A stretch of DNA of 64,000 nt from Actinomycetota bacterium. GTDB taxonomy: Bacteria; Actinomycetota; Acidimicrobiia; Acidimicrobiales; SZUA-35. Of this stretch, positions 1 to 64,000 are shown one piece after another. The DNA lies in NCBI GenBank assembly GCA_039201605.1, contig JBCCRO010000021.1, positions 7,738 through 71,737 of the forward strand, in the 5' to 3' direction. Below the pieces are notes generated by a model that was not told where the DNA came from, searched no databases, and saw nothing but the letters and a program-made list of their open reading frames with translations. How positions within the stretch are numbered: position 1 is the first letter of the stretch; each line of letters opens with the position of its first letter. Both the position numbers and the translations under genes were made by a program.

Positions 1-1400
1 TTCTTGCCGATCGCTACGCCAGCGCCGAGATGGTGGCGTTGTTCGAGGCCGACAACCGCGTGCGGATCGAGCGTGAACTCTGGATCGCCGTGCTCGAAGC
101 GCAGATCGAGCTCGGACTGCCGGCGGCCGACGGGGCCGTCGACGCCTACCGGTCCGTGATCGACGACATCGACCACGAGTCGATCCTGGCCCGGGAGCTC
201 GCCACCAAGCACGACGTCAAGGCTCGACTCGACGAGTTCAACGCCCTCGCCGGCCACGAGGAGATCCACCGGGGCCTCACCAGCCGTGACGCCACCGAGA
301 ACGTGGAGCAGCTCCTCACCTGGCGAGCCCTCGACCTGGTCGAGCAGCGCACGGTGGCCATGCTCACCCGTCTGGCCGAGCTGGCGGCCCGATACGCCAC
401 CCTGGCCATGGCCGCCCGTACCCACAACGTGCCCGCCCAGCCCACCACGATGGGCAAGCGCTTCGCCATGGCCGGCGAGGAGTTGCTGGCCGCCCACCGC
501 CAGATCCAGGCCGTCCAGGCCAACCTCGCACTGCGCGGCATCAAGGGCCCTGTCGGCTCCCAACAGGACCAGCTCGACCTCCTGGGCTCGGCCGAGAAGG
601 TCGACGAGCTGGAAAAGCGGGTGGCCTCCCACCTCGGGATCGACCGGGTGTTGGGCGCCGTGGGGCAGGTGTATCCCCGGTCGCTCGACTACGCCGTGGT
701 GGCGGGTCTGGTGCAACTGGCCTCGGCCCCGGCCAACCTGGCGCTGTCGATCCGGCTGATGGCGGGTCACGAGCTGGCCACCGAGGGGTTCAAGCCGGGT
801 CAGGTCGGCTCGTCCGCCATGCCCCACAAGATGAACACCCGGAGTTGCGAGCGGGTGGGGGGCCTACACACGATCCTCCAGGGACACCTCACCATGGCCG
901 CCGGCCTCACCGGTGATCAATGGAACGAGGGCGACGTGTCGTGTTCGGTTGTCCGACGGGTGGTGTTGCCCGACGCCTTCTTCGCCGTCGACGGTCAATA
1001 CGAGACGATATTCGCCGTCCTCCGGGACTTCGGCGCCTTCGAAGGTGTGGTCGAAGCGGAACTGGGTCGCTACCTGCCGTTCCTGGCCACCACGGCACTT
1101 CTCATGCATGCGGTTCGCAGCGGGATGGGGCGTGAGTCGGCGCACGAGATCATCAAAGAACACGCGGTCGCCGCCGCACTTCAGATGCGAGAAGGCGACG
1201 GTGACGGTCGTGTGCTGTTGCAGCGTTTGGCCGATGATCAGCGTTTTCCGGGCGAAATGACCCAAATCGCTTTAATCAGTGATGATGCTGCGTCGAACCT
1301 GGGGACCATCGATCGACAGATTGCCGCCTTTTGTCATGAAGTCGACAAGATTCAGGCCGGACGTCCGGAAGCGTCGTATCGGGGCGCCGACATTCGCTGA
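1..1400 (+). CDS. purB: adenylosuccinate lyase (5' end outside window)
   Basis: Signature GSSAMPHKMN, plus HRGLTSRD and RTHNVPAQPTT; the frame is open back to the window edge (LADRYASAEM). Confidence 0.95.
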   Translation, partial: LADRYASAEMVALFEADNRVRIERELWIAVLEAQIELGLPAADGAVDAYRSVIDDIDHESILARELATKHDVKARLDEFNALAGHEEIHRGLTSRDATENVEQLLTWRALDLVEQRTVAMLTRLAELAARYATLAMAARTHNVPAQPTTMGKRFAMAGEELLAAHRQIQAVQANLALRGIKGPVGSQQDQLDLLGSAEKVDELEKRVASHLGIDRVLGAVGQVYPRSLDYAVVAGLVQLASAPANLALSIRLMAGHELATEGFKPGQVGSSAMPHKMNTRSCERVGGLHTILQGHLTMAAGLTGDQWNEGDVSCSVVRRVVLPDAFFAVDGQYETIFAVLRDFGAFEGVVEAELGRYLPFLATTALLMHAVRSGMGRESAHEIIKEHAVAAALQMREGDGDGRVLLQRLADDQRFPGEMTQIALISDDAASNLGTIDRQIAAFCHEVDKIQAGRPEASYRGADIR

Positions 1401-1507
1401 TCCGAGCGGCTATTGCCACAAGCGGTCCGGCCAAAACGAGACAAGGGGCACCCGGAAGTGCCCCTTGAGCTACGTGTTGAGATTGCTGGTGTGGAAGCCC
1501 GGCCGCC

Positions 1508-1918
1508 TCAGGCGGCTCGGCTGATGCCGGCCCGCTTGAGCACGGCGGCCGAGACCCCGATCTGGCGGAACGCGGCGTAGGTGATGCCCTTCCGCTCGGC
1601 GTAGCCCTTGGCCACACGGGTGAATTCCTTCTCGAGCTCGTCGATGTCGACGCCCTGGTCCATCGTCGAGAGCTCCTCGTTCAGATCAATTCGCTCCTGA
1701 ACGAGCTGCAGGCGACGCAGGGGATCGCTGGATTCGAGCTCTTCATCGATGCGTTCGAGACGAGCACCGATCGTGTCTTTGGTGCGCTTGCGTCCGCGCT
1801 TGGGCTTGCTCATCTCGAGCGCTTCCAGATAGGCACGCACCAGACGGCCCTCTGCACGCCCGACGGCGAGCGCTTCCTTATGATCCTTGCTCATGGGGGT
1901 TTTCTTGGATGATGCCAT
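1508..1918 (-). CDS. hypothetical protein with basic KPKRGRKR motif, possible nucleoid-associated DNA-binding protein
   Basis: 136-aa ORF with an AT-hook-like RGR motif followed by helical/coiled-coil segments; function is inferred. Confidence 0.7.
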   Translation of the reverse strand: MASSKKTPMSKDHKEALAVGRAEGRLVRAYLEALEMSKPKRGRKRTKDTIGARLERIDEELESSDPLRRLQLVQERIDLNEELSTMDQGVDIDELEKEFTRVAKGYAERKGITYAAFRQIGVSAAVLKRAGISRAA

Positions 1919-1986
1919 GGATCTATTCGTGTCCTAGCTAGCTGTTGACCGTTTCCAATGTACTGAACGGCAAAAGTCAACAACAA

Positions 1987-2022
1987 TTAAGGCCCGAATC
2001 CACCGCGGGACCCGGGCCTTAA
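1987..2022. terminator. stem-loop downstream of the tRNA cluster
   Basis: 10-bp inverted repeat TTAAGGCCCG...CGGGCCTTAA. Confidence 0.5.
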
Positions 2023-2068
2023 TGACTTTGCTTGAATTGTCGGCCCCGGCTTACCGGGGCGATGGCTG

Positions 2069-2141
2069 TGGTCGGGACCGGCGTCGATCCGGTGACCTAC
2101 CGCTTTTCAGGCGGTCGCTCTGCCAACTGAGCTACCCGACC
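2069..2141 (-). tRNA. tRNA-Phe(GAA)
   Basis: Reverse complement GGTCGGGTAGCTCAGTTGG...CTGAAAA...GATCGACGCCGGTCCCGACCA folds as a cloverleaf; anticodon GAA. Confidence 0.93.
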
Positions 2142-2308
2142 GTGTGTCCCGGCTCCGCCGGGACCCCAGGTTTCGACGCTTGTCGAAACCTGCAGCACAG
2201 GCGACTCCGAGCGGCCCTCGGCTGCCGCCGAAGGCCTGTCGAGGTCTGGCTTCGCCAAAACTCGTGGAACCCGCCAGAGGCGGGCCCAGGAGCCCTGCCG
2301 GGCTCCCG

Positions 2309-2383
2309 CGGTCCTGACGAGATTTGAACTCGCGACCTCCGCCTTGACAGGGCGGCGTGCACTCCAGACTGCACTACAGGACC
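2309..2383 (-). tRNA. tRNA-Asp(GTC)
   Basis: Reverse complement GGTCCTGTAGTGCAG...CTGTCAA...GTTCAAATC...CAGGACCG; anticodon GTC. Confidence 0.95.
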
Positions 2384-2463
2384 TAGTTGTACCGCTGGGG
2401 GATCAAACCCCGGCGAAACGCTATCGCGTCGCTCCGCAGATCACTCTCCGGAACTCTGACTTG

Positions 2464-2536
2464 CACCCCCAACGGGATTCGAACCCGTGTTGCCTGCGTG
2501 AAAGGCAGGTGTCCTAGGCCACTGAACGATGGGGGC
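2464..2536 (-). tRNA. tRNA-Glu(TTC)
   Basis: Reverse complement GCCCCCATCGTTCAGTGG...CTTTCAC...GGTTCGAATCCCG; anticodon TTC. The Glu-Asp-Phe order is typical of actinobacteria. Confidence 0.95.
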
Positions 2537-2641
2537 CGATCGTGTCACTGTCTTCCTCAGGGGAGCTGTCGCTCCGAGGCTTGACCAATTTAGCAGACGG
2601 TGGTGGTTCCACCACCGCCTTTGGCCATTACGGTTCGTCGG

Positions 2642-3307
2642 ATGCGTGCCGTCGTGCGAACCGTGATCGCCGCCGTGGTCGGCTATCTACTGGGCACGGT
2701 GCCGAGCGCCGATGTCGCCGCCCGCCTCGCCGGGGGCCCCGATCTGCGAACCGCCGGCAGCGGTAATCCGGGTGCGGCCAATGCGGCCAAGGTGCTGGGC
2801 CCTCGTTTCGGTCTGGCCGTGCTCGTGGTCGACATCGCCAAGGGTGCGGTGGCGGCGGCCACCGGGCGTTCGCTGGGTGGCGCCGCCAGGGCCCAGGTGG
2901 CGGCGTGCGCGGCCGTGATCGGACACTGCTTTCCCGCCTGGTCCGGTTTCCGGGGCGGCAAGGGCGTGGCCACCGGTGTCGGCCAGGTCCTGGCCACCTT
3001 CCCCGCCTACTTCCCCATCGATCTGGCCGTCGCCGTGGCCACCTTCGTGTCGCCCGCCTGGAAGCGGCGGTCGTTCGCCGCCACCACCACGGCCTGCCTG
3101 GCCTGGGTCGCCTCCGCCGTCCTGTGGTGGCGGCGGGGCTGGTCGGCGGGATGGGGGCAGGGGGCGACGGCCTCGTTGCCGATCGGGGCGGCGGTGTCGA
3201 GCGCCGTGATCATCAGCCGATTCGTGGCCGCTCGCACGCCGGAGACGGCCCCGAGCGGGGACGGCGGGGAACAGGGGGCCGAGGTGGCGGGTTCGACCTC
3301 GGCGTGA
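2642..3307 (+). CDS. plsY: glycerol-3-phosphate acyltransferase, PlsY family
   Basis: Motifs GYLLGTVP, DLRTAGSGNPGAAN, DIAKG and GHCFP...FRGGKGVAT. Confidence 0.9.
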   Translation: MRAVVRTVIAAVVGYLLGTVPSADVAARLAGGPDLRTAGSGNPGAANAAKVLGPRFGLAVLVVDIAKGAVAAATGRSLGGAARAQVAACAAVIGHCFPAWSGFRGGKGVATGVGQVLATFPAYFPIDLAVAVATFVSPAWKRRSFAATTTACLAWVASAVLWWRRGWSAGWGQGATASLPIGAAVSSAVIISRFVAARTPETAPSGDGGEQGAEVAGSTSA

Positions 3308-4146
3308 GCACTGCGCTTGTCGTCGACTCGACCGCCCTCCTGACCCCCGAGCTGGTCCAGGCCACCCGGGCGCTCGTCGTCCCGATCACGATCAGCCTGG
3401 ACGGGGTCGACCACCTCGACGGGGTCGACCTCAGCCCGGACGACTTCTACGCCCGCCTGGCCGAACCGGAGCCGCCGACGGTGTCGACGGCCCAGCCTTC
3501 GCCCGGCCGGTTCCTCGAGGCCTATCAGGAGGCGGCCGACGCCGGCGCCACCTCGGTGCTCGCCGTACTCGTCGGGTCGGCCTTCTCCGCCACCTTCGAC
3601 GCCGCCCGGTGGGGGGCGGGCCAGTCCCCGATCCCGGTCACCTGCGTCGACTCCGGTCAGGCGTCGTTCGGGGTGGCCCTCTGTGCGGTGGCCGCTCGGG
3701 AGGCCCTCGACGCCGGGGCGTCGGTGGCCGAGGCGGCGGCGGCCGCGGAGGCGCTGTCGGCCGAGATCGAGAGCGTGTTCATCGTGCAGGCCCTGGAGTT
3801 GGCCCACCGCTCGGGCCGCTTCATCGGCATGCCGCTGCCCGACGCCGACACCGCCGCCATCCCGGTGCTCCGCTACGCCGGTGGTGACCTCTCGGTGGTG
3901 GCGGAGGTCAACGACGTCGACGAGGCGGTGGACGCCATGGCCGAGGCGATTCTCGGGAGCGGTCGCCGGGTGCGGGTGGCGTCGGGCCTGGCCGACCTCG
4001 CCACCAAGCCGGTCACCGACGCCCTGGAGGAGCGGCTCACGGCCGAGGACTCCGTGATCGAGCTGCTGCGCTACCGGGTGGGTGCCGGGGTGGCGGCCAA
4101 CGTCGGCCCGGGGACCGCCGGGGTGTTCCTCCACCCCGTCGACTGA
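3304..4146 (+). CDS. DegV family fatty-acid-binding protein
   Basis: VVDSTA, STAQPSPG and C-terminal NVGPG motifs; the GTG start overlaps the plsY stop. Confidence 0.88.
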   Translation: MSTALVVDSTALLTPELVQATRALVVPITISLDGVDHLDGVDLSPDDFYARLAEPEPPTVSTAQPSPGRFLEAYQEAADAGATSVLAVLVGSAFSATFDAARWGAGQSPIPVTCVDSGQASFGVALCAVAAREALDAGASVAEAAAAAEALSAEIESVFIVQALELAHRSGRFIGMPLPDADTAAIPVLRYAGGDLSVVAEVNDVDEAVDAMAEAILGSGRRVRVASGLADLATKPVTDALEERLTAEDSVIELLRYRVGAGVAANVGPGTAGVFLHPVD

Positions 4147-4240
4147 GCGCCCGCCGTCGATCCGCCGCTGCGGAACCCTCGATGGCGTGCGGGCGAACGA
4201 CCCGACGGTGAGGCCACCGCGTCGCCGCTTCCCGCAAGCG

Positions 4241-4741
4241 CTAGACCGGGTCGTCGGCCACCGTGGGCGGGGGCAGGGTGCCGGTCAGAGCGTCGACGAT
4301 CTCGCTCAGCAGATACCCGAGCTGGTGATAGAGCAGGTGGAGGTCGGCGTCGTCGGCCTCGGGGTCGATGTCGTGATCGTCCTCGGACACGTCGAGCCGG
4401 GTGCCGAGCACCAGCCGCAGGTCGTTGACGATGCCCATCCAGGCCGCCAGCTCCTCCTCGGTCAGGACGTCCTGGTCGACGGTGGCCTCGATCAGCGATA
4501 TCGCCTCCCGCCGGGAATCGATCAGCTGCTGACGGGCCAGGATCTGGTAGCCGGCCTCGCGTTCGGGGTCGTCGTGGTAGGCGGTGGGGAAGAGGCGCTT
4601 GGTCTCGTTCACGTCGAGCTCGAGCAGCTCGTCGAGCTGCCGGGCCAGCGACAGGACGAACTGTCGCACCTCCGGATCGAGGGTGACGGCGAAGCCGTCG
4701 TCTGCGGCGGAGAACAGCCGCTTTCGGCGAAAGAGACCCAT
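4241..4741 (-). CDS. DUF2017 family protein
   Basis: RLFPTAY and W...NDLRLVLGTRL motifs; sits in its usual position downstream of clpS. Confidence 0.8.
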   Translation of the reverse strand: MGLFRRKRLFSAADDGFAVTLDPEVRQFVLSLARQLDELLELDVNETKRLFPTAYHDDPEREAGYQILARQQLIDSRREAISLIEATVDQDVLTEEELAAWMGIVNDLRLVLGTRLDVSEDDHDIDPEADDADLHLLYHQLGYLLSEIVDALTGTLPPPTVADDPV

Positions 4742-4748
4742 GGGGCGG

Positions 4749-5036
4749 CTACTCGTCGTGCTCCATGGTGGCCCACAACCCATGACCGTGGAGCCGGTGG
4801 ACGTCGCGCTCGGCCTCGGTCCGGGTGCCGGAGGAGACGGTGGCGCGGCCCTTGTGGTGGACGTCGAGCATCAACTTGTTGGCCTTGGCCTCGCTGTAGC
4901 CGAACACCTTGCGAAAGACGTACGCCACGTAGGCCATCAGGTTGATCGGGTCGTTCCAGACGATGACCACCCACGGGCGATCCTCTTCCACGACCTCGTC
5001 GAGATCGGGTTCAGCGATCTCGAGGGGAGCGGTCAT
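4749..5036 (-). CDS. clpS: ATP-dependent Clp protease adaptor ClpS
   Basis: [16 protein letters not shown]...MLDVHHKG...GLWAT. Confidence 0.95.
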
Positions 5037-5950
5037 AGGGTCATTTTGGCCAATGACGGCTCGTCATTCACCCCTTCGAGGTCGAATTCCTCGTTCGGGC
5101 GCTGGAAGAGCTGCAGGTGGGTGAGCACCGCCAGGCACCACACCACCATCGAGCCGATCACGTGCAGCCCGACGAGGAGGGGCGGCACGCCGACGGCGAA
5201 CTGCCAGTAGCCGAGCGCCCCCTGGGCCACGATGGCGGCGAGCAGCCACTGCAGGTGGGGCGGGGTTCGGCCGGTGCGGCCGAGGCGGATGGCCAGGGCG
5301 GCGGCGATGGCCAGGAAGCACCACACCATCACCGAGTGGACCCGGGTGATCGCCTCGAGATCGAACTGCAACCGCTCCGCCCGGCTGTCACCGCTGTTGG
5401 GGCCCGTGCCGGTGACCAGCGTGCCGACCACCAGGATCGCCGCTCCCTGGGCGACGAGGGCCCGACCGTGCCAGATCACCGAAGGGGGGAACAGGGGGCG
5501 GGCGACCCCCGGTCCCGCCGAGGCCTTGTCCCACAGGACGGCGGCGTTCCAGAGCGTCACCATCGACAACAGGAAGTGCGAGCCCACCAGGAACGGGTGC
5601 AGGTCGCCGATCACCGTGAACAGTCCGAGGAAGATCTGGGCGACGACGACGGCGGCCAGGCCCCACGCCCACGGCAGCAGATCGTTACGTCGCGGTACCC
5701 GTCGGTAGGCGGTGAGCACGGCGACGGCCACGGCCAGGGCGACCACCCCGGAGAAGGCGCGGTTGCCGAACTCGATCGCGCCGTGGAAGTCCTGCTCGGG
5801 GATGAATCGGTCCTCGGAGCAGCCCGGCCAGTCCTCGCAGCCGAGGCCGGACTGGGTCAGGCGGACGGCGGACCCGGTGACGACGATGGCCGCCAGGGCG
5901 AACCACGCCACCGCCACCGCCCGCCGATAGGTGGTCGGACCGATGCGCAC
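5033..5950 (-). CDS. ctaA: heme A synthase, COX15/CtaA family
   Basis: [27 protein letters not shown] and GTGP motifs; adjacent to ctaB. Confidence 0.9.
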
Positions 5951-6090
5951 CGCATCACGGTACCGGCCCGGCGCGGAGCCCCCGTGATCGAAGCGGGCAG
6001 GTGATGAGGGTGAAAGGTCACGATCCGGTGCCAACGGCCAGTTCGGTTCTGACTGTGCGCTTCAACCCGGATATCGTCTCCCCAGTGGTG

Positions 6091-6990
6091 ATGACCGCGA
6101 CCCCCACTCGGCACCGGGCCATGGCGTTCGTAGCGCTTACCAAACCCCGGATCATCGAGCTGCTTTTGGTGACGACGGTGCCGGTGATGGTCGTCGCCGA
6201 GCAGGGCCTACCCTCGCTGTGGCTGGTCGTGGCCACCGTGATCGGCGGCACCCTCGCCGCCGGCGGGGCCAACGCCTACAACATGTACGTCGACCGCGAC
6301 ATCGACGCCCTGATGAAGCGGACAGAGGGACGTCCGCTGGTGACCGGCGAGGTCACCCCCCGCGAGTCCCTGGTCTTCGCCACCGTGATCGAAGCGGCCG
6401 CGTTCGCCTGGCTCTGGGTGTTCGTCAACCCGCTGTCGGCGGCGCTGGCCCTGGCCGCCACCGCCTTCTACGTGGGCGTCTACACCCTGTGGCTCAAGCG
6501 GACCTCCAGCCAGAACATCGTGATCGGGGGAGCCGCCGGCGCGGTGCCGGTGCTGATCGGCTGGTCGTCGGTGACCAACACCGTCGGCTGGGAGGCCATC
6601 ATCCTGTTCGGCGTCATCTTCTTCTGGACCCCGCCGCACTTCTGGGCGCTGGCCATCAAATACGAGGACGACTACGCCGCCGCCGAGGTGCCGATGATGC
6701 CCGTGGTGGCCGGGCACCGGGACACCGCCCGCCAGATGGTGGCCTACTCGCTCGTCGTCTGGGCCCTGACGCTCGGCCTCTGGTTCGTCGCTCAGGTGGG
6801 CTGGCTGTACCTCGCCGTGGCCATGGTTCTGGGCGCCCTGTTCACCGGTGGCGCCGTGCGTCTGATGGTCGAAACCGACCCCGACGCCCAAGCTCGCCGA
6901 TCGATCAGGTACTTCACCTTCTCGATCACTCACCTGACCGTTTTGTTCTTCGCCTTGGCCGTCGATCAGCTCGTCGGCTGGGGATTATGA
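6091..6990 (+). CDS. ctaB: heme o synthase (protoheme IX farnesyltransferase)
   Basis: LTKPRII, NMYVDRDIDALMKRT, YTLWLKR and FWTPPHFWAL motifs. Confidence 0.95.
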   Translation: MTATPTRHRAMAFVALTKPRIIELLLVTTVPVMVVAEQGLPSLWLVVATVIGGTLAAGGANAYNMYVDRDIDALMKRTEGRPLVTGEVTPRESLVFATVIEAAAFAWLWVFVNPLSAALALAATAFYVGVYTLWLKRTSSQNIVIGGAAGAVPVLIGWSSVTNTVGWEAIILFGVIFFWTPPHFWALAIKYEDDYAAAEVPMMPVVAGHRDTARQMVAYSLVVWALTLGLWFVAQVGWLYLAVAMVLGALFTGGAVRLMVETDPDAQARRSIRYFTFSITHLTVLFFALAVDQLVGWGL

Positions 6991-7127
6991 CAGTTTCGAT
7001 ATCTGCCCGCTTGGCGGGTTACAGTACGCTGCCGCACGGCTAGAAACGTGCTGCGGCGCGCAGTTTCTCTGCCCCAAGCGCCCGCAGGTCTACCCCACCC
7101 CCGCATTCGTCGCGAGGTCAATCGCTC

Positions 7128-8807
7128 ATGGCACTCACAGAAACCCGCCCGGAGACCGATGTGGTCCCAGCCGGTGAGCCGTCGCCTTCGGCCACCCTCG
7201 ACGGGCTGATCGGGTCGTCGGATCACAAGACCATCGGTCGGGCCTGGATCGTGCTCGGTCTGCTGGTGCTGGTGGTGGGCGCCGCCGTCAGCGCCGTGGC
7301 GGGCTTCGAGGCCACCAGCCTCTCCGGCTACACGGTGGTCGACGACGGGGAGATGTTCACCCAGATCTGGTCGATGGGTCGCGAGCTGCTGTTGCTCGGC
7401 GGCATCGTGCCGATCCTGATCGGGCTGGCCACCTATCTCGTACCGCTCCAGATCGGGGCCCCCGCCATCGCCTTCCCCCGCGGTGCCGCGGTGTCGTTCT
7501 GGACCTGGTTCATCGGCGTCGACCTGCTGGTGATCGCCTACGTCCTCAACGGCGGCCCCGGCGGCGGCGTGGAGGACATGGTCGTGTTGTGGGCGCTGTC
7601 GCTCGGCATGATCCTGGCCGGGCTCACCCTGGCCATGGTGATCATCGCCGCCACCATCCTCGGGGCCCGGGCCCAGGGCATGGTCCTGGAGCGGGTGCCG
7701 CAGACCACCTGGTCGTTCCTCGTGTTCAGCCTGATCGGCATCTTCACCCTGCCGATCATCATCGCCGAGCTGGTCATGGTCTACGTGCAGGCCCGCTACG
7801 GCTTCCTTCCCCTCGGCGAGCGCAACAGACTCACCGGGGTTCTCGCCGGCCTCAGCCTCGCCCCCGGCATCTACTGGCCCGCCATCCCGGTGCTCGGCAT
7901 GGCCGTCGACGCCATCGGCGTCCACACCGGTCGGCCGGTCAAAGCCCACCGGCAGGTCATGCTGGCGGTCGGCTTCCTCGGCACGATGGCGTTCGGCATG
8001 GACTTCTTCGCCATGGCCAGCGTCCGGACGATCGATTTCAACCATGAGCTGCTGATCGTCGCCGTCGGGCTGTCGGTCCTGCCGGTGCTCGGTGTCCTGG
8101 GCCTCTCCGGTTCGAGCATCCGGGGCGGCAGGCCGAAGATCAACGCCCCGCTCGCCGGCTCGCTCATCGCCGGGCTCCTGATCCTGCTGGCCACCGCGGT
8201 GTCGCTGCTGGGCCTGCTCGAGCCCATCGCCCTCTTCCTCGCCGACGACCTCGGCCTCAACGTCGATCTCAACGCCGTCCTCGTCCTCAACGGCACCGCC
8301 TTCCACGACGGTGTGCGGGGCCTGGTGCTCGGGGCCGTCGTCGTCGGGCTCATCGCGGGCCTCCATCACTGGTCGACCAAGATCTGGGGCCGTCGGGCCG
8401 CCCAGCCTCTCGGCTTCCTCGCCATCCTGGCCGCTGCCGGCGGCGCCGTGTTCTGGGGCGCCGGTGGTGTGCTCGCCGGCGTCGACGATCAGGCCGCCTA
8501 TCCGGTGTCGGTGCTGACCGGCGGCGGGAACGTGGCCGCCTTCAACACCCTGGCCTGGATCGGCATGCTGCTGCTGCTCGCCGGCACCGTCGTCGGCCTG
8601 CTGTCGGTGGCCGGGCCGATCATCGGTGCCGGTAGCCGTGACGACGATCCCTGGACCGGTGCCACCCTCGAGTGGCTGGCCGGTTCGCCGCCCTCGGTCG
8701 GCAACTTCGACGTCCCACCCGTCGTCACCTCCGCCACCCCGGTGGCCGACCTGGCCGACGAGGAAGCGGACGAAACCGACGCCGAGACCACGGGCGAGGA
8801 GGCCTGA
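7128..8807 (+). CDS. cytochrome c oxidase subunit I-like protein lacking heme/copper ligands
   Basis: Retains DHKTIG, PLQIGAPAIAFPR and DPWTGATLEW..SPP..NF; the ligand-His motifs are substituted. Confidence 0.85.
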   Translation: MALTETRPETDVVPAGEPSPSATLDGLIGSSDHKTIGRAWIVLGLLVLVVGAAVSAVAGFEATSLSGYTVVDDGEMFTQIWSMGRELLLLGGIVPILIGLATYLVPLQIGAPAIAFPRGAAVSFWTWFIGVDLLVIAYVLNGGPGGGVEDMVVLWALSLGMILAGLTLAMVIIAATILGARAQGMVLERVPQTTWSFLVFSLIGIFTLPIIIAELVMVYVQARYGFLPLGERNRLTGVLAGLSLAPGIYWPAIPVLGMAVDAIGVHTGRPVKAHRQVMLAVGFLGTMAFGMDFFAMASVRTIDFNHELLIVAVGLSVLPVLGVLGLSGSSIRGGRPKINAPLAGSLIAGLLILLATAVSLLGLLEPIALFLADDLGLNVDLNAVLVLNGTAFHDGVRGLVLGAVVVGLIAGLHHWSTKIWGRRAAQPLGFLAILAAAGGAVFWGAGGVLAGVDDQAAYPVSVLTGGGNVAAFNTLAWIGMLLLLAGTVVGLLSVAGPIIGAGSRDDDPWTGATLEWLAGSPPSVGNFDVPPVVTSATPVADLADEEADETDAETTGEEA

Positions 8808-9418
8808 TGTCCGACATCACCGTCTACGACCCGGTACCGCTCGACGTCGCCGCCCCCAAGGCGGTCCGGCCCCGCCTGCTGCTCCTGGCCACCGGCCTGG
8901 CCTGCTCTGCGGTGGTCATGGGCTACTCGGGCCTCCTCGGCTACTACATCGCCGCCCGCCAGGCCGTCGTCCAGACCGGCGAGGTGTGGCTGCCCGACGG
9001 GGTCGTGATCCCGCTGACCCAGCCCAACTTCATGGCCCTCACGCTGGTGTTCTCGGTGGTGTCGATGCTGTGGGCCCTCTCGGCCGTGCGCAGCGAGGAC
9101 AAGGCCAACGCCTACATCGCTTTCACCCTCACCTTGGTCTTCGGTTTCTCCCAGATCGTCCAGACCTTCTACCTTCTGACCATTATGGAGATGCCGGCCG
9201 CCGAGTCGATGGTCGCCGTGCTCATCTTCTCTCTCGTTGGCATCCAGGTCGCTCTCACCGGCGCCGGGATGGGCTTCGTCGTGGTTGCCATGCTTCGCAC
9301 CCTCGGCGGGGGCTACTCGGCCCGTGACTACGAGGGCGTCCTGGCCGCCACCGTGTTCTGGATCATGACCGTCGGCGTGTACCTGGCCCTCTGGTACACC
9401 GTCTACATCACGAAGTAG
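8807..9418 (+). CDS. divergent cytochrome c oxidase subunit III-like membrane protein
   Basis: About 5 TM helices with subunit III-like TLVFGFSQIVQ and FWIMTVGVYLALWYTVYI; translationally coupled to the upstream gene. Confidence 0.75.
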   Translation: MSDITVYDPVPLDVAAPKAVRPRLLLLATGLACSAVVMGYSGLLGYYIAARQAVVQTGEVWLPDGVVIPLTQPNFMALTLVFSVVSMLWALSAVRSEDKANAYIAFTLTLVFGFSQIVQTFYLLTIMEMPAAESMVAVLIFSLVGIQVALTGAGMGFVVVAMLRTLGGGYSARDYEGVLAATVFWIMTVGVYLALWYTVYITK

Positions 9419-9425
9419 GGAAGAC

Positions 9426-10220
9426 ATGTTCACCTGGGCTTCCAAGTACCTCTTCTCCCTCGCCGGTGTCTCGATGCTGAGCGCCGCGCTGTACGGCCTC
9501 ATCAGCGGCGGTGGCGCCATTGGCGTCGTCAGCGCCGGCTACAAGGGCGGCGTCGGCGACCACGTCGGCTACACGGTGCTCCTGGCCCTCGGTCTCGTCA
9601 CCCTGTCGCTCGGCATCCTGAGCGTGATCATCCGCGACGGCGACGCCGAGACCGCCACCGAGCTGGTCGGGGTCGAGGGGGCGCTGTCGCTCGGCACGCC
9701 CCGCAAGCCCAGCTTCTGGGCCCCCCTCGCCGCCTTCGGTGTGGCCTGCCTCGCCGTCGGCCTGGCCGTCAGCTCGGTCTTCGCCATCCTCGGCGTCGTC
9801 ATCCTGGCCGTCGTGCTGCTCCAGTGGACGGTGCTGGCCTGGTCCGAGCGGGCCACCGGCGATGACGAGGTCAACGCCACCATCCGCAGCCGGACCATCG
9901 GGCCCCTCGAGGTACCGATGATGGCGATGCTCGGCATCGCCGTTCTGGTCATCGGCATCTCCCGGGTCCTGCTGGCCGTGTCGAAGGAGGGGGCCACGGC
10001 GGTCGCCTCCGTCGTCGCCCTGGCCGTCTTCATCGCCGCCATCGCCATCGCCAAGGCCCGGGCCCCCCGTTCCATCATCACCGGCGTCGTCGCCGTCGGC
10101 GCCCTCGCCGTACTCACCGGCGGCATCGTCGGAGCCGTTGTCGGCGAAAGAGAGATCGTCCATCACTCGGAGCATGGCGACGAGTCGCACAGCGAGGATG
10201 GCGAAGGAGAAAGCGAGTGA
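9426..10220 (+). CDS. membrane protein with CtaF (actinobacterial subunit IV)-like N-terminal half
   Basis: AALYG...VGYTVLLALG...PSFWAPL pattern resembles CtaF; extra TM helices and a His/acidic tail follow. Confidence 0.6.
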   Translation: MFTWASKYLFSLAGVSMLSAALYGLISGGGAIGVVSAGYKGGVGDHVGYTVLLALGLVTLSLGILSVIIRDGDAETATELVGVEGALSLGTPRKPSFWAPLAAFGVACLAVGLAVSSVFAILGVVILAVVLLQWTVLAWSERATGDDEVNATIRSRTIGPLEVPMMAMLGIAVLVIGISRVLLAVSKEGATAVASVVALAVFIAAIAIAKARAPRSIITGVVAVGALAVLTGGIVGAVVGEREIVHHSEHGDESHSEDGEGESE

Positions 10221-11557
10221 GAGTTCCGTTGCCCAAGTCCGTGGCTCGCTGGACGGCGCTGGCCGCTCTGGCCCTGACCGCCGCCGCCTGCGCCGACGAC
10301 AAGCCGCTCAACACCTTTGAGCCCGCCGGACCCGCCGCCGATCGCATCGACGGCTTCATGTTCTACATCTGGCCGATCATGGGCATCATCTTCGTGCTCG
10401 TCATCGGCGGCGGGATCTGGATCTCCGTCAAGAACCGGGTGAAGCCCGAGGACTACGACCCCGAGGACCTGCCGCCGCAGACGCACGGCAACACCCGCCT
10501 CGAGGTGGCCTGGACCATCCTCCCCGCCGTTCTTCTGGCCGGGATCAGCGTGCCCATGGTGGCCCAGATCTGGGATCTCGAGGAGCGCAACGACGCCTGC
10601 GAGCCGGGCGAGGTCGGCGAGGGTTGCGACGGTCTCGACATCATGGTCATCGGTCAGCAGTGGTGGTGGGAGTACCGCTACGACGCCGACGGCGACGGTT
10701 TCTTCCAGGACGCCAACGGCGACGGTGTCGTCGACGGTCGCGACCAGGAGCTCCCGCTCGAGATCGCCCTCGATCCCGACGACGTGGTGACCGCCACCGA
10801 GCTGGTGATCCCGGCCGATCAGCAGATCGACCTGCTGCTCACCTCGCGGGACGTGATCCACTCGTACTGGATCCCCCGCCTCAACGGTAAGCGTGACACC
10901 GTGCCCGGCCGTCTCCACACCTGGTCGGTCGAGGCCTTCGAGCCCGGCAAGTACACCGGCTGGTGCACCGAGTACTGCGGTCTGTCCCACGCTCGCATGC
11001 GGATGTCGACCATCGCCCTCCCCCAGGACGAGTTCGACGCCTGGCTCGACAACCAGAAGCAGTTGGCCGAGGTCCCCGAGGTCGGCACCGACGCCTACGA
11101 GGGGCGTGAGCTCTTCGCCCAGCAGTGCGCCAGCTGCCACGTGATCAACGACAACTCGGCCGACTTCGACCCCGGGGACGATGTGGCCTTCACGATCTTC
11201 GACTACGGGGAGAACTTCGAGGCCGCCCTCACCTCCAAGGCGGCGCCGAATCTCACGCACTTCGCCACCCGGTCGAGTTTCGCCGGCGGCATCTTCGGCG
11301 TCTATCTTGGACCGGGAACCGACCCCAACGACGACGCCCTCGATGTGTCGCAGTATCTGACTTTGGCCGAGCAGGCGTCGGCGGCGGACAGCCGTGATGA
11401 CTTCCGGGTGAACTCGGCCCAACTGAAGCGTTGGATCGCCAACGCTCCGTCGCAGAAGGCCATGGACCCAGATGACGGTCGAGGTATGACGGCCTTCCCG
11501 CAGCTCACCGACGAACAACTCGACAACCTCGTCGCCTACCTGGCGACGTTGGACTGA
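10217..11557 (+). CDS. ctaC: cytochrome c oxidase subunit II with fused cytochrome c (caa3 type), lipoprotein
   Basis: Lipobox TAAAC, LEVAWT, QQWWWEY, DVIHS, CuA motif CTEYCGLSHARM and heme motif CASCH. Confidence 0.95.
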   Translation: MRVPLPKSVARWTALAALALTAAACADDKPLNTFEPAGPAADRIDGFMFYIWPIMGIIFVLVIGGGIWISVKNRVKPEDYDPEDLPPQTHGNTRLEVAWTILPAVLLAGISVPMVAQIWDLEERNDACEPGEVGEGCDGLDIMVIGQQWWWEYRYDADGDGFFQDANGDGVVDGRDQELPLEIALDPDDVVTATELVIPADQQIDLLLTSRDVIHSYWIPRLNGKRDTVPGRLHTWSVEAFEPGKYTGWCTEYCGLSHARMRMSTIALPQDEFDAWLDNQKQLAEVPEVGTDAYEGRELFAQQCASCHVINDNSADFDPGDDVAFTIFDYGENFEAALTSKAAPNLTHFATRSSFAGGIFGVYLGPGTDPNDDALDVSQYLTLAEQASAADSRDDFRVNSAQLKRWIANAPSQKAMDPDDGRGMTAFPQLTDEQLDNLVAYLATLD

Positions 11558-11574
11558 CCAGGAGCACGTAGCTG

Positions 11575-13575
11575 ATGGCGATTACGGAAGAACCTCTCGC
11601 TCTTCCCGCCGGCGATTCCGGCCCCGCAGAGAAGCCGCTCGGCGTCTTCACCCGACCCCGGGAGGCGACCGGCCTGGTCAACTGGATGACCACGGTCGAT
11701 CACAAGAAGATCGGCATCATGTACGGCGCCGCGTCGATGTTCTTCCTGCTCATCGGAGGCCTGGCCGCAATCCTGATCCGCATCCAGCTGGCCACGCCGA
11801 ACAGCACCTTCCTGTCGGCCGACGCCTACAACCGGATCTTCACCATGCACGGCACGGTGATGGTGTTCCTGGTGGTGATGCCCCTCGGTGCGGCGTTCGC
11901 CAACTACATGATGCCCATCCAGGTGGGCGCCCGTGATGTGGCCTTCCCCCGGATCAACGCCTTCAGCTTCTGGGTGTTCTTCCTGGGCGGCCTCATGCTC
12001 AACACCAGCTGGTTCCTCGGCGGCGGCGCCAACGGCGGCTGGTTCAACTACGCCCCCAACAACGGCATCGCCTACTCCCCGTCGACCGGTATCGACTTCT
12101 GGAATGTGGGCCTGCTGATCGTCGGTTTCGGCTCGCTCACCGGTTCGATCAACCTGATCACCACCGTCCTCAACCTGCGGGCCCCCGGCATGTCGCTGAT
12201 GAAGATGCCGGTCTTCGTCTGGATGACCCTGGTCACCCAGTTCCTGCTGCTGTTCGCCATCCCGGTGCTCACCGTGGCCCAGCTGCTACTGCTCTTCGAT
12301 CGCCTCTTCGAGGCCAACTTCTTCAACGTGGCTCAGGGCGCCGACCCGCTGCTCTGGCAGCACCTGTTCTGGATCTTCGGACACCCCGAGGTGTACCTGA
12401 TGATCCTGCCCGCCTTCGGCATCGTCTCGGAGGTCATCCCGACCTTCGCCCGCAAGCCGATCTTCGGCTACCCGTTCATGGTCTTCTCCGGCATCGCCAT
12501 CGGCTTCATGGGCTGGGGCGTGTGGGCCCACCACATGTTCGTCTCGGGCATCGGCCCGCTGTCGGTCACGGCCTTCTCGGTGGCGACGATGTTCATCGCC
12601 GTGCCGACCGGTGTGAAGATCCTCAACTGGCTGGCCACGATGTGGGGCGGCAAGTTGATCCTCAACACGGCGATGTTGTTCGCCATCGGTCTGGTCACCC
12701 AGTTCACCATCGGCGGTCTGTCGGGCGTGTCGCACGCCATCGCCCCGTCCGACACCCAGCAGACCGACACCTACTACATCGTCGCCCACTTCCACTACGT
12801 GCTCTTCGGTGGCGCCCTCTTCGGCTTCATCTCGGGCCTGTACTTCTGGTGGCCCAAGGTCTTCGGCTACAAGATGAACGAGAAGGTCGGCAAGTGGAAC
12901 TTCTGGGCCATGGTGGTCGGCTTCAACCTCACCTTCGGCCCGATGCACATCCTCGGCCTCCAGGGCATGCCCCGCCGCATGCAGACCTACGACAGCGCCA
13001 TGGGCTTCACCCTGTGGAACTTCGTGGCCACCATCGGTTCGCTCATCCTCGCCGTCGGCACCCTGATGACGCTCTACAACGCCTTCTACTCCTACTTCCA
13101 GTGGAAGGCCGTCGGTAAGCCTGACGTCGGCCCCGACCCGTGGGACGGCAGGACGCTCGAGTGGTCGGTCCAGTCGCCCACCCCGGAGCACAACTTCGAC
13201 GTGAGCCCGACCGTCACCTCGCTCGACGACTTCTGGCACCGCAAGTACGTGGAGGACGACGACGGCGCCATACGCCGGGTCGCCACCGGTGACGAATTGG
13301 CCCAGCCCGGCAACGGCGAGGGCGTGCACCTCCCGGCGCCGTCGTACTGGCCGATCGTGCTCTCGGCGGCCCTGCCGATCGTGGGCTACGGCCTGATCTA
13401 CAACCTGTGGCTGACGGTCCCCGGCGGCCTGCTGGTGATCGCCGCCCTGTTCGGTTGGGCGCTGGAGCCGGCCGACGATCTCGATCTCGACGACGGGCAC
13501 GGGCACGGCCACGGCGGTGACCACGACGATCCCGACGGCGGCGGTAACGCCGACGATCTTCTGGAGATGGTCTAG
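11575..13575 (+). CDS. ctaD: cytochrome c oxidase subunit I (A1 type)
   Basis: FTMHG, GHPEVY, WAHHMF, AHFHY and GMPRR are all intact. Confidence 0.97.
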   Translation: MAITEEPLALPAGDSGPAEKPLGVFTRPREATGLVNWMTTVDHKKIGIMYGAASMFFLLIGGLAAILIRIQLATPNSTFLSADAYNRIFTMHGTVMVFLVVMPLGAAFANYMMPIQVGARDVAFPRINAFSFWVFFLGGLMLNTSWFLGGGANGGWFNYAPNNGIAYSPSTGIDFWNVGLLIVGFGSLTGSINLITTVLNLRAPGMSLMKMPVFVWMTLVTQFLLLFAIPVLTVAQLLLLFDRLFEANFFNVAQGADPLLWQHLFWIFGHPEVYLMILPAFGIVSEVIPTFARKPIFGYPFMVFSGIAIGFMGWGVWAHHMFVSGIGPLSVTAFSVATMFIAVPTGVKILNWLATMWGGKLILNTAMLFAIGLVTQFTIGGLSGVSHAIAPSDTQQTDTYYIVAHFHYVLFGGALFGFISGLYFWWPKVFGYKMNEKVGKWNFWAMVVGFNLTFGPMHILGLQGMPRRMQTYDSAMGFTLWNFVATIGSLILAVGTLMTLYNAFYSYFQWKAVGKPDVGPDPWDGRTLEWSVQSPTPEHNFDVSPTVTSLDDFWHRKYVEDDDGAIRRVATGDELAQPGNGEGVHLPAPSYWPIVLSAALPIVGYGLIYNLWLTVPGGLLVIAALFGWALEPADDLDLDDGHGHGHGGDHDDPDGGGNADDLLEMV

Positions 13576-14300
13576 TGAGCGACGTAGCGATACCCGTCGA
13601 GAAGGGCCCGGTAGGGGCCCACGACATCCGCCCCGGCGAGAGCGCCCACGACGGCGGTCACGAGGAGCATCACGCCAGCCTCGGCCTGTCCAACATGAAG
13701 CTGGCCATGTGGCTGTTCCTCGGGTCGGAGTGCCTGCTGTTCGGCGCCCTGATCTCGACGTACCTGCTGTCGAAGGCCAACTTCATCACCGAGCTCCTCG
13801 CTGGCAATCCCGACGTCATCGAAACGCTGCCCCCCGAGATAGCGGCCGAGTTCATCGCCGCCGGTTCGGTGGAGCCGATCTACGACATCCCCTTCACCTC
13901 GGCCAGCTCCTTCATCCTGTTGATGAGCTCGCTCACGATGGTGCTGGCCCACAAGTCCACCCACGAGGGCGACATCCGCAATCAGCGGGTGTGGCTGGCG
14001 GCCACCGCCGTGCTCGGGTCGACCTTCATCGCCGGCCAGGTCTACGAGTTCACCGTGTTCTTCCGTGAGGGCATCACCTACAACGGCAACCTCTTCGGTT
14101 CCGCCTTCTACACCCTCACCGGCTTCCACGGCGTGCACGTCACCGGCGGCATCCTGATGCTGGTCGCGCTGTTGATCATGTCGTTCCGGGGCAAGCTGCA
14201 GAGGGACCGGGCCGAGACCGTCGAGCTCGTCGGTCTGTACTGGCACTTCGTCGACATCGTGTGGGTGCTCATCTTCACGATCGTCTACCTGATTCCGTAG
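13575..14300 (+). CDS. ctaE: cytochrome c oxidase subunit III
   Basis: MWLFLGSECLLFG, FYTLTGFHGVHV and GLYWHFVDIVW. Confidence 0.95.
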   Translation: MSDVAIPVEKGPVGAHDIRPGESAHDGGHEEHHASLGLSNMKLAMWLFLGSECLLFGALISTYLLSKANFITELLAGNPDVIETLPPEIAAEFIAAGSVEPIYDIPFTSASSFILLMSSLTMVLAHKSTHEGDIRNQRVWLAATAVLGSTFIAGQVYEFTVFFREGITYNGNLFGSAFYTLTGFHGVHVTGGILMLVALLIMSFRGKLQRDRAETVELVGLYWHFVDIVWVLIFTIVYLIP

Positions 14301-14311
14301 AGGTTGATGTC

Positions 14312-14644
14312 ATGAGCGAAACCGCCACCGCCACCCACGACGATCATCACGACGAGGCCCACCCGACCGAGGGCCAGTACTGGGTCGTCTTCGTCGCCCT
14401 CGCCGTGCTCACCGCGGTCGAGGTGCTCTGGTACTTCCTCCCGTTCGAGGGCCTGTTCGAGGTCCTCCCGCTCCTCATCATGATGGTGGCGAAGTTCTTC
14501 CTCGTCGGTGGCTTCTTCATGCACCTCTACTTCGACATGAAGATGATCAACGGCCGCCTGTTCACCTGGGCGTTCGCCGGCGGCATCCTGCTGGCGATGG
14601 CCGTGTACTTCATCGTCTTCGCCACGTTCGAATTCTCATTCTGA
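14312..14644 (+). CDS. cytochrome c oxidase subunit IV family (COX4_pro-like)
   Basis: 3 TM helices with LTAVEV and KFFLVGGFFMHL. Confidence 0.85.
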   Translation: MSETATATHDDHHDEAHPTEGQYWVVFVALAVLTAVEVLWYFLPFEGLFEVLPLLIMMVAKFFLVGGFFMHLYFDMKMINGRLFTWAFAGGILLAMAVYFIVFATFEFSF

Positions 14645-14741
14645 CCCGCCCGGCCCCCCAGGGGCGGCGCGGATCTGAAACCGGCTGAAACCGGCCCGCC
14701 GGGTCGGACATCGAGGCCCCGAACACGCTTCACTGGGAACC

Positions 14742-15680
14742 ATGGAACTGACGCTCTCCGATATCGGCTGGCAGGCCCACCCCGAGGTGTGGACGCTGGT
14801 GATCGGCATCGTGGCGTTGGGCTTCTACGTCCATCGAGTGGTTCAGCCCAAGGCGGTGGCCGCCGGGTTCGAGCCCGTCACCAGGACCCAGCAGTTGTGG
14901 TTCACCCTGGCCCTCCTGGGGCTGTGGGGCGCCTCCGACTGGCCGGTGCACGACGTGGCCGAGGAATACCTGTACTTCGTGCACATGGCGCAGCACCTGT
15001 TCATCTCGATGATCGTGCCGATGCTGTTCCTGCTGGCCATGCCCTCGTGGTTGTTCCGACTGGTCTTCCCCAAGGACGGCGGCGCCTACAACTTCCTCCG
15101 TCGGGCCTCGCGCCCGATCGTGGCGGGCCTGGTGTTCAACGGGCTCACCCTGCTGCTCCACTGGTCGAAGCTGGTGCAGCTGTCGTTCGAGAGCGGCCCG
15201 TTCCACTTCTTCCTCCACCTCCTGGTGTTCGGCGCCGGCCTCCTGATGTGGATGCCGATCGTCGGGCCCGAGCAGGAGTGGCGCCTGTCGCCGATCGGTC
15301 AGTGCATTTTCCTGTTCATGATGTCGATCGTGCCCACGGTGCCCGGTGGGTGGCTCGTGTTCGCCGAGGATGTCGTCTACCGCCACTACGACACCGTCGA
15401 CCGCCTGTGGGGCGTGAGCGCCCTCACCGACCAGCAGGCCGCCGGGGTGATCATGAAGCTGGCCGGTGGGTTCTTCCTGTGGGCCATCATCGTGGTGATC
15501 TTCGCCCGGTGGGCGATGAGCGAGGCCGAGGCCGACCGCGAGGCCCGTCGAGCCCGCCGCATCGATCTCGACGCGGTAGCCCGCTCGGCCGAGGCGGCCT
15601 CCGGCGCCGACGAGCTGACCTACGACGACGTGACCGACGAATTCGCCCGCACCGAGGCTCCAGCCGAGCCATCGAGATGA
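14742..15680 (+). CDS. ctaG: cytochrome c oxidase assembly protein, caa3 CtaG family
   Basis: HMAQHL, LHW and DQQAAGVIMK motifs. Confidence 0.88.
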   Translation: MELTLSDIGWQAHPEVWTLVIGIVALGFYVHRVVQPKAVAAGFEPVTRTQQLWFTLALLGLWGASDWPVHDVAEEYLYFVHMAQHLFISMIVPMLFLLAMPSWLFRLVFPKDGGAYNFLRRASRPIVAGLVFNGLTLLLHWSKLVQLSFESGPFHFFLHLLVFGAGLLMWMPIVGPEQEWRLSPIGQCIFLFMMSIVPTVPGGWLVFAEDVVYRHYDTVDRLWGVSALTDQQAAGVIMKLAGGFFLWAIIVVIFARWAMSEAEADREARRARRIDLDAVARSAEAASGADELTYDDVTDEFARTEAPAEPSR

Positions 15681-15793
15681 TCGTTCGCCGGTACCCCGTG
15701 CTCGGCCCCGAGCCGTCGAGATGATCGTTCGCCGGTACCCCGTGCTGTCGAGATGATCGTTCGCCGGTACCCCGTGCTCGGCCCCGAGCCGTC
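15665..15793. repeat. tandem direct repeat, three copies of a 31-bp core
   Basis: TCGAGATGATCGTTCGCCGGTACCCCGTGCT at 15672, 15716 and 15748. Confidence 0.95.
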
Positions 15794-15810
15794 CCGGTAG
15801 GGGAGAGGCC

Positions 15811-16449
15811 ATGGATCTGGCCCGGATGCGCCAGGAGTACGAGGCGACCGGCATCGTCGACGCCGACTTCGGGCCCGACCCCCTGGTACACGTGCAGGAG
15901 TGGTTGCAGGCCTCGGTCGACGCCGGCCTCCACGAGCCGAACGCCATGGTGGTGGCGACCGTCGACGACGACGGCCAGCCCTGGAGCCGCTACGTCCTCC
16001 TCAAGCAGGTCGGGCCCGACGGCTTCGACTTCTACACCAACTACGAGAGCAACAAGTCGACGCAGCTCACCACCAACCCCCGAGCCTCACTCAGCTTCGG
16101 TTGGCTCGAGCTGCACCGGCAGCTGATGGTGGCCGGCACCGTCGGCCGGGTGCCGGTGGACGAGAGCGACCACTACTGGTCGGTGCGGCCCCGGGGCTCC
16201 CAGCTCGGCGGGTGGGCCTCCGATCAGAGCCGCCCGCTTACCGACGGCCGCAGGCAGCTCGACGCCGCCTACCGAGACGCCGACGAGCGCTTTGGCGACC
16301 GGGTGCCTCGCCCCGACCACTGGGGCGGATGGCGGGTGGTGCCCCACACGATCGAGTTCTGGCAGGGACGGGAGAACCGCCTCCACGATCGCCTTCGCTA
16401 CCACCGCGACGCTGCCGGAAGTTGGTCGCGGGCCCGCCTCGCTCCCTGA
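15811..16449 (+). CDS. pdxH: pyridoxamine 5'-phosphate oxidase
   Basis: FYTNYESNK, RPRGSQLGGWASDQS and EFWQGRENRLHDR. Confidence 0.95.
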   Translation: MDLARMRQEYEATGIVDADFGPDPLVHVQEWLQASVDAGLHEPNAMVVATVDDDGQPWSRYVLLKQVGPDGFDFYTNYESNKSTQLTTNPRASLSFGWLELHRQLMVAGTVGRVPVDESDHYWSVRPRGSQLGGWASDQSRPLTDGRRQLDAAYRDADERFGDRVPRPDHWGGWRVVPHTIEFWQGRENRLHDRLRYHRDAAGSWSRARLAP

Positions 16450-16489
16450 GGCCGCCACGGCCACCCGGCACCGGTCGGCCGAGGAGAGC

Positions 16490-17293
16490 CTAGGAGGCTC
16501 CCTCCGACAGGTCGTGGGCCAGCTGGCTCCACGTTGCCGGCGGCCGATAGCCGGGCTCGATCTCGGGCCGCACCGGCCTGCGGTCGATGACCCATTTGGG
16601 GCTGACCCCGACGTGATCGTTGAACAGCCGATGGAGCTGACGGCGCCCCAACCCCAGGCGACGGCACACGTCGCCCACCCCACCGATGGCGGGCTCACGA
16701 TTGATCCGGCTGATCAGGTCGGCCACCGCCTCCGAGGTGGTGCGCTCGGGCGGGATCATCGGGCTGAAGTAGTCGACCAGGAGTGCGATCTGGCTGTCGA
16801 GCGGCATCGGGTGCTGCAGCTCGGCCTGGAGTTGCAGCATCGACGGACCGAACACGTCGTGGGCGGGCACGCTCTGCTCGGTCAGCGTCTCGACCGAACG
16901 CCCGAGCAACGGCCGGAAGCAGCCCGGCCGGAACACCAGGCCCAGCACCCGGCCCCGCCCCACCAGCTCCCGGCGGTAGCGGAGCGACCCGAGCCCGGTG
17001 ATGGTGGCGGTGCCCTGCTCGAAGGTGAGGGTCACGGCCGGGTTGGTGACGACCTCGGGGGCCACCTGCTGACCCTCGGGGAGGGCCCAGGAGGCCTGCC
17101 AGATGCGCTCCACCAGCCGGCCGAGCGGGGTCGGAGGCGTCCGTCGGAGCACGCTCACGCCCCGGCGCAGGGAGCTGCGGTACCGACCGGCGGTCTCGTC
17201 GTCGAAGACACCATCGCCGCCGGTGGGCAGGGTGTCGCCGTCGTCCGCCGGGCTCTCGCGCACGGTGTGGGCCGAGGTCTCGAAACCGGTCAC
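16490..17293 (-). CDS. AraC-family regulator, C-terminally truncated (possible pseudogene)
   Basis: First HTH RQLHRLFNDHVGVSPKW is present; the second HTH stops at WSQLAHDL without the GY.DQ.H segment. Confidence 0.6.
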   Translation of the reverse strand: MTGFETSAHTVRESPADDGDTLPTGGDGVFDDETAGRYRSSLRRGVSVLRRTPPTPLGRLVERIWQASWALPEGQQVAPEVVTNPAVTLTFEQGTATITGLGSLRYRRELVGRGRVLGLVFRPGCFRPLLGRSVETLTEQSVPAHDVFGPSMLQLQAELQHPMPLDSQIALLVDYFSPMIPPERTTSEAVADLISRINREPAIGGVGDVCRRLGLGRRQLHRLFNDHVGVSPKWVIDRRPVRPEIEPGYRPPATWSQLAHDLSEGAS

Positions 17294-18228
17294 CGCGCCG
17301 CCACCGCCTCGATCAGATCGGCGCCGGCCTGTTTGACGTGATCCAGATCGCTCAGGTCGAGCACCTGGAGGTAGACGCGGCTGCAGCCGGCATCGGCGTA
17401 GGCCCCGAGCTTGGTCAGCACCTCGTCGACCGTGCCGGCGGCGCCGTTGGCCCGGAGCTCGTCGGGCTCGCGGCCGATGGCGGCGGCCCGGCGGTTCACC
17501 TCGGCCTCGTCGGCCCCGAGGCACAGCACGAGACCGACCGACATGGTCACCTCATCGGGATCGCGGTCGATCGCGGTGCAGGCCGCCCGCACCCGGTCGA
17601 TTCCGGACCCGATGTCGTCGAGACCGACGAAGGGCTGGTTGAACTCGGCGGCGAACCGGGCCACCAGGCTCGGTGTGCGTTTCGGGCCACGGCCACCGAT
17701 GATGATCGGCGGCCCGGGGCGTTGAGCCGGCTTCGGCAGGCCGGGAGCGTCGGCGAAGGTGTGGAACCGGCCCTGGTGGGAGAAGGTCTCGCCGTCCGGC
17801 GTGGCCCACAGCCCCGTGATCTGCTCGAGGTACTCCTCCATACGGTCGAAGCGCTCGCCGAGCGGGGGGAAGGGCAGGCCGTGGGTCGGGTGCTCGGCCT
17901 CGTACCAGCCGGTGCCGAACCCGAACTCGATGCGACCCCCCGACATCTGGTCGACCTGGGCCACGGCCACGGCCAGGGGGCCGGGCAGGTAGAACGTGGC
18001 CGGGCTGACGAGGGTGCCCAGGCGGATCGTCGAGGTCTCGCGGGCCAGGCCGCCGAGGGTGATCCAGGCGTCGGTCGGGCCCGGTAGCCCGTCGACGTCA
18101 CCCATCTTCAGATAGTGGTCCGAACGGAAGAAGCCGTCGAAGCCGGCCGCCTCGGCGGCACGCGCCACCGCCAGGAGCCCGTCGTAGGTGGCCCCCTGCT
18201 GCGGCTCGGTGAAGATTCGCAGTTCCAT
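17290..18228 (-). CDS. LLM-class F420-dependent oxidoreductase
   Basis: MELRIFTEPQQGATY, FFRSDH, PGPTDAW and VDQMSGGR. Confidence 0.9.
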   Translation of the reverse strand: MELRIFTEPQQGATYDGLLAVARAAEAAGFDGFFRSDHYLKMGDVDGLPGPTDAWITLGGLARETSTIRLGTLVSPATFYLPGPLAVAVAQVDQMSGGRIEFGFGTGWYEAEHPTHGLPFPPLGERFDRMEEYLEQITGLWATPDGETFSHQGRFHTFADAPGLPKPAQRPGPPIIIGGRGPKRTPSLVARFAAEFNQPFVGLDDIGSGIDRVRAACTAIDRDPDEVTMSVGLVLCLGADEAEVNRRAAAIGREPDELRANGAAGTVDEVLTKLGAYADAGCSRVYLQVLDLSDLDHVKQAGADLIEAVAAR

Positions 18229-18303
18229 GCCCCGTCAAAACTAGACGCTCACAGCGCAGCTCACGGGCCGGTGCGGACAGAGATCGCGCACTAGGTTGGG
18301 ATC

Positions 18304-19173
18304 GTGTCTGAATCGGTGCTGCGGGTGGGGTGCGCCATGTGGGCCGATCGACGGTGGATCGGTCGCTTCTTCCCTGATGACACGGTCCAAGGCCGTGAGC
18401 TGGCGGCCTACGCCACCTGGTGCACGGCGGTGGAGGGCAATACCACCTTCTACGGTCTCCCGAGCCCGACCACGGTGGCCCGATGGGCGGAGGACGCCCC
18501 GGCAGACTTCCGGTTCGTATTCAAGCTTCCCCGTACAATTACCCATGATCGACGGCTGCGATCGGCGGGGGATCAGGTGGCCGAGGCCCTCGATCGATTG
18601 GCCCCGTTGGGGGAGCGGGCGGCCCCGATCTCGATCCAGTTGCCGGCGTCGTTCGGGCCCGACGATCTCGGCGTCCTCGACCGGTTCCTGCACGCCCTCT
18701 CCCTGGACTGGACGTGGGCGGTGGAGGTGCGGGACAAGCGCTTCTGCGAGGGCGGTGACGAGGAGCGGGCCCTGAACGACCTCCTGGCCCGCCACGGGGC
18801 CGAGCGCATCATCATCGACACCCGGGCGGTGTTCGCCGGACCCCGCCAGACCCCGGCCGAGATCGAGGCCTTCGAACGCAAGCCCCGTCTGCCGGTCCGA
18901 CCGGTGGCCATCGGGCCGACCCCGGTGGTCCGTTTCATCGGCCAGACCGACCCGGAGGCCAACCCGGGCTGGTGGTCGAAGTGGGTGCCCAAGGTGGCCC
19001 AGTGGCTCGACGAGGGCCGGTCGCCGATCTTCTTCGTGCACACCCCGGACAACGGCCCGGCGCCGGCCCTGGCCCGCCGGTTCCACGCCGAGGTGGCGGC
19101 GCTGGTGCCCGACCTGGCCCCGCTCCCGGACGCGCAACGGCCGGCGGATCAGCTCCGGTTGTTGGGAGGCTGA
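18304..19173 (+). CDS. DUF72 domain protein
   Basis: VEGNTTFY, FKLPRTITH, QLPASF and FFVHTPDN. Confidence 0.9.
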   Translation: MSESVLRVGCAMWADRRWIGRFFPDDTVQGRELAAYATWCTAVEGNTTFYGLPSPTTVARWAEDAPADFRFVFKLPRTITHDRRLRSAGDQVAEALDRLAPLGERAAPISIQLPASFGPDDLGVLDRFLHALSLDWTWAVEVRDKRFCEGGDEERALNDLLARHGAERIIIDTRAVFAGPRQTPAEIEAFERKPRLPVRPVAIGPTPVVRFIGQTDPEANPGWWSKWVPKVAQWLDEGRSPIFFVHTPDNGPAPALARRFHAEVAALVPDLAPLPDAQRPADQLRLLGG

Positions 19174-19236
19174 TCCGCCGGCCGTCCGTCGCCGGTTCCC
19201 GCCGGACGTGGACCGGATGCCGCTCGGCGGCGTCGG

Positions 19237-19773
19237 TCAGGGGCTGATGACCCCGCTCGGGATGGTGTTGAGCGTGAACGACGGGGTCGTCGGACCGATG
19301 GTGAACGTCGGACCCGGGGGCAGGGTCACGATGGTGAACGTCACCGTGCCGAAGGTGGTGTCGACCGTCGGTGGGACCGTGACCAGCGTCGGGCTGGTCG
19401 TGCTCGGCGTCACCGGGGTGCCGCTCGAGGGCGGTGCCGTCGTCGGCGCCGTGGTCGGCGTCGTCGTGGGGGCCGCCGTCACCGCCGGCTGGGTGGTCGC
19501 CGTGGTGGGCGCCGCCGGTGCCGTGGTGGCCGTGGTCGAGCTGCTGGTGGCGTCGCCGCGCTCGGCGGTGTCGTCGGTGTCGTCGGTCGAGTCCGTCGAG
19601 TCCGTGGTCTCGGTCGTCTCGGTGGTGGCCGGTGCGTTGCCCGAGGCGGCGCCCCGGCTGGTGGTTTCGGGCGTGAGGAGCACGTAGCTGCCTATGGCGG
19701 CGGCAACGGCGACGCCGACGGCGGCGATCACCGGGCCCAGCCGCCGCAGGTCGAATGTCGACTCGTTGTCCAT
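19237..19773 (-). CDS. Thr/Pro-rich membrane-anchored hypothetical protein
   Basis: GGAGG RBS, a single N-terminal TM helix and a low-complexity Thr-rich linker. Confidence 0.65.
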   Translation of the reverse strand: MDNESTFDLRRLGPVIAAVGVAVAAAIGSYVLLTPETTSRGAASGNAPATTETTETTDSTDSTDDTDDTAERGDATSSSTTATTAPAAPTTATTQPAVTAAPTTTPTTAPTTAPPSSGTPVTPSTTSPTLVTVPPTVDTTFGTVTFTIVTLPPGPTFTIGPTTPSFTLNTIPSGVISP

Positions 19774-19802
19774 GGTCTTCCCTCCGTGTGTGTAGTGGAC
19801 GC

Positions 19803-19838
19803 GCAAGGGGGCCCCGGTGATACCAGGACCCCCTTTGC
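19803..19838 (-). terminator. stem-loop downstream of the IniB-like gene
   Basis: Imperfect inverted repeat GCAAGGGGG...CCCCCTTTGC. Confidence 0.4.
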
Positions 19839-19910
19839 GGTTCTATGAACGTGTTTGCTTGCTGGAGCCTGAAGGCCGGGGCGGCGAGCGCCCCTCCCTC
19901 AGCCGTTGAC

Positions 19911-20750
19911 TCAGCCGTCGTAGACGTCGTCGTGGGCAGGCTCGTCGTAGTGGGGGTCGTCGTAGGTCTCGACGGGCTTGATCGGCTCGTAGGGCTTCGG
20001 CTCGGCGTACCCGTGACCACCGTCGACGTCCACGTCGATGTCGGTCTTGTGCACGTCGTCGTCGCTCGAGTAGTAGTCGCTCTTGTAGGACTCGTTGAAC
20101 GAGCCGTCCACGTCGGCGTCCACGTCGAGGGAGCGATCCTGGTCGCCCTCGCCGAACTCGGAGTTCTCGATGTGCCCGGCGTTGACGTTCTCGTTGCCGA
20201 TGACCGCAGCGTCGGAGGCGACGGTGTTGCCGCTACCGGTGGTGATGTTGTCGGCGTCGACGTTGTCGAGCTGGACGTTGCCCTCACCGGTCTGGAAGTT
20301 CGAGCCCTGGGCACCGTCGGCGATGATCGAGCCATCGTCGGCCTGGGTGATGTCGGTCACGTTGGCCTGGTGGATGCCGCCCTTGACGTCACCCTCGACG
20401 TAGAGGCTGTTGTCGACGTAGATCTGGTCGCCCTCTTCGACGGTGATGTTGATGCCCTGAGCGAAGATGTCGGCCAGCTGATCCGGGGTGTAGCCACCCT
20501 CGGGGGCGCCGTAGCCGTTGATCGACTCGTCGACGGCGGCCATCACGGCAGCCTGCTGGTCGGCGGGCAGGTCGCTGCCGGCCAGGGCCTGGGTGAGGAC
20601 CTCCATCGGGTCGATGTCCTCGGCCGGCACGTCGCTGGTGGCGGCGGCGAGGGTGTCGGCCGGGGCCTCGCTGAACTGCGAGAGCGCAGCCTGGTCACCG
20701 TTGAGCATGGCCGCGACCATGGTGACGAAGTCAGACAGCTGTTCATTCAT
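19911..20750 (-). CDS. IniB-like acidic protein
   Basis: GGAGGG RBS; helical N-terminus resembling the IniB N-terminal domain; Asn/Gly/Asp-rich C-terminus; next to a LuxR regulator and a dynamin pair. Confidence 0.65.
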   Translation of the reverse strand: MNEQLSDFVTMVAAMLNGDQAALSQFSEAPADTLAAATSDVPAEDIDPMEVLTQALAGSDLPADQQAAVMAAVDESINGYGAPEGGYTPDQLADIFAQGINITVEEGDQIYVDNSLYVEGDVKGGIHQANVTDITQADDGSIIADGAQGSNFQTGEGNVQLDNVDADNITTGSGNTVASDAAVIGNENVNAGHIENSEFGEGDQDRSLDVDADVDGSFNESYKSDYYSSDDDVHKTDIDVDVDGGHGYAEPKPYEPIKPVETYDDPHYDEPAHDDVYDG

Positions 20751-20836
20751 TGTGGTTCCCTCCGTGGGTGGTGTTCGTTGTGGTGTTGGGTGTTGCTTGC
20801 GTGTGACTCAACGTATGCCGGTTCGACCGGCCCCGA

Positions 20837-20864
20837 ATCGGGGAACCCCCTAGTCCTAGGGGGT
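20837..20864. promoter_or_regulatory. palindromic operator candidate upstream of the IniB-like gene
   Basis: ATCGGGGA followed by the palindrome ACCCCCTAG-TC-CTAGGGGGT. Confidence 0.5.
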
Positions 20865-20967
20865 GGAGGTAGGGGGTGCCCCTCCTCCGAACCGTCTGGT
20901 GAGTTCGCTGCCAGTTGTACACCATGGAGCACGCGCGTCTCTGCGGCGTCACCTGGAAATGCGCCGT

Positions 20968-23517
20968 TCAGCCCACGGCCTCGCGCACGATGCTCAGGAG
21001 CTCGGCCCGGGAGGTGGCTCCGAGCTTCTGGCGGATCTTGGCCACGTGGTGTTCGACGGTCTTGGGGGAGATGTAGAGCTGGGCCCCGATCTCCTTGTGG
21101 GTGCGGCCCTCGGCCACCAAAACCGCCACCTCGGCCTCCCGCTCGGAGAGGCCGAGGGAGGCCAGTCCGCCCGTGGTGCCCTCCTCGATCGAGTCGACCC
21201 CGGTGGCCCGGGCCCGCTCCAGCAACCGTCGGGCGGCCTGGGGGTCGGCTTCGTCGAGCGCGGCCTGGCCGAGCAGGCGCGACGCCTCCCAGCTCTCCCC
21301 GCACGCCATCAGGGCGTCGGCGACCGGGCCCAACGACTCCTCATCGGCCGTGCGGGCCATCACATCGGCCCAGGCGCCGGCGGCGGCCACCCGGGCCCGG
21401 GAGCGGCGATCGTTTGGCAGCAGCTTGGCCATCACCTCGGCCGCCGCCTCCACCTCGTCGTGGTCGTCGGCGGCGATGGCGACCTGGAGCCGGAGCCACT
21501 GGCCCATGACCGGGGCCGGACCGTCGGCGGGGAGTTCCGCCGTCTGTTCGAGCACGGCCTGCACGATCGGGGTGGTGCGGTCGTAGGCGTCGAGTCGGGC
21601 GCCGCAGGCCAGGATCTCGACCAGGAAGTCGGCGTACAGCCACGACGTCGAAGGGCGGAGCAGGGCCTGTTCGGCTCGGGCCCACGCCGTGCGCAGACGA
21701 CCGGTGTCGCCCGAGCGGCGGGCGATGGCCGCCTCCAAGGCGGCCAGCAGCAGCCGGTCGCGCTGGGCCAGGTGGGCGTCGGGGTCGGTGCCGGCGGCCG
21801 CCGCCTCCTGGGCCGGGGTGGGGCCGCCGTCCTCGGCCCCGGCGCTGAGGCCCTTGGCCCCCTCGGGGGCGTGGACGCGCAGCAGGTCGAGGGTGGGGCC
21901 GTAGTCGCCGCCCATCAGGGCGCCGTAGGCCCCGAGCAGCTGGTGGGTGAGCGTCTCGCCCGGGCCGCCGCTCCCGTTGGTCTCGGCCTGGGCGGTGAGG
22001 GTGGCCGCCGCCGGCAGGTCGCCGAGGACGACGGCGCCGAGGGCCCCCAGCTGGTGGGGGGTGAAGCCCAGGGGCGACGGCGGGCGGAGGCGGTCGAAGT
22101 CGTCGGCGGCGGCCGCGAACCCGCCGACGGCGTTGGCGGTGTGCCCGGTGGCCACCGCCGTGAGGGCCTGGGCCGTGGTGGCCAACAGCCGACCGAGCGC
22201 GGTGGTGGGGGCGCTGCCCTCGGCCGTGGCCGAGGAGCCGATCACGGTGGCCGCCATCCGACGCAGCGGGGGCGCCAGCTCGCCGTCGAGGACGCGCTCG
22301 GTGGCGGCGTCGAAGCGCAGCTCGCGCATGTCGAGGCCGTAGCCGAGCAGGGCGGCGTCGCCCGAGGTGGTCTGGGCGTCGTCGTCGAGGCCCTGCTCGA
22401 GCTGGTCGAGGTGGGCCAGCGCCCGACCCGATCCGACCCGGAAGGCACCGAGGCCCCGCAGGAACGACACATCGGCCGCCGGCAGGCCCCACTGCTCGGC
22501 CCGGTCGATCAGAGCCTCGGACTCCTCGGGCTCGGTCGACGACAGTTCGAGCGCCGCCCGACCGAGCACGCCGACCGAGCCCTCGGTCGAACCGGTCCCG
22601 CGGCGGAGGTGGCGGGCCGCCCGCACCACGTCCCGGTCGGCCAGAACGGCGCCGAGGGCGTCGTGGCCCTGAGCTCGCTCGGCCTGGGGTAGATCGATCA
22701 CGGTGGTGCGGGCCACCACGGCGATCAGGGCGCCGCCGTCGTCGACCAGGCCGCCGGACCGGGCGGCTCGTTCGGCCTCGGTGGCGTCGACGTCCTCGGG
22801 CAGGGCCTGGAGGGCGATGGCCAGGGCATCGTCCCCGCGCGGCCCGTCGCCCGGCGAAGCATCGGCCGGGGCGTCGTCGGTCTGTACCTGGAGGGCGAGG
22901 GCCCACAGGCCGACCAGCGCCACCGCCCCGGATCCGCTGCGCCGCACCCGTCGCTGGACGGCGTCGACCACGTCGGCGGGGGGTGCGGTCTGCCGGTCCC
23001 AGGAGGATTGCACCAGATCGGCGGCCAGGCCGGCCGAGCCGGCGGAGAGTACGTGCACCGCCTCCACCTCCTCCGAGGCCAGGGCCCCGGTGGCGCCGGG
23101 GACCTGGGCGGCCCGGATGCCGGCCAGCACCGGGGCGAAGTCGTCGAGGGCGACCAGGCCGAGTCGGGTGGCGGGGCCGGAGCGGCTCAGGGCGTCGTCG
23201 ACGGCGTCGAGCAGGTCGACGATCTCGGCCCCGGCGGCGCGGCCGACCGGCCGTCGAGCGGCCAGGATGGTCGCGGCGTCGGCGGCGGCGAGCAGGGCCC
23301 GGAGCGCGTCGGCGTCACACCAGTGGACGTCGTCGACGGCGAGGGCGTCGGCGCCGTCGAGGGCGGCGGTCACCTCGGCCGCCGACACCGGACGGGCCGG
23401 TCCCGGTCGCAGCCAGTTCACCTGGGAGCCGTCGTCGGCCAGTTCGGACGCCCAGCTCTCAAGCAGGAACGTCTTCCCGGTCCCTCCGACTCCGATCACG
23501 ATTCTCGACGGTGACAA
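20968..23517 (-). CDS. large ATP-binding LuxR-family regulator (IniR-like)
   Basis: N-terminal P-loop GVGGTGKT; C-terminal LuxR HTH LSEREAEVA...ISPKTVEHHVAKIRQKLG. Confidence 0.85.
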   Translation of the reverse strand: MSPSRIVIGVGGTGKTFLLESWASELADDGSQVNWLRPGPARPVSAAEVTAALDGADALAVDDVHWCDADALRALLAAADAATILAARRPVGRAAGAEIVDLLDAVDDALSRSGPATRLGLVALDDFAPVLAGIRAAQVPGATGALASEEVEAVHVLSAGSAGLAADLVQSSWDRQTAPPADVVDAVQRRVRRSGSGAVALVGLWALALQVQTDDAPADASPGDGPRGDDALAIALQALPEDVDATEAERAARSGGLVDDGGALIAVVARTTVIDLPQAERAQGHDALGAVLADRDVVRAARHLRRGTGSTEGSVGVLGRAALELSSTEPEESEALIDRAEQWGLPAADVSFLRGLGAFRVGSGRALAHLDQLEQGLDDDAQTTSGDAALLGYGLDMRELRFDAATERVLDGELAPPLRRMAATVIGSSATAEGSAPTTALGRLLATTAQALTAVATGHTANAVGGFAAAADDFDRLRPPSPLGFTPHQLGALGAVVLGDLPAAATLTAQAETNGSGGPGETLTHQLLGAYGALMGGDYGPTLDLLRVHAPEGAKGLSAGAEDGGPTPAQEAAAAGTDPDAHLAQRDRLLLAALEAAIARRSGDTGRLRTAWARAEQALLRPSTSWLYADFLVEILACGARLDAYDRTTPIVQAVLEQTAELPADGPAPVMGQWLRLQVAIAADDHDEVEAAAEVMAKLLPNDRRSRARVAAAGAWADVMARTADEESLGPVADALMACGESWEASRLLGQAALDEADPQAARRLLERARATGVDSIEEGTTGGLASLGLSEREAEVAVLVAEGRTHKEIGAQLYISPKTVEHHVAKIRQKLGATSRAELLSIVREAVG

Positions 23518-23667
23518 GCTCCCCCCAAACCCGCTCCACGGTGCAAGAACGACGATCGTAGCGGAGCCGTTCTTTGTCCTGGGTGGTGATGCCGATAGTG
23601 TCGAGTTTGGGAAACCCGCCGGTTTTGGGAACCGGCGGTGGTGATTTGTGGTGATGAGGAACGACTG

Positions 23668-25533
23668 GTGAATGCTCCCGATCCCAATGGCGATGTTCGA
23701 AGCGCTCTCGAACTCGGGGTGAAGGCCGCCACGGCGTACGAACGGCTCGATCTGGCCGAGCGTCTCAAGGCCAACCTGACCGAGGTCCTAGAGCCGGCGA
23801 TCACCGTCGTGGCGGTCGGCGAGTTCAAGCAGGGCAAGAGTTCCCTGGTCAACGCCCTGGTCAACGTCAACATCTGCCCGGTCGACGACGACATCGCCAC
23901 CGCCGTCAACACCTTCGTCCGCTACGGCCCCGAGCGTCGGGCTCATGCCCTGATCAAGCGGACCGACAACCCCGAGGCCGAGGCCGCCCGGGTGGCGATC
24001 GACCCCAAGCAGATCCGCAGCTACGCCACCGAGCACGGTCAGCACGATCCGAACGTGCAGGTGCAGGGCGTCGAGATCGAGCTGCCCCGCAAGCTGTTGC
24101 AGGACGGCATTGTGATCATGGACACACCCGGGGTCGGTGGCCTCGGGTCGGCTCACGCCGCCGCCAGCCTCAAGGCGATGTCGTTGGCCGACGCCGCCCT
24201 GTTCATCAGCGATGCGTCGCAGGAGTACACCCGGGCCGAGATGGACTACCTGGCCCAGGCTGTGGAGATGTGCCCCACGGTCATCTGTGTGATGACCAAG
24301 ATCGACCTCTACCCACGCTGGCGGCGGGTGTTGGAGATCAACCAGGGCCACCTGAGCCGCCTCGGCCACGGGCATCTGCCGATCTTCCCGGTGTCGTCGT
24401 CGCTGCGGATCGAGGGGATCAACCGCAAGGACAAGGAGATCAACGCCCAGTCCGGGTTCCCCCAGATGGTCCAGCACATCACCGACGAGGTGGTGGCCAA
24501 CAACGCCATGCAGAAGCGGGCCGGCGCCCGCAACAACCTGCTGTCGGTGTGCGACCAGCTGAAGGCCCAGTTCGAGCCGAAGCGGGCCGCCCTGAACGAT
24601 CCCAACGCCCACGCCGAGCTGGTGTCGTCGCTCGAGCGGGCCAAGGCCGACGCCGAGGCGCTGCGCAGTCAGGTGTCGAAGTGGAACGTGACGCTCAACG
24701 ACGGGGTGTCCGATCTCACCAGCGACGTCGACCACGATTTCCGGGCCCGGATCCGGCAGATACTGGCCGATGCCGACAACTCGATCACCGAGCACGATCC
24801 GGGCGGCATGTGGGACGAGTTCGAGCCGTGGCTGACGAGCGCCGTGTCGCAGGCGACGGTGGCCAACTACCGCTTCCTGTCGGAGCGGGCCGCCTACCTG
24901 AGCAACGAGGTGGCCCAGCACTTCGACACCGGTCAGAGCCTGGTGGTGGCCCACCTCGACGTGGGCGATGCGGCCAAGGCCCTCGGTCGCGTGGGGGTCG
25001 AGGCCGACTTCGAGATGGAGGACACCGGTGTGATGGCCCACGGCCTCAACGTGGCCCGAGGTTCGATGGGTGGCCTGATCATGGGTAGCTTCGCCGGCAC
25101 CGGCCTCGGCTTCCTCGGCCTCGGTGCCGTGATCGGCACCTTCGCCGTCACCGCCGCCCCCATCGCCCTGTTCGTCGCCGTGATGGGGCGCAAGACGATC
25201 AAGGACGAGGCCGAGCGGGCTCTGCAACGCCGCCGGGCCGACGCCAAGAACGCCGTCCGTCGCTACTGCGACGAGGTGTCGTTCCAGGTGTCGAAGGACA
25301 GTCGGGACACGCTGCGCCTGGTGCAGCGGCAGCTCCGCGACCACTACTCGGCCCGGGCCGAGGAGCTCAACAAGTCGACGAGCGAGGCCCTCAAGCAGGC
25401 CAACTCGGCGGCCAAGGTGGCCGAGCAGGATCGGGCCAAGCAGCTTCGGGACGTCACCGCCGAGCTCGAGCGGATCGAGGGCCTGCGCAAGCGGGCCGAC
25501 GCCCTGGTGCCGGCCGGGGCGGTGGCCGGATGA
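23668..25533 (+). CDS. bacterial dynamin-like GTPase (IniA-like)
   Basis: G1 GEFKQGKSS, G3 DTPGVGG and G4 TKID; hydrophobic paddle near the C-terminus. Confidence 0.9.
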   Translation: MNAPDPNGDVRSALELGVKAATAYERLDLAERLKANLTEVLEPAITVVAVGEFKQGKSSLVNALVNVNICPVDDDIATAVNTFVRYGPERRAHALIKRTDNPEAEAARVAIDPKQIRSYATEHGQHDPNVQVQGVEIELPRKLLQDGIVIMDTPGVGGLGSAHAAASLKAMSLADAALFISDASQEYTRAEMDYLAQAVEMCPTVICVMTKIDLYPRWRRVLEINQGHLSRLGHGHLPIFPVSSSLRIEGINRKDKEINAQSGFPQMVQHITDEVVANNAMQKRAGARNNLLSVCDQLKAQFEPKRAALNDPNAHAELVSSLERAKADAEALRSQVSKWNVTLNDGVSDLTSDVDHDFRARIRQILADADNSITEHDPGGMWDEFEPWLTSAVSQATVANYRFLSERAAYLSNEVAQHFDTGQSLVVAHLDVGDAAKALGRVGVEADFEMEDTGVMAHGLNVARGSMGGLIMGSFAGTGLGFLGLGAVIGTFAVTAAPIALFVAVMGRKTIKDEAERALQRRRADAKNAVRRYCDEVSFQVSKDSRDTLRLVQRQLRDHYSARAEELNKSTSEALKQANSAAKVAEQDRAKQLRDVTAELERIEGLRKRADALVPAGAVAG

Positions 25534-27023
25534 GCGACCAACTGATCGAACGTTCCCGCGAGCTGCTCGATCGGGCCGAGGCCGCCTTCTCCGGTCTGCC
25601 CGGGGTCGAAGCGCTCAACCTGGCCCGGGCCCGGCTCGACGGCCCGCTCCGGGTGGCGATCGCCGGCAAGGTCAAGGCCGGCAAGTCCACGCTGCTCAAC
25701 GCCCTGGTCGGCGATCGCCTGGCCCCCACCGACACCGGTGAGTGCACCAAGATCGTCACCTGGTACCAGGACGGCCACACCTACCAGGTGCTCCTCCACC
25801 CCCGGGACGGCTCGCCCGCCCAGCAGGTCCGCTTCCAGCGGGACGACGGCGCCATCGACGTCGATCTCGGGGGGCGGGATCCGCTCGAGGTCGATCGGCT
25901 GTCGATCACGTGGCCGTCGAGTTCGCTGCGGCGCATCACCCTGATCGACACCCCCGGTATCGACACCCTGAGCGAGCAGGTCGGCCAGCGGGCCTTCGAG
26001 TTCCTCGATCCCAAAGACGCCGAGACTCCTGCCGACGCCGTGCTCTACCTGATGAAGCACGTGCACGTGTCGGACCTCCGCCTGCTGGAGGCCTTCCACG
26101 ACGAGGCGGTGTCGCAGCCCAATCCGGTGAACGCCATCGCCGTGCTGTCCCGGGCCGACGAGGTGGGCTCGGGCCGGATGGACGCCATGGGCTCCGCCCG
26201 CAAGATCGCCGCCCGCTACGGCCGCGACGCCCGACTACGCAGCCTGGTGCAGATGGTGCTGCCGATGGCGGGCCTGTTGGCCGAGACGGCCGAGACCCTC
26301 ACCGAGCGGGAGTACCAGCAGCTGGCTCAGCTGGCCACGGTGCCCCGGCCGGTGATCGAGGCTCATCTGCTGTCGGCCGACCGGTTCATCAACGCCCCAC
26401 CCGAGACCCCGCTCACCGACCTGGAGCGGGAGGCCCTGCTCGGCCGTTTCGGCATCTTCGGCATCCGCCAGTCGTTGGCCCTGCTGCGGTCGAAGTCGGT
26501 GACGTCCAGCGTGGAGCTGGCCGAGGAGCTGGCTCGCCGGTCGGGCCTCAACGAGCTGCAGACCGTGCTGACCACGTTGTTCATCGATCGGGCCACCGTG
26601 CTCAAGGCCCGATCGGCCCTGCTCACGGTCGAGCGCCTCTGCGAGGAGAACAGCCACAATCCGGCCTCCGCCGATCTGCTGCTCGGCATCGAGCAGATCA
26701 TGGCCGGAGCCCATCCGTTCAACGAGCTGGCCACGCTGGCCTCGGTCCGCACCGGTCGGATCAAGGCCCGTGACGAGGATCTCTTCGACCTGGAGCGGAC
26801 CCTGGGCTCGACCGGCACCGCCGCCTGGCAGCGGCTCGATCTACCGGAGTCGACCCCCGACGCCGAGCTGCTGACCGCCGGGTACACCGCCATCGGTCGC
26901 TGGCAGCGCCTGGCCGAGAGCCCGCTGACCTCCTACGACCTGGCCCAGGCGGCCCGCGTCGCCATCCGCAGCCTCGAGGAGATCGTGGCTCGGCTCTCGG
27001 CCGCACAACAACAGCAGGGCTGA
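25530..27023 (+). CDS. bacterial dynamin-like GTPase (IniC-like)
   Basis: GKVKAGKSTLLNAL, APTDTGECT, DTPG and LSRADE; ATGA overlap with the upstream gene. Confidence 0.9.
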   Translation: MSDQLIERSRELLDRAEAAFSGLPGVEALNLARARLDGPLRVAIAGKVKAGKSTLLNALVGDRLAPTDTGECTKIVTWYQDGHTYQVLLHPRDGSPAQQVRFQRDDGAIDVDLGGRDPLEVDRLSITWPSSSLRRITLIDTPGIDTLSEQVGQRAFEFLDPKDAETPADAVLYLMKHVHVSDLRLLEAFHDEAVSQPNPVNAIAVLSRADEVGSGRMDAMGSARKIAARYGRDARLRSLVQMVLPMAGLLAETAETLTEREYQQLAQLATVPRPVIEAHLLSADRFINAPPETPLTDLEREALLGRFGIFGIRQSLALLRSKSVTSSVELAEELARRSGLNELQTVLTTLFIDRATVLKARSALLTVERLCEENSHNPASADLLLGIEQIMAGAHPFNELATLASVRTGRIKARDEDLFDLERTLGSTGTAAWQRLDLPESTPDAELLTAGYTAIGRWQRLAESPLTSYDLAQAARVAIRSLEEIVARLSAAQQQQG

Positions 27024-27080
27024 GGCCGGCCGTCGGCTTGCCGGCGGCGGGCGGTCCCGGGGGGGACGGACGGTGTCGAC

Positions 27081-27140
27081 TGCCCACTTAGGTCCGAATC
27101 GGCGCGCCTGAGCCCACCCGAATTCGGACCTAAGTGGGCA
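27081..27140. repeat. 19-bp perfect inverted repeat (REP-like element or bidirectional terminator)
   Basis: TGCCCACTTAGGTCCGAAT-N22-ATTCGGACCTAAGTGGGCA between convergent genes. Confidence 0.8.
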
Positions 27141-27262
27141 CGCTTCGGAACCACCGCGTCGGAGGCCGGTGCAGGTCACGGGTGCCCGCCCGGGTCGGTG
27201 CGCCGCCCCCTACGGGCTGGGCGAGGCGGGCACGATGTCCCGCTCGTCACCGAGTGCGAAAG

Positions 27263-27877
27263 CTAGCCGAGGTCGAAGTCGAGATCGTCGGGGTCGAAGT
27301 CGTCGCCCCCGTCGACCACCTCGCTGAGATCGTCGAGCAGTCCGCCCCCGATCTCGGCGACATCGTCGAGGTCGTCGATCCCGTCGATGCCGGTGCTCTC
27401 GGCGGCCGGGGTGTCGAAGTCGTAGTCCGCGTCGGCGTCGTCGGCGGTCGTCTCAGCCTCGTCGGTGGAGACGGCGAACTCGCCGGTGCCGAAGGTGTCG
27501 GCCAAGCTCTCCGCCAGGTCGTCGGCATCGGCCACGTCGGCCAGGCCGTCGAAGTCGAGATCGCCGGGGTCGGCGTCGGTCACCCCGCCGGCCACGTCGG
27601 CGAGCAGCTCGAACACGCCGTCGCTGTCGGCCAGCATGGCCTCGACGTCGGGAGCCGAGGGCAGGTCACCCTCGCCGAAGGGGACCTCGGACAGCCGGGT
27701 CACGATGGGGGACAGGGCATCGGCCATGTCGAGCGGGGCCCGCTCGGCGAAGTGGCCCAATGCGGTTTCGAGGGCGTCGGGCGGCAGATCGCCGAGCCCG
27801 TAGCTCTCCAGGACCGCAGCGGGGTCGAGCTCTCCTCGGCCCTCCATGAGGTCTCGTAGCGCCTCTCGAATAGTCAT
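27263..27877 (-). CDS. very acidic hypothetical protein, IniB N-terminal-like
   Basis: MTIREALRDL...DPAAVLESYGLGDLPP followed by an Asp-rich tail. Confidence 0.6.
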   Translation of the reverse strand: MTIREALRDLMEGRGELDPAAVLESYGLGDLPPDALETALGHFAERAPLDMADALSPIVTRLSEVPFGEGDLPSAPDVEAMLADSDGVFELLADVAGGVTDADPGDLDFDGLADVADADDLAESLADTFGTGEFAVSTDEAETTADDADADYDFDTPAAESTGIDGIDDLDDVAEIGGGLLDDLSEVVDGGDDFDPDDLDFDLG

Positions 27878-28668
27878 GGTGACACCGTAGATCGGCTGGT
27901 ATCGGCATCCATCGGGGAAACCCCCGTACCTGTGGGGGGAGTGGTTGGAATCGGAACCTCTTCGCCGTCCGGCGGGCCGTCCTGAGGGGCGTTTTCCCAG
28001 CTCAGAGCAGCCTTGGCCAAACCGTCGATCAGGTCGTGAACGTGGGTGAACCGCCGGTCGATGGCGTCGATCTCCGAGCGCCGATCCGGGCCCCCGTAGG
28101 GCGGAGGGCCGCCGTGGGCCGGCCAGTACCAGATCAGCGGCGTGAGGCCCCGCACCCGCGGGGGCAGTTCGAGCTGCGTCCCGCCACCGCGGGTCAGGTT
28201 GCAGGGGTTGCGAGGGTGAAGGCCCCGAAGCTGCTTGGGGATGTCGTCGATGTCGTCGATCACCCGATAGGCGGGCACGGCGTCGCGCAGGTGGCCGGCC
28301 ACATGGTGGGCCAGCTCCCGATTCCCACCGCCGCACAGCAGGCTGGTGAAGTGACCCCGCTTGCCGTAGCCGTGGACGGCGACGACGTGATCACAGTGGT
28401 CGAGGAAGGCCTGCAGCTTCGGCGAGTCGGCCGGATCGACCTTGGTCGACGGCAGGTGATGGCGCATGCCCTCCGGTTGGAGCACGGCGTAGAACGAGGC
28501 CCCTGATCGGGCGGCGGCCTCGGAGGCGATCTGGTCGGTGATCCGCTCCAGGTTGCCGCCGTGGAAGGCCATGAACCCGAACCTGCCCCGCAGATCGAGA
28601 GCCTCGACGACCCCCGGTCGCCGCAGCAGTTCACCGAAGGCGATGGGGGAGCGGTCGACCTCTAGCAC
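27874..28668 (-). CDS. poly-gamma-glutamate hydrolase (DUF867)-like protein
   Basis: AFHGGNLE, VAVHGYG and NPCN...GGTQLEL; start codon uncertain. Confidence 0.75.
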   Translation of the reverse strand: MLEVDRSPIAFGELLRRPGVVEALDLRGRFGFMAFHGGNLERITDQIASEAAARSGASFYAVLQPEGMRHHLPSTKVDPADSPKLQAFLDHCDHVVAVHGYGKRGHFTSLLCGGGNRELAHHVAGHLRDAVPAYRVIDDIDDIPKQLRGLHPRNPCNLTRGGGTQLELPPRVRGLTPLIWYWPAHGGPPPYGGPDRRSEIDAIDRRFTHVHDLIDGLAKAALSWENAPQDGPPDGEEVPIPTTPPTGTGVSPMDADTSRSTVSP

Positions 28669-28798
28669 GGCCTCCAGCGTGGCAGGCTCACGCCGAACCG
28701 CCCAACCGTGCGTCGGATCGACGGTGGATCGGCGCCGGATCGGCCCCCGGATGCGGCCGGCCCGACGGGCCGACCGCATCGGGTGGGGGGTACGAGGA

Positions 28799-29674
28799 TC
28801 AGCCGGCGGCGACCGGCCCGGCGGGCGGCTGCATGTTGCGGCGGGCGATCAGGCCGGCGATGGCGAGGCCGGCGTTGAGGAGGAAGAAGCCGACCCCGAG
28901 GACCGTGGTGCGATCGTCGAGAAAGTTCTGCAGATCGGCCTGGCGGGCCTCGACCCACAGGACCGGACCGGCCGGGTTGTTGATCGGGTCGGTCGACCAG
29001 AACCCGTACCAGGTGACGTAGACCCCGACCACGACCAGGATGACGGCCGAGATCAGGTTGATCTTGGGGAGCAGCGACCGGAAGCCGTTGACCATGCCCT
29101 TCTTGCCGAAGGCGACGGCCAGGGTGAGGCCGGTGGCCATCAGACCCATGCCGACCCCGTAGGAGACGAAGCCCCCGACCCGCTCGAGGTAGCTGTTGCC
29201 GGCGGCGGCGGTACCGATGGCCGAGAGGAACAGGCCGATGGTGCAGGTGAGCGAGGCCAGGGCGTAGGAGACGCCGAACAGGAACATGCTGACGGTCGAG
29301 CGGCTCCCGGTGCCCTTCTCCAGCTTCGGCAGCGACAGCAGCGGCTGGAAGCCGAGCAGCATGGCGATACCGAGACCGACGAGGAGGACGCCCATGACCA
29401 GGGTGACCCACGGCAGCCAGGGCACGATGCTGGAGAGGACCCCGGCCAGGGCCAGGCCCATCACCCCGAACACGGCGAGGAAACCGGCCGACATCGACAG
29501 GCTGACGATCTGGGCCCGGTTGAGGGCGATGATGCGTGACTCGTTCTCGCTGTCACCGTCGTTGAGACCGAGGAAGTACCCGAGATAGGCCGGCAGGAGG
29601 GCGAACCCGCAGGGGTTCACCAGGGCCACCATCCCGAGCGCGAAGGCGCGCGAGTCGAAGAGTTCACCGAGCAT
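28799..29674 (-). CDS. ccdA: cytochrome c biogenesis CcdA family protein
   Basis: NPCGFALLPAYL and YALASLTCT Cys pair. Confidence 0.85.
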   Translation of the reverse strand: MLGELFDSRAFALGMVALVNPCGFALLPAYLGYFLGLNDGDSENESRIIALNRAQIVSLSMSAGFLAVFGVMGLALAGVLSSIVPWLPWVTLVMGVLLVGLGIAMLLGFQPLLSLPKLEKGTGSRSTVSMFLFGVSYALASLTCTIGLFLSAIGTAAAGNSYLERVGGFVSYGVGMGLMATGLTLAVAFGKKGMVNGFRSLLPKINLISAVILVVVGVYVTWYGFWSTDPINNPAGPVLWVEARQADLQNFLDDRTTVLGVGFFLLNAGLAIAGLIARRNMQPPAGPVAAG

Positions 29675-29677
29675 TGA

Positions 29678-30331
29678 TCAAACCTCCACGCCGAGATGCT
29701 CGGCAATCAGATCCTTGAGGGCTTCCTCGTTCAGCACCCCGGTGAAGGTGTGGACGATCTCCCCGTCTTCGTTCATGAATGCCGTCGCAGGCATACCCAG
29801 CAGCTCCAGCTCGGCGTGGATCTGTGCCTCACGCTGGAAGACGGTCGGGTAGTTGAGCTCGAACTCGTCGTTCAGGCTCCGCCACGACGTCTCGTCGATG
29901 TCGTGGCTGACGCCCAGGAAGCGGACCCGATCGCCGGCCTGGGCCTGCACGTCGCGGAACTCGGGCAGTTCGGCCCGGCAGGGGGCACACCAGGAGGCGT
30001 AGAAGTTGATCACCGTCGGCGCGCCCTGGAAGTCGCTGAGGACGCCGATCTCGCCGTCCTCGGTGGTGAAGGGGAACCGGTCGAGTCCGGCGGCGGCCTC
30101 GCCTGCGTCGCCGCCGTCGGCTCCCGCCGACTCGGAGGCGGTGGTGTCATCGGAACCAGCGAGAGCGTTGAAAGCGGCGGCGGCCACGCCGAGGGCCACG
30201 ATCACGGCGACGGCGATGAGGATGGGGCGGATCGACTGCCCGGAGCCGGCGTCGTCGGGAGCGTCGGGGGTCGGGGACGGGTCGGCGCCGTCCGCCTCTG
30301 TGGTTGCGTCAGGGTGGGGGGCCTGGCTCAT
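29678..30331 (-). CDS. membrane-anchored TlpA/ResA thiol-disulfide reductase
   Basis: INFYASWCAPCRAELP and GMPAT; GAGGAG RBS. Confidence 0.88.
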   Translation of the reverse strand: MSQAPHPDATTEADGADPSPTPDAPDDAGSGQSIRPILIAVAVIVALGVAAAAFNALAGSDDTTASESAGADGGDAGEAAAGLDRFPFTTEDGEIGVLSDFQGAPTVINFYASWCAPCRAELPEFRDVQAQAGDRVRFLGVSHDIDETSWRSLNDEFELNYPTVFQREAQIHAELELLGMPATAFMNEDGEIVHTFTGVLNEEALKDLIAEHLGVEV

Positions 30332-30611
30332 GCCACTCCTCGTCATTCGGTCGTTGGAAAGCGAACCTGCGCCGCTCCTCCGCCATTCCCCGCACGGTAC
30401 CCGGAGTTGCCCCTCGGCTTCGGTTCGGGCTCGGGGCTCCGACGCAGCATCGACCGACCTGAGCCCGGGCGCGCCGGTGCCGGTCGGGGTGGACACTGCC
30501 GCCGGCTCGACCACGTCGTCACCAGCGGTGCGTTCGTCACCCGGACCGGCACCGTCGTCCTTGGTCGGGGGGTGTGCCACCAGGTGGCGGCACACCCCCC
30601 GACGTCCCTTG

Positions 30612-30995
30612 TCAGGCGATCAGCTTCTGGAACCGCTCCGGGACCGGAACAACCGGCAGCTGATCCTCGGGGCGGGGGTTCTTGGGCGGACGACCCCGAC
30701 GACGCTTGGTCGTCAGGATCCGGCCGTTCAGGAACAGCTGACCGCCCCAGACGCCGCAGGGCTCGGCTCGGGCGACCGCGCCCTCCAGGCACTCTGCGAT
30801 CACGGGGCAGGTGATGCAGACCTGCTTGGCGGCGGCGATGTCCTGCAGCTCCTCGCTGAAGAACAGGTCTCGGGCGCCGTCGATCTCCTGGCAGGCGGCC
30901 TCGGCCCGCCAGGTCTCGTCGGTGGTGTTCAGCTGGTCGATGGTGACGGACAGATCCGCCGTCTGATTGATGATCCGCTCGTCGATGGAGGTCAT
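30612..30995 (-). CDS. whiB7: WhiB7/WblC-type transcriptional regulator
   Basis: Four Cys, EPCGVWGG turn and C-terminal AT-hook KRRRGRPPK. Confidence 0.88.
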   Translation of the reverse strand: MTSIDERIINQTADLSVTIDQLNTTDETWRAEAACQEIDGARDLFFSEELQDIAAAKQVCITCPVIAECLEGAVARAEPCGVWGGQLFLNGRILTTKRRRGRPPKNPRPEDQLPVVPVPERFQKLIA

Positions 30996-31109
30996 CTCGT
31001 TCGTTCCTTGGTGAATGCGGGGTGTGTGTGACAGGCCCGGGGCGGCGGAGGGAACCGTGTCGGGCAAGGAGTGAGTGGTGGTCGGCTGTGTCGTCCGCAG
31101 TGCGGTCCG

Positions 31110-31150
31110 AAAAGCACAAAAGCCGCTGGGGGCTTGTGCTCCCAGCGGCT
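31110..31150 (-). terminator. Rho-independent attenuator in the whiB7 leader
   Basis: Minus-strand stem AGCCGCTGGG/CCCAGCGGCT followed by TTTGTGCTTTT. Confidence 0.85.
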
Positions 31151-31174
31151 CGGTGTGAGGTTCTGTACCTGTTG

Positions 31175-31435
31175 TCAGGTCTTGAACCTCCAGCGCTGGG
31201 AGTGGTCGGTGGTGCCGAACTTCGGGGTATGGACCCAGTAGCCCTTCATGAAGCTGGCGATGCCATCGGCGTTCATGCCGACGGCGGCCGTCTCCGGGCG
31301 AGCGGTCCACAGGCCCGAAAGCGCACAACGCACGGCCTCGCGGATGGCACCGGGGATGAGGCGCACCTGCACCCGGGAATCGGCGAAGACGCTCACGTCG
31401 AGGAGTTCGACACGAGTGGTGAGTGTTGCTGCCAT
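31175..31435 (-). CDS. whiB7 upstream ORF (leader peptide)
   Basis: 86-aa ORF with GAAAGGGG RBS, ending about 25 nt before the terminator stem. Confidence 0.7.
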   Translation of the reverse strand: MAATLTTRVELLDVSVFADSRVQVRLIPGAIREAVRCALSGLWTARPETAAVGMNADGIASFMKGYWVHTPKFGTTDHSQRWRFKT

Positions 31436-31544
31436 TGGCCGACCCCTTTCCGTTTCGATGGTCGTCTCGCCGCGCAGATCATCCCGCGCAGGGCGTCTCG
31501 CTCCGATGAACGAGCAGAATCACCGTCGTATGAATCGGCGAGCG

Positions 31545-31561
31545 TGTCAAACGATTTAATC
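31545..31561 (-). promoter_or_regulatory. -35 TTGACA preceded by an AT-rich WhiB7-binding-like tract
   Basis: Minus strand reads GATTAAATCGTTTGACA; no clear -10 identified. Confidence 0.55.
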
Positions 31562-31586
31562 GCGGCGGCCGCTACCGTCGCGGCCG

Positions 31587-32336
31587 ATGCCCGCGTCCAC
31601 CCCCGCTCCCGATGCCGCCGAGGCGCCCGTCGGGCGTCGATTCACCGGTCACCGCAAGGTCAGATTGGGCGACGCCGCGGCCGACGGCCGGCTCCGGTTC
31701 GACGCCCTGACCCGCCACACCCAGGACGTCTCCGACGACGACACCACCGACGCCGGACTGTCGGCCGAGCTGGGGTGGGTGGTCCGCCGGACCACGGTCT
31801 CGGTCGAACGGCATGCCCGGCTCGGGGAGGAGCTGGCGGTCACCACCTACTGCTCGGGCCTCGGGAAACGCTGGGCCGACCGGCGACTCGACATCGAGGG
31901 CTCCGAGGGTGCCCGGATCACCGTGGTGACGCTCTGGATCTGCATCGACGTCGCCGCCGCCCGTCCCGCCCCGCTCAGCGCCCAGTTCCTCGACCTCTAC
32001 GGACCTGCGGCCCAGGGGCGGACGGTGAGCGCCCGACTCCAGCACCCGAAGGCGCCGGCCGAGGGCGCCGAGACGTGGTCGTGGCCGCTGCGGGTGGCCG
32101 ACATCGACACCCAGGGCCACGTCAACAACGCCGCCTACTGGGCCGTGCTGGAGGAGGCTCTCGGCGGGGTGGCCCCCGAGGGCGCCCACGAGGCCCGCAT
32201 CGAGTACGGGGCCGGCCTCACCCTCGACGACGAGGTGACCGTGCACCACGCCGAGGTGGACGGGGTACGCCTGTGGTGGCTGCTCAACGGCGCCGGAGAG
32301 ACGGCGGCGTCGATCTCACTCGCCGTGCCCGACTGA
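31587..32336 (+). CDS. acyl-ACP thioesterase family protein
   Basis: GRLRFDAL, WVVRRT and DIDTQGHVNNAAYW. Confidence 0.85.
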   Translation: MPASTPAPDAAEAPVGRRFTGHRKVRLGDAAADGRLRFDALTRHTQDVSDDDTTDAGLSAELGWVVRRTTVSVERHARLGEELAVTTYCSGLGKRWADRRLDIEGSEGARITVVTLWICIDVAAARPAPLSAQFLDLYGPAAQGRTVSARLQHPKAPAEGAETWSWPLRVADIDTQGHVNNAAYWAVLEEALGGVAPEGAHEARIEYGAGLTLDDEVTVHHAEVDGVRLWWLLNGAGETAASISLAVPD

Positions 32337-32375
32337 TCGCGGCCCGCCGGCCCGCCCGACCGAGCCGGCCGGGGC

Positions 32376-33011
32376 TCAGCTCGACGTGGCCTCGGCCGCC
32401 GCCTCGGGGGTCGTCGTCTCGCCACCGGCGTCGGTCTTGCGGCGGTCGCCGCCCTGTGGGGCCGTCGGATCGGCGCCGACGGGGAGGAAGACCTTCTCCC
32501 GGTAGAAGCGGAGCTCGTTCACGCTCTCGGTGATGTCGTCGAGGGCCCGGTGGCCGGCGTCCTTGCGGGGCGCGGTGGCCAGGACGTCGGGGTACCAGCG
32601 GCGAGCGAGCTCCTTGATGGTCGAGACGTCCACCGACCGGTAGTGGAGGAACTCCTCGATGTCGTTGAGCTGGGCGGCGAGGAACCGCCGGTCCATCCCG
32701 ATCGAGTTGCCGCACAACGGCACCGAGCGCGGGGTGTCGATGTGTTCCTTGAGAAAGGCGAGGGTCTGGGCCCCGGCCTCCTCCAGGGTGATCGTCGAGG
32801 CTTTGATCTGCTCCAACAGGCCCGACTTCGTGTGCATGTCGACAACGACGTCGTCCATGGCCGACAGCTCCTCATCGGTGGCCGACACGACGAGGTCGGG
32901 GCCGTGGGCGACGATGTTGAGTTCGTCGTCGGTGATGAGGGTTGCGATCTCGACGATCACGTGGCGGGCCGGGTCGAGCCCGGTCATTTCGAGGTCCATC
33001 CAAACCAGCAA
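32376..33011 (-). CDS. orn: oligoribonuclease
   Basis: LVWMDLEMTGLD, PLCGNS, HYRSVDVSTIKELARRW and HRALDDI; TTG start, probably leaderless. Confidence 0.95.
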   Translation of the reverse strand: MLVWMDLEMTGLDPARHVIVEIATLITDDELNIVAHGPDLVVSATDEELSAMDDVVVDMHTKSGLLEQIKASTITLEEAGAQTLAFLKEHIDTPRSVPLCGNSIGMDRRFLAAQLNDIEEFLHYRSVDVSTIKELARRWYPDVLATAPRKDAGHRALDDITESVNELRFYREKVFLPVGADPTAPQGGDRRKTDAGGETTTPEAAAEATSS

Positions 33012-33059
33012 GAGCAAAGATCCTAGTGGGCTCGACGGCGATCGCCCTAACCTTCCCGA

Positions 33060-33512
33060 GTGCTCGACATCCCGCTTCTGCGCCTCGACGACGACCCCGA
33101 CCGACCGCTCGCCGCTCCGCGTCGCATCCGGGCTGGTGACGCCGCTGCCGACCTCCCGTCCCGGCACCCCGTCGAGCTGGCTCCGGGGGCCCGGGAACTG
33201 GTGCCGACCGGGTTCGCCGTGGCCATCCCGGCCGGCCACTGCGGCCTGATCCTGCCCCGGTCGGGCCTCGCCCTCCGGCACGGGATCACCGTGCTCAACG
33301 CTCCCGGCCTCATCGACTCGGGCTACCGGGGGGAGCTGAAGGTCCTCCTGTGGAACACCGGGCAGGAGTCCGTCACCCTCGACCGCGGCGAACGGGTGGC
33401 GCAGTTGCTGGTGGTGGCGGTCGGCGCCTCCCAGCTCACCGAGGTGGCGGTGCTGCCCGACGCCCCCGACGATCGGGGCGGCGCCGGGTTTGGGTCGTCC
33501 GGACGACGCTGA
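33060..33512 (+). CDS. dut: dUTP diphosphatase
   Basis: PRSGLA, NAPGLIDSGYRGE and RGGAGFGSSG. Confidence 0.95.
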   Translation: MLDIPLLRLDDDPDRPLAAPRRIRAGDAAADLPSRHPVELAPGARELVPTGFAVAIPAGHCGLILPRSGLALRHGITVLNAPGLIDSGYRGELKVLLWNTGQESVTLDRGERVAQLLVVAVGASQLTEVAVLPDAPDDRGGAGFGSSGRR

Positions 33513-33770
33513 GCCGTCGGCCCCGGGGCGTCGGCCCCGGTGGGGGTCGGAACGGGTGATCCGGACCGCCTCCGCCAAGAGGGGCCATCCGGCCTATCCA
33601 GATTTTTCGCCTGATCGTCGTTGCCTACTACAGCGGAGGCGTGGGGCCCAGAGGCCGAACCGCATCCGCACGCCATAGGAGCAGAAAGGAACGGGACTTT
33701 TGACCCCCAACCTTGCCGACACCACGGGCAGCGTGCTGGCTGTCCGGAAGTGGTAGAAGGAGAACAGCAG

Positions 33771-33869
33771 ATGAGCGAAGTCAACAAGATGCGAGTGCAG
33801 GCCACGACGGCGGTGATCGGGCTCAGTTGCCTTGTTCTCGCCATGGGAGCCCCCTGGAAGTTCGGCTGA
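33771..33869 (+). CDS. 32-aa signal-peptide-like small protein ending GAPWKFG
   Basis: Strong GAAGGAGA RBS; MSEVNKMRVQATTAVIGLSCLVLAMGAPWKFG; followed by a 16-bp hairpin. Confidence 0.7.
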   Translation: MSEVNKMRVQATTAVIGLSCLVLAMGAPWKFG

Positions 33870-33890
33870 TCGGGTAGCCGATCGCCACGA

Positions 33891-33926
33891 CGAAGAGAGC
33901 CGGCGGATCACCGCCGGCTCTCTTCG
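33891..33926 (+). terminator. perfect 16-bp stem-loop between the peptide gene and the GGDEF-EAL gene
   Basis: CGAAGAGAGCCGGCGG-ATCA-CCGCCGGCTCTCTTCG. Confidence 0.8.
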
Positions 33927-34000
33927 CGTGTGAGCAAGATCTCAACCGTCTCCTCGGGCGAGCCGATAGCTTCCACGGGCCGTCGGCCCGAGGACGACGC

Positions 34001-36043
34001 ATGAGCCAGACGATCACGAGAGCCCCGCGAAATCACCGACTGACGATTCTGCTGATCGGGACCGTCATCGCCGGCGGTGCGCTGCTCATGCAGTCGTTCC
34101 GCAATCTCGACGGGGAGCCGTTCTACGGGCGGCACCCGGCGATCTACCTCGTCTTCGTCTTCCTGCTGTTCGCCACCGAACTGCAGCCGGTGCCCTCCCT
34201 CACCGATGACACCGAGCTCACCGCCTCGTGGGCCTTCGCCTTCACCCTGCTGTTGATCTCCCCGATCGCCGGTTCGGTGGTGGCGGTGATGGCGACCTCG
34301 ATCGCCAACGACCTCCTGGGGCGGAAGCGGATCGACCGCATGCTGTTCAACGCCGCCCAGTTCGCCCTCTCCCTCGTCGGCGGCGGCCTCGCCGGCTACC
34401 TGATCGCCGACATCGACAGCGTGGCCGACGGCGGCCCGGTCACCGTCCGGTGGCTGGTCGGCGTGCTGGTGGCCTGCGCCGTCGGCTTCGGGGCCAACAG
34501 CGTCTTCGTCAGCGTGGCCGTGGCCCTGCACACCGGGCTCCCGGTCGCCGAGATGCTGCGTCGCTCGGTGGGGATCAACCTCGGCATGGACGGCCTGCTG
34601 CTCGCCTTGGCCCCGGTGTTCGCCGTGATCGCCCTGCAGTCGCTGTTCCTCGTGCCCCTGCTCCTGGTCACGGTGTTCATCATCTTCAAGAGCGCGGCAC
34701 TGGCCCTGCGCAACAAGCACGAGGCCACCCACGACCAGCTCACCGGCATTCCCAACCGGCGGATGTTCGAAGACCACCTCGCCCTCCTGATGGAGGCGTC
34801 GCGGCGGGGGAAGCGTTCCTTCGCCCTGGTCCAGATCGACCTCGACGGCTTCAAGGGCATCAACGATCGGCTCGGCCACCACTACGGCGATCAGGTGCTG
34901 AAGGCGGTGGCGACCCGGCTGGTGAGCGACGAGCGCCTGAACGACCAGTGCGCCCGCCTGGGCGGCGACGAGTTCGCCCTGCTGTTCCTCGACGTGGCCT
35001 CGGTCGACGACGCCCAGGCGATCGCCGAGCGGGCCCTGGGCCGGATCTCCGACAGCCTCGAGATCGAGGGCGTGCCCCTCCGGGTCGGGGCCAGCCTGGG
35101 GGTGGCGATCTTCCCCGACCACGGCGAGGACCCCCAGCGGCTGATGCACCACGCCGACATGGCGATGTACGAGGCCAAGCGGGCCGGGGGCGGCGTGTGC
35201 GTCTATTCGGCGACGTCGGACGACGACAGCCCGGGCCGTATCGAACTCCTGGCCGACCTGGCCAACGCCGTGGAGGGCGACCAGTTCACCCTCGACTACC
35301 AGCCCAAGGTCGACATCAGTACCGGCCGCATCGCCATGGTCGAGGCCCTCGTCCGCTGGCATCATCCCGCCTACGGCACCGTCCCGCCCGGTTGGTTCAT
35401 GCCCCAGGCCGAGCAGACCGACCTGATCACCAGCCTGACCGACCACATCATCGACCAGGCCGCACACCAGATCCAGATCTGGCGTCGCTCCGGCATCGAG
35501 ATGCCGGTCGCGGTGAACGTGTCGGCCCGCAACCTCCACGATCTCCGCTTCCCGGGCCGGGTGCGCGACACGCTCGACCGGTACGACCTGCCCGGCTCGC
35601 TCCTCGAAGTCGAGGTGACCGAGAACTCGGTGATGGAGGACCCGCGCCGCTCGGCCCTCGTCCTCACCGAGTTGCGCGAGATCGGTATCACGGTGGCCAT
35701 CGATGATTTCGGCACCGGCTACTCGTCGCTGTCGACGCTGCGCGACCTCACCCTCGACCGGATCAAGATCGACCGCTCCTTCGTCACCAGCCTGGCCTCG
35801 GACGACGGCGACCTCACCATCGCCCGCTCGGTGATCGAGCTGGCTCAGAACCTGGGCCTGGCCACCGTGGCCGAGGGGGTCGAGACCCTCGACGTGCTGG
35901 AGATCCTGCGGGAGCTCGGCTGCGACGAGGTGCAGGGCTTCCTGCTCTCCCATCCGCTGTCCGCCGACGCCATCCACCCGCTGCTCCTGGCCGGGCGCAT
36001 CGAGATGGCGACCCCTGTACCCCAGTCGACCGGAGGTGGCTGA
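34001..36043 (+). CDS. integral-membrane sensor GGDEF-EAL protein (diguanylate cyclase/phosphodiesterase)
   Basis: About 230-aa multi-TM N-terminus; HDQLTG, RxxD I-site, RLGGDEF, VEALVRW, IDDFGTGYSS and AEGVE. Confidence 0.95.
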   Translation: MSQTITRAPRNHRLTILLIGTVIAGGALLMQSFRNLDGEPFYGRHPAIYLVFVFLLFATELQPVPSLTDDTELTASWAFAFTLLLISPIAGSVVAVMATSIANDLLGRKRIDRMLFNAAQFALSLVGGGLAGYLIADIDSVADGGPVTVRWLVGVLVACAVGFGANSVFVSVAVALHTGLPVAEMLRRSVGINLGMDGLLLALAPVFAVIALQSLFLVPLLLVTVFIIFKSAALALRNKHEATHDQLTGIPNRRMFEDHLALLMEASRRGKRSFALVQIDLDGFKGINDRLGHHYGDQVLKAVATRLVSDERLNDQCARLGGDEFALLFLDVASVDDAQAIAERALGRISDSLEIEGVPLRVGASLGVAIFPDHGEDPQRLMHHADMAMYEAKRAGGGVCVYSATSDDDSPGRIELLADLANAVEGDQFTLDYQPKVDISTGRIAMVEALVRWHHPAYGTVPPGWFMPQAEQTDLITSLTDHIIDQAAHQIQIWRRSGIEMPVAVNVSARNLHDLRFPGRVRDTLDRYDLPGSLLEVEVTENSVMEDPRRSALVLTELREIGITVAIDDFGTGYSSLSTLRDLTLDRIKIDRSFVTSLASDDGDLTIARSVIELAQNLGLATVAEGVETLDVLEILRELGCDEVQGFLLSHPLSADAIHPLLLAGRIEMATPVPQSTGGG

Positions 36044-36810
36044 TGATCACTGCCGTCTGTTTCCTGTTGTTGGCCGCCACCGTGCCGTTATTGCGGGGGA
36101 GGCTCTCGCTGCTCGGCCGCATCCGGATCCAGGCCTGGTGGACGATCGTCCTGGCCCTGGTGATCCAGGTCTTCCTGCTCGAGATCTTCGCCGGCACCTT
36201 CGGCGGGTTGCTCGCCGCAACCATCCACCTGCTCAGCTACGGGCTGGCCCTGGTGTTCATGTGGCACAACCGCCACATCACCGGGATGGGCCTGACCGTC
36301 TTCGGCGGCCTGCTCAACCTGATCGCCATCGCCGCCAACGGCGGGGTGATGCCGGCCCAGCGTAAGGCGCTGGAGACCGCGGGCATCATCGTCGACTCGC
36401 CGGAGTTCGAGAACTCGGCCGTCATCGACGACGCCCGACTGTGGTTCCTGGGTGACATCTTCGCCATCCCCGAGGGGATCCCGTTCGCCAACGTGTTCAG
36501 TATCGGCGACATCATCCTCGTCTTCGGCGCCGGCATCACCGTCCACACGATCAGTCGATCGCACCTGGGCCGGCTGATCGTGCGCCTCAACCCACTCGCC
36601 ACCGCCGACGCCACCGCCGACCTCGGGCTCGCCGTCGACCAGGGGCCGAGCGTCGATCATGGGCTCGCTGTCGACCAGGGGCCGAGCGTCGACCAGTGGC
36701 CGACCGCCGGTGGCGGAGCGACGGCCGGAGCCACGTCGACCGGGACGATCGGGGCCGAGGAGGCCCCCGCCCCGAGCGACGAGCCGAACGAGCAGCGGCA
36801 GCCGCTCTAG
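36043..36810 (+). CDS. DUF5317 family membrane protein
   Basis: GGLLNLIAIAANGGVMP, LWFLGDIF and VFSIGDIIL; coupled TGATG junction. Confidence 0.8.
   Translation: MITAVCFLLLAATVPLLRGRLSLLGRIRIQAWWTIVLALVIQVFLLEIFAGTFGGLLAATIHLLSYGLALVFMWHNRHITGMGLTVFGGLLNLIAIAANGGVMPAQRKALETAGIIVDSPEFENSAVIDDARLWFLGDIFAIPEGIPFANVFSIGDIILVFGAGITVHTISRSHLGRLIVRLNPLATADATADLGLAVDQGPSVDHGLAVDQGPSVDQWPTAGGGATAGATSTGTIGAEEAPAPSDEPNEQRQPL
36625..36696. repeat. 36-bp tandem duplication in the DUF5317 tail
   Basis: GLAVDQGPSVD occurs twice. Confidence 0.85.
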
Positions 36811-36823
36811 GGGCGGCCGAGCG

Positions 36824-37213
36824 CTACTCGGCCGGGCCGGCGCCGTTGGCCGACGGCCCGATGGTGGAGTCGGTCAGCACCATCGAGATGCCGGTGGTGT
36901 CGACGGTGACCTCGTCGACCATGGGCGAGAGGACCTCGGTCACCTCGTCCTGGGCCGCCGGTCCCAGCGGGGCGTCGGGATTGCCGACGGTGATCGACAG
37001 CTGATCGGGCTCCCACTGGGCGTCGAGCCGGATGCGACCGGGACCGCGAAGCGCGGCGACCGACTCGTCGACGGCGAGGCGGAGCTTCTCGACATCGGCG
37101 ATGTCGACCCCCAGGCGGAGGGCCAGACCGGCCACGGCGACGCGACCGATGCGGGAGAAATCGGGCGACGCCGGAAACGAGACACTCACCCGATCTTTGG
37201 TGCCGTCGTTCAT
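36824..37213 (-). CDS. RsbW/anti-sigma-like small protein (degenerate HATPase fold)
   Basis: FPASPDFSRIGRVAVAGLA...DVEKLRLAVDE; the ATP-binding boxes look incomplete. Confidence 0.6.
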   Translation of the reverse strand: MNDGTKDRVSVSFPASPDFSRIGRVAVAGLALRLGVDIADVEKLRLAVDESVAALRGPGRIRLDAQWEPDQLSITVGNPDAPLGPAAQDEVTEVLSPMVDEVTVDTTGISMVLTDSTIGPSANGAGPAE

Positions 37214-37221
37214 CGGTGCCA

Positions 37222-38217
37222 CTATCCCATCTTTTCCTCGCCGGGTGGCAGTTCCCGAACAACGTCACGCGGGTCGTGGTCGGTGCGTAGTCCGAGGTAG
37301 ACGGGGTGGCGGATGTTGCCGGTCTCGGGCCATTCGCCGTAGCCGACCTCGACCACCCGCTCGGGCTCCACCCACCGGGGAGGACGGTCGACCTCGGGCA
37401 CGGGATCGAAGGGGCAGTCATCGGTCGGGGTCAGGACGGCCTGCAGGCGGTGGCGGTCGCCGTCGGTCAGGCCGCTGCCCACCGCCCCGGCGCACACGAA
37501 CCGGCCGTCGTGGTGGACGCCGATCAGGAGCGAGCCGATGGAGCCGGTCAACGCCCCCTGGCCGGGAAGCCATCCCCCGACCACGAACTCCTGCTGCCGA
37601 CGGACCTTGATCTTGATCCACTGCTTCGATCGGGCGCCCGGCTCGTAGCGACTGTCGAGCCGCTTGGCCACGACGCCCTCCAACCCCCGCTCCCGGGCCA
37701 GGTCGACGAGGGCCTGGCCCGAACCGGTCGAGGCCGGCGGCACCCGCCACGCCGGGCCGTCGTCCACCAGTTCGGTGAGGAGACGGCGGCGGGTCTCGTA
37801 GGGGAGATCGAGGAGGGAGTTGCCGTCGAGGGCCAGGAGGTCGAAGACGATGAACACGACCGGGTGGGTGGTGACCAGGGTCGGGAGCGGATCGGTGACG
37901 TGCATCCGGTGCTGCAGCCGGGGGAAGGACGGGCGGTCGCCGTCGAACACCACCACCTCCCCGTCGAGGACGGCGCTTGTGGATACTGCGTCACGCAGGG
38001 TGGCCAGCTCCGGATAGTGGCTGGTCACATCCCGCGCCGATATCGATCGGAGGGTGAGCGGACGATGTTCGTCGGACGGATGGGTGGTGGCCTGGAGTCG
38101 AACGCCGTCCCACTTGAGCTCGAAGGCCCACCCGTCTCCGGCCGGCAGCGTTCCGAGCGCCGCCTTCATCGGAGCGACCCAACCCGGGGTGCTTCCGGGA
38201 GCAAGCGACGCGTTCAC
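37222..38217 (-). CDS. ATP-dependent DNA ligase, LigD ligase-domain type
   Basis: ELKWDGVR, LDGEVV, FDLL, EGVVAKR, WIKIK and RHPVYLGLRTD; start uncertain (38217 or 38169). Confidence 0.9.
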   Translation of the reverse strand: MNASLAPGSTPGWVAPMKAALGTLPAGDGWAFELKWDGVRLQATTHPSDEHRPLTLRSISARDVTSHYPELATLRDAVSTSAVLDGEVVVFDGDRPSFPRLQHRMHVTDPLPTLVTTHPVVFIVFDLLALDGNSLLDLPYETRRRLLTELVDDGPAWRVPPASTGSGQALVDLARERGLEGVVAKRLDSRYEPGARSKQWIKIKVRRQQEFVVGGWLPGQGALTGSIGSLLIGVHHDGRFVCAGAVGSGLTDGDRHRLQAVLTPTDDCPFDPVPEVDRPPRWVEPERVVEVGYGEWPETGNIRHPVYLGLRTDHDPRDVVRELPPGEEKMG

Positions 38218-38251
38218 TGGATTAAGGCTAGAGGTGACTTTTGACAAGGGG

Positions 38252-38282
38252 TTGACTCTCCCTACCGACCGGTCGGTAGGCT
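38252..38282 (+). promoter_or_regulatory. leaderless promoter with a perfect 20-bp palindromic operator
   Basis: TTGACT...CCTACCGACCGGTCGGTAGG overlapping the -10 TAGGCT, 7 nt before the GTG start. Confidence 0.75.
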
Positions 38283-38289
38283 GGGGGTC

Positions 38290-39252
38290 GTGGTACTCGA
38301 CGCTGACACCTCCCTCCTCGCCGAGCTCGAACCCGAGGCCGAACGTTTGCTCGAACGGCACCTCTCGGCTGTCAAGAACTGGCACCCGCACACCTATGTG
38401 CCCTACTCCCGGGGGGAGGACTTCCCGCCCGACTACGAATGGCAACCTTCCGAGTCCGCGATGCCCGACGACGTCAGAAGCGCGCTCTACGTGAACCTGC
38501 TGACCGAGGACAACCTGCCGTACTACTTCCGCGACATCGAGCGGATGTTCGGCAAGGACGGCGCCTGGGGTGAGTGGGTCCGCCGGTGGACGGCCGAGGA
38601 AGGCCGCCACTCGATCGTGATCCGCGACTACCTCACCGTCACCCGGGCCATCGACCCCCTCGCCCTCGAAGAGGGGCGGATGGCGCAGATGAGCGGCGGT
38701 CAGGTGCCGGAGCCGCCGACGGCGGCCGACGGCCTGATCTATGTGACGCTGCAGGAGCTCGCCACCCGGATCTCCCATCGCAACACCGGGACCAAGATCC
38801 GCAACGTCGACGAGGTCGGCTCCAGGATCATGAACCGGGTGGCGCAGGACGAGAACCTGCACTTCCTCTTCTACCGGGACGTGGCCAGCGCCATCATCGA
38901 GGTCGATCCGAGTCAGGCCGTCGAGGCGATGGAGCGTCAGATCTGCGGCTTCACCATGCCGGGCGACGGCATCCCCGGTTTCAAGGAGCACGCCAAGCTC
39001 ATCGCCAACGCCGGTATCTACGATCTGGCCGCCCACTACACCCAGATCCTCAAGCCGATCGTGCTCACCCACTGGAAGCTGCCCGACCTCACCGGCCTGA
39101 CCGCCGAGGCCGAGGCCGCCCGGGATCGGACGATGAGGTACATCGAGAAGTCGAGGAAGGTGGCCGAAAGGCTGACCGACCGGCGCAAGTCCCGGGAGGA
39201 AGCCCGGGCCCAGGCCGAGGCCGAAGGCAAGCCGGTCGCCGTCAACGCCTGA
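38290..39252 (+). CDS. acyl-ACP desaturase (DesA1-like di-iron enzyme)
   Basis: NLLTEDNLP, WTAEEGRH, QELATRISHRNTG and DENLH. Confidence 0.92.
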   Translation: MVLDADTSLLAELEPEAERLLERHLSAVKNWHPHTYVPYSRGEDFPPDYEWQPSESAMPDDVRSALYVNLLTEDNLPYYFRDIERMFGKDGAWGEWVRRWTAEEGRHSIVIRDYLTVTRAIDPLALEEGRMAQMSGGQVPEPPTAADGLIYVTLQELATRISHRNTGTKIRNVDEVGSRIMNRVAQDENLHFLFYRDVASAIIEVDPSQAVEAMERQICGFTMPGDGIPGFKEHAKLIANAGIYDLAAHYTQILKPIVLTHWKLPDLTGLTAEAEAARDRTMRYIEKSRKVAERLTDRRKSREEARAQAEAEGKPVAVNA

Positions 39253-39298
39253 TCCACGGCGCAACCCGGCCCCACGGTGGGCACTAGGGTCGTCATCG

Positions 39299-40507
39299 AT
39301 GCCAGTCACCCCTGACGACGTGGCCCGCGCCGCCTCGGTCATCGCCGACGACGTGGTGCGCACGCCCACGCAGACCTCGAGCACGCTCTCGGACCTGACC
39401 GGGGCCGAGATCGTGGTCAAGTTCGAGAACCTGCAGTTCACGGGCTCGTTCAAGGATCGGGGCGCCGCCAACCACCTCCGCTCGCTCGGGGCCGACGGCA
39501 TCGCCCGGGGCGTCGTGGCGATGTCGGCCGGCAACCACGCCCAGGGCGTGGCCTACCACGCCGCCCGCCTCGGTACCGAGGCCGTGATCGTCATGCCGGA
39601 ATCGGCGCCGTTCAGCAAGGTCACCAACACCGGGTCCCTCGGGGCCAGGGTGGTGCAGGCCGGCTCCAACCTGGCCGAGTGTCGGATGGAGCTGGAGCTC
39701 CTCCAGGCGGCCCACGGGTACCACTTCGTGCCGCCCTACGACGACGCCGCCGTGATCGCCGGCCAGGGCACCGTCGCCCTCGAGATGCTGGAGGACCGGC
39801 GCGATCTCGACGTCCTGGTCGTGCCCTTCGGCGGCGGGGGCCTGCTGTCGGGGATGGCCTTGGCGGCCAAGGCGGTCCGGCCCGACATCGAGATCATCGG
39901 CGTGCAGGTCGGGGCCTACCCCCAGGCCGCCTCCCGCTTCCATGGGCGCCCCATCGAGCCCGAGCCCACCGAGACCGTGGCCGACGGCATCGCGGTGAAG
40001 GGCCTGGGCGATCTGACGACCCCGATCGTGGCCGACCTCGTCGACGATGTGATCGTGGTGTCCGAGCGCGACACCGAGCGGGCGATCGCCCTCTATGCCG
40101 AGATCGAGAAGACGGTGGCCGAGGGGGCCGGGGCGGTGCCGCTGGCTGCGGTGTTGGCCGATAGGCAGCGGTTCGCCGGTCGGAAGGTCGGCCTCGTCCT
40201 CTCGGGGGGCAACATCGACAGCCGCATTCTGGCCTCGGTGCTCACCCGGGCTCTCGTCCGCACCGATCGGGTCTCGGCCCTGCGGATCACGGTGTCCGAC
40301 CTCCCGGGCCAGCTGGCCCCGATCGTCGAGACCATCGCCGGTCGGGGGGCCAACGTCATCGAGATCGAGCACCGGCGCACCTTCGACGACATCTCGGTCC
40401 GCACCGTCAACATCGACCTGGTGATCGAGACCCGCGATCCGGCCCACCGCGACGCCGTGGTGGCCGACCTGGCCGCCCTGGGCCACACCGTCGACGTCGT
40501 GGCCTGA
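39299..40507 (+). CDS. ilvA: threonine ammonia-lyase with C-terminal ACT domain
   Basis: ENLQFTGSFKDRGA, SAGNHAQG, GGGGL and LSGGNID. Confidence 0.9.
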   Translation: MPVTPDDVARAASVIADDVVRTPTQTSSTLSDLTGAEIVVKFENLQFTGSFKDRGAANHLRSLGADGIARGVVAMSAGNHAQGVAYHAARLGTEAVIVMPESAPFSKVTNTGSLGARVVQAGSNLAECRMELELLQAAHGYHFVPPYDDAAVIAGQGTVALEMLEDRRDLDVLVVPFGGGGLLSGMALAAKAVRPDIEIIGVQVGAYPQAASRFHGRPIEPEPTETVADGIAVKGLGDLTTPIVADLVDDVIVVSERDTERAIALYAEIEKTVAEGAGAVPLAAVLADRQRFAGRKVGLVLSGGNIDSRILASVLTRALVRTDRVSALRITVSDLPGQLAPIVETIAGRGANVIEIEHRRTFDDISVRTVNIDLVIETRDPAHRDAVVADLAALGHTVDVVA

Positions 40508-40562
40508 AGCGGGCCGAGCGGGCCACCGGCGGGTTCCTGCCGCTCCGTCGCCCGACCGGGCA

Positions 40563-41369
40563 ATGGACACCGACGGCGACGGTGGGCCACGATCGCAGGC
40601 GATGGACGACGACTCGCCCGACGCGCCCGATGCCGCCGAAGGCGCCCCCTCTGCGGGCGGCGCCGCACGGGCGGCGGCCGATGGCGGCGAGGCATCGACC
40701 GAGGGCCCCTCACCCCTCGACGGGCTGGGCGTCCTCGCCATGGAGACCGTCGCCGTCGACGACGACCTCGATCACCTCGAGCTCTACACCACCGGTGGTC
40801 TGCTGACCCTGCTGTGGCACGGCGGCGCCGATCTCGACGCCGTCGTGGTGTGCCTCGGGGGCGCCATGGGCGGCCTGCTCGGTCCCGATGGCGGCCTGTT
40901 CCACCGGCTGGGTCGGGCGCTACCCGAGCGGGGCATCGGGGTGCTGCGGGTCTCGTATCGCCGCCCCAACGACCTCGGGGCCTGCATCCACGACGCCCTG
41001 GCCGCCATGGAGCTGGCCGCCCGTCACGGCGCCCACCGGTTCGTCACCGTCGGTCACTCCTTCGGTGGCGCCGTCGCCATCCAGGCCGCCGCCCACCTCG
41101 ACGTGCGGTCGGTACCCGGGGTGGTCACCCTGGCCACCCAGTCCGCAGGATGCGAGGCGGTCGAGACATTGACCGACCGCGACCTGCTCTTCCTGCACGG
41201 CACCAACGACCAGATCCTGCCCCACCACGCCAGCGAGCTGGTGCGGATGCTGGCCGGCCATGGCGAACTAGAACTCCTGGACGGAGCCGACCATCTCCTG
41301 CGGCCGATGGGATCGACGGTGCTGGCGCGCCTACTCGACCATCTGCCGTCGGTGGTGGACCCCGCCTGA
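40563..41369 (+). CDS. alpha/beta hydrolase
   Basis: GHSFGG nucleophile elbow, HGTNDQILP and GADH. Confidence 0.8.
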   Translation: MDTDGDGGPRSQAMDDDSPDAPDAAEGAPSAGGAARAAADGGEASTEGPSPLDGLGVLAMETVAVDDDLDHLELYTTGGLLTLLWHGGADLDAVVVCLGGAMGGLLGPDGGLFHRLGRALPERGIGVLRVSYRRPNDLGACIHDALAAMELAARHGAHRFVTVGHSFGGAVAIQAAAHLDVRSVPGVVTLATQSAGCEAVETLTDRDLLFLHGTNDQILPHHASELVRMLAGHGELELLDGADHLLRPMGSTVLARLLDHLPSVVDPA

Positions 41370-41394
41370 TCGGCGGGTCGGGGGAGCGGGTGGC

Positions 41395-41565
41395 TCAGGC
41401 CGCCTTCGGGGTGGCCAGCTCCTCGGCCTCGGCCGCCGTGGTGCCGAACTCGGCCACGAGGGCCTCTTGGATCTCGGCCTCGGTCAAACCCTGTTCTCGC
41501 AAATAGACGGCAGCTCGGCGGGCGAAATCATCTTCGAAACCGTCGGCGTTGGTGGATCCCGTCAT
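41395..41565 (-). CDS. small acidic hypothetical protein (56 aa)
   Basis: AAGGAG RBS; MTGSTNADGFEDDFARRAAVYLREQGLTEAEIQEAL... Confidence 0.55.
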   Translation of the reverse strand: MTGSTNADGFEDDFARRAAVYLREQGLTEAEIQEALVAEFGTTAAEAEELATPKAA

Positions 41566-41797
41566 GTCATTGCTCCTTTGCAATCTGCGAGCGGGTGGGC
41601 TGGATCTCTCTCCACTTGTACTGGCTTGAAGCGTTGCGTGTACAGCGGGAAGACCGGTCGTAACACCTTTGCCATGGCGGGCGTCGCCAAACTGTTGTGG
41701 ACGGCGATAACCCAACGGGCGACTGGCTTGTCGTTGGGCATCGATACCTTGAGGAGGCTTGCCCGGGTGTCGCTGGGTAGGGCTGCTTGTCCCTTCT

Positions 41798-42853
41798 TCA
41801 GGACGAAATCAGGGTCACCTCATAGAGCACCGGCCACTCCTTACCCGTGAGCCAAAAGGTGCCCCGTTCCGGGTGGTACGCAATGCCATTCAGCACCTCC
41901 CGATTGGTGTCCTCGTACCCCTCCGGAACGAGCGAACTGGCATCAATGACGGCGTCGATCTCGCCGGTCTCGGTATTGATGACGACGATGGCGTTGGTCT
42001 GCCACACGTTGGCCAGAACCTGGTCGCCGACGCAGGCCAGTTCGTTGAGATCCTCGACCGGTTGCCCGCTGATCGACACCGACACCGATCGGAGGACCTC
42101 GAAGGTGTCGGGCCGTCGGAAGGTGAGGGTGTCGGAGCCGTCGGTCATGGCCAGCGCCTCGCCGTCGTGGCAGAGGCCCCACCCCTCGCCCCGGTAGGCA
42201 CCGAGTCGTCGCTCGGGCTCGGGGGGCGTCGACGTCGTCGGCTCGGCCAGATCGGTGACCAACAGCGTCTCGCTCTGCCAGGTGAGCTGCAGGGCCTGGC
42301 CGTCGACGACGGTGACCCCCTCGGCGAACAAGTCCTCCTCGGCCAGATCCAGCCGCCAGAAGTCGGCCCCGGTCTCGGGGTCGAACAGGCGAAGGCTGGA
42401 GGCGTCCCACCCGCCGCCGCTCTCGAGCAGGGCGTCGTCGACGAACTCGAGGCCCTGGGTGAAGACCGTCGTGTCGTGCGGGTACTCGGCCACCACCTGC
42501 GGCACGTAGTTGCCGGCCAGGGGCTCGGGGTCGACCGGTTCGGCAGCCGCCTGCTGCTCCTCGGTCTCCCCGGTCGACTCGGCACCCGTGTCGGTCTCGA
42601 GGTCGTCCCCGGCGGCGCCGCCCTCTCCCGCCGCCACGCCGGTGGGCGGGTCCTCCGCCACCGTCGCTCCGGCGGCGGTCGTCGTGGTGGCGATGGTGAG
42701 GGCGGGCGTCGCCCCGTCGTCGCTCGAGCAGGCGGCGATGGTCAACGCCAAAGCCAGGGCGAGTGCTGGGCCGAGCACCGTCGCCGGCGTTGGGCCGACC
42801 GGGCGCCGTCGGGCCGACCGTTCGGCGGCGGCGCTGTTCGGCGAGGGAACCAT
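41798..42853 (-). CDS. glutaminyl-peptide cyclotransferase, lipoprotein
   Basis: Lipobox IAAC; FTQGLEF, EGWGL, LNELAC, ANVWQ, VLNGIAY and TGKEWP; start uncertain. Confidence 0.9.
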   Translation of the reverse strand: MVPSPNSAAAERSARRRPVGPTPATVLGPALALALALTIAACSSDDGATPALTIATTTTAAGATVAEDPPTGVAAGEGGAAGDDLETDTGAESTGETEEQQAAAEPVDPEPLAGNYVPQVVAEYPHDTTVFTQGLEFVDDALLESGGGWDASSLRLFDPETGADFWRLDLAEEDLFAEGVTVVDGQALQLTWQSETLLVTDLAEPTTSTPPEPERRLGAYRGEGWGLCHDGEALAMTDGSDTLTFRRPDTFEVLRSVSVSISGQPVEDLNELACVGDQVLANVWQTNAIVVINTETGEIDAVIDASSLVPEGYEDTNREVLNGIAYHPERGTFWLTGKEWPVLYEVTLISS

Positions 42854-42971
42854 GGGGGCCGACGGTAGTGGGCGGGTGGCGGGGTGAGGGCTCGCCGTCG
42901 GCGTCGGGGCGGACCGAACGCTGGTTCCCATCTCGCCAAGCCGCATAGGGTGTCACGGGGAAAGGGGGCCC

Positions 42972-44204
42972 ATGACCGCAACCAGTCCAGTCGACGCTGC
43001 CGACGCCCGTCCGGCGTTCGACGCCGCATCGCTCCTGGCCGACGCCGGCGATCTGTTGGCCGACGTCGTCGCCCTCCGCCGCCGCATTCACGCCGAGCCC
43101 GAGGTGGGGCTGTTCCTCCCCCGCACGCAGGCCCAGGTGCTCGACGCCCTGGCCGACCTCGATCTCGACATCGCCGTCGGCGACACCGTCAGCTCCGTGG
43201 TCGCCACCATGGTTGGTGACGCCGAAGGGCCCACCATCCTCCTGCGGGCCGACATGGACGCCCTCCCGATGCCCGAGGACACGGGGCTGGAGTTCGCCAG
43301 CGTCAACGAGGGGGTCATGCACGCCTGCGGTCACGACGCCCACGTGGCCATGCTGTACGGCGCCGCCCGGTTGCTGGCCGCCCGCCGCTCGGAGCTGCGG
43401 GGCACGGTGAAGTTCTTCTTCCAGCCCGGCGAGGAGGGTTACGCCGGGGCCAAGACGTGCATCGAGGAGGGCCTGCTCACCTCACCCGACGTCGACAGTG
43501 CCTTCGCCCTCCACATCTCGCCCAACCTGCCGAGCGGCGCCCTCACCACCCGGCCGGGCTCGCTGATGGCCTCGGCCGACGAACTGCGCATCGAGGTCCG
43601 GGGCAGGGGCGGCCACGCCTCCGCCCCCCATCGGGCCGTCGACCCGGTGCCGGTGGTGGCCGAGATCATCCTCGCCCTCCAGGCCCACGTCACCCGGTCG
43701 GTCGATGTCTTCGATCCGGCCGTCCTGACGGTGGCCACGGTCCATGCCGGCACCGCGGGCAACGTCATCCCCGAGACGGCGGAGTTGACGGGCACGATCC
43801 GGGCCGTGTCGGAGATCAGCCGTCGTCAGTTGCACGGTGGTCTCCACCGGGTGGCCCATCACGTGGCCGCCGCCCACGACTGCGAGGCCACCGTCGACAT
43901 CGCCGAGGGCTATCCGGTCACGGTCAACGACGGCGGGTTCGTCGACTTCGCCACCGCCGTGATGGGCGACCTGATCGGCGCCGACCGGGTGCGTCGCATG
44001 CCGTACCCGATCATGGGAGCCGAGGACTTCAGCTACATCCTCCGGGAGGTGCCGGGATGCATGGCCTTCCTCGGCGTGTGTCCTCCCGGCACCCACCCCC
44101 AGGAGGCGGCGGCCTGCCACTCCAACCGGATGGTGCTCGACGAGGGGGCGATGACCACCGGCATGGCGACCCACGCCGCCGTGGCGTTGTCGTACCTGGC
44201 CTGA
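42972..44204 (+). CDS. M20D amidohydrolase
   Basis: LRADMDALP, MHACGHDAH, FQPGEE, GGHAS and AEDFS. Confidence 0.92.
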   Translation: MTATSPVDAADARPAFDAASLLADAGDLLADVVALRRRIHAEPEVGLFLPRTQAQVLDALADLDLDIAVGDTVSSVVATMVGDAEGPTILLRADMDALPMPEDTGLEFASVNEGVMHACGHDAHVAMLYGAARLLAARRSELRGTVKFFFQPGEEGYAGAKTCIEEGLLTSPDVDSAFALHISPNLPSGALTTRPGSLMASADELRIEVRGRGGHASAPHRAVDPVPVVAEIILALQAHVTRSVDVFDPAVLTVATVHAGTAGNVIPETAELTGTIRAVSEISRRQLHGGLHRVAHHVAAAHDCEATVDIAEGYPVTVNDGGFVDFATAVMGDLIGADRVRRMPYPIMGAEDFSYILREVPGCMAFLGVCPPGTHPQEAAACHSNRMVLDEGAMTTGMATHAAVALSYLA

Positions 44205-44236
44205 GTGGGGGCGGCCGGCGGCCCGTCCGCGTCGGC

Positions 44237-44695
44237 TCAGGCGTAGCCGAGCGGAAGCGAGGTGGTGTTCTTCATCTCCTCCATGACGAACGTCGAGCGC
44301 ACGTCGTAGAGGTCGACCTCCTCGATGAGCCGCTGGTAGAAGGCGTCGTAGGCGGCGATGTCGGGCACCCGGACCTTCAGCAGGTAGTCGACCTCACCGC
44401 TGGTGCGGAACGCCTCGACCACCTCGTCGAACCGCTCGATGCCGGCCACGAACCGGGCGAGCCACTCCCGGTTGTGCTGGTTGGTGCGGACGAGGACGAG
44501 GGCGGTGACCCCGAGGTTGACGGCCTCGGGGGCGACGAGGGCCACCCGACCCGTGATCACGCCGCTGTCCTCCAGGTTGCGGATGCGGCGCCAGCACGGC
44601 GTGGCGCTCAGCCCGACCGCTTCGCCGATCTCCCGGACCGACAGCGTCGCGTCGCGTTGCAGCAATAGGAGGATTTGTCGATCAACTTCGTCCAC
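44237..44695 (-). CDS. Lrp/AsnC regulator, DecR(YbaO)-like
   Basis: TPCWRRI, RTNQHNREW, YDAFYQRL and KNTTSLPL. Confidence 0.88.
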   Translation of the reverse strand: MDEVDRQILLLLQRDATLSVREIGEAVGLSATPCWRRIRNLEDSGVITGRVALVAPEAVNLGVTALVLVRTNQHNREWLARFVAGIERFDEVVEAFRTSGEVDYLLKVRVPDIAAYDAFYQRLIEEVDLYDVRSTFVMEEMKNTTSLPLGYA

Positions 44696-44808
44696 AATAG
44701 AACGTTATCGCGTTTGAAGATGCAGGAACGGATCGATCATCTACTATCGACCGCTGGGCGGGCAATGATCGACCGGATCGTTCCGGCGGTTTTTCGTACG
44801 ATGGACAT

Positions 44809-45078
44809 ATGGGGATCAGGAACCGCTTCACCGACCATCCCGCCCAGGTGGGCGAGACCTACTTCGAGCACCAGAAGGTGGCGCTGCGCTACAGCCGTCA
44901 GCTGTTCGTGGCCTCGATGCAGGCCGCCGTGCACTCGGTGTTGCCGTGGTGCTGTTGCACCTCGGCCAGCGACCGCATCCACGAGATGCACGGTGAGATC
45001 ACGGCCGGGGCCCGAGGCCGGCTGGCCCAGGGTGCGCCACATTCGGCGAACGATCCCGCCACCGCCGTCACCGTCTAG
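44809..45078 (+). CDS. DUF6356-like small protein
   Basis: FTDHPAQVGETYFEH...VHSVLPW...TSAS. Confidence 0.7.
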   Translation: MGIRNRFTDHPAQVGETYFEHQKVALRYSRQLFVASMQAAVHSVLPWCCCTSASDRIHEMHGEITAGARGRLAQGAPHSANDPATAVTV

Positions 45079-45152
45079 AGCACGTCATCGACGCCGGGGC
45101 GTCGGCCTGTCGTGGCGGTGCCGAGCCCGGGCCGGATTCGGCCCCGAGGGGC

Positions 45153-45551
45153 TCAGCCGCCGGTGAGGCGGGCCTTGGCCGCCCGGCTGCGCTCAAGCAG
45201 GTGGGCGGGCACGATGGCCTCCCAGCCCGATCCGCCACCGTCGCCGTCACCGCTGGTGACCTCGGCCGACGCAGCCGCCTCGGCCTCCTCGGCGCTGAGC
45301 AGGGCCGCCTGCTCCCGGTCGATCTCGCGCTGGTGCCACTCCTCGACCTGGGACGGGCGCACCAGCTCGGCGTGGGATACCTGACCTCGCACCGTCCCGT
45401 CGGCGAAACGGATCCAGTACCGACGCCAGGTGCCGAGGCCGTTGGCCAGCTTGACCTTGCCGGCGGTGCCCTCGGGGATGTTGTCGATGGCGACCGTCGT
45501 CTGCACCTTCTCGCCCTTGCGGAACGGCGTGTCGAGTGTCTTGGTGGCCAT
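45153..45551 (-). CDS. hypothetical protein with SH3-like N-terminus
   Basis: FRKGEKV...IPEGTAGKVKL...YWIRF beta-strand pattern; GGAG RBS. Confidence 0.65.
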   Translation of the reverse strand: MATKTLDTPFRKGEKVQTTVAIDNIPEGTAGKVKLANGLGTWRRYWIRFADGTVRGQVSHAELVRPSQVEEWHQREIDREQAALLSAEEAEAAASAEVTSGDGDGGGSGWEAIVPAHLLERSRAAKARLTGG

Positions 45552-45730
45552 CAGCGTCGTCTGCTCCCGTAGTCGGACCCACTCGTGATCTTCTCGACCG
45601 ACGAGCCCGGTCCCTCAAGTTATCGCCTCGGAGGAGATCGTGATCATTCCGCGGCGGGACTCTCCCGCCGGGACCGGCCACGGTAGGTGGCTTGCGGATC
45701 GCCGGCGGTCGGGCTGGTGTTCGATCCGGA

Positions 45731-46315
45731 TCAGGTGGGGGCCTGACCGCCGCAGGCCCGCCACACGAAGCGGGCGGTGCGGGAGGGCCAGGTGCGGGGG
45801 ATGCGGTCATCGGCCAGGGCCAGGGCGTAGAGGGCACCGGTGCAGGCGGCGACGGCGGTGTCGACATCGGCGTCGGCCGCCAGCAGGTCGGCGTCGACCC
45901 CTCGTCGCAGCACCCGGCGCAGTCGCCTGCGTCGGGGGGACACCACCCGCGACCGGTACAGATCGGCCAGGTCGGGATCGGTCCCCGATTGGAGCATGGA
46001 GCCAACCATCGAGATGCCGTTTGGGCGGATCACCCCGGCGTGGAAGGCGGTCAGTTCGGCCAGGAGGTCGACGAAGGGGTCGTCGGTCGCAGCCGGCTCA
46101 CCGGCGGCCGCCAGCTGGGCGATGGTGGCGGTGGCCAGATCGGCCTTGCTCGGCCAGCGGCGGTAGAGGGCCTGTCGGGTCGTCCCCGCCTCCTCGGCCA
46201 CGGCCACCAGCGACATCGCCTCGTAGCCGTGGGTGGCGAGGTGGCGCCCGGCGGCGGCCAGGATGGCGCCGTCGATCGAGGCATCGCGAGGTCGGCCCGG
46301 CTGCGTCGGTGGCAT
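45731..46315 (-). CDS. TetR/AcrR family regulator
   Basis: GRPRDASID...VAEEAGTTRQALYRRWPSKADL. Confidence 0.92.
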   Translation of the reverse strand: MPPTQPGRPRDASIDGAILAAAGRHLATHGYEAMSLVAVAEEAGTTRQALYRRWPSKADLATATIAQLAAAGEPAATDDPFVDLLAELTAFHAGVIRPNGISMVGSMLQSGTDPDLADLYRSRVVSPRRRRLRRVLRRGVDADLLAADADVDTAVAACTGALYALALADDRIPRTWPSRTARFVWRACGGQAPT

Positions 46316-46401
46316 ACGGCCACGCTACTCGATACATTACGGTACAGACCTGTTTTGATATGTTCACCACGGCCGGGATCGGCCGGAGAGGAGAGGGCAC
46401 C

Positions 46402-47022
46402 GTGGCTCACCGCATCGCCGTGATCGGCGCCGGAAACGTCGGGCGGGCGTTGGCTTTCGGCCTGGCCGGGGCCGGACACGACATCGTGGTCGGCGTCCGG
46501 CGGCCTGACGACGCCAAGCACGCCGCCCTGGCCGAGGCCGAGACCGTGGCCCTGTCGCCCACCGGCACGGCGTCGGCCGAGGCCGACGTCATCATCCTGG
46601 CCGTGCCCGCACCATCGCTGGCCGAGTTGGTGTCCACCCTCGGCCTCCGGTCGGGTCAGATCGTCGTCGACGCCACCAACGCCGTCCGCACTCCGGTGCC
46701 CGGTGGCGCCACCACCGTTGCCGACCATGTGGTGGCCCTGGTGCCCGAAGGGGTGGCGGTGGTCAAGGCGTTCAACACCATCGGGGCCGAGCACCTCGGC
46801 GACGGCCGCTTCGAGGAGGGCGAGGCCTTCCTTCCGATCGCCGGTGACGACGAGGGACGGGCCGTGGTCGGGGCCTTGGCCGCCGAGCTCGGGTTCGAGG
46901 TGGCCGACCTCGGTGGTCGGGACGCCTTCGAGCTGGTCGAGGCCCATGCCCGGCTATGGATCCATCTGGCCTTCGCTCGGGGCTGGGGGCGGGGTTTCGG
47001 GTTTAGGGTGGTTGGTCGATGA
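46402..47022 (+). CDS. NADPH-dependent F420 reductase-like Rossmann oxidoreductase
   Basis: IAVIGAGNVG, VDATN, VVKAFNT and IAGDD; GAGGAG RBS. Confidence 0.85.
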   Translation: MAHRIAVIGAGNVGRALAFGLAGAGHDIVVGVRRPDDAKHAALAEAETVALSPTGTASAEADVIILAVPAPSLAELVSTLGLRSGQIVVDATNAVRTPVPGGATTVADHVVALVPEGVAVVKAFNTIGAEHLGDGRFEEGEAFLPIAGDDEGRAVVGALAAELGFEVADLGGRDAFELVEAHARLWIHLAFARGWGRGFGFRVVGR

Positions 47023-48158
47023 CCCCGACACCACTGCCCTCGCCGGACGAGGCCCTGCTCACCCCACCCGACGCCGCCGAGGTCGCCCACCTGGCCAACG
47101 GCGTGCTCACCGCCATCGAGCCCGACGGAGGCCGCACCGAGTTCCAGAACCTCCTGGTCGACGCCGCATTCGAGTCGCTCACCGGCTTCGGGGTCGACCT
47201 GGCCGAGGTCGAGCGGATCTCGGCCGAGGCGTTCGCTCAGGGGATGGCGGCTCGCAACGCCGCCTTCCGCACCCGGATCCTGCAGACGATGATCCTCGGC
47301 GCCCTCGTGCTTCGACCCCTGCCGGTGGAGGTGGCCGAGCGGGTGGCGTCGTTCGCCCGGGCCATGAGCGTGGACGACGGCATGCTGGGCGTGGCCCAGC
47401 GCTTCGCCGAGGGGCAGATCGGTCTGGCCGCCATCGACTTCGACCGCAACGGGTACACCGCCGACTGGAAGCCGGACCGGGCCGAGGCGCTCCACACCAG
47501 CAGCGAGTTGGAGGACGCCTGGGGCTTTTCCGAGGACGACCCCGAGTCGGCGGCCCGGTGGTCGGCCCTCGCCGACCTGCCGGCGGGCACCCTGGGCCGC
47601 CGGATGTGGGAGTTCTATCAGGCCCGGGGTTTCAGCTTCCCCGGGCTGCCCGGCTCGGCTCCGCCGCTGCTGGCCCAGCACGACTGGGTCCATGTGCTGG
47701 CCGACTACGGAACGAAGGTCGAGTCGGAGCTCGAGGTGTTCGCCTTCATCGCCCGAGCCAACGACGACCCCCGCGGGTTCGCTCTGCTGGCCATGGTCGT
47801 CTCGCTGTTCGAGACGGGCTACCTCGAGACGGGAGCCGGTTTGTTCGAGGCCTTCCCCGGCCAGTTGTCGCAGGACGGCATGGCGGTGCGGGTGGCCGAT
47901 GCGCTGCGCCGGGGCGCCCTCTGCCACGGCCTCGACGGTGAGCCCGACGTCGACTTCCTCGCCACCGACTGGTTCACCGTGGCCGACCGACCGGTCGACG
48001 AACTGCGGGAGCGCTTCGGGGTGCCGGCCAAGTCGGCGGCAGCCGAGGGCGCCGGCTCCACCGGTCCGTGGCAGCCGGGCGGCATCAGCGAGTTTCAGTA
48101 TGCGGCTGCTCGGGAAGCCGCGGGCGAGGGCTACGACAGCTACGGGGCGACGCCCTAG
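47019..48158 (+). CDS. Coq4-like metal-binding protein
   Basis: LPAGTLGR...HDWVHVLADYGT...E, matching the Coq4 HDxxH-x11-E motif. Confidence 0.7.
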   Translation: MTPTPLPSPDEALLTPPDAAEVAHLANGVLTAIEPDGGRTEFQNLLVDAAFESLTGFGVDLAEVERISAEAFAQGMAARNAAFRTRILQTMILGALVLRPLPVEVAERVASFARAMSVDDGMLGVAQRFAEGQIGLAAIDFDRNGYTADWKPDRAEALHTSSELEDAWGFSEDDPESAARWSALADLPAGTLGRRMWEFYQARGFSFPGLPGSAPPLLAQHDWVHVLADYGTKVESELEVFAFIARANDDPRGFALLAMVVSLFETGYLETGAGLFEAFPGQLSQDGMAVRVADALRRGALCHGLDGEPDVDFLATDWFTVADRPVDELRERFGVPAKSAAAEGAGSTGPWQPGGISEFQYAAAREAAGEGYDSYGATP

Positions 48159-48219
48159 CCGCCTCGGTGGTTCGGTGGCCCCGGCCGCCCGCGCCGTGCT
48201 CCGGCCCGCTCACGCGAGC

Positions 48220-48234
48220 TGGGAACGGCTCTCA
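48220..48234. promoter_or_regulatory. putative Zur box
   Basis: TGGGAACGGCTCTCA resembles the 7-1-7 consensus TGAAAATGATTTTCA. Confidence 0.45.
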
Positions 48235-48255
48235 TTACAGGGTAGTCTCCGGGCC

Positions 48256-49017
48256 ATGTTCGGTGGGCAGCCCACAGGAGACGAGTCGGCCACTGGGCCC
48301 GCTCGTCTGTCGTCGTCGCCGTCGGTCGTGTTCGACGGAGTCGACGTACAGCGGGGCTCACGGTTGGCGCTCCGGGGCGTGACGTTCGCCCTCCAGCCGG
48401 GAACGGTGACGTCGATTGTCGGGCCGAACGGCGCCGGCAAATCCAGCCTGCTCGGCGCACTCAGCGGCCGCCTGCCGCTGTCGTCGGGAACGGTGCGGGT
48501 CGACGGCGAGGTGGCCGAGGTGCTCCAGAGCACCCAGATCGACCCCCACCTCCACCTCACGGTCGAGGATGTCGTCCGGATCGCCCGCTATCCGTCCCGC
48601 GGCCTGTTCCGGCCGATGCGGGCCCGGGATCGCGAGATCATCCACAAGGCGATGGCCGCCTGCGATGTGCGTGGGTTCCGCCGCCGATCGATCCACGAAC
48701 TGTCCGGTGGGCAGCGGCAACGGGTGCTGGTGGCCCAGGCCCTGGCCCAACAGGCTCCCGTGTTGCTACTCGACGAGCCGACGACCGGACTCGATCGGCA
48801 GTCCCAGCGCCACCTGCTGCGCATCATCCGGGACGAGGCCGACCGAGGCACGACGGTGCTTGTCGCCACCCACAATCTGAGCGAGGCCGAGCAGGCCGAC
48901 AACATGATCGTGCTGGCCTGCGACTGCCTCTGCTGTGCGCCCCCGTCGACGGCGCTGGCCGATCCGGCGGTCACGGCGTTGTTCGAGACCGCCCCGAGCT
49001 TCGCCCGCAGCGCCTGA
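48256..49017 (+). CDS. metal (Zn/Mn) ABC transporter ATP-binding protein
   Basis: GPNGAGKS, LSGGQRQR and LLLDEPT. Confidence 0.88.
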   Translation: MFGGQPTGDESATGPARLSSSPSVVFDGVDVQRGSRLALRGVTFALQPGTVTSIVGPNGAGKSSLLGALSGRLPLSSGTVRVDGEVAEVLQSTQIDPHLHLTVEDVVRIARYPSRGLFRPMRARDREIIHKAMAACDVRGFRRRSIHELSGGQRQRVLVAQALAQQAPVLLLDEPTTGLDRQSQRHLLRIIRDEADRGTTVLVATHNLSEAEQADNMIVLACDCLCCAPPSTALADPAVTALFETAPSFARSA

Positions 49018-49062
49018 GCCGACGGCCGGCGCCGCCCTGGTCGGTGGTGACGGAGGAGGGGG

Positions 49063-49929
49063 CTAGGCAGGCTGCCCGGTGCCGGTGTCCTCGACCAGAT
49101 CGGTCGGTGACGCCGGGCCACGCATGGCGGTGGCCACCTCGGTCACCGCCAGCACGACGAAGAACTGGGCCACGCTGATGCCCGACATCGTCGCTCCGCC
49201 GGCGGTGCCGGCGTGGAAGCTGATCGTCAGCCCGAGGACGACGGCGACCGCACCGAACAGGATCGACGCCACCATCATCACCGGTATCCGTTTGGTGAGG
49301 AGCGAGGCGGTGGCCGGCGGACCGACGAGAAGGCCGAACACCAGAAGGGTGCCCACCGCCTGGAAACTGATCACGATGCTGAGGGCGAGCAACACCATCA
49401 TCGCCAGGTGGGTGAGGCGAGGCTGCATGCCGAGGCTCTGGGCCTTCAACGGGTTGAAGGTGAGGGCCACGAACGGGCGGTAGAGGATCAGGGTCGCCAC
49501 CACGACGATGACGGTGCCGATCAGCTGGCCGATAATGTCGCCGCGGGTCACGCCGAGGATGTCGCCGAAGAGCAGGGAGGTGACCTCGGCGCTGAACGAC
49601 CGGGCCTTCGACACGATGACGATGCCGAGTGAGAGCATCCCGACGAACAGCAACCCGATGCCGGTGTCCTCCCGTATCGCCGATCGAGACGACACCAGCG
49701 TGACCAGGCCGGACATCACCGCCGCCGCGGCCAGAGCGCCGACGAAGGGGCTGAACTCCCACAGGACGGCGAGCGCGATGCCGGGGATGACGCCGTGGGA
49801 GAGCGCATCGCCGAGGAAGGCCAGGCCTCGCAACACCACCCAGGTCCCCACCAATGATGCGGCCACCACCGCCAGGAGGCCGGCCAGCAGCGCACGCTGC
49901 ATGAACGCCGGCTCAAACGCCTCGATCAC
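49063..49929 (-). CDS. metal (Zn/Mn) ABC transporter permease
   Basis: FMQRAL, FLGDALSHGVIPG, LLFGDILGV and VGTLLVFGLLVGPPATA. Confidence 0.92.
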   Translation of the reverse strand: MIEAFEPAFMQRALLAGLLAVVAASLVGTWVVLRGLAFLGDALSHGVIPGIALAVLWEFSPFVGALAAAAVMSGLVTLVSSRSAIREDTGIGLLFVGMLSLGIVIVSKARSFSAEVTSLLFGDILGVTRGDIIGQLIGTVIVVVATLILYRPFVALTFNPLKAQSLGMQPRLTHLAMMVLLALSIVISFQAVGTLLVFGLLVGPPATASLLTKRIPVMMVASILFGAVAVVLGLTISFHAGTAGGATMSGISVAQFFVVLAVTEVATAMRGPASPTDLVEDTGTGQPA

Positions 49930-49952
49930 AGACTGACCCTACCTCGGCAAAT

Positions 49953-49970
49953 CCGGAATGATTCTCGATA
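49953..49970. promoter_or_regulatory. putative Zur box
   Basis: GGAATGATTCTCGATA between the divergent permease and Fur-family genes. Confidence 0.5.
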
Positions 49971-50196
49971 TTATCCCTGTGTGGTCGACAGCATTCGATT
50001 CGGCGAACTCCACGCATGCCGGGAGGTCTTCGCGCCGGATCGGGTGGTCACGCTCGCCTCGGCCGCCATCGACGTCGGCGATCTCACCACGTCGCCGTCG
50101 CCGCAGCCGGTCGCTCCGGCGGCCGGGTGCCGCCGCTCGGCGGTCGGATCCTCACGATCGGGGACTCGCCCCCGCCCGAAGGTGGCGGGGTAGCAC

Positions 50197-50649
50197 ATGA
50201 CCACGTCGGACGATCTGGACCATCTGCATGCCGCCGCCATCGAGCGACTGACCGCCCACGGCCACCGCTACACCCGGGCCCGGCGACGGATCGTGACGCT
50301 CCTGGACGAGGCGTCAGCCCCGGTGACCATCCCCCAGCTGTTGGACATCGACGGCGATCTGGCCCAGTCGAGCACCTACCGCAACGTCGCCATTCTGGAG
50401 GAGGCCGGCGTCGCCACCCGGATCCTGGTGGCCGACGATCACGCCCGCTACGAGCTGGACGAGCGGGTGACGAAGCGTCACCATCACCATCTGATCTGCG
50501 TCGAGTGTGGAGAGGTCCAGGACTTCGAGCTGTCGATGGAACTCGAGCGATCGCTGGACGAAGCGCTCGAACGCGCCGGCCGATCCGCGACCTTCCGGGT
50601 CGAGCGGCATCGGCTTGATGCGCTGGGCAGCTGCGAGAGCTGCGACTGA
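50197..50649 (+). CDS. Fur-family regulator (likely Zur)
   Basis: STYRN, HHHHLICVECG and C-terminal CESC. Confidence 0.9.
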   Translation: MTTSDDLDHLHAAAIERLTAHGHRYTRARRRIVTLLDEASAPVTIPQLLDIDGDLAQSSTYRNVAILEEAGVATRILVADDHARYELDERVTKRHHHHLICVECGEVQDFELSMELERSLDEALERAGRSATFRVERHRLDALGSCESCD

Positions 50650-50691
50650 CTCACCGGCCGGCACCGCTCGGTGCCGGCCGGTCAGCAGCGT

Positions 50692-51987
50692 CTAGGAAAG
50701 GGCCTCGCTGATGCGGGTGGCGTTGGTGCGGACCATGTCGAGGTAGGTCGCGCCATCCGAATCGCCGTCGCCCAGGGACTCGGTGAACAGCTCGACGACG
50801 GCGACATCGCCGACCTCGGCGGCCAGAGCCTCGATCAGATCCGACGATGACGACGTGTCGGAGAAGATGGCGGGGACGCCCTCGGCCTCGATCACCTCCG
50901 ACAGCTCGGCCAACTCGCCACCGCTGGCGCTGGCCAACGTCGAGCCGGACGGGATGACGGTGCCCACGACCTCGAAGCCGTAGTGATCGGCGAAGTAGCC
51001 GAAGACCTCGTGATTGGTGATCAGCACCCGCTGATCCTCAGGGATGGCGTTGACCAGATCCTTGACCTCGGCGTCCAGCGACTCCAGCTCGCCGACGTAG
51101 GCGTCGGTGGCGCTGCTCAGGGCGTCGGCGTCGAGGCCGTCGACCTCGGCGGCGAGGAAGGACTCGATGCCGCGGACGGCGTCGATCATCCGGGCCGGGT
51201 CGGTGAAGAAGTGGGGATCCTCCCCGGAGTGGTCGTGACCCTCGTGATCGTCGTGATCGTCGTGGCCTTCTTCGTCCTTGTGCTCTTCGCCCTCTTCGTG
51301 GTCGTGGCCTTCTTCGTCGGAGTGCTCTTCGCCGTCCTCGTGGTCGTGGCCTTCTTCGTCGGAGTGCTCTTCGCCCTCTTCGTGGTCGTGGCCTTCTTCG
51401 TCGGAGTGCTCTTCGCCCTCTTCGTGGTCGTGGCCTTCTTCGTCGGAGTGCTCTTCGCCCTCTTCGTGGTCGTGGCCTTCTTCGTCCTTGTGCTCTTCGC
51501 CGTCCTCGTGGTCGTGGCCCTCCTCGTCGGAGTGCTCCTCGCCATCCTCGTGGTCGTCGTCGTGGCCGTGATCGTGGCCGCCCTCGGCGAACTCGATGGT
51601 CTGGACGGCCGAGGTGGCCTCGAACGTCGGGACGCCGGCTTCGACGGCCGAATCGATCACGTCGAGCAGGCCCTCCTCGAAGGAGGTGCCGTTCACCACC
51701 AGGGCATCGGCCTCCAACAGCTGGTCGACCTCCTGGGCCGAAGCCTGGAAGTCGTGCGGGTCGGCACCGACCGGCATGATGGTGATGACGTTGGCCTGGT
51801 CACCGACCAACTCGCCGACGACATCACCGAGGATGTTCGTGGTCACCACGATCGTCGGTCCGTCGCCGGATTGCCCGGCATTCGCCTCGTCGGTCGTCCC
51901 ATCGTCCGACCCGCAGGCCGCGGCCACCAGGACCAGCGCCGCCAGGACGGCAAACAGCTTCCAGAGGCCGCTACGCGCCTTCGCCAT
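50692..51987 (-). CDS. Zn ABC transporter substrate-binding lipoprotein with very long His-rich loop
   Basis: Lipobox AAAC, GADPHDF, DPHFF and NHEVFGYFA. Confidence 0.92.
   Translation of the reverse strand: MAKARSGLWKLFAVLAALVLVAAACGSDDGTTDEANAGQSGDGPTIVVTTNILGDVVGELVGDQANVITIMPVGADPHDFQASAQEVDQLLEADALVVNGTSFEEGLLDVIDSAVEAGVPTFEATSAVQTIEFAEGGHDHGHDDDHEDGEEHSDEEGHDHEDGEEHKDEEGHDHEEGEEHSDEEGHDHEEGEEHSDEEGHDHEEGEEHSDEEGHDHEDGEEHSDEEGHDHEEGEEHKDEEGHDDHDDHEGHDHSGEDPHFFTDPARMIDAVRGIESFLAAEVDGLDADALSSATDAYVGELESLDAEVKDLVNAIPEDQRVLITNHEVFGYFADHYGFEVVGTVIPSGSTLASASGGELAELSEVIEAEGVPAIFSDTSSSSDLIEALAAEVGDVAVVELFTESLGDGDSDGATYLDMVRTNATRISEALS
51262..51555. repeat. seven in-frame 42-bp tandem repeats (DHE[D/E]GEEH[S/K]DEEGH)
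   Basis: Read directly from the DNA and the protein translation. Confidence 0.95.
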
Positions 51988-52006
51988 ATCTAGATCTCCC
52001 CAAAAC

Positions 52007-52021
52007 TGAGAATCAGTATCG
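52007..52021. promoter_or_regulatory. putative Zur box
   Basis: TGAGAATCAGTATCG, 20 nt upstream of the binding-protein start. Confidence 0.5.
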
Positions 52022-52118
52022 TTCTCGGAAGACTACCTACCGGTGATGAAGCGGACAACGCGGGGCCCCGGTCGAATGCCACCTCGCTGCGTGCGGTCGC
52101 ACCTATTGCGGGGGTTCC

Positions 52119-52142
52119 ATAGTCATATTAGAATATGACTAT
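52119..52142. promoter_or_regulatory. ArsR/SmtB operator (11-2-11 palindrome) overlapping the -10
   Basis: ATAGTCATATT-AG-AATATGACTAT contains TAGAAT and abuts the ATG. Confidence 0.85.
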
Positions 52143-52442
52143 ATGTCAGACGTGGAAGCCGCCGCCGATCTGCTCAAGGCCTTCGCCCACCCGCTGCGGC
52201 TGGCGATCGTGCTCGAGGTGCAGCACGGCGAGCGATGCGTCCACGATCTCACCGATGCCCTCGATGCCAGCCAGCCGCTGATCTCGCAGCATCTCAAGAT
52301 CCTCCGCCAGGCCGGTGTGTTGAAGGGGCGTCGCCGCGGCCGGGAGATCGCTTACTCCATCGCCGACCATCACGTCACCCATATCGCCCTCGACGCCGTC
52401 GAGCACGCTCGGGAAATCCTCCAGGAAAGGGAGCAGCAATGA
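52143..52442 (+). CDS. ArsR/SmtB metal-sensing repressor
   Basis: KAFAHPLRL, CVHDL, SQHLKILR and alpha5-type DHHVTHIALDAVEH. Confidence 0.92.
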   Translation: MSDVEAAADLLKAFAHPLRLAIVLEVQHGERCVHDLTDALDASQPLISQHLKILRQAGVLKGRRRGREIAYSIADHHVTHIALDAVEHAREILQEREQQ

Positions 52443-52732
52443 GCACCTGCATCATCCACACCGATCACGACCACGTTCACGGTCCCGGTTGCGGCCACGC
52501 CAGCGTGGTCCACGGCGACCACGTCGACTATTTCCACGACGGCCACGTCCACCGGGAGCACGACGGCCACTGGGACGAGTGCGAGGTCACCCACGCCGTG
52601 GCCGAGGACCACGGCGACCACGTCCACGGTCCCGGCTGCGGCCACGAGGCGATCCAGCACGGCGACCACGTCGACTATCTGCACGACGGCCACCGTCACG
52701 CCGCCCACGGCGACCACTACGACGAGCACTGA
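52439..52732 (+). CDS. His-rich metal-binding protein with internal duplication (97 aa)
   Basis: Two copies of HVHGPGCGH...HGDHVDYxHDGH; ATGA overlap with the repressor gene. Confidence 0.85.
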   Translation: MSTCIIHTDHDHVHGPGCGHASVVHGDHVDYFHDGHVHREHDGHWDECEVTHAVAEDHGDHVHGPGCGHEAIQHGDHVDYLHDGHRHAAHGDHYDEH

Positions 52733-52777
52733 TGATCGGTCGGGCGCCGGCCGATCTGTTCGGCCCGGCGCCCGTCG

Positions 52778-54004
52778 TCATCCGGTGGGGTCGACGCCGG
52801 GAGCGACGGGCCGACCGGCTGGTCGCACGCCGAGAGCGGCGAGGCAACCGGCGGCGATGACCCCGGCCGCCACCAGCAACACCACCTGACCGTCGTCCGA
52901 CCAGGCGGCGCCGGCCGCAATCGACCCGATGAACGCCGCCAACCCCGAAACGGCGGCTCGATCGCCGAGCACGGCCCCACGGGACTCGGGCGGACCCAAC
53001 GAGAGCAGCCATGCCTTCACGGGACCACGGGTCAGGGCGTCGGCGGCGCCGACGCCGGCCAATGCCAGCCACACCACCCCGGGATCGGCGGCGACGGCGG
53101 CGAGGGCGATGGCGGCGGCCGAGACGGCCATGCCGGTGACCGTGATCAGGCGGGCCGAGTAGCGGTCGACCAGACGCCCGGCGGGATAGGCCACGATCGC
53201 CGTCACCAGGCGGAGCAGGGCATAGCCGACGACGACCTCGACCACGGTGGCGTCGATGTCGAGGGCCCGAAGCAACAACAGCGACGGGGTGATGAAACCC
53301 AGGGCGTGGAGCGCCACCGCCACCAGCGCGACCCGCTGGTTCGGCGTCGTCCGGGCGGCGGCATCGGGGGCGGCCTCCGGTGTCGGGTCGGCGGACCGGG
53401 GCGTCGCCGCCTCCGACGTCAGCGCCTCCGACGTCGGTTCCCCGGCGGCGGGTAGACGCCACAGGAGCAGGACGCTCACGACGCAGGGCACGAAGGCCAC
53501 GACGAACACGGCGTCGAAGGACTCACCGCTCAGCTGGTACACGGCCAGCCCGAGCAGGGGCCCGAGGAAACCGCCGGTCTTGTCCATCGCCTGCTGTATG
53601 CCGAAGCTGCGACCGTGGTCCGGGCGGGCGGCGGCGAGCAGGACGTCGCGCGGGGTGTCGCGGATGCCCTTGCCCGCCCGGTCCAGCACTCGGATGACCA
53701 GCACGGTCGGCCAGACGGTGGCCACCGCCAGCGCCAGCTTCATGGCGCTGGACAGCCCATAACCGACGCGCACCCACCGGGCCGGTCGCCGCCGGGCGAA
53801 GCGACCCGCCACCGGCGCCACCAGGGCGGCGCTGACGGTGGCCAGCCCGTCGATCAGGCCGACGGCGAAGGCCGAGGCACCCAGTTGGAGCACCAGGAAC
53901 GGGGTCAGGACGGGGACCACCATCTTCGAGCCGAGGTCCTGCAGCAGCGACACCCAGCCGAAGTGGACCGCGGTGTCGGGTCGTTTGCCGAGCCGCTGAA
54001 CCAC
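52778..54004 (-). CDS. MFS transporter
   Basis: DRAGKGIRDTPRD, GRSFG..QAMD and GRLVDRY; about 12 TM helices. Confidence 0.88.
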   Translation of the reverse strand: MVQRLGKRPDTAVHFGWVSLLQDLGSKMVVPVLTPFLVLQLGASAFAVGLIDGLATVSAALVAPVAGRFARRRPARWVRVGYGLSSAMKLALAVATVWPTVLVIRVLDRAGKGIRDTPRDVLLAAARPDHGRSFGIQQAMDKTGGFLGPLLGLAVYQLSGESFDAVFVVAFVPCVVSVLLLWRLPAAGEPTSEALTSEAATPRSADPTPEAAPDAAARTTPNQRVALVAVALHALGFITPSLLLLRALDIDATVVEVVVGYALLRLVTAIVAYPAGRLVDRYSARLITVTGMAVSAAAIALAAVAADPGVVWLALAGVGAADALTRGPVKAWLLSLGPPESRGAVLGDRAAVSGLAAFIGSIAAGAAWSDDGQVVLLVAAGVIAAGCLAALGVRPAGRPVAPGVDPTG

Positions 54005-54105
54005 CCGCTCAGTTGAGCACGACGGCGACGGCGGTGGCAACGACGGCGATCGGTATCGCCATGGTCACGCCCGGCCCGTGGTCTGGGCCGACCACGGCGC
54101 CCCGC

Positions 54106-55104
54106 CTATCGGTGGATGACGTGACGGGCCAGCGCATCGAGGGTGACTCGGATCCGCGCCGGGTCGGCGATGGCCTCGACGTAGAAGGCGAACCGGGTGG
54201 CCCCGGTCCGGGCCTGGAACTCGTCGAGCTGTTCGCAGACCGAGCCGATGGGTCCCACGATCGCCCCCTCGGCCACGTGCGCGGCCATGACCGCCCGATC
54301 GAGCGGTTTGCCGTCCGGGCCCCTGTGGCCGCCGCCGCCCTGCGGGACGTGAGGCCAGTCGCCGTCCCGGAACGACCCGGTCAGCCGCTCGATCAGGTGG
54401 CGACGGGTCTCCGCCTCGTCGTCGTCGACCACCACGATCAGGGAGTGCAGGTGGTCGACCGAGGTGTCGGGCGGGGCCGCCTCCCGGTACATCTCCTCCT
54501 GGGCGATCCGGGCGTCGACGGGGGAGCCGAAGTAGTGCTGCAGCGGGAGGCCGTGCTCGGCGGCGAACCGGATGGCGGCCTCGGTGCGCGTCGCCAGCAG
54601 CAACGGCGGGTGCGGGGCGGTCAGCACCGGTGGCTGCAGGGTGCTCGGACCGGTGGTGTGATGGGGCTGGGCCAGGTCGGCGCTGCTCCAGGCGTCGAGG
54701 ATCGCCCGGGCGCTGTGGAGGGGCTCGCCGTCCCAGCGGGCGGTGTCGACCTCGAGCACCTCGTAGTCCTTGAGGTAGCCGCCACGGCCGATGCCGAGCT
54801 CGAACCGGCCGCCGCTCAGCTGGTCGAGCAGGGCCGCCCGCTCGGCCACCTCGATCGGGTGATGGAGGGGGGAGAGGGTGACGGCGGTGCCGACCCGGAG
54901 CCGGGTGGTACGCCCGAGGAGGAAGGCGGCGGCGGTGAGGGCGCTGGGGTTGATGCCGAAGGGGATGAAGTGGTGCTCGGTCACCCACAGCTCATCGAAG
55001 CCGGCCTCCTCGGCCCGCGTGGCCTGTTCGAGGGTGAGGGCGGTGATCTCGGCTGCATCGGCGCCGAGGTTGGCGCCCATGTTGAGGAACAGTCCGTAGG
55101 TCAT
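54106..55104 (-). CDS. LLM-class flavin-dependent oxidoreductase
   Basis: WVTEHHF and HPIEVAERAALLDQLSGGRFELGIGRG. Confidence 0.9.
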   Translation of the reverse strand: MTYGLFLNMGANLGADAAEITALTLEQATRAEEAGFDELWVTEHHFIPFGINPSALTAAAFLLGRTTRLRVGTAVTLSPLHHPIEVAERAALLDQLSGGRFELGIGRGGYLKDYEVLEVDTARWDGEPLHSARAILDAWSSADLAQPHHTTGPSTLQPPVLTAPHPPLLLATRTEAAIRFAAEHGLPLQHYFGSPVDARIAQEEMYREAAPPDTSVDHLHSLIVVVDDDEAETRRHLIERLTGSFRDGDWPHVPQGGGGHRGPDGKPLDRAVMAAHVAEGAIVGPIGSVCEQLDEFQARTGATRFAFYVEAIADPARIRVTLDALARHVIHR

Positions 55105-55126
55105 CGACGCCCGGCCTCCCGCTCGC

Positions 55127-55855
55127 TCACATCCCTCGACGGCCGGGTGTCCAGTGGGCGTGGCAACCGACGTTGCGCCTCGACACCCCCCGCTCGCCCA
55201 GGGCGCCGCGCACGGCTCGCATCATCTCCATCTCACCGGTGACGTAGGCCCTGGTGCCCTCGGGCAACCCGTCGGGGAGTGCCTCGATGAGGGAGGTGCG
55301 GATCTCGCTCGCCTCGTCGGCCTTGATCCACGTCACCTCATGCGACACCGCGGTCGGGAGAACGGCCCGCTCGGGATCCGTCGTGGCCAGCAGCACGTCG
55401 ACCGACGGGGCACCGTCGCCCGACTCGGCGGCCAGGCCGTCGAGCATGGCCGAGACCGATGCCACGCTGGTGCGGTCGCCCACGAACACGTAGTGCGGGG
55501 CGTCGCTTTGGAGGGTCGGGTTGCCGCCGGGGCCCATGAAGGTGAAGGTCGACTCCGGGCGCAGGGCGTCGATGAAGCGGCCGCCCGGGGTGGACCCGTC
55601 GTGGCGGGCCATCAGGAACTCGATCGTGCCCTGCTCGCGGTCGAAGGCTCGCACGGTGTAGTGCCGCCAGCGGTCCTTCATCGTCTTGCCGTCGGGATCG
55701 ACGACGAGGGCCACGGCCTGCCCGGGCCGCCAGCTCAGATCGGGCTGCGCAGTGTTGGCCGTGATATGGACGAGATCATCACCGACATCATTGACACCCA
55801 CCACCGTGGCCGAGTTCTTCACGGTGAACTGGCGGGCCTTCTGGGTGAGCGTCAT
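55127..55855 (-). CDS. siderophore-interacting protein (FAD-binding)
   Basis: RHYTVRAFD, PGGRF, FVGDRTS, YVTGE and AHW. Confidence 0.8.
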   Translation of the reverse strand: MTLTQKARQFTVKNSATVVGVNDVGDDLVHITANTAQPDLSWRPGQAVALVVDPDGKTMKDRWRHYTVRAFDREQGTIEFLMARHDGSTPGGRFIDALRPESTFTFMGPGGNPTLQSDAPHYVFVGDRTSVASVSAMLDGLAAESGDGAPSVDVLLATTDPERAVLPTAVSHEVTWIKADEASEIRTSLIEALPDGLPEGTRAYVTGEMEMMRAVRGALGERGVSRRNVGCHAHWTPGRRGM

Positions 55856-56045
55856 CGGCCCGGTGGAAACGACCGTCGCAGAGCGAGGCATCTGCGCCCT
55901 CGCATCGATGCAGGCACGGACCTCTGCCAGATCCGCTCAGAATGCTGCCCGAGTGCGAGGGCGCAGGTCGCCCTGCCTCTGTGGTCTCGTTCCACGCTGC
56001 GAACCTAGCAGCGCCCGTCACGTTGTTACAAGGGAAACGTACATC

Positions 56046-56064
56046 TAGTGTTAGGTCTTCCTTA
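56046..56064. promoter_or_regulatory. putative DtxR/IdeR iron box
   Basis: TAGTGTTAGGTCTTCCTTA matches about 14/19 of TWAGGTWAGSCTWACCTWA. Confidence 0.5.
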
Positions 56065-56097
56065 TATCCCTCGTAGCCGCCGCACAGGAGTTCCATC

Positions 56098-57228
56098 GTG
56101 CGTAGTACCAGGATCCTTTCCCGAGGCTCGTTCGCCCGTCTCGTGGCCGTCCTCGCCGCCGTCGCCCTGCTCGCCGCGGCCTGCGGAGACGACGCCGACG
56201 ACGACGCCTCGGCCAGCAGCTCGGCATCGGCCTCCGCATCGGCCTCGGCGTCGGAGCCCGCCTCGGGGTCCGGGTCGGGCTCGTCCTCGGCCTCCGAGCC
56301 GGCCGAGGAGTCCGACGAGGACGCCGCGACCGACGACGGGGCCGCCGCCGGCACGGTCGCCGTGGCCGATGTGCTGGGCGAGACCGAGGTGACCATCACC
56401 GACTCGGGCGTCTACGCCCTGGACGAGTTCGCCGGTATCGCCCTGCTCACCCTCGGGGTCGAGCCGGTTGCGGTCGAGAACTTCTTCTTCGACGCCACGC
56501 TCGGCGCAGTGGTGGAGGCGGAGGGCATCGCCCTCAACGAGGCGGGCAGCCTCGAGACGGTGGCCGCCGCCCAGCCCGAGTTGATCCTGGGCATCGGTCA
56601 CCCGAACCACATCGAGGTCCGGGAACAGCACCTGGCCATCGCTCAGACCGTCACCCCTGATTTCACCACCAGCTGGGTCGATCAGACTGCGGTGTTCGCC
56701 GCCGCCACCGGCACCGACGCCCGGGGCGAGGCCGTGGCCGCCGCCGTCCAGGCCCGCATCGACGAGCTCGCGGCCGAGATCGAGGGGGCCGGACGTTCCG
56801 GCGAGCAGGTGTCGATCATCCAGACCTTCGGCGCCGAGTACTACGCCTACGGGCCGACCACCCTCGTCGGTCAGATCGTCGAGGAGGTGGGGCTGACCCG
56901 GTCGGAGCTCCAGTCCGGCGCCGGCGACTTCGGCTTCATCCTCCTCTCGGAGGAGCAGCTCGGTCAGGAGACCTCCAGCGAGGTCGTCATCGGCATCTCC
57001 GGCGTCGACAGCGATTTCGTCTCGATCTTCGACAGCCCGGTGGTCGAGGCCGACGAGGCCGACACCGGGATCGTGATCGACACCTGGACCGGCAACCACG
57101 CCCTCGCCGCCTGGATCATCCTCGACGACCTGCAGTCGATCCTCTTCGGCGACGGCTCGACCACCACGCTCGAGAGCGTCCCCGAGGCGTGGTCCGAGCT
57201 GGAGTCGGCCATCGACGCCCAGGGCTGA
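56098..57228 (+). CDS. iron-siderophore-type ABC substrate-binding lipoprotein
   Basis: Lipobox LAAAC, Ser-rich linker, LLTLGVEPVA and SLETVAAAQPELILG. Confidence 0.82.
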   Translation: MRSTRILSRGSFARLVAVLAAVALLAAACGDDADDDASASSSASASASASASEPASGSGSGSSSASEPAEESDEDAATDDGAAAGTVAVADVLGETEVTITDSGVYALDEFAGIALLTLGVEPVAVENFFFDATLGAVVEAEGIALNEAGSLETVAAAQPELILGIGHPNHIEVREQHLAIAQTVTPDFTTSWVDQTAVFAAATGTDARGEAVAAAVQARIDELAAEIEGAGRSGEQVSIIQTFGAEYYAYGPTTLVGQIVEEVGLTRSELQSGAGDFGFILLSEEQLGQETSSEVVIGISGVDSDFVSIFDSPVVEADEADTGIVIDTWTGNHALAAWIILDDLQSILFGDGSTTTLESVPEAWSELESAIDAQG

Positions 57229-57262
57229 TCGCCAGGGGCTGATCGTCGTCCCGTCGTGTCGG

Positions 57263-57847
57263 CTACGTCAGGGCCGACATGACGAGGACGACGCCGAACC
57301 CGGCGAACAGGACGATCCCGGCCAGGGCCAGCGGCCGTTGCGGCAGTCGCCGACCCAGCAGCCGCCCGATGCCGACGCCGAGCAGACCGGCGGCCACGAT
57401 GCCGGCGAGGGCGCCGAGCCAGACGGCGACCGGTCGGCCCTGGGCCGCCAGGGCCGCCGTGGCGAACATCGTCTTGTCGCCCAACTCGGCGGCGGTCATG
57501 GCGATCGTCACCGTGGCGAAGGCCCGGACGGAGTTGGCCGCCGGCGGCGCCGGTCCGTCTTGGCCGTCCTTCCCGATCGAGCGGAGTGAGATGATCCCCG
57601 CCACGGCCAACCCGAGGAACAGCAGTCCGGCGATGAGGCCGACGGCCTCGGTCGACAGCAGATGACCACCGACGGCACCGAGGGCCACGGAGAGTGTCGA
57701 CGTGATGAGGTAGGCGGCCACCACACCGGCCGCCACCGAGGTGAACCGGTTGCGAGTGGCCAGGCCGAGGGCCAGGAGCTGGGTCTTGTCGCCGACCTCG
57801 GCGATGAACACCAGGGCAAAGGCGGCCAGGACGTCACTCACGCCCAA
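57263..57847 (-). CDS. TMEM165/GDT1 (UPF0016) Mn/Ca transporter
   Basis: Two ExGDKT motifs (EVGDKTQL, ELGDKTM). Confidence 0.9.
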   Translation of the reverse strand: MGVSDVLAAFALVFIAEVGDKTQLLALGLATRNRFTSVAAGVVAAYLITSTLSVALGAVGGHLLSTEAVGLIAGLLFLGLAVAGIISLRSIGKDGQDGPAPPAANSVRAFATVTIAMTAAELGDKTMFATAALAAQGRPVAVWLGALAGIVAAGLLGVGIGRLLGRRLPQRPLALAGIVLFAGFGVVLVMSALT

Positions 57848-57856
57848 CGACGGTAC

Positions 57857-58648
57857 TCAGGTTCGGGCGAGACGAGCTGCCTGTCGTAAGAGGTCGAGAC
57901 GGTCGGCGGCGCCGCGGGAGCGTTTCGGGCGGCGTCGCATCAGCTCGGCGACCACGGTCTCGACCACGGCGAGCGTGGGGACGAGGGTGGCCAACGTGGT
58001 GGTGGCGCCCCGGCCCACCGGGACCGTGACCGGCGCTCCGAGCCCGTCGGGCGGCGGCGAGCCGATGACGAGGAGGGGGCAGGGGGTCTCGGCGGCGCAG
58101 GCCTGGAACGCCGCCAGCTGTGGATGACGATCGGCGAACGACAGCAGCACCAACACGGTCGTCGAACGGACCGTCACCAGTCGGTCGGCGAGCGAGCGGC
58201 CCGAGTCGGCCGTCGCCTCGGCGGGCAGTCCCGCCCGGCGCAGCAGGGTCGCCATCGTCTCGGCCATCCCGGCGGTCGGGCCAACGGCCCCCACGAGCAC
58301 CTCACCGGCGTCGTCGAGCACATCGACCGCCGCCGCCAGATGGGGGAGCGCCGCGCCGGCGGCGTGGTCGAGGGCGCGGGCGGCATCGGCCAGGCGGCCG
58401 GCGGCGCCGTCGTCCGCCCGTTCGGCGTCGAGGAAGGACTGCGCCCGCTGGGGCCAGTCGTCGCTCACCGCCGCCTGCTTCAGGTCGTCGAAGCCGGCGT
58501 GGCCGAGCAGCCGGGCGGTGCGGATGACGGTGGCGTCGCTCACCGCGGCCCGCTCCGCCACCTCCAGGGCCGACAGCACGGCGACCTGCGGGCCGAGCTC
58601 GTCGAGGACGGCGATGACCCGACGCACGGCGGGCGGGTGATCGGTCAT
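57857..58648 (-). CDS. MurR/RpiR family regulator
   Basis: HTH EVAERAAVSDATVIRTARLLGHAGFDDLK plus a SIS-like domain. Confidence 0.82.
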   Translation of the reverse strand: MTDHPPAVRRVIAVLDELGPQVAVLSALEVAERAAVSDATVIRTARLLGHAGFDDLKQAAVSDDWPQRAQSFLDAERADDGAAGRLADAARALDHAAGAALPHLAAAVDVLDDAGEVLVGAVGPTAGMAETMATLLRRAGLPAEATADSGRSLADRLVTVRSTTVLVLLSFADRHPQLAAFQACAAETPCPLLVIGSPPPDGLGAPVTVPVGRGATTTLATLVPTLAVVETVVAELMRRRPKRSRGAADRLDLLRQAARLART

Positions 58649-59424
58649 GATCGGCCGGTCGTGGCCCGGAGCCGATGATCGGCGGTGAAGAACCGGGCCG
58701 ACAGGCCGAGCGCCATGACGGCGGTCGTCATCGTCACCGATCCGAGGACGAGGAACATCACGGCGGCCTGGACCAACACGGCCTCCGACACGTCGACGCC
58801 GGCCAGTACCAGCCCCACCATGGCCCCGGGGAGGAAGACGATCCCCACCGACTTCGTCCGCTCGATCTGCGGGATGAGGGCCTGACGGAGGGCCCGGCGG
58901 ACGTGAGGGGCGAAGGCGGCCGAGCCCGAGAGGCCGAGGGCGAGCCGGGCCTCGATCTCGTTGCGGTGCTCATCGGCCTCGGCCGCCAGCCGGGTGCAGA
59001 CCAGGACGGTCGCCCCCAGGGAGTTGCCGACCATCATCCCGGCCAGGGGTACCAGGGCCCGCCCTTGGAGCTCGAACACGCCGAACCCGAACAGCACGGC
59101 GACGCACACCGCGGTTGCGGTGGCGAAGGCCAGCGCCGCCAGCCCGACGATGCGGTGGGCGCTGCCCACCCGACGCTGGGTGGTGACGGCGGCGAAGGCG
59201 ATCATGGCCACGATCCACAGCCAGGACAGGATCAGGGGGTCATCGTCGTCGACGACGAGGTGGAGGGCGGCGCCGACCAACGTGAGCTGGGCGGCGGCCC
59301 GACCGCAGGCGACGAGGATGTCCGGACCGAGATCGAGCCCCCGCCAGAGCGAGATCGCCACCGTGATCAACACCAGCACACCGGAGAAGGCGAGCCCGAT
59401 CGGGGTCATGGTGTTGGCGATCAT
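58645..59424 (-). CDS. fetB: FetB/UPF0014 ABC permease
   Basis: RAAAQL, VPLAGMMVGNS, EARLALG and GIVFLPGAMVG. Confidence 0.88.
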   Translation of the reverse strand: MIANTMTPIGLAFSGVLVLITVAISLWRGLDLGPDILVACGRAAAQLTLVGAALHLVVDDDDPLILSWLWIVAMIAFAAVTTQRRVGSAHRIVGLAALAFATATAVCVAVLFGFGVFELQGRALVPLAGMMVGNSLGATVLVCTRLAAEADEHRNEIEARLALGLSGSAAFAPHVRRALRQALIPQIERTKSVGIVFLPGAMVGLVLAGVDVSEAVLVQAAVMFLVLGSVTMTTAVMALGLSARFFTADHRLRATTGRS

Positions 59425-60122
59425 TGGGCGCCGACCGCCTGGCGGACGGTGGGGTCGGTGTGGGTGGCCAGGTCGGCGATGGTGCCGGTGGCCTCGACGG
59501 TGCCGTCGGCCATCACCACGACGGTGTCGGCCAGGCGGCCGATCTGGGCCGGATCGTGCGAGACCCAGATCCAGGCCACGGCATCGCGCCGGGCCAGATC
59601 GACGGCGAGCTGTTCGATCAGCCGGGTCGCCTCGGCGTCGAGCGATGCGGTCGGCTCGTCGGCCAGGATCACCTTCGGCCCGGTGGCCAGGGTTCGGGCC
59701 AGGCAGAGCCGCTGGGCCTCGCCCCCCGACAGCGTCCTGGCCTCCTGGTCGGCGATGTCACCGAGGCCGACCCGGGCCAGGAGGGCCCGCCGACCGTCGG
59801 GGGAGAGCGACGGGTCGGCGACGGCGAGGTTGTCGGCCGCCGTGCCCTCGAACAGCACCGGGTGTTGGGCCACGTAGCCGACCTCTCGGCGGTGGGCGCA
59901 CACGTCGAGGGTGGACAGGTCGTCGCCCCGCCAGGTGACGGTGCCGGAGGAGGGCACGTCGAGCCGGTTGAGCAGGCGGAGCAGCGACGATTTGCCGGCC
60001 CCCGACGGCCCGGCGATCACGGTGAAGCCGGTGGCCTCGATCGTCAGGTCGACACCGTCGAGGACCTGCCGGTCGGCGGCGGCGACCGATACGCCGTTCA
60101 GGGCCAGGTTGCTTGTGTTCAC
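59421..60122 (-). CDS. FetA-like ABC ATP-binding protein
   Basis: GPSGAGKS, LSGGEAQR and DEPTASLD; overlaps fetB. Confidence 0.85.
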   Translation of the reverse strand: MNTSNLALNGVSVAAADRQVLDGVDLTIEATGFTVIAGPSGAGKSSLLRLLNRLDVPSSGTVTWRGDDLSTLDVCAHRREVGYVAQHPVLFEGTAADNLAVADPSLSPDGRRALLARVGLGDIADQEARTLSGGEAQRLCLARTLATGPKVILADEPTASLDAEATRLIEQLAVDLARRDAVAWIWVSHDPAQIGRLADTVVVMADGTVEATGTIADLATHTDPTVRQAVGAQ

Positions 60123-60193
60123 GAGATATCCATAGCGATCTTGTGAATACAATAGCCGGGCGAGGTGGCGGGCGGGACCGTTGGCGGGCCTTA

Positions 60194-60212
60194 TGAGGCA
60201 GGGTTAACATCG
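60194..60212. promoter_or_regulatory. weak DtxR/IdeR-like box
   Basis: TGAGGCAGGGTTAACATCG matches about 12/19 of the consensus. Confidence 0.35.
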
Positions 60213-60243
60213 GCCTCGGTCGGTCAAACGGAGGTGGCGCCCG

Positions 60244-60831
60244 ATGTCGTTCAGCTTGTCGGTGAGGGATCTGATCACGATCGGCGTGTTCTCGGCCGTC
60301 TACCTCGGGGCCTACGTGATCCTGTCAGGCGTGCTCTTCACGCCGTGGCTGTTCATCCTGCTGCTGCCGATCGGGGCGCTGCTCATGGCGCCGGTCTACC
60401 TCCTCTTCATCGCCCGCACCCAGAAGCCGTTCGCCATCACGGTGCTCGGCCTGGTGGCCGCCGTCATCGCCGGCTTGCTCGTGTACGGCAGCGTCCTCAT
60501 CGCCCTGGTGAATCTCGGGGTGGCGGTCGTGGCCGATGCCATCGCCTTCGCCGGCCGATACCGCAGCCTCACCCTCAACGTCATCAGCTACGTCGTCATG
60601 TCGTTCTGGGTGCTCGGTCAGGTCGGCCCACTCTGGGTGGCCCGCGACTGGTGGCGCGAGCTGACGATCACGTCCGGGTACTCGGCCGACTACGCCGACG
60701 GCTCCCTCGACCTGGCAACGCCCCTGAGTTTCGGCCTGCTGGTCGTGGCCACGATCGTCGCCGCCCTGGTCAGCTCCTACGTGGCCCGCGACATGCTCGA
60801 CCGCCACTTCCGCCGGGCCGGCGTGGCCTGA
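60244..60831 (+). CDS. MptD-family ECF transporter S component
   Basis: LSVRDLITIGVFSAVY N-terminus and HFRRAGVA C-terminus. Confidence 0.85.
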   Translation: MSFSLSVRDLITIGVFSAVYLGAYVILSGVLFTPWLFILLLPIGALLMAPVYLLFIARTQKPFAITVLGLVAAVIAGLLVYGSVLIALVNLGVAVVADAIAFAGRYRSLTLNVISYVVMSFWVLGQVGPLWVARDWWRELTITSGYSADYADGSLDLATPLSFGLLVVATIVAALVSSYVARDMLDRHFRRAGVA

Positions 60832-61526
60832 TGACGAGCGCCATCGAGGCGCCCGCCGGTCGGTTCCGCCTCGATCCCCGCACCAAGCTCCTCCTGCTGG
60901 TGCTCATGAACGTCGTCGTCTACAGCTACGGCAACGCCCTCTTCATCTACCTCGGGGTCGCCTTCGGGGCGCTGTTGCTGGTGGTCGCCGGTTCGTTGCG
61001 GGCGGTGGCCATGCTCACCGCCACCTATGCCGTGCTCTTCGCCATCGACGCCGTCATCGGGGCTGCGCCCGGGGCCGTGGTCGAGTTGTGGAACGGCCTC
61101 AGCCTGTCGTTCTTCGTGGCACTGCCGACGGCGGTCTACGCCCTACTGCTGGTCACGACGACCACGATGAGCGAGTTGGCGGCCGCCCTGCAGAAGCTGC
61201 GGGTGCCGACGGCGGCCATGATCCCGCTGCTGGTGTTCGTGCGCTTCGTCCCCGCCGTGGCCCAGGACTTCCGGGCCATCACCACCGCCATGCGGCTCCG
61301 GGGGGCCACCGGTGGCGGCAATCCCCTGCGGGCGATGGAGTACGTGTACGTGCCGCTGCTGCTCGGCCTCGTGCGGACCGGCGACCAGCTGACCGTCGCC
61401 GCGCTGACCCGGGGCCTCGGCCGGTTCCGGACCCGGACCTATGTGGTCGAGCCGCGCTTCGGTGTCGTCGACGTGCTCGCCGTGGCCGTGATGGTCGCGC
61501 TCCTCGTCGCCGCCTCCCGCGCATGA
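60831..61526 (+). CDS. ECF transporter T component
   Basis: LDPRTKL, RFVP, AMRLRG and AALTRG. Confidence 0.88.
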   Translation: MTSAIEAPAGRFRLDPRTKLLLLVLMNVVVYSYGNALFIYLGVAFGALLLVVAGSLRAVAMLTATYAVLFAIDAVIGAAPGAVVELWNGLSLSFFVALPTAVYALLLVTTTTMSELAAALQKLRVPTAAMIPLLVFVRFVPAVAQDFRAITTAMRLRGATGGGNPLRAMEYVYVPLLLGLVRTGDQLTVAALTRGLGRFRTRTYVVEPRFGVVDVLAVAVMVALLVAASRA

Positions 61527-63019
61527 TCACCCTCGACGAAGCGGGCTTCACCTTCGAGGGCAGCGAGCAGCCGGCCCTGGCCGACGTCAGCGTCGAGATC
61601 GCCGCCGGCGAGCTGGTGCTGGTGTGCGGCCGGTCGGGCTGCGGGAAGTCGACGTTGCTCAAGCTGCTCAACGGTGTCGCCCCCGGTTTCGAGGAGGGCG
61701 AGGTGGCGGGATCGATCCGGGTGGCCGATATCGACCCCGGTCAGGTGACGATGCAGGAGCTGTCGGCCACCGTTGGCTCGGTGTTCCAGCACCCCCGGTC
61801 GCAGCTCTTCAGTATCGACACCGTCGACGAGCTGTTGTTCGGGTGCGGCAACCACCGGGTCGACCGCGAGGTCATGCTCGGCCGCCTCGATGAGACGGTG
61901 GCGGCGTTCGGGATCGAGGAGTTCCTCGACCGGTCGACCTTCCGGCTCTCGGGCGGCGAGGCCCAGAAGATCGTGTGCGCCAGCACCCACATGAACCGGC
62001 CCTCGGTCTACGTGCTCGACGAACCGAGCGCCAACCTCGACGACGGTGCGATCGACCAACTGGTCGAGGTGCTCGTCGCCTTGAAGCGGTCGGGGGCGAC
62101 GATCGTGGTCGCCGAGCACCGGCTGCACTACCTCACCGACCTGTGCGATCGGGTGCTCTACCTCGATGAGGGGCGGCTGGTGGCGCAGTACACGGGCGAC
62201 GAGTTCCGGGCCCTCGACGACGACCGGCGTTCGACCATGGGTCTCCGGGCCACCGCCGTCGAGCAGCTCTCCGCCGACGGCGACGGCGACGGCGCGGGTG
62301 ACGGCGATGACGTGGGTGACGGCGACGGTGCAGGGGAGGGTCGCGCTGCATCGGGCGAGTCGGCGCCGGACCCGACGGCCGATGCGGTGACCGTCGAGCG
62401 GCTCCGCTGTCGCCGCCGTCGGCGGACGATCGTCGACGTGGCCGGGCTCGAACTGCCGAAACACTCCGTGATCGCCCTCACCGGCCCCAACGGGGTGGGG
62501 AAGTCCACCTTCCTCGCCGGACTGAGCGGGGCGATGAAGGCCGACGCCGTCGTCGACGACGGCGGCAAGCTCTCCCGACGCCAGCGGCTCCGTCGGTCGT
62601 TCGTGGTGATGCAGGACGTCCACCAGCAGCTCTTCGGCGAGTCGGTGCTCGACGAGGTGTTGTTGGGCCACGATCTCGACGACGAGGCCAGGTTGGCCCA
62701 GGCCGACGACGTTCTGACCTCGCTCGGGCTGGCCTCCCGCCGGGACGTGCATCCCTACTGCCTGTCCGGTGGCGAGAAGCAGCGCACGGCGGTGGCGGCC
62801 GCCCTGCTGGCCAATACCCGCTACCTGCTGTTCGACGAGCCGACGAGCGGGATCGATCTCGACCACATGACGCGCTTCGGACGACTGCTCCAGGAGATCA
62901 AGGGATCGGTCGACCTGGTGATCGTGGCGACCCACGATCGGGAGTTCGTCCGGTCGTGCGCCGACCACGTGGTCGAGCTCTCGGCCGGTCGGGCGTCGGC
63001 ACCGTACCGGCTTCGCTGA
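61523..63019 (+). CDS. ECF transporter duplicated ATPase
   Basis: Two ABC domains (GRSGCGKST/LSGGE and GPNGVGKST/LSGGEKQR). Confidence 0.9.
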   Translation: MITLDEAGFTFEGSEQPALADVSVEIAAGELVLVCGRSGCGKSTLLKLLNGVAPGFEEGEVAGSIRVADIDPGQVTMQELSATVGSVFQHPRSQLFSIDTVDELLFGCGNHRVDREVMLGRLDETVAAFGIEEFLDRSTFRLSGGEAQKIVCASTHMNRPSVYVLDEPSANLDDGAIDQLVEVLVALKRSGATIVVAEHRLHYLTDLCDRVLYLDEGRLVAQYTGDEFRALDDDRRSTMGLRATAVEQLSADGDGDGAGDGDDVGDGDGAGEGRAASGESAPDPTADAVTVERLRCRRRRRTIVDVAGLELPKHSVIALTGPNGVGKSTFLAGLSGAMKADAVVDDGGKLSRRQRLRRSFVVMQDVHQQLFGESVLDEVLLGHDLDDEARLAQADDVLTSLGLASRRDVHPYCLSGGEKQRTAVAAALLANTRYLLFDEPTSGIDLDHMTRFGRLLQEIKGSVDLVIVATHDREFVRSCADHVVELSAGRASAPYRLR

Positions 63020-63116
63020 GGCGCGCCGTCGCCGGGTCGATGAGCTGGTCGGGCGCCGGCCGGCCGACGCGAAACCCGGTTGCCGGCGGGCGATCGTCCC
63101 AGCACACTCGCGGGCG

Positions 63117-63662
63117 ATGACGAGCGAACTCCCGGCGATCGACTCGGCCCGGCTGCGACTGGAGCCGCTTCGACCCGACGAGGTCGATGCCCTGTTCGCC
63201 ATCGCCCGGAACCCGGCGTCGATCGAGGACTACCAGCTTGCGGCGACGGTGCGCGCCGACGTGGAGGCGTGGGTGGCCCCGCTGCTCACCGGTGAGGAGC
63301 TGGGTTGGACCATCCGATCGGGGGAGCGCATCATCGGCCTGGTGGCGCTGGAGCCGGCCGCCGACGACGGCGAGGAAGACGGTGGGGGCGGGAAGGGTCC
63401 CAGCGCCGAGATCGGCTACTTCGTCGACGCCGCCGAGGCCGGGCAGGGGTTCGCCAGCGAAGCCACGGCGGCGGTGACCCGCTGGGCGCTGGAGACCGGA
63501 CGCTTTCGACGACTGACCGCCGGCGTCACCGTCCGCAATGTCGCCTCCCGTCGCGTTCTGGAGAAAGCGGGCTATCGCCACACCCACACCTCGGCCCGGG
63601 ATTGGGAGTGGAAGGGCGAGCTGCTCGACAGTGCGTATTACGTCATCGAATCACCGCCGTAG
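63117..63662 (+). CDS. GNAT (RimJ/RimL-like) N-acetyltransferase
   Basis: EIGYFV...GQGFASEA...NVASRRVLEKAGY. Confidence 0.88.
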   Translation: MTSELPAIDSARLRLEPLRPDEVDALFAIARNPASIEDYQLAATVRADVEAWVAPLLTGEELGWTIRSGERIIGLVALEPAADDGEEDGGGGKGPSAEIGYFVDAAEAGQGFASEATAAVTRWALETGRFRRLTAGVTVRNVASRRVLEKAGYRHTHTSARDWEWKGELLDSAYYVIESPP

Positions 63663-63778
63663 CGCCGTCCGGTCTCCGTAGGTGCGGACAAACCGGCGGG
63701 TGGTAGTGTTCGGAGTGCTGTCGGATTTTGGGCAAATCCCTAGCTGTTGGTGATTGGCGTACCAAAAGGCGGAACACG

Positions 63779-64000
63779 ATGGTGGAGGGTGAGGACGAGG
63801 GGCCGATCGATGCCGCTCGTCTCCTGGCGGACCTTGAGGCGATCGACGGGATCGGCGGACCGCCGGTGTCATCGACTCCCGAGAACGACGCGGCGGAGAC
63901 CGAGCCGCCCACGGTCGACGAGGACCCACCGGCAGATGCTTCGGCCGAGGGTGCGTTGGCGCCGGCCGAGGCCACCGTCGTCGCCCCGGTCGGCGACAGC
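63779..64000 (+). CDS. hypothetical protein, 5' fragment
   Basis: ATG opens an acidic frame (MVEGEDEGPIDAARLLADLEAIDG...) that runs off the window end. Confidence 0.45.
   Translation, partial: MVEGEDEGPIDAARLLADLEAIDGIGGPPVSSTPENDAAETEPPTVDEDPPADASAEGALAPAEATVVAPVGDS

Follow-up and report, generated by a model that had tools for sequence, protein, structure and literature searches.

A ligand-free paralogue of cytochrome oxidase subunit I and two partner genes are maintained beside the caa3 oxidase genes in an order of Acidimicrobiia

Paralogues of respiratory oxidase subunits do not always carry redox cofactors. Solved structures of cytochrome bd oxidase show one such case in CydB, a structural paralogue poor in cofactors that is paired with the subunit carrying them. 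Among heme-copper oxidases, a COX1-like gene of Acetobacter adjoins ctaB and, in the passages of PMC10715153 that deal with it (citing Matsutani et al. 2014), is reported to lack all cofactor-binding residues and proposed to have a structural role; the same passages describe it as a leftover after replacement of the cytochrome c oxidase. For M. smegmatis, the relevant part of PMC8361435 states that CtaE and CtaF together constitute subunit III and contact complex III. Here we describe a group of three genes in Acidimicrobiia for which the Acetobacter gene, compared by its description in PMC10715153, is probably the nearest precedent: the first of the three, psD, is likewise devoid of ligands and lies beside ctaB. 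As far as that description goes, the differences are nevertheless considerable. Unlike the Acetobacter relic, psD is an extra copy next to an intact ctaC-D-E-F-G set in which all ligands are present, and it is accompanied by a subunit III and a CtaF-like protein of its own; it is conserved throughout an order and under purifying selection.

The locus belongs to a 64,000-nucleotide stretch from an Actinomycetota bacterium (GCA_039201605.1 JBCCRO010000021.1:7738-71737), hereafter the window. ORF calling places the trio psD-psE-tm264 at 7128-10220 on the plus strand, between ctaB and ctaC: psD at 7128-8807 (559 aa), psE at 8807-9418 (203 aa, with the ATG overlapping the psD stop taken as its start) and tm264 at 9426-10220 (264 aa), as an earlier preliminary description of this DNA had it. 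That description also set the trio at the head of the caa3 operon. It does stand directly before ctaC, but ctaB (6001-6990, plus strand; heme O synthase, Pfam UbiA E 1.6e-67) ends 137 bases upstream of psD on the same strand. Divergent from ctaB is ctaA (5033-6034, minus strand; heme A synthase, Pfam COX15-CtaA E 3.2e-23), and in related loci too ctaB lies directly upstream of psD and ctaA upstream. The junctions within the trio are tight, with a 1-base overlap between psD and psE (TGATG), a 7-base gap between psE and tm264, and the tm264 stop overlapping the GTG start of ctaC (GTGA). A scan of positions 5900-16000 found one promoter-like site (0.8 expected) and five terminator-like sites (3.3 expected), numbers that are not above chance.

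Downstream, all on the plus strand, follow the genes of a complete caa3 oxidase. CtaC (10217-11557) is a subunit II to which a cytochrome c domain is fused (Pfam COX2 E 1.2e-20, Cytochrom_C E 4.6e-10), and of the related CtaC with the CuA motif, 71 of 71 also have CxxCH. CtaD (11575-13575, 666 aa; Pfam COX1 E 1.5e-154) is a true subunit I with all six ligand histidines, scoring 685 bits with TIGR02891, above the cut-off; its C-terminal extension (13309-13467) resembles half of CtaF (PF12270 E 7.3e-7, residues 579-631). Next come ctaE (13575-14300; true subunit III, Pfam COX3 E 4.7e-22), a Bacillus-type subunit IV gene (14261-14644; Pfam COX4_pro E 4e-8) and the assembly factor gene ctaG (14742-15680; Pfam Caa3_CtaG E 4.2e-41). 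A genome-wide search returned two COX1 matches, psD and the window CtaD, and only one of these can be an enzyme; as judged from their sequences, the window CtaD is the single true heme-copper oxidase of this genome.

The closest A-family subunit I to psD is the actinobacterial aa3 CtaD (PDB 9gy6_F, 7q21_D, 6adq_F), with which it has full-length homology and a common 12-helix fold. The preliminary description had aligned psD with the window CtaD along its whole length, and we recover this end-to-end alignment at 24% identity (E 2e-30). Membership of the COX1 family is clear (PF00115, E 5e-25, 88.7 bits, cut-off 34.8), and the narrower CtaD models align at scores far below their cut-offs: 119.9 bits against 670.75 for TIGR02891 (CtaD_CoxA), over positions 4-504 of 504, and 99.8 against 880 for NF050116 (cyt_aa3_Actin). 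An AlphaFold2 model of psD (pLDDT 86.3, pTM 0.90) superimposes on actinobacterial CtaD with TM-scores of 0.79-0.82 (Foldseek E 6e-20 to 2e-18). The two proteins have in common the N-terminal DHK, loop II-III and the C-terminal PW..TLEW..PP..NF motif; psD differs in a shortened helix III-IV loop and an insertion before helix IX.

The decisive difference lies in the active-site residues. Where CtaD has FTMHG, psD has WSMGR, and GHPEVY becomes LAPGIY; WAHHMF aligns with a gap or with FGMDFF, and AHFHY stands opposite GVRGL. None of the six columns that ligate the low-spin heme, the high-spin heme and CuB holds a histidine in the window psD, which has 7 histidines in total against 17 in CtaD. Missing as well are the Asp and Glu of the D-channel and the arginines of MPRR (the aligned columns hold Ala, Gly, Ala and Tyr), and the canonical residues of both the D- and the K-pathway are absent. 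Thus psD keeps the 12-helix fold without any ligand for heme a, heme a3 or CuB. As it also lacks the D-channel carboxylates and the propionate-binding arginines, psD is unable to reduce oxygen or pump protons by the known mechanism. The loss of the metal ligands, noted in the preliminary description for this one protein, holds across the family: all six ligand columns are free of histidine in 207 of 251 psD homologues and in 70 of the 75 psD rows derived from loci.

The second gene had been described as a divergent subunit III without the histidines of the FHGxHV and YWHFVD motifs, and profile comparisons agree. Although the single psE sequence falls just under the Pfam COX3 cut-off (PF00510, E 1.3e-4, 22.4 bits against 23.8), its family profile matches COX3 chains of the PDB (E 8e-18), aligns end to end with actinobacterial CtaE (7q21_E and 6adq_G, E about 1e-13) and finds the window CtaE with 94% probability (hhalign E 1e-7). 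The five-helix CtaE model NF050119 aligns over positions 4-189 of 190, at 19.6 bits against a cut-off of 190. On this sequence evidence psE is a solid subunit III homologue, a five-helix form matching, over its whole length, the CtaE of C. glutamicum and the mycobacteria (203-205 aa); unlike CtaE, it lacks the conserved histidines of the FHG.H (FHGVHV) and YWHF motifs.

The third protein, announced as CtaF-like with a stop overlapping ctaC, answers to this in part. The overlap is there, and the N-terminal half (residues 1-141, four helices; 9426-9848) weakly resembles CtaF, while the C-terminal half consists of a three-helix anchor (about residues 147-240; 9864-10145) and a tail rich in His, Asp and Glu (10152-10220). 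Every CtaF match falls below its curated cut-off: PF12270 (Cyt_c_ox_IV) gives no match to the window tm264 at E up to 1, matches 5 members of the family out of 28 (E 0.0046 at best), and comes nearest in one early-branching homologue (E 1.8e-5, 25.3 bits against 26.9). By hhalign, the N-terminal half aligns with the C-terminal extension of CtaD (E 1.8e-4, probability 48%). Profile comparison with PDB CtaF gave E 0.068-0.076 (0.076 for 8hcr_H). CtaF chains take Foldseek ranks 1, 2 and 4 for the tm264 model but are non-significant, there being no match at E up to 0.001. The CtaF-like label is therefore a weak one, limited to the first four helices; the three further helices and the tail set tm264 apart from CtaF. 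The anchor, for its part, matches cupredoxin-bearing proteins encoded beside cta operons in Acidimicrobiia without psD (E 2e-12 to 8e-9), and the reciprocal search returned the same stretch of tm264 (E 2.3e-4). In the tail, the median fraction of Asp plus Glu is 0.40. Three long homologues (L071, L077, L079) carry an extra C-terminal domain, for which no significant match was found: hhalign gave E 0.065 to cupredoxin and E 0.04 to the CtaC cupredoxin domain, both non-significant, and one of them reached E 0.19 with Pfam Cupredoxin_1.

The preliminary description had interpreted the trio as a maintained pseudo-enzyme module, and strict synteny, selection on the genes and the family-wide loss of ligands all speak for it. 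The order psD-psE-tm264-ctaC is colinear in all 68 related Acidimicrobiia loci that have at least 3 kb of downstream flank, and the reading frames are unbroken in the syntenic loci. The trio holds a fixed position across the order, and translational coupling links its genes with one another and with ctaC. Over 14 close pairs, dN/dS is well below 1 for the whole trio: 0.07-0.21 for psD in 13 pairs and 0.48 in one, 0.03-0.27 for psE and 0.07-0.39 for tm264, with 0.02-0.21 for ctaD. All three genes are under purifying selection. The psD sequences are monophyletic and their tree mirrors that of CtaD, with which psD is inherited; distances in the two families correlate with r 0.87 over 378 pairs, psD evolving at about 2.2 times the rate of CtaD. 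As a single long branch separates psD from all CtaD, the oxidase lineage that was duplicated cannot be read from the tree.

All psD homologues were found in records labelled Acidimicrobiia. In a phylum sample, 58 of 301 genomes match at E up to 1e-45, a tally that counts in six unpublished genomes; the 12 best published loci from outside the class were inspected, 32 other matching genomes outside the order being left aside, and by phmmer all 12 proved to be true CtaD, with 519-565 bits to CtaD and 84-114 to psD. Elsewhere in the class, sister orders have a caa3 operon of this kind too, and psD and psE were lacking from it in 8 of 8 inspected loci, so that the module is not required for this type of oxidase per se.

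The trio is best read as a set of paralogues of the oxidase membrane core in the split form that actinobacteria have, with a subunit I and a subunit III divided into a five-helix CtaE and a CtaF, and it very probably constitutes a cofactor-free, maintained module that assembles with itself. In the predicted complex, tm264 packs against psD and psE with a score of 0.66, the best control reaching 0.01; in the benchmark for this score, 58 of 80 solved complexes attain such a mark, as do 2 of 110 mismatched pairs. Model runs agree in at least 78% of contacts, with a partner pLDDT of at least 57, and all confident contacts to psD and psE fall within tm264 residues 3-139. Packing on a CtaE-like partner beside subunit I, as CtaF does, is therefore found for the first four helices of tm264 in the model, whose score may reflect likeness to the solved mycobacterial CtaD-CtaE-CtaF structures. 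Conservation is not enriched at the predicted interface (6 of 42 residues against 81 of 479, Fisher p 0.83).

A second copy of the core without any metal-binding residue is probably a structural partner rather than an enzyme. The explanation we favour overall, with a probability of roughly one half, is that psD, psE and tm264 form one redox-dead subcomplex of subunit I' and split subunit III', held together as modelled by the CtaF-like half of tm264 on psE and psD, which would serve as a structural or adaptor module of the caa3 oxidase. It would be produced in step with the single oxidase and could either adjoin this enzyme or stand between the enzyme and its electron donor, with tm264 extending its free three-helix anchor and acidic, His-rich tail to the outer face of the membrane. 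The preliminary description had listed a dimer half, an adaptor, a scaffold and a channel as possible roles; that of a structural partner is assigned tentatively here. CydB belongs to an unrelated protein superfamily, and the pairing proven by structure for CydB is hypothetical for psD. Nor can a mycobacterial mode of docking between complexes III and IV simply be transferred, since complex III is encoded here by a split cytochrome b6/subunit IV locus and the genome has no QcrC above the cut-off, a weak match sitting in an unrelated neighbourhood. These findings neither support nor exclude a supercomplex. The module is a clear example from nature of a duplicated respiratory catalytic core that lost all its cofactors and was then retained by selection.

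A bolder extension, which we consider speculative and rather improbable, is that Acidimicrobiia turned dead oxidase catalytic subunits into membrane docking platforms at least twice. The second instance would be P0269, a protein from another order encoded directly upstream of ctaC, in which a CcoN-like domain, a three-helix anchor and a cupredoxin with a complete His-Cys-His-Met site are fused. Like the trio, P0269 combines a heme-copper-oxidase-like membrane domain, here with only 2 His, with the anchor found in the C-terminal half of tm264; unlike psD, it belongs to the cbb3 (CcoN) branch (TIGR00780 E 2e-26), and its comparison with the psD profile did not detect a relationship (hhalign E 0.055). 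On such a scheme the A-family shadow complex of the window lineage would be an asymmetric partner beside the single caa3 oxidase, and tm264 would offer to it, on the side of CuA and cytochrome c, its outward-facing anchor and His-rich tail, an arm that would once have carried electrons or handled copper. If so, heme-copper oxidase scaffolds without redox activity would have been selected repeatedly as a means of placing electron or copper supply at a terminal oxidase.

The genes around the trio bring to mind another possibility, namely a biogenesis platform: an apo-like mimic of subunits I and III used during assembly and absent from the finished enzyme. It might hold or stabilise CtaB and CtaA, or present CtaC for CuA loading, while the tm264 tail, which has at least 2 His in 59 of 68 scorable homologues, might handle copper at the outer face. 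That ctaB and ctaC flank the trio, and that the cluster also includes ctaA and ctaG, fits this idea, as does the CtaB-stabilising role that the passages of PMC10715153 on the Acetobacter gene (citing Matsutani et al. 2014) put forward. We nevertheless think it unlikely: without axial histidines the window psD could not hold heme in the usual mode, and three large membrane proteins coupled to ctaC would resemble stoichiometric subunits more than catalytic assembly factors. Moreover, ctaB stands alone, with no COX1-like neighbour, in 5 of 5 inspected relatives without psD, lineages that still have caa3 operons.

New polar residues in or near the helices of psD are family-specific; R85, D150, D261, H266, R397, H414, K418 and R422, for instance, show conservation of at least 90% or do not vary at all. 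Depending on the alignment, R85 and R397 coincide with or adjoin the places of the former heme a ligands. Such residues could belong to an independent membrane function, in which the oxidase fold would work on its own to conduct ions or protons, to transport or to sense, and would merely be co-regulated with respiration. Such a function appears improbable, given that the canonical D- and K-pathways are gone, that none of the three proteins matches a transporter family in Pfam or NCBIfam, and that psD keeps strictly to the cta operon, with a stop/start overlap into ctaC, and diverges together with CtaD.

Some members of the family retain part of a heme site. Both axial histidines of the low-spin heme are kept in three early-branching syntenic loci (L049, L076, L078), and 10 of 251 distant rows keep this pair alone, further rows keeping it together with other ligand histidines. 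A residual redox protein, binding a cofactor through non-canonical ligands and taking part in electron transfer, could be imagined from these cases, but the ligand columns are empty of histidine in the window psD and most homologues, and the conserved histidines of psD (H33, H266, H414) all lie elsewhere, which makes it very improbable. The retained pairs rather suggest, from sequence comparison, that cofactors were lost stepwise in the psD lineage, and such surviving intermediates make the roles of oxidase scaffold and chemistry separately testable. Finally, a decaying duplicate without function, to which the faster rate of psD might point, is hardly credible, and the pseudogene reading is refuted by intact frames, unchanged gene order, dN/dS far below 1 in three genes and 46 invariant columns across 28 diverse psD sequences.

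Proteins like psD are named "cbb3-type cytochrome c oxidase subunit I" or "cytochrome c oxidase subunit 1" in public records. With such names, metabolic reconstructions of Acidimicrobiia may count an oxidase that does not exist, even a high-affinity one, a risk that covers genomes from soil, sea, sponges and sludge. A full-text literature search, whose coverage lay outside subscription journals and supplements, did not find the psD module of Acidimicrobiia described. The trio is also present in cultured Aquihabitans (L061, L080), which should open its role to direct study and could bring to light an oxidase or supercomplex of unusual architecture.

Within positions 5000-15700 the window carries a Bacillus-like cytochrome caa3 cluster on the plus strand, in which three additional genes stand between ctaB and ctaC. 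Beyond ctaA (5033-6034, minus strand) and ctaB (6001-6990, plus, like all genes that follow), the order is psD, a subunit I paralogue (7128-8807, 559 aa), psE, a subunit III paralogue (8807-9418, 203 aa), tm264 (9426-10220, 264 aa), ctaC (10217-11557, COX2 and cytochrome c domains), ctaD (11575-13575), ctaE (13575-14300), the subunit IV gene (14261-14644, COX4_pro) and ctaG (14742-15680). psD and psE overlap by one base (stop and start in TGATG), and seven bases separate psE from tm264. The tm264 stop overlaps ctaC, as the preliminary description had it; the shared sequence is GTGA, with GTG as the ctaC start. In the whole genome (6.0 Mb, 95 contigs), COX1 matches just two genes, psD and the true ctaD.

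Both fold and sequence put psD in the COX1 superfamily. It aligns end to end with true CtaD (24% identity, E 2e-30) and passes the Pfam COX1 cut-off (E 5e-25); it falls far under all NCBIfam subunit I cut-offs, yet spans 4-504 of the 504 positions in the CtaD model. In both pairwise and multiple alignments, the histidines of heme a, heme a3 and CuB are all substituted, as are the D-channel Asp and Glu and the heme-propionate Arg pair, and the His count is 7 in psD versus 17 in CtaD. The AlphaFold2 model is confident (pLDDT 86.3, pTM 0.90), and the structures closest to it are CtaD chains of mycobacterial and corynebacterial supercomplexes (TM-score 0.79-0.82). Because alignment, ligand loss, model and structural matches agree, the initial portrayal of psD as a full-length CtaD relative stripped of its metal ligands is correct: psD lacks the defining features of a functional subunit I, and the window's protein cannot be an oxidase.

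A word-indexed search returned 285 psD homologues at E up to 1e-5 (46 to 100% identity among the 120 matches listed), and an exhaustive search of 50%-identity representatives gave 163 clusters at E up to 1e-30. Where the source is named, the organism label is Acidimicrobiia, Acidimicrobiales or Actinomycetota, and the protein is called "cbb3-type cytochrome c oxidase subunit I" or something close to it. In an alignment of 251 homologues of at least 450 aa with true CtaD, 207 lack His in all six ligand columns and 44 keep one to four, most commonly that of helix II (12 rows) or those of helices II and X together (10 rows), which as a pair axially ligate the low-spin heme. Both low-spin heme histidines are kept in three early-branching syntenic loci of related genomes (L049, L076 and L078), and one in L052 and L080; FWHF is still present in psE of L049 and L076, and psD is nearest to its own CtaD in L076 and L049 (p-distance 0.69-0.71, against 0.78 in the window). 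This pattern is consistent with duplication of the oxidase core followed by stepwise loss, in which the catalytic centre would have gone first and the remaining heme later. The psD homologues of L049 (9001-10581), L076 (7359-8990) and L078 (6956-8611), which occupy the same operon slot and have no CuB or high-spin heme ligand, are possible one-heme intermediates.

Other features of the family are observed in passing. The N-terminus MALTETRPE (residues 1-9, window 7128-7154) is unusually conserved family-wide, M1 being invariant and T4 and R7 at least 90% conserved; the true CtaD of the same loci begins MAI(I/V)E..PLALP. R85 (7380-7382) and R397 (8316-8318) are nearly invariant and lie at or beside the two former heme a His positions of helices II and X, a placement that can shift by one or two residues with the alignment. 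In five related genomes the psD match contains one TGA (G122:C1:2181164-2182792, G058:C16:19918-21480, G038:C137:81417-82979, G070:C10:46147-47784 and G059:C70:3040-4701), which may arise because the match overruns the psD stop into psE, whose start overlaps it, or may stem from a frameshift or sequencing error.

The second gene, initially read as a divergent subunit III, is indeed a subunit III homologue: the psE family profile matches PDB COX3 chains (E 8e-18), psE matches the 203-205-aa CtaE of C. glutamicum and mycobacteria end to end (about 1e-13), and hhalign gives 94% probability against the window's CtaE. For tm264, with seven predicted helices (model pLDDT 68.7), the proposed likeness to CtaF is weakly supported, and for part of the protein. 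Several weak signals agree that its first four helices resemble actinobacterial CtaF: PF12270 matches more members of the tm264 family than any other Pfam entry does (5 of 28, best E 0.0046) and scores 25.3 bits in one early-branching homologue (cut-off 26.9); hhalign relates tm264 to the CtaF-like C-terminal extension of true CtaD (E 1.8e-4); its profile reaches the PDB chain of M. tuberculosis CtaF with E 0.076; Foldseek places CtaF chains at ranks 1, 2 and 4, none significant; and third among its feature matches stands an Atlas cluster with the automatic name "cytochrome c oxidase polypeptide IV". The last three helices are a different module, matching the N-terminal anchor of proteins beside the cta operon in psD-less orders (E 2e-12 to 8e-9), and a reciprocal search of the window's genome with this anchor returns tm264. 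Four of the five such anchor proteins scanned end in a plastocyanin-type cupredoxin, in place of which tm264 has a short His/Asp/Glu-rich tail, with at least two His in 59 of 68 scorable tails; in three early-branching homologues an additional domain of about 130 residues takes the place of this tail. In M. smegmatis, CtaE and CtaF jointly correspond to subunit III and form the contact with complex III (PMC8361435). The trio is therefore a counterpart of subunit I with a split subunit III, and no second subunit II is found in it.

The three long tm264 homologues (344-395 aa; L071:11250-12281, L077:11235-12374 and L079:5154-6338) carry their extra domain C-terminal to the anchor, the sole hint of its fold being a weak Cupredoxin_1 match (E 0.19) in one of them. 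True CtaD itself ends in a two-helix extension (residues 579-631, window 13309-13467) resembling the second half of actinobacterial CtaF (PF12270, E 7.3e-7); judged from sequence, the active enzyme would hold a fused piece of a split subunit III together with a Bacillus-type subunit IV.

Co-folding of psD 25-545, psE 15-203 and tm264 1-245, alongside three controls, modelled the trio as one putative I'-III' subcomplex. The score of tm264 against psD and psE was 0.66, the best control reaching 0.01, with a mark attained by 58 of 80 solved complexes versus 2 of 110 mismatched pairs; the runs gave at least 78% contact agreement and partner pLDDT of at least 57. Confident tm264 contacts all fall in residues 3-139, its CtaF-like half, and involve the first helix of psE and, in psD, helices III-IV and the VI-VII region. 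Since solved actinobacterial oxidases hold a homologous trio, the pass denotes likeness rather than proof of binding; conserved residues are not enriched at the predicted interface.

A scan of one genome per species yielded 79 loci, whose record titles name Acidimicrobiia, Acidimicrobiales, Microthrixaceae, Poriferisodalis, Aquihabitans or unclassified Actinomycetota (taxon labels as in public records); two are from cultured Aquihabitans strains. Each of the 68 loci that have 3 kb or more of sequence beyond psD shows psD, psE, tm264 and ctaC colinear on one strand, with ctaA and ctaB upstream and ctaD, ctaE and subunit IV downstream as far as the contig ends permit. Counts for the class and the phylum come from samples: among 151 genomes of the class, all 36 from the window's order have a psD-profile match, 32 of them (E up to 1e-53) stronger than the profile's score for the window's true CtaD (4.9e-48), and most genomes of other orders show CtaD-level profile scores only. 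Eight loci of psD-less orders have ctaC-ctaD-ctaE-subunit IV-ctaG without psD or psE, and the heme c motif is present in all seven of their CtaC proteins with a CuA motif. A phylum sample of 301 genomes has 58 with a match at E up to 1e-45, a tally that takes in six unpublished genomes; outside the class, the best 12 published matches to psD are all true CtaD.

Across 14 close pairs of loci, dN/dS of psD is 0.07-0.21 in 13 and 0.48 in one, where dS is low for all genes; ranges are 0.03-0.27 for psE, 0.07-0.39 for tm264, 0.04-0.53 for ctaC and 0.02-0.21 for ctaD. The psD proteins form one clade on a long stem, its internal order mirroring that of CtaD from the same loci (pairwise distances r 0.87, 378 pairs, 28 loci), and evolve about 2.2 times faster than CtaD. 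Synteny and selection thus bear out the idea of a maintained pseudo-enzyme: the trio is kept and co-inherited with the oxidase, and neutral decay is excluded. An Acetobacter COX1-like gene beside ctaB, said to have lost every cofactor-binding residue, is described, in the part of PMC10715153 that concerns it, as a leftover; the window's trio, in contrast, comprises three additional paralogues that selection has kept next to an intact oxidase, order-wide. A full-text literature search found no description of the module in Acidimicrobiia.

We infer that the trio would serve as a structural or adaptor partner of the oxidase. The I'-III' subcomplex would be made in step with the caa3 enzyme, given translation from a message region shared with CtaC, and would act as a non-catalytic partner, leaving the anchor and tail of tm264 available for a further contact; from the homology with cupredoxin-bearing anchors, the tail is expected on the outer side of the membrane. 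Against such a partner counts the fact that sister orders manage without the module. A further point against it is that complex III in the window's genome is of a split b6 type and no QcrC scores over its cut-off, so the mycobacterial docking mode cannot be assumed. An assembly platform is a rival explanation, echoing the structural role in stabilising CtaB that has been proposed for the Acetobacter gene, as cited in the same part of PMC10715153. The trio could instead have an independent membrane function, a reading to be set beside its co-inheritance with the oxidase, or a residual redox role, for which the window's psD offers none of the six ligand histidines. The genome's complex III locus (L116, G000:C28:55000-70000; 6245-10752) encodes 4Fe-4S ferredoxin-like, cytochrome b6-like, subunit IV-like and Rieske proteins and a 505-aa cytochrome c protein; it adjoins nuoA and nuoB and is not of the actinobacterial QcrCAB type.

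In a psD-less Acidimicrobiia order, a 715-residue open frame lies directly upstream of ctaC (P0269, L106:11593-13737, minus strand). It joins a CcoN-like domain with only two His (Pfam COX1 E 2.4e-27; TIGR00780 E 2e-26, far under its cut-off), a three-helix anchor of the tm264 kind, and a cupredoxin that carries a His-Cys-His-Met site, a build common to nine clusters of 709-716 aa. No relation to psD is detectable, and P0269 is a second, independent case; on a bolder reading, the class has repeatedly put dead oxidase scaffolds to use for docking. Just after ctaG, psD-less Acidimicrobiia encode a membrane protein that bears the tm264-type anchor (L100:5159-5944, minus; L101:12142-13806, plus; L104:13427-14647, plus; L107:5739-6491, minus). 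Three of these four proteins end in a plastocyanin-type cupredoxin; the proteins are candidate electron donors, anchored in the membrane, for the caa3 oxidase.

What the first reader, a model, noticed from the sequence alone, without database searches (positions are those of the whole stretch)
33756..36810. Candidate peptide-signalling cassette controlling c-di-GMP: secreted-type micro-peptide + membrane GGDEF-EAL receptor + LspA-like DUF5317
Seen in sequence: a strong RBS (GAAGGAGA) precedes a 32-aa ORF, MSEVNKMRVQATTAVIGLSCLVLAMGAPWKFG. It has a basic n-region, a hydrophobic h-region and a short GAPWKFG tail. A 16-bp hairpin follows, then a multi-TM GGDEF-EAL protein with intact GGDEF, RxxD and EAL/DDFGTG motifs, coupled by TGATG to a DUF5317 membrane protein. 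Established: signal peptidase II (LspA) has GNxxDR and FNxAD motifs with two catalytic Asp, and precursor + membrane peptidase + membrane receptor is the layout of agr-type quorum sensing. Inference: GGLLN...LGD...VFSIGD in DUF5317 echoes LspA. It may cleave the precursor and release a roughly 5-7-aa peptide sensed by the TM domain, giving quorum-type control of c-di-GMP instead of a histidine kinase. I know of no description of such a system, but I could not search.
Basis: partly seen in the sequence, partly recalled or inferred. Interest (0 to 1): 0.87.

Follow-up and report, generated by a model that had tools for sequence, protein, structure and literature searches.

The report
Tiny membrane protein beside c-di-GMP sensor
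A 32-residue membrane protein gene, a membrane-anchored c-di-GMP enzyme and a protein of unknown function (DUF5317) are kept together as a gene trio in many Actinomycetota, which points to an undescribed three-part membrane sensor; that the small protein is a secreted quorum signal is possible but not shown.

Summary
It consists of a ribosome-binding site, a 32-codon ORF (33771..33869), a 16-bp hairpin, a multi-pass GGDEF-EAL gene with intact motifs, and a DUF5317 gene whose start overlaps the GGDEF-EAL stop.

The small ORF is a conserved gene. In 89 DUF5317 loci (87 distinct), 83 have a homologous membrane sensor next door, 75 have the small ORF and 74 have all three. The small protein is 28-35 aa: a basic N-end, about 17 hydrophobic residues, then G-A-[P/G]-x-K-[W/F] and a stop. 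Synonymous codon changes show it is coding.

The sensor domain is a divergent MASE9. Its model has the fold of ECF-transporter S components (Z 15.6 to 10.3 for the first 20 rows, then 6.2). The same domain also heads histidine kinases in five distinct loci.

DUF5317 folds confidently into five membrane helices with no match in the PDB. Homology to LspA is not supported (hhalign probability 4%), and the genome has its own lspA. In four loci DUF5317 is fused to an MFS transporter.

Best reading: a three-part membrane sensor complex with a resident microprotein (confidence 0.42). An agr-like processed signal remains possible (0.2). I found no paper that names DUF5317.

The parts
33700..33756 (+). 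Upstream micro-ORF (uORF1), 18 codons plus stop, TTG start. The product ends in A-V-R-K-W. A Shine-Dalgarno-like GAAAGGA lies at 33685-33691. Its stop TAG lies 14 nt before the microprotein start.
   Evidence: of 14 loci of the window's clade, 12 have an ORF of 16-21 aa ending V/I-R-K-W-stop (one ends L-K-W-F-stop), 8-17 nt before the microprotein ATG. Codons vary synonymously (R: CGG, CGC, AGG; V: GTC, GTT). In L078, L104 and L141 the same place holds a full-length second microprotein. The DNA blocks are seen.
33757..33764 (+). Ribosome-binding site GAAGGAGA of the microprotein gene.
   Evidence: Purine-rich GGAG/AGGA-type strings precede most of the 64 inferred starts listed.
33771..33869 (+). 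Microprotein gene, 32 aa: basic N-end, one hydrophobic span (residues 11-27), and the tail M-G-A-P-W-K-F-G.
   Evidence: invariant A11, T12, T13, M25, G26, A27, P28, K30 in 10 sequences. (codon-position entropy 0.83/0.61/1.13; G26 has 3 codons, A27 has 4, P28 has 3). (hydropathy; N flank +2.7 and tail +1.1 net charge over 47 peptides). (family-wide occurrence).
33891..33926 (+). 16-bp GC-rich hairpin between the microprotein stop and the sensor gene, with no U tract. A smaller hairpin at 33868-33883 starts at the stop codon.
   Evidence: z -6.4; the 70 nt after the stop fold with z <= -2 in 22 of 44 loci, against 3 of 44 control stretches inside the sensor gene. The stems differ in sequence between loci.
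34001..34705 (+). N-terminal membrane domain of the GGDEF-EAL protein (residues 1 to about 235). It is a divergent MASE9 with the fold of an ECF-transporter S component.
   Evidence: 34 of 51 aligned homologues match Pfam MASE9 at E <= 1 (best 1.5e-7); the window protein itself does not; model pLDDT 92.9, pTM 0.89; ranks 1-20 are all ECF S components (4m5b Z 15.6, rmsd 3.4, 188 aligned), and rank 21 has Z 6.2.
34724..35188 (+). GGDEF domain (residues 242-396) with GGDEF and the RxxD inhibitory site.
35255..35956 (+). EAL domain (residues 419-652) with EALVR, DDFGTG and EGVE.
36043..36810 (+). DUF5317 gene (255 aa): five predicted membrane helices, an outer loop of about 50 residues, and a low-complexity C-terminal tail. 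Its start overlaps the stop of the GGDEF-EAL gene.
   Evidence: PF17248, 2e-28. (pLDDT 90.4, pTM 0.83; helices 2-16, 32-48, 55-75, 82-98, 154-170). (invariant residues). (start/stop overlap inferred in 9 of 9 close loci).

Best explanation
The four reading frames form one membrane signalling module.

Shown:
- A 28-35-residue single-pass microprotein is encoded next to a sensor whose membrane domain is MASE9-like and has the fold of an ECF-transporter S component.
- The same module includes DUF5317, a five-helix membrane protein. By the positive-inside rule its invariant polar residues lie on the outer face.
- The sensor carries either GGDEF-EAL, as in this window, or a histidine kinase.

Inferred topology: the microprotein inserts with its N-end in the cytoplasm. 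Its conserved G-A-P-x-K-W tail then sits at the outer membrane surface.

Inferred mechanism: the microprotein stays in the membrane as a subunit or intramembrane ligand of a sensor-DUF5317 complex. The state of that complex sets the balance between c-di-GMP synthesis and breakdown by the cytoplasmic GGDEF-EAL part. That state could be a small ligand bound in the S-component-like pocket, or the availability of the microprotein.

Inferred expression logic: a short, strongly initiated microprotein message is followed by a hairpin. The hairpin either ends most transcripts or makes sensor translation depend on microprotein translation. The overlapping stop/start makes DUF5317 translation depend on sensor translation.
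For: Co-occurrence:
- All three genes are present in 9 of 9 close loci, while the upstream dut and orn genes of the window are not found there.
- In 89 loci (87 distinct): DUF5317 89, sensor 83, microprotein 75, all three 74.
- Three different gene orders keep the trio together. These are co-directional; DUF5317 divergent; and microprotein-DUF5317-sensor in L180.
- In a sample of 301 genomes of the phylum, all 27 genomes with the microprotein are among the 121 with DUF5317. This count includes three unpublished genomes, G337, G435 and G548.

The ORF is coding and specific:
- Synonymous codons encode invariant residues.
- A strict tail pattern hits 42 of 16,548 six-frame segments in 888 kb. 38 of the 68 loci with an adjacent GGDEF gene have a strict match upstream of that gene.

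The whole microprotein is constrained:
- The N-end motif K-x-R-x-Y/F-R, a fixed hydrophobic span of about 17 residues, and the tail are all conserved.

The sensor:
- S-component fold.
- One of the 51 homologues also hits Pfam ECF-ribofla_trS at 5e-7.
- The authors who defined MASE9 proposed that its ligand binds within the membrane (bioRxiv 10.1101/2021.11.05.467447, passages read).
- The same module sits next to histidine kinases, so it acts on the membrane domain and not on c-di-GMP chemistry.

The overlapping stop/start of sensor and DUF5317 is seen in the window and inferred in 9 of 9 close loci.
Against: - No physical contact is shown.
- No expression data exist for this organism.
- The invariant Asp, Asn, Ser and His residues of DUF5317 look more like an enzyme or transporter site than a scaffold.
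- DUF5317 is fused to MFS transporters in four loci, and the peptide gene is duplicated in tandem in several loci. Both fit a processed, exported product as well.
- In L128 the microprotein and DUF5317 stand without an adjacent sensor. The microprotein's first partner may therefore be DUF5317.
- The profiles for the sensor and the microprotein were built from the same loci that were then counted.
- Many loci are kin.
Confidence: 0.42

Rival explanations
1. One reading: an agr-like autoinducer loop. DUF5317 is an intramembrane peptidase that cuts the microprotein near G-A-P. The tail of 5-7 residues (or a hydrophobic fragment) is released and then sensed by the MASE9-like domain. This would give density-dependent control of c-di-GMP, or of a kinase in the kinase variants.
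For: - The trio mirrors precursor, polytopic processing protein and polytopic receptor, including kinase variants in five distinct loci.
- DUF5317 has two invariant Asp (D138, D156) plus invariant Asn, Ser and His. By the positive-inside rule these lie on the outer face, where the tail should sit.
- DUF5317 is fused to exporter-type MFS_3/MFS_1 proteins in L123, L178, L179 and L182. This recalls peptidase-exporter fusions.
- Tandem or extra peptide copies occur in L070, L071, L078, L104, L111 and L141.
- A hairpin after a short structural gene is common for precursor genes (recalled knowledge).
- Positions x and the residues after K-W vary between lineages.
Against: - There is no similarity of DUF5317 to any known peptidase: Pfam gives only PF17248 and hhalign against LspA gives 4.1%.
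- The tail core G-A-[P/G]-x-K-W is conserved across classes, unlike typical specificity-determining pheromones.
- The cytoplasmic N-end motif is conserved too.
- No Cys is conserved, so there is no thiolactone.
- The overlapping sensor and DUF5317 genes suggest a fixed-ratio complex.
Confidence: 0.2
2. A transport-linked sensor. DUF5317, alone or fused to an MFS protein, moves or binds a small molecule. The S-component-like MASE9 domain reads that activity or binds the same compound. The microprotein is an accessory subunit of the transporter-like part. This would resemble the small membrane partners of metal-type ECF S components, or flux-sensing kinase-transporter pairs.
For: - The best structural matches of the sensor domain are NikM and CbiM type S components (Z 15.6, 15.2 and 13.1). 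These work with small auxiliary membrane proteins (recalled knowledge).
- DUF5317-MFS fusions occur in four loci.
- The microprotein stays next to DUF5317 when no sensor gene is adjacent, as in L128.
Against: - No substrate is indicated.
- DUF5317 has only five helices and no match to any transporter fold.
- No ECF T or A component was seen among the genes next to the trio in the window. The ORFs of 31000-40000 were listed, and the flanking genes scanned gave other families. This was not searched systematically.
Confidence: 0.15
3. The small ORFs act only in cis. uORF1 and the 32-codon ORF would be leader peptides. Their translation, together with the hairpin, would set transcription read-through or translation of the sensor gene. 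The peptide itself would have no function.
For: - Two consecutive tiny ORFs each end in K-W-stop, and the stop of the first lies in the ribosome-binding region of the second.
- In about a dozen of 43 loci the hairpin starts within a few bases of the stop and ends 0-10 nt before the sensor start.
- The hairpins are significant in 22 of 44 loci.
Against: - The hydrophobic span is kept in length and character over wide divergence, while its sequence varies. Leader peptides do not need this.
- A 32-residue chain would still be inside the ribosome tunnel at termination, so it could not report membrane insertion (inference).
- The ORF persists where the next gene is DUF5317 (L180) or where no sensor follows (L128).
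- Duplicated copies occur.
- In 22 of 44 loci the 70 nt after the stop do not fold significantly better than shuffled sequence.
Confidence: 0.1

Closest known systems
agr quorum sensing (AgrD precursor, AgrB membrane peptidase, AgrC polytopic receptor kinase); recalled knowledge
   Same: A small precursor-sized gene, a polytopic membrane protein of about 200 residues and a receptor with a polytopic membrane sensor are encoded together. Kinase-output variants exist here too.
   Different: - There is no Pfam match of the peptide or of DUF5317 to any family other than PF17248.
- No Cys is conserved.
- The output in the window is GGDEF-EAL.
- The kinases are of the HisKA type with a GAF domain, and no response regulator follows them.
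- The peptide is one full membrane span with a conserved tail.
Small membrane-protein regulators of sensors and transporters (MgrB with PhoQ, SafA, AcrZ, KdpF); recalled knowledge. The topic appeared in the search listing.
   Same: A single-pass protein of about 30 residues is encoded beside its likely partner, and conservation covers the whole length.
   Different: Here there is a third conserved partner (DUF5317). The sensor has an S-component fold, and the family spans several classes of Actinomycetota. No binding has been shown.
ECF-transporter S components (RibU, ThiT, BioY, FolT, NikM/CbiM)
   Same: The fold of the sensor's membrane domain: Z 15.6 to 10.3 for the first 20 rows, covering model residues 13-217. 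One homologue hits Pfam ECF-ribofla_trS.
   Different: The domain is fused to GGDEF-EAL or to a kinase. Sequence identity is 6-15%. No ECF T or A genes were seen among the flanking genes examined in the window. It is a sensor domain, not a shown transporter.
MASE9 domain (Galperin and Chou, bioRxiv 10.1101/2021.11.05.467447; passages read)
   Same: An integral-membrane sensory domain found with HD-GYP and GGDEF-EAL, for which ligand binding inside the membrane was proposed. 34 of 51 homologues match the Pfam model.
   Different: The passages read mention no partner genes, no kinase fusions and no S-component fold. The window protein itself is below the Pfam threshold.
Signal peptidase II (LspA, Pfam PF01252)
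   Same: A short local echo. P-x-x-N-V-F-S-x-G-D at the start of the last helix aligns with W-P-V-F-N-V-A-D of LspA (28 columns). Both sites face the outer leaflet.
   Different: - hhalign probability is 4.1%.
- The G-N-L-x-D-R Asp is absent from DUF5317.
- DUF5317 has five helices in its model; LspA is recalled to have four.
- The genome has its own lspA.
Peptidase-containing exporters of peptide precursors (recalled knowledge)
   Same: In four loci DUF5317 is the N-terminal part of an MFS exporter-type protein encoded beside the small ORF.
   Different: No peptidase activity or fold is known for DUF5317, and the transporter is MFS rather than ABC.

Membership tests
DUF5317 (Pfam PF17248) | Match to the family profile above its curated cut-off | tested here: met
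   E 2e-28, 99.7 bits against a cut-off of 25, residues 27-166.
Signal peptidase II / LspA (Pfam PF01252) | Sequence or profile similarity to the family | tested here: not met
   no PF01252 match at E <= 0.01; hhalign of 57 DUF5317 against 18 LspA sequences gives probability 4.1% over 28 columns.
Signal peptidase II / LspA (Pfam PF01252) | Two catalytic Asp in the G-N-x-x-D-R and F-N-x-A-D motifs | tested here: not met
   In the LspA alignment of this lineage, N125, D128, R129 and N155, D158 are invariant. DUF5317 has G-G-L-L-N-L-I-A with no Asp at the first site. Only D156 aligns with the second Asp. Two other invariant Asp exist (D138, D156), so an Asp pair as such is present.
Signal peptidase II / LspA (Pfam PF01252) | LspA fold | tested here: inconclusive
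   With the model of pLDDT 90.4, the best Foldseek E is 2.9. The best VIA Z is 6.9 over 53 residues, and the matches are helical hairpins only.
agr system (AgrB, AgrD, AgrC) | AgrB-type or AgrD-type sequence families, and a conserved Cys for the thiolactone | tested here: not met
   the peptide has 0 Pfam families and DUF5317 has only PF17248; the Cys at position 20 is present in 1 of 10 sequences.
MASE9 (Pfam PF20972) | Match of the window protein itself to the family profile | tested here: not met
   there is no MASE9 match for residues 1-245 even at E <= 1.
MASE9 (Pfam PF20972) | Homology through aligned relatives that match the profile | tested here: met
   34 of 51 aligned membrane domains match MASE9 (best 1.5e-7); 9 of the 11 matches listed there reach or exceed the 24.3-bit cut-off (best 30.8 bits), and two fall below it (L133 at 20.4, L178 at 23.7).
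ECF-transporter S component | Six-helix S-component fold | tested here: met
   ranks 1-20 are all S components, with Z from 15.6 (188 aligned, rmsd 3.4) to 10.3; the next row has Z 6.2. Foldseek probability is 0.96-1.00 but E is 0.065 or weaker.
ECF-transporter S component | Works with ECF T and A components | not tested
   No systematic search was made. The flanking genes in the window that were scanned gave other families.
GGDEF-EAL c-di-GMP enzymes | Profile matches and catalytic motifs of both domains | tested here: met
   Of 72 sensors with a long cytoplasmic part, 34 have GGDEF, RxxD, EAL and DDFGTG together.

The most novel reading that the evidence does not exclude
A self-encoded membrane peptide is the ligand of an S-component-like receptor. 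DUF5317, in some lineages fused to an MFS exporter, would process or present the microprotein. The MASE9 domain, a former vitamin- or metal-binding transporter module turned sensor, would bind its G-A-P-x-K-W end. This would give Actinomycetota a peptide-based cell-to-cell or envelope-state signal. That signal would feed directly into c-di-GMP turnover and, in sister loci, into histidine kinases.
Probability: 0.2. Interest if true: 0.9.

Novelty: new variant of a known kind. Interest (0 to 1): 0.7.

Why it matters
- It gives the first functional context for two uncharacterised families. DUF5317 is present in 121 of 301 sampled genomes of the phylum. The MASE9 sensor domain is the other family.
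- It adds an unannotated microprotein family.
- It predicts that MASE9 has the fold of ECF S components, which suggests what kind of ligand pocket to look for.
- The module is switchable between c-di-GMP and kinase outputs, so it should define a general membrane input mechanism.
- The two leading readings, resident subunit and released signal, can be separated by simple experiments in any cultivable carrier.

Tried and rejected
- **Rfam.** An E-value scan of 33000-37500 gave no match at E <= 1. A gathering scan of the whole window gave nothing in the locus.
- **PDB sequence search** with the DUF5317 profile gave only two chance rows at E about 0.8.
- **Fold searches with the DUF5317 model.** Foldseek gave no row at E <= 0.001. 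VIA-align wide gave nothing above Z 6.9, and no LspA, other peptidase, ECF T component or transporter row. This does not exclude any of these families.
- **Complex prediction** with sensor domain, DUF5317 and microprotein gave no answer (score 0.30, mark 0.32). It is not evidence either way.
- **The look-up of sequencing runs** listed no RNA holder.
- **The search for homologous proteins** refuses a 32-aa query. With the sensor domain it returned only 32 close GGDEF-EAL relatives, none with a precomputed MASE9 tag.
- **ESM Atlas.** DUF5317 returns only DUF5317 clusters. The peptide returns unnamed clusters of 32-34 aa at 0.89, which is a lead only.
- **Promoter scan.** No sigma-70-type site in 33450-34050.
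- **Association** of a Glu in the microprotein span with polar residues in the sensor is confounded by clade and was dropped.
- **Lipobox.** G-L-S-C in the window peptide was considered. It was rejected because the Cys is not conserved and the -3 and -2 residues do not fit the recalled pattern.
- **A structured-RNA reading of the conserved leader** (11 predicted pairs, covariation term -0.05) was replaced by the coding reading of uORF1.
- **Weak peptide hits in the order sample** (E 3.6e-4 to 5.1e-3, L043-L046) have no sensor beside them and were dropped.
- **Literature.** 'DUF5317' and 'PF17248' give 0 papers. 'MASE9' gives 2, of which one is relevant. Searches on small membrane proteins with diguanylate cyclases, peptide pheromones with GGDEF, and MASE with ECF S components gave nothing on such a module. 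Supplements, for example Figure S5 of the MASE9 preprint, were not seen and may show neighbourhoods or architectures.

Full report
**1. The observation**

- GAAGGAGA (33757-33764) precedes an ATG at 33771. That ATG opens a 32-codon ORF ending at 33869.
- A 16-bp GC-rich stem follows, pairing 33891-33906 with 33911-33926. The region folds far better than shuffles: z -6.4, and 0 of 200 shuffles fold as well.
- The next gene (34001..36043) encodes 680 residues with Pfam GGDEF (3.8e-45) and EAL (8.5e-68).
- That protein has GGDEF at residue 321, an RxxD site at 312, EALVR at 448, DDFGTG at 568 and EGVE at 625.
- Its first 235 residues hold six hydrophobic segments and match no Pfam family.
- Its TGA shares one base with the ATG of a DUF5317 gene, 36043..36810 (PF17248, 2e-28).
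- Names attached to close homologues place the organism among Acidimicrobiales known from metagenome-assembled genomes.

**2. The small ORF is a gene**

A search with the DUF5317 protein in 41 related genomes found it in 19. I fetched 17 of those loci.
- All 9 loci with a close DUF5317 (44-75% identity over the tblastn match) have the GGDEF-EAL gene directly upstream. All 9 also have a 31-32-codon ORF upstream of that.
- The dut and orn genes that flank the window's copy gave no hit in any of the 17 loci. The trio, not the wider neighbourhood, is what is kept.
- Ten peptides align without gaps. A11, T12, T13, M25, G26, A27, P28 and K30 are invariant.
- In twelve 32-codon versions, variability by codon position is 0.83, 0.61 and 1.13 bits. 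The invariant G26, A27 and P28 are written with 3, 4 and 3 different codons. That is the signature of selection on a protein.

**3. The wider census**

A scan of one genome per species with a DUF5317 alignment found 529 confirmed relatives among 600 pattern matches. The best 80 loci were kept. They come from Acidimicrobiales, Solirubrobacterales and Thermoleophilia, Frankiales and other Actinomycetes.

Sensor adjacency:
- 68 of the 80 loci have a GGDEF-EAL gene within 3 kb whose membrane domain resembles the window's.
- That gene is either co-directional and ending at the DUF5317 start, or divergent and starting 400-550 nt away.

The small ORF:
- A strict pattern was defined as at least 15 of 17 hydrophobic residues, then G-A-[PG]-x-[KR]-[WFL], then 0-3 residues and a stop.
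- It matches 42 of 16,548 six-frame segments in these 888 kb. 38 of the 68 loci have a strict match upstream of the sensor gene.
- A profile iterated on these loci finds 68 ORFs at E < 1e-3 in 64 of 80 loci. Nearly all of them stop within a few residues after the tail motif. In L127 the motif itself is lost, and a few have a longer tail.
- Most inferred starts are preceded by a GGAG/AGGA-type string.

Adding the window and 8 loci from other families gives these counts over 89 rows:
- DUF5317: 89
- Sensor domain: 83
- Microprotein: 75
- All three: 74

Caveats on these counts:
The distinct counts are therefore 87, 81, 73 and 72.
- Most rows without a peptide or sensor are short or cut contigs (L067, L076, L114, L115, L117, L118, L126).
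- The sensor and peptide profiles were built from these same loci.
- Many rows are kin.

Two further checks:
- In an even sample of 301 genomes of the phylum, DUF5317 is present in 121. The peptide profile hits 27 at E <= 1e-3, and all 27 are among the 121. This count includes the unpublished genomes G337, G435 and G548.
- In a sample of 301 genomes of the order, the first, narrower profile found 6 strong matches (E < 1e-10). Weak ones that I inspected had no sensor beside them.

**4. What the microprotein looks like**

Across 47 aligned members the plan is:
- an optional short N-end;
- K-x-R-[LIMV]-[YF]-[RA];
- about 17 hydrophobic residues;
- G-A-[P/G]-x-K-[W/F] plus 0-2 residues.

Lengths are 28-35 residues. 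The net charge is +2.7 before the hydrophobic span and +1.1 after it. By the positive-inside rule (established knowledge) the N-end is cytoplasmic and the tail lies at the outer surface. This topology is an inference.

**5. The sensor**

- 34 of 51 aligned membrane domains match Pfam MASE9 at E <= 1 (best 1.5e-7). The window's copy is too divergent to match on its own.
- MASE9 was defined as a promiscuous integral-membrane sensor found with HD-GYP and GGDEF-EAL. The authors suggested that its ligand binds within the membrane (bioRxiv 10.1101/2021.11.05.467447; I read the passages around the term).
- In five distinct loci the same domain, sometimes followed by GAF, heads a HisKA-HATPase_c histidine kinase. 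In each of them DUF5317 is divergent beside it. The loci are L101, L109 (the same contig as L176), L111 (the same contig as L177), L133 and L179.
- The peptide is found in three of the five: L109, L111 and L179.
- No response regulator follows the kinase. The next gene is a convergent uvrB in L111.
- The AlphaFold model of residues 1-245 is confident (pLDDT 92.9, pTM 0.89).
- Foldseek ranks ECF-transporter S components first, with probability 0.96-1.00 but E of 0.065 or weaker.
- In the second look by VIA-align, the first 20 rows are all S components. These include NikM 4m5b (Z 15.6, rmsd 3.4, 188 residues), 4m58 (Z 15.2), RibU 5kbw (Z 14.8), then FolT, BioY, ThiT and PanT down to Z 10.3. The next row has Z 6.2.
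- One homologue also matches Pfam ECF-ribofla_trS at 5e-7.
- I conclude that this sensor domain has the S-component fold, that of a membrane-embedded binder of small ligands. I found no paper that says so.

**6. DUF5317 and the LspA idea**

The model is confident (pLDDT 90.4, pTM 0.83). It has five membrane helices (2-16, 32-48, 55-75, 82-98, 154-170), a short helix at 21-26, and a loop from 99 to 153 with short strands.

In 20 aligned sequences 34 columns are invariant. They include Q42, H62, Y66, N76, N92, N99, G101, M103, P104, F122, N124, S125, G137, D138, P147, N150, S153, G155, D156 and H168. By charge distribution most of these lie on the outer face. That is an inference, but it puts them where the microprotein tail should be.

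The link to LspA fails at the sequence and profile level:
- There is no PF01252 match.
- hhalign against 18 LspA sequences of this lineage gives probability 4.1%. It aligns only the stretch around D156 with the F-N-V-A-D motif.
- The first LspA Asp has no counterpart in DUF5317.
- The genome has its own lspA on another contig, as do 29 of 31 related genomes.
- The two fold searches give no clear match to anything: Foldseek best E 2.9, and VIA best Z 6.9 over 53 residues. That leaves the fold question open rather than closed.

In four loci (L123, L178, L179, L182) DUF5317 is the N-terminal part of an MFS_1/MFS_3 transporter protein.

**7. Expression signals**

Hairpin:
- In 22 of 44 loci the 70 nt after the microprotein stop fold with z <= -2, and in 19 with z <= -3. 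The corresponding counts are 3 and 0 of 44 for control stretches inside the sensor gene.
- The stems differ in sequence between loci and lack a consistent U tract.
- In about a dozen loci the stem ends 0-10 nt before the sensor start.
- Two readings are open: a terminator without a U tract that keeps the short message abundant, or a structure that ties sensor translation to microprotein translation.

uORF1:
- Upstream, what looked like a conserved leader is another tiny ORF. In the window it runs 33700..33756 with a TTG start and 18 residues ending A-V-R-K-W.
- Its stop lies 14 nt before the microprotein ATG.
- Twelve of 14 loci of this clade have such an ORF, with synonymous variation in the Val and Arg codons.
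- Three more distant loci have a full-length second microprotein at that place.
- It looks like a shortened paralogue. Its role is unknown.

**8. How it most likely works**

Shown:
- The trio is conserved through three gene orders.
- The small ORF is under protein-level selection.
- The sensor has the S-component fold.
- The output domains can be exchanged.
- DUF5317 has a compact five-helix model with a conserved polar surface.

Inferred: the three proteins form a membrane complex in which the microprotein is a resident subunit or intramembrane ligand. The state of the complex sets the balance of c-di-GMP synthesis and hydrolysis.

I prefer this reading (0.42) for three reasons:
- Conservation covers the whole microprotein, including its cytoplasmic motif and a fixed span length.
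- The tail core does not diversify.
- The sensor and DUF5317 genes overlap.

The rivals:
The enzyme-like invariants of DUF5317, its fusion to exporters and the tandem peptide copies fit it well.
- A transport-linked sensor has 0.15.
- A purely cis-acting leader role has 0.1.
- The rest is unknown.

**9. Novelty**

No paper in the searchable library names DUF5317 or PF17248. MASE9 appears in one relevant paper, without partners in the passages read. Its supplementary figures were not available to me.

The general logic has precedents: membrane sensors with small membrane partners, or with a precursor and a processing protein. I therefore rate this a new variant of a known kind. Three elements appear undescribed: the microprotein family, the link of DUF5317 to MASE9 sensors, and the S-component fold of MASE9.

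**10. Limits**

- There are no expression data for this organism.
- There is no interaction evidence.
- The structures are predictions.
- Counts come from metagenome-assembled genomes with kinship among rows.
- Start codons of the small ORFs are inferred.

Noticed in passing
window 33700-33756 (+): A second tiny ORF (18 aa, TTG start, ending A-V-R-K-W) has its own Shine-Dalgarno-like site. Its stop lies 14 nt before the microprotein start. It is present in 12 of 14 loci of the clade, with synonymous codon changes. In L078, L104 and L141 a full-length second microprotein takes its place.
   Followed up: partly
window 34001-34735 (+): The MASE9-like membrane domain is predicted to have the fold of ECF-transporter S components (Z 15.6 to 10.3 for 20 rows, then 6.2). 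I found no paper stating this.
   Followed up: partly
L123:888-2870, L178:2304-4307 (-), L179:889-3504 (-), L182:1926-3794: DUF5317 is fused at the N-end of MFS_1/MFS_3 transporter proteins of 623-872 aa, one of them with C-terminal HEAT repeats. The small ORF lies beside each of them.
   Followed up: partly
L109, L111, L101, L133, L179: Histidine kinases with MASE9, with GAF in some, then HisKA and HATPase_c, sit divergent from DUF5317. No response regulator gene follows them.
   Followed up: partly
window 32376-33050 (-): An RNase_T-family exonuclease (Pfam 6e-28), probably oligoribonuclease, lies about 0.7 kb upstream of the c-di-GMP module. Oligoribonuclease degrades pGpG, the product of EAL enzymes (recalled). 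The adjacency is not conserved: no hit in 17 related loci.
   Followed up: partly
L070:3073-3186, L071:3258-3371: An extra microprotein copy of 38 aa has a longer tail after the K-F (six more residues). It lies about 0.6 kb upstream of the regular copy.
   Followed up: no
L075, L094, L098, L104: A second GGDEF-EAL gene lies upstream of the trio. In L104 it has its own MASE9-like domain.
   Followed up: no
window 38599-38666 (-): Rfam ASdes sRNA match (44.8 bits, gathering score 40), antisense within the acyl-ACP desaturase gene 38290-39252.
   Followed up: no
window 36824-37222 (-): A 132-aa ORF convergent with DUF5317 has no Pfam match. It is followed by an ATP-dependent DNA ligase gene.
   Followed up: no
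window 2069-2536 (-): Three tRNA genes in a row.
   Followed up: no
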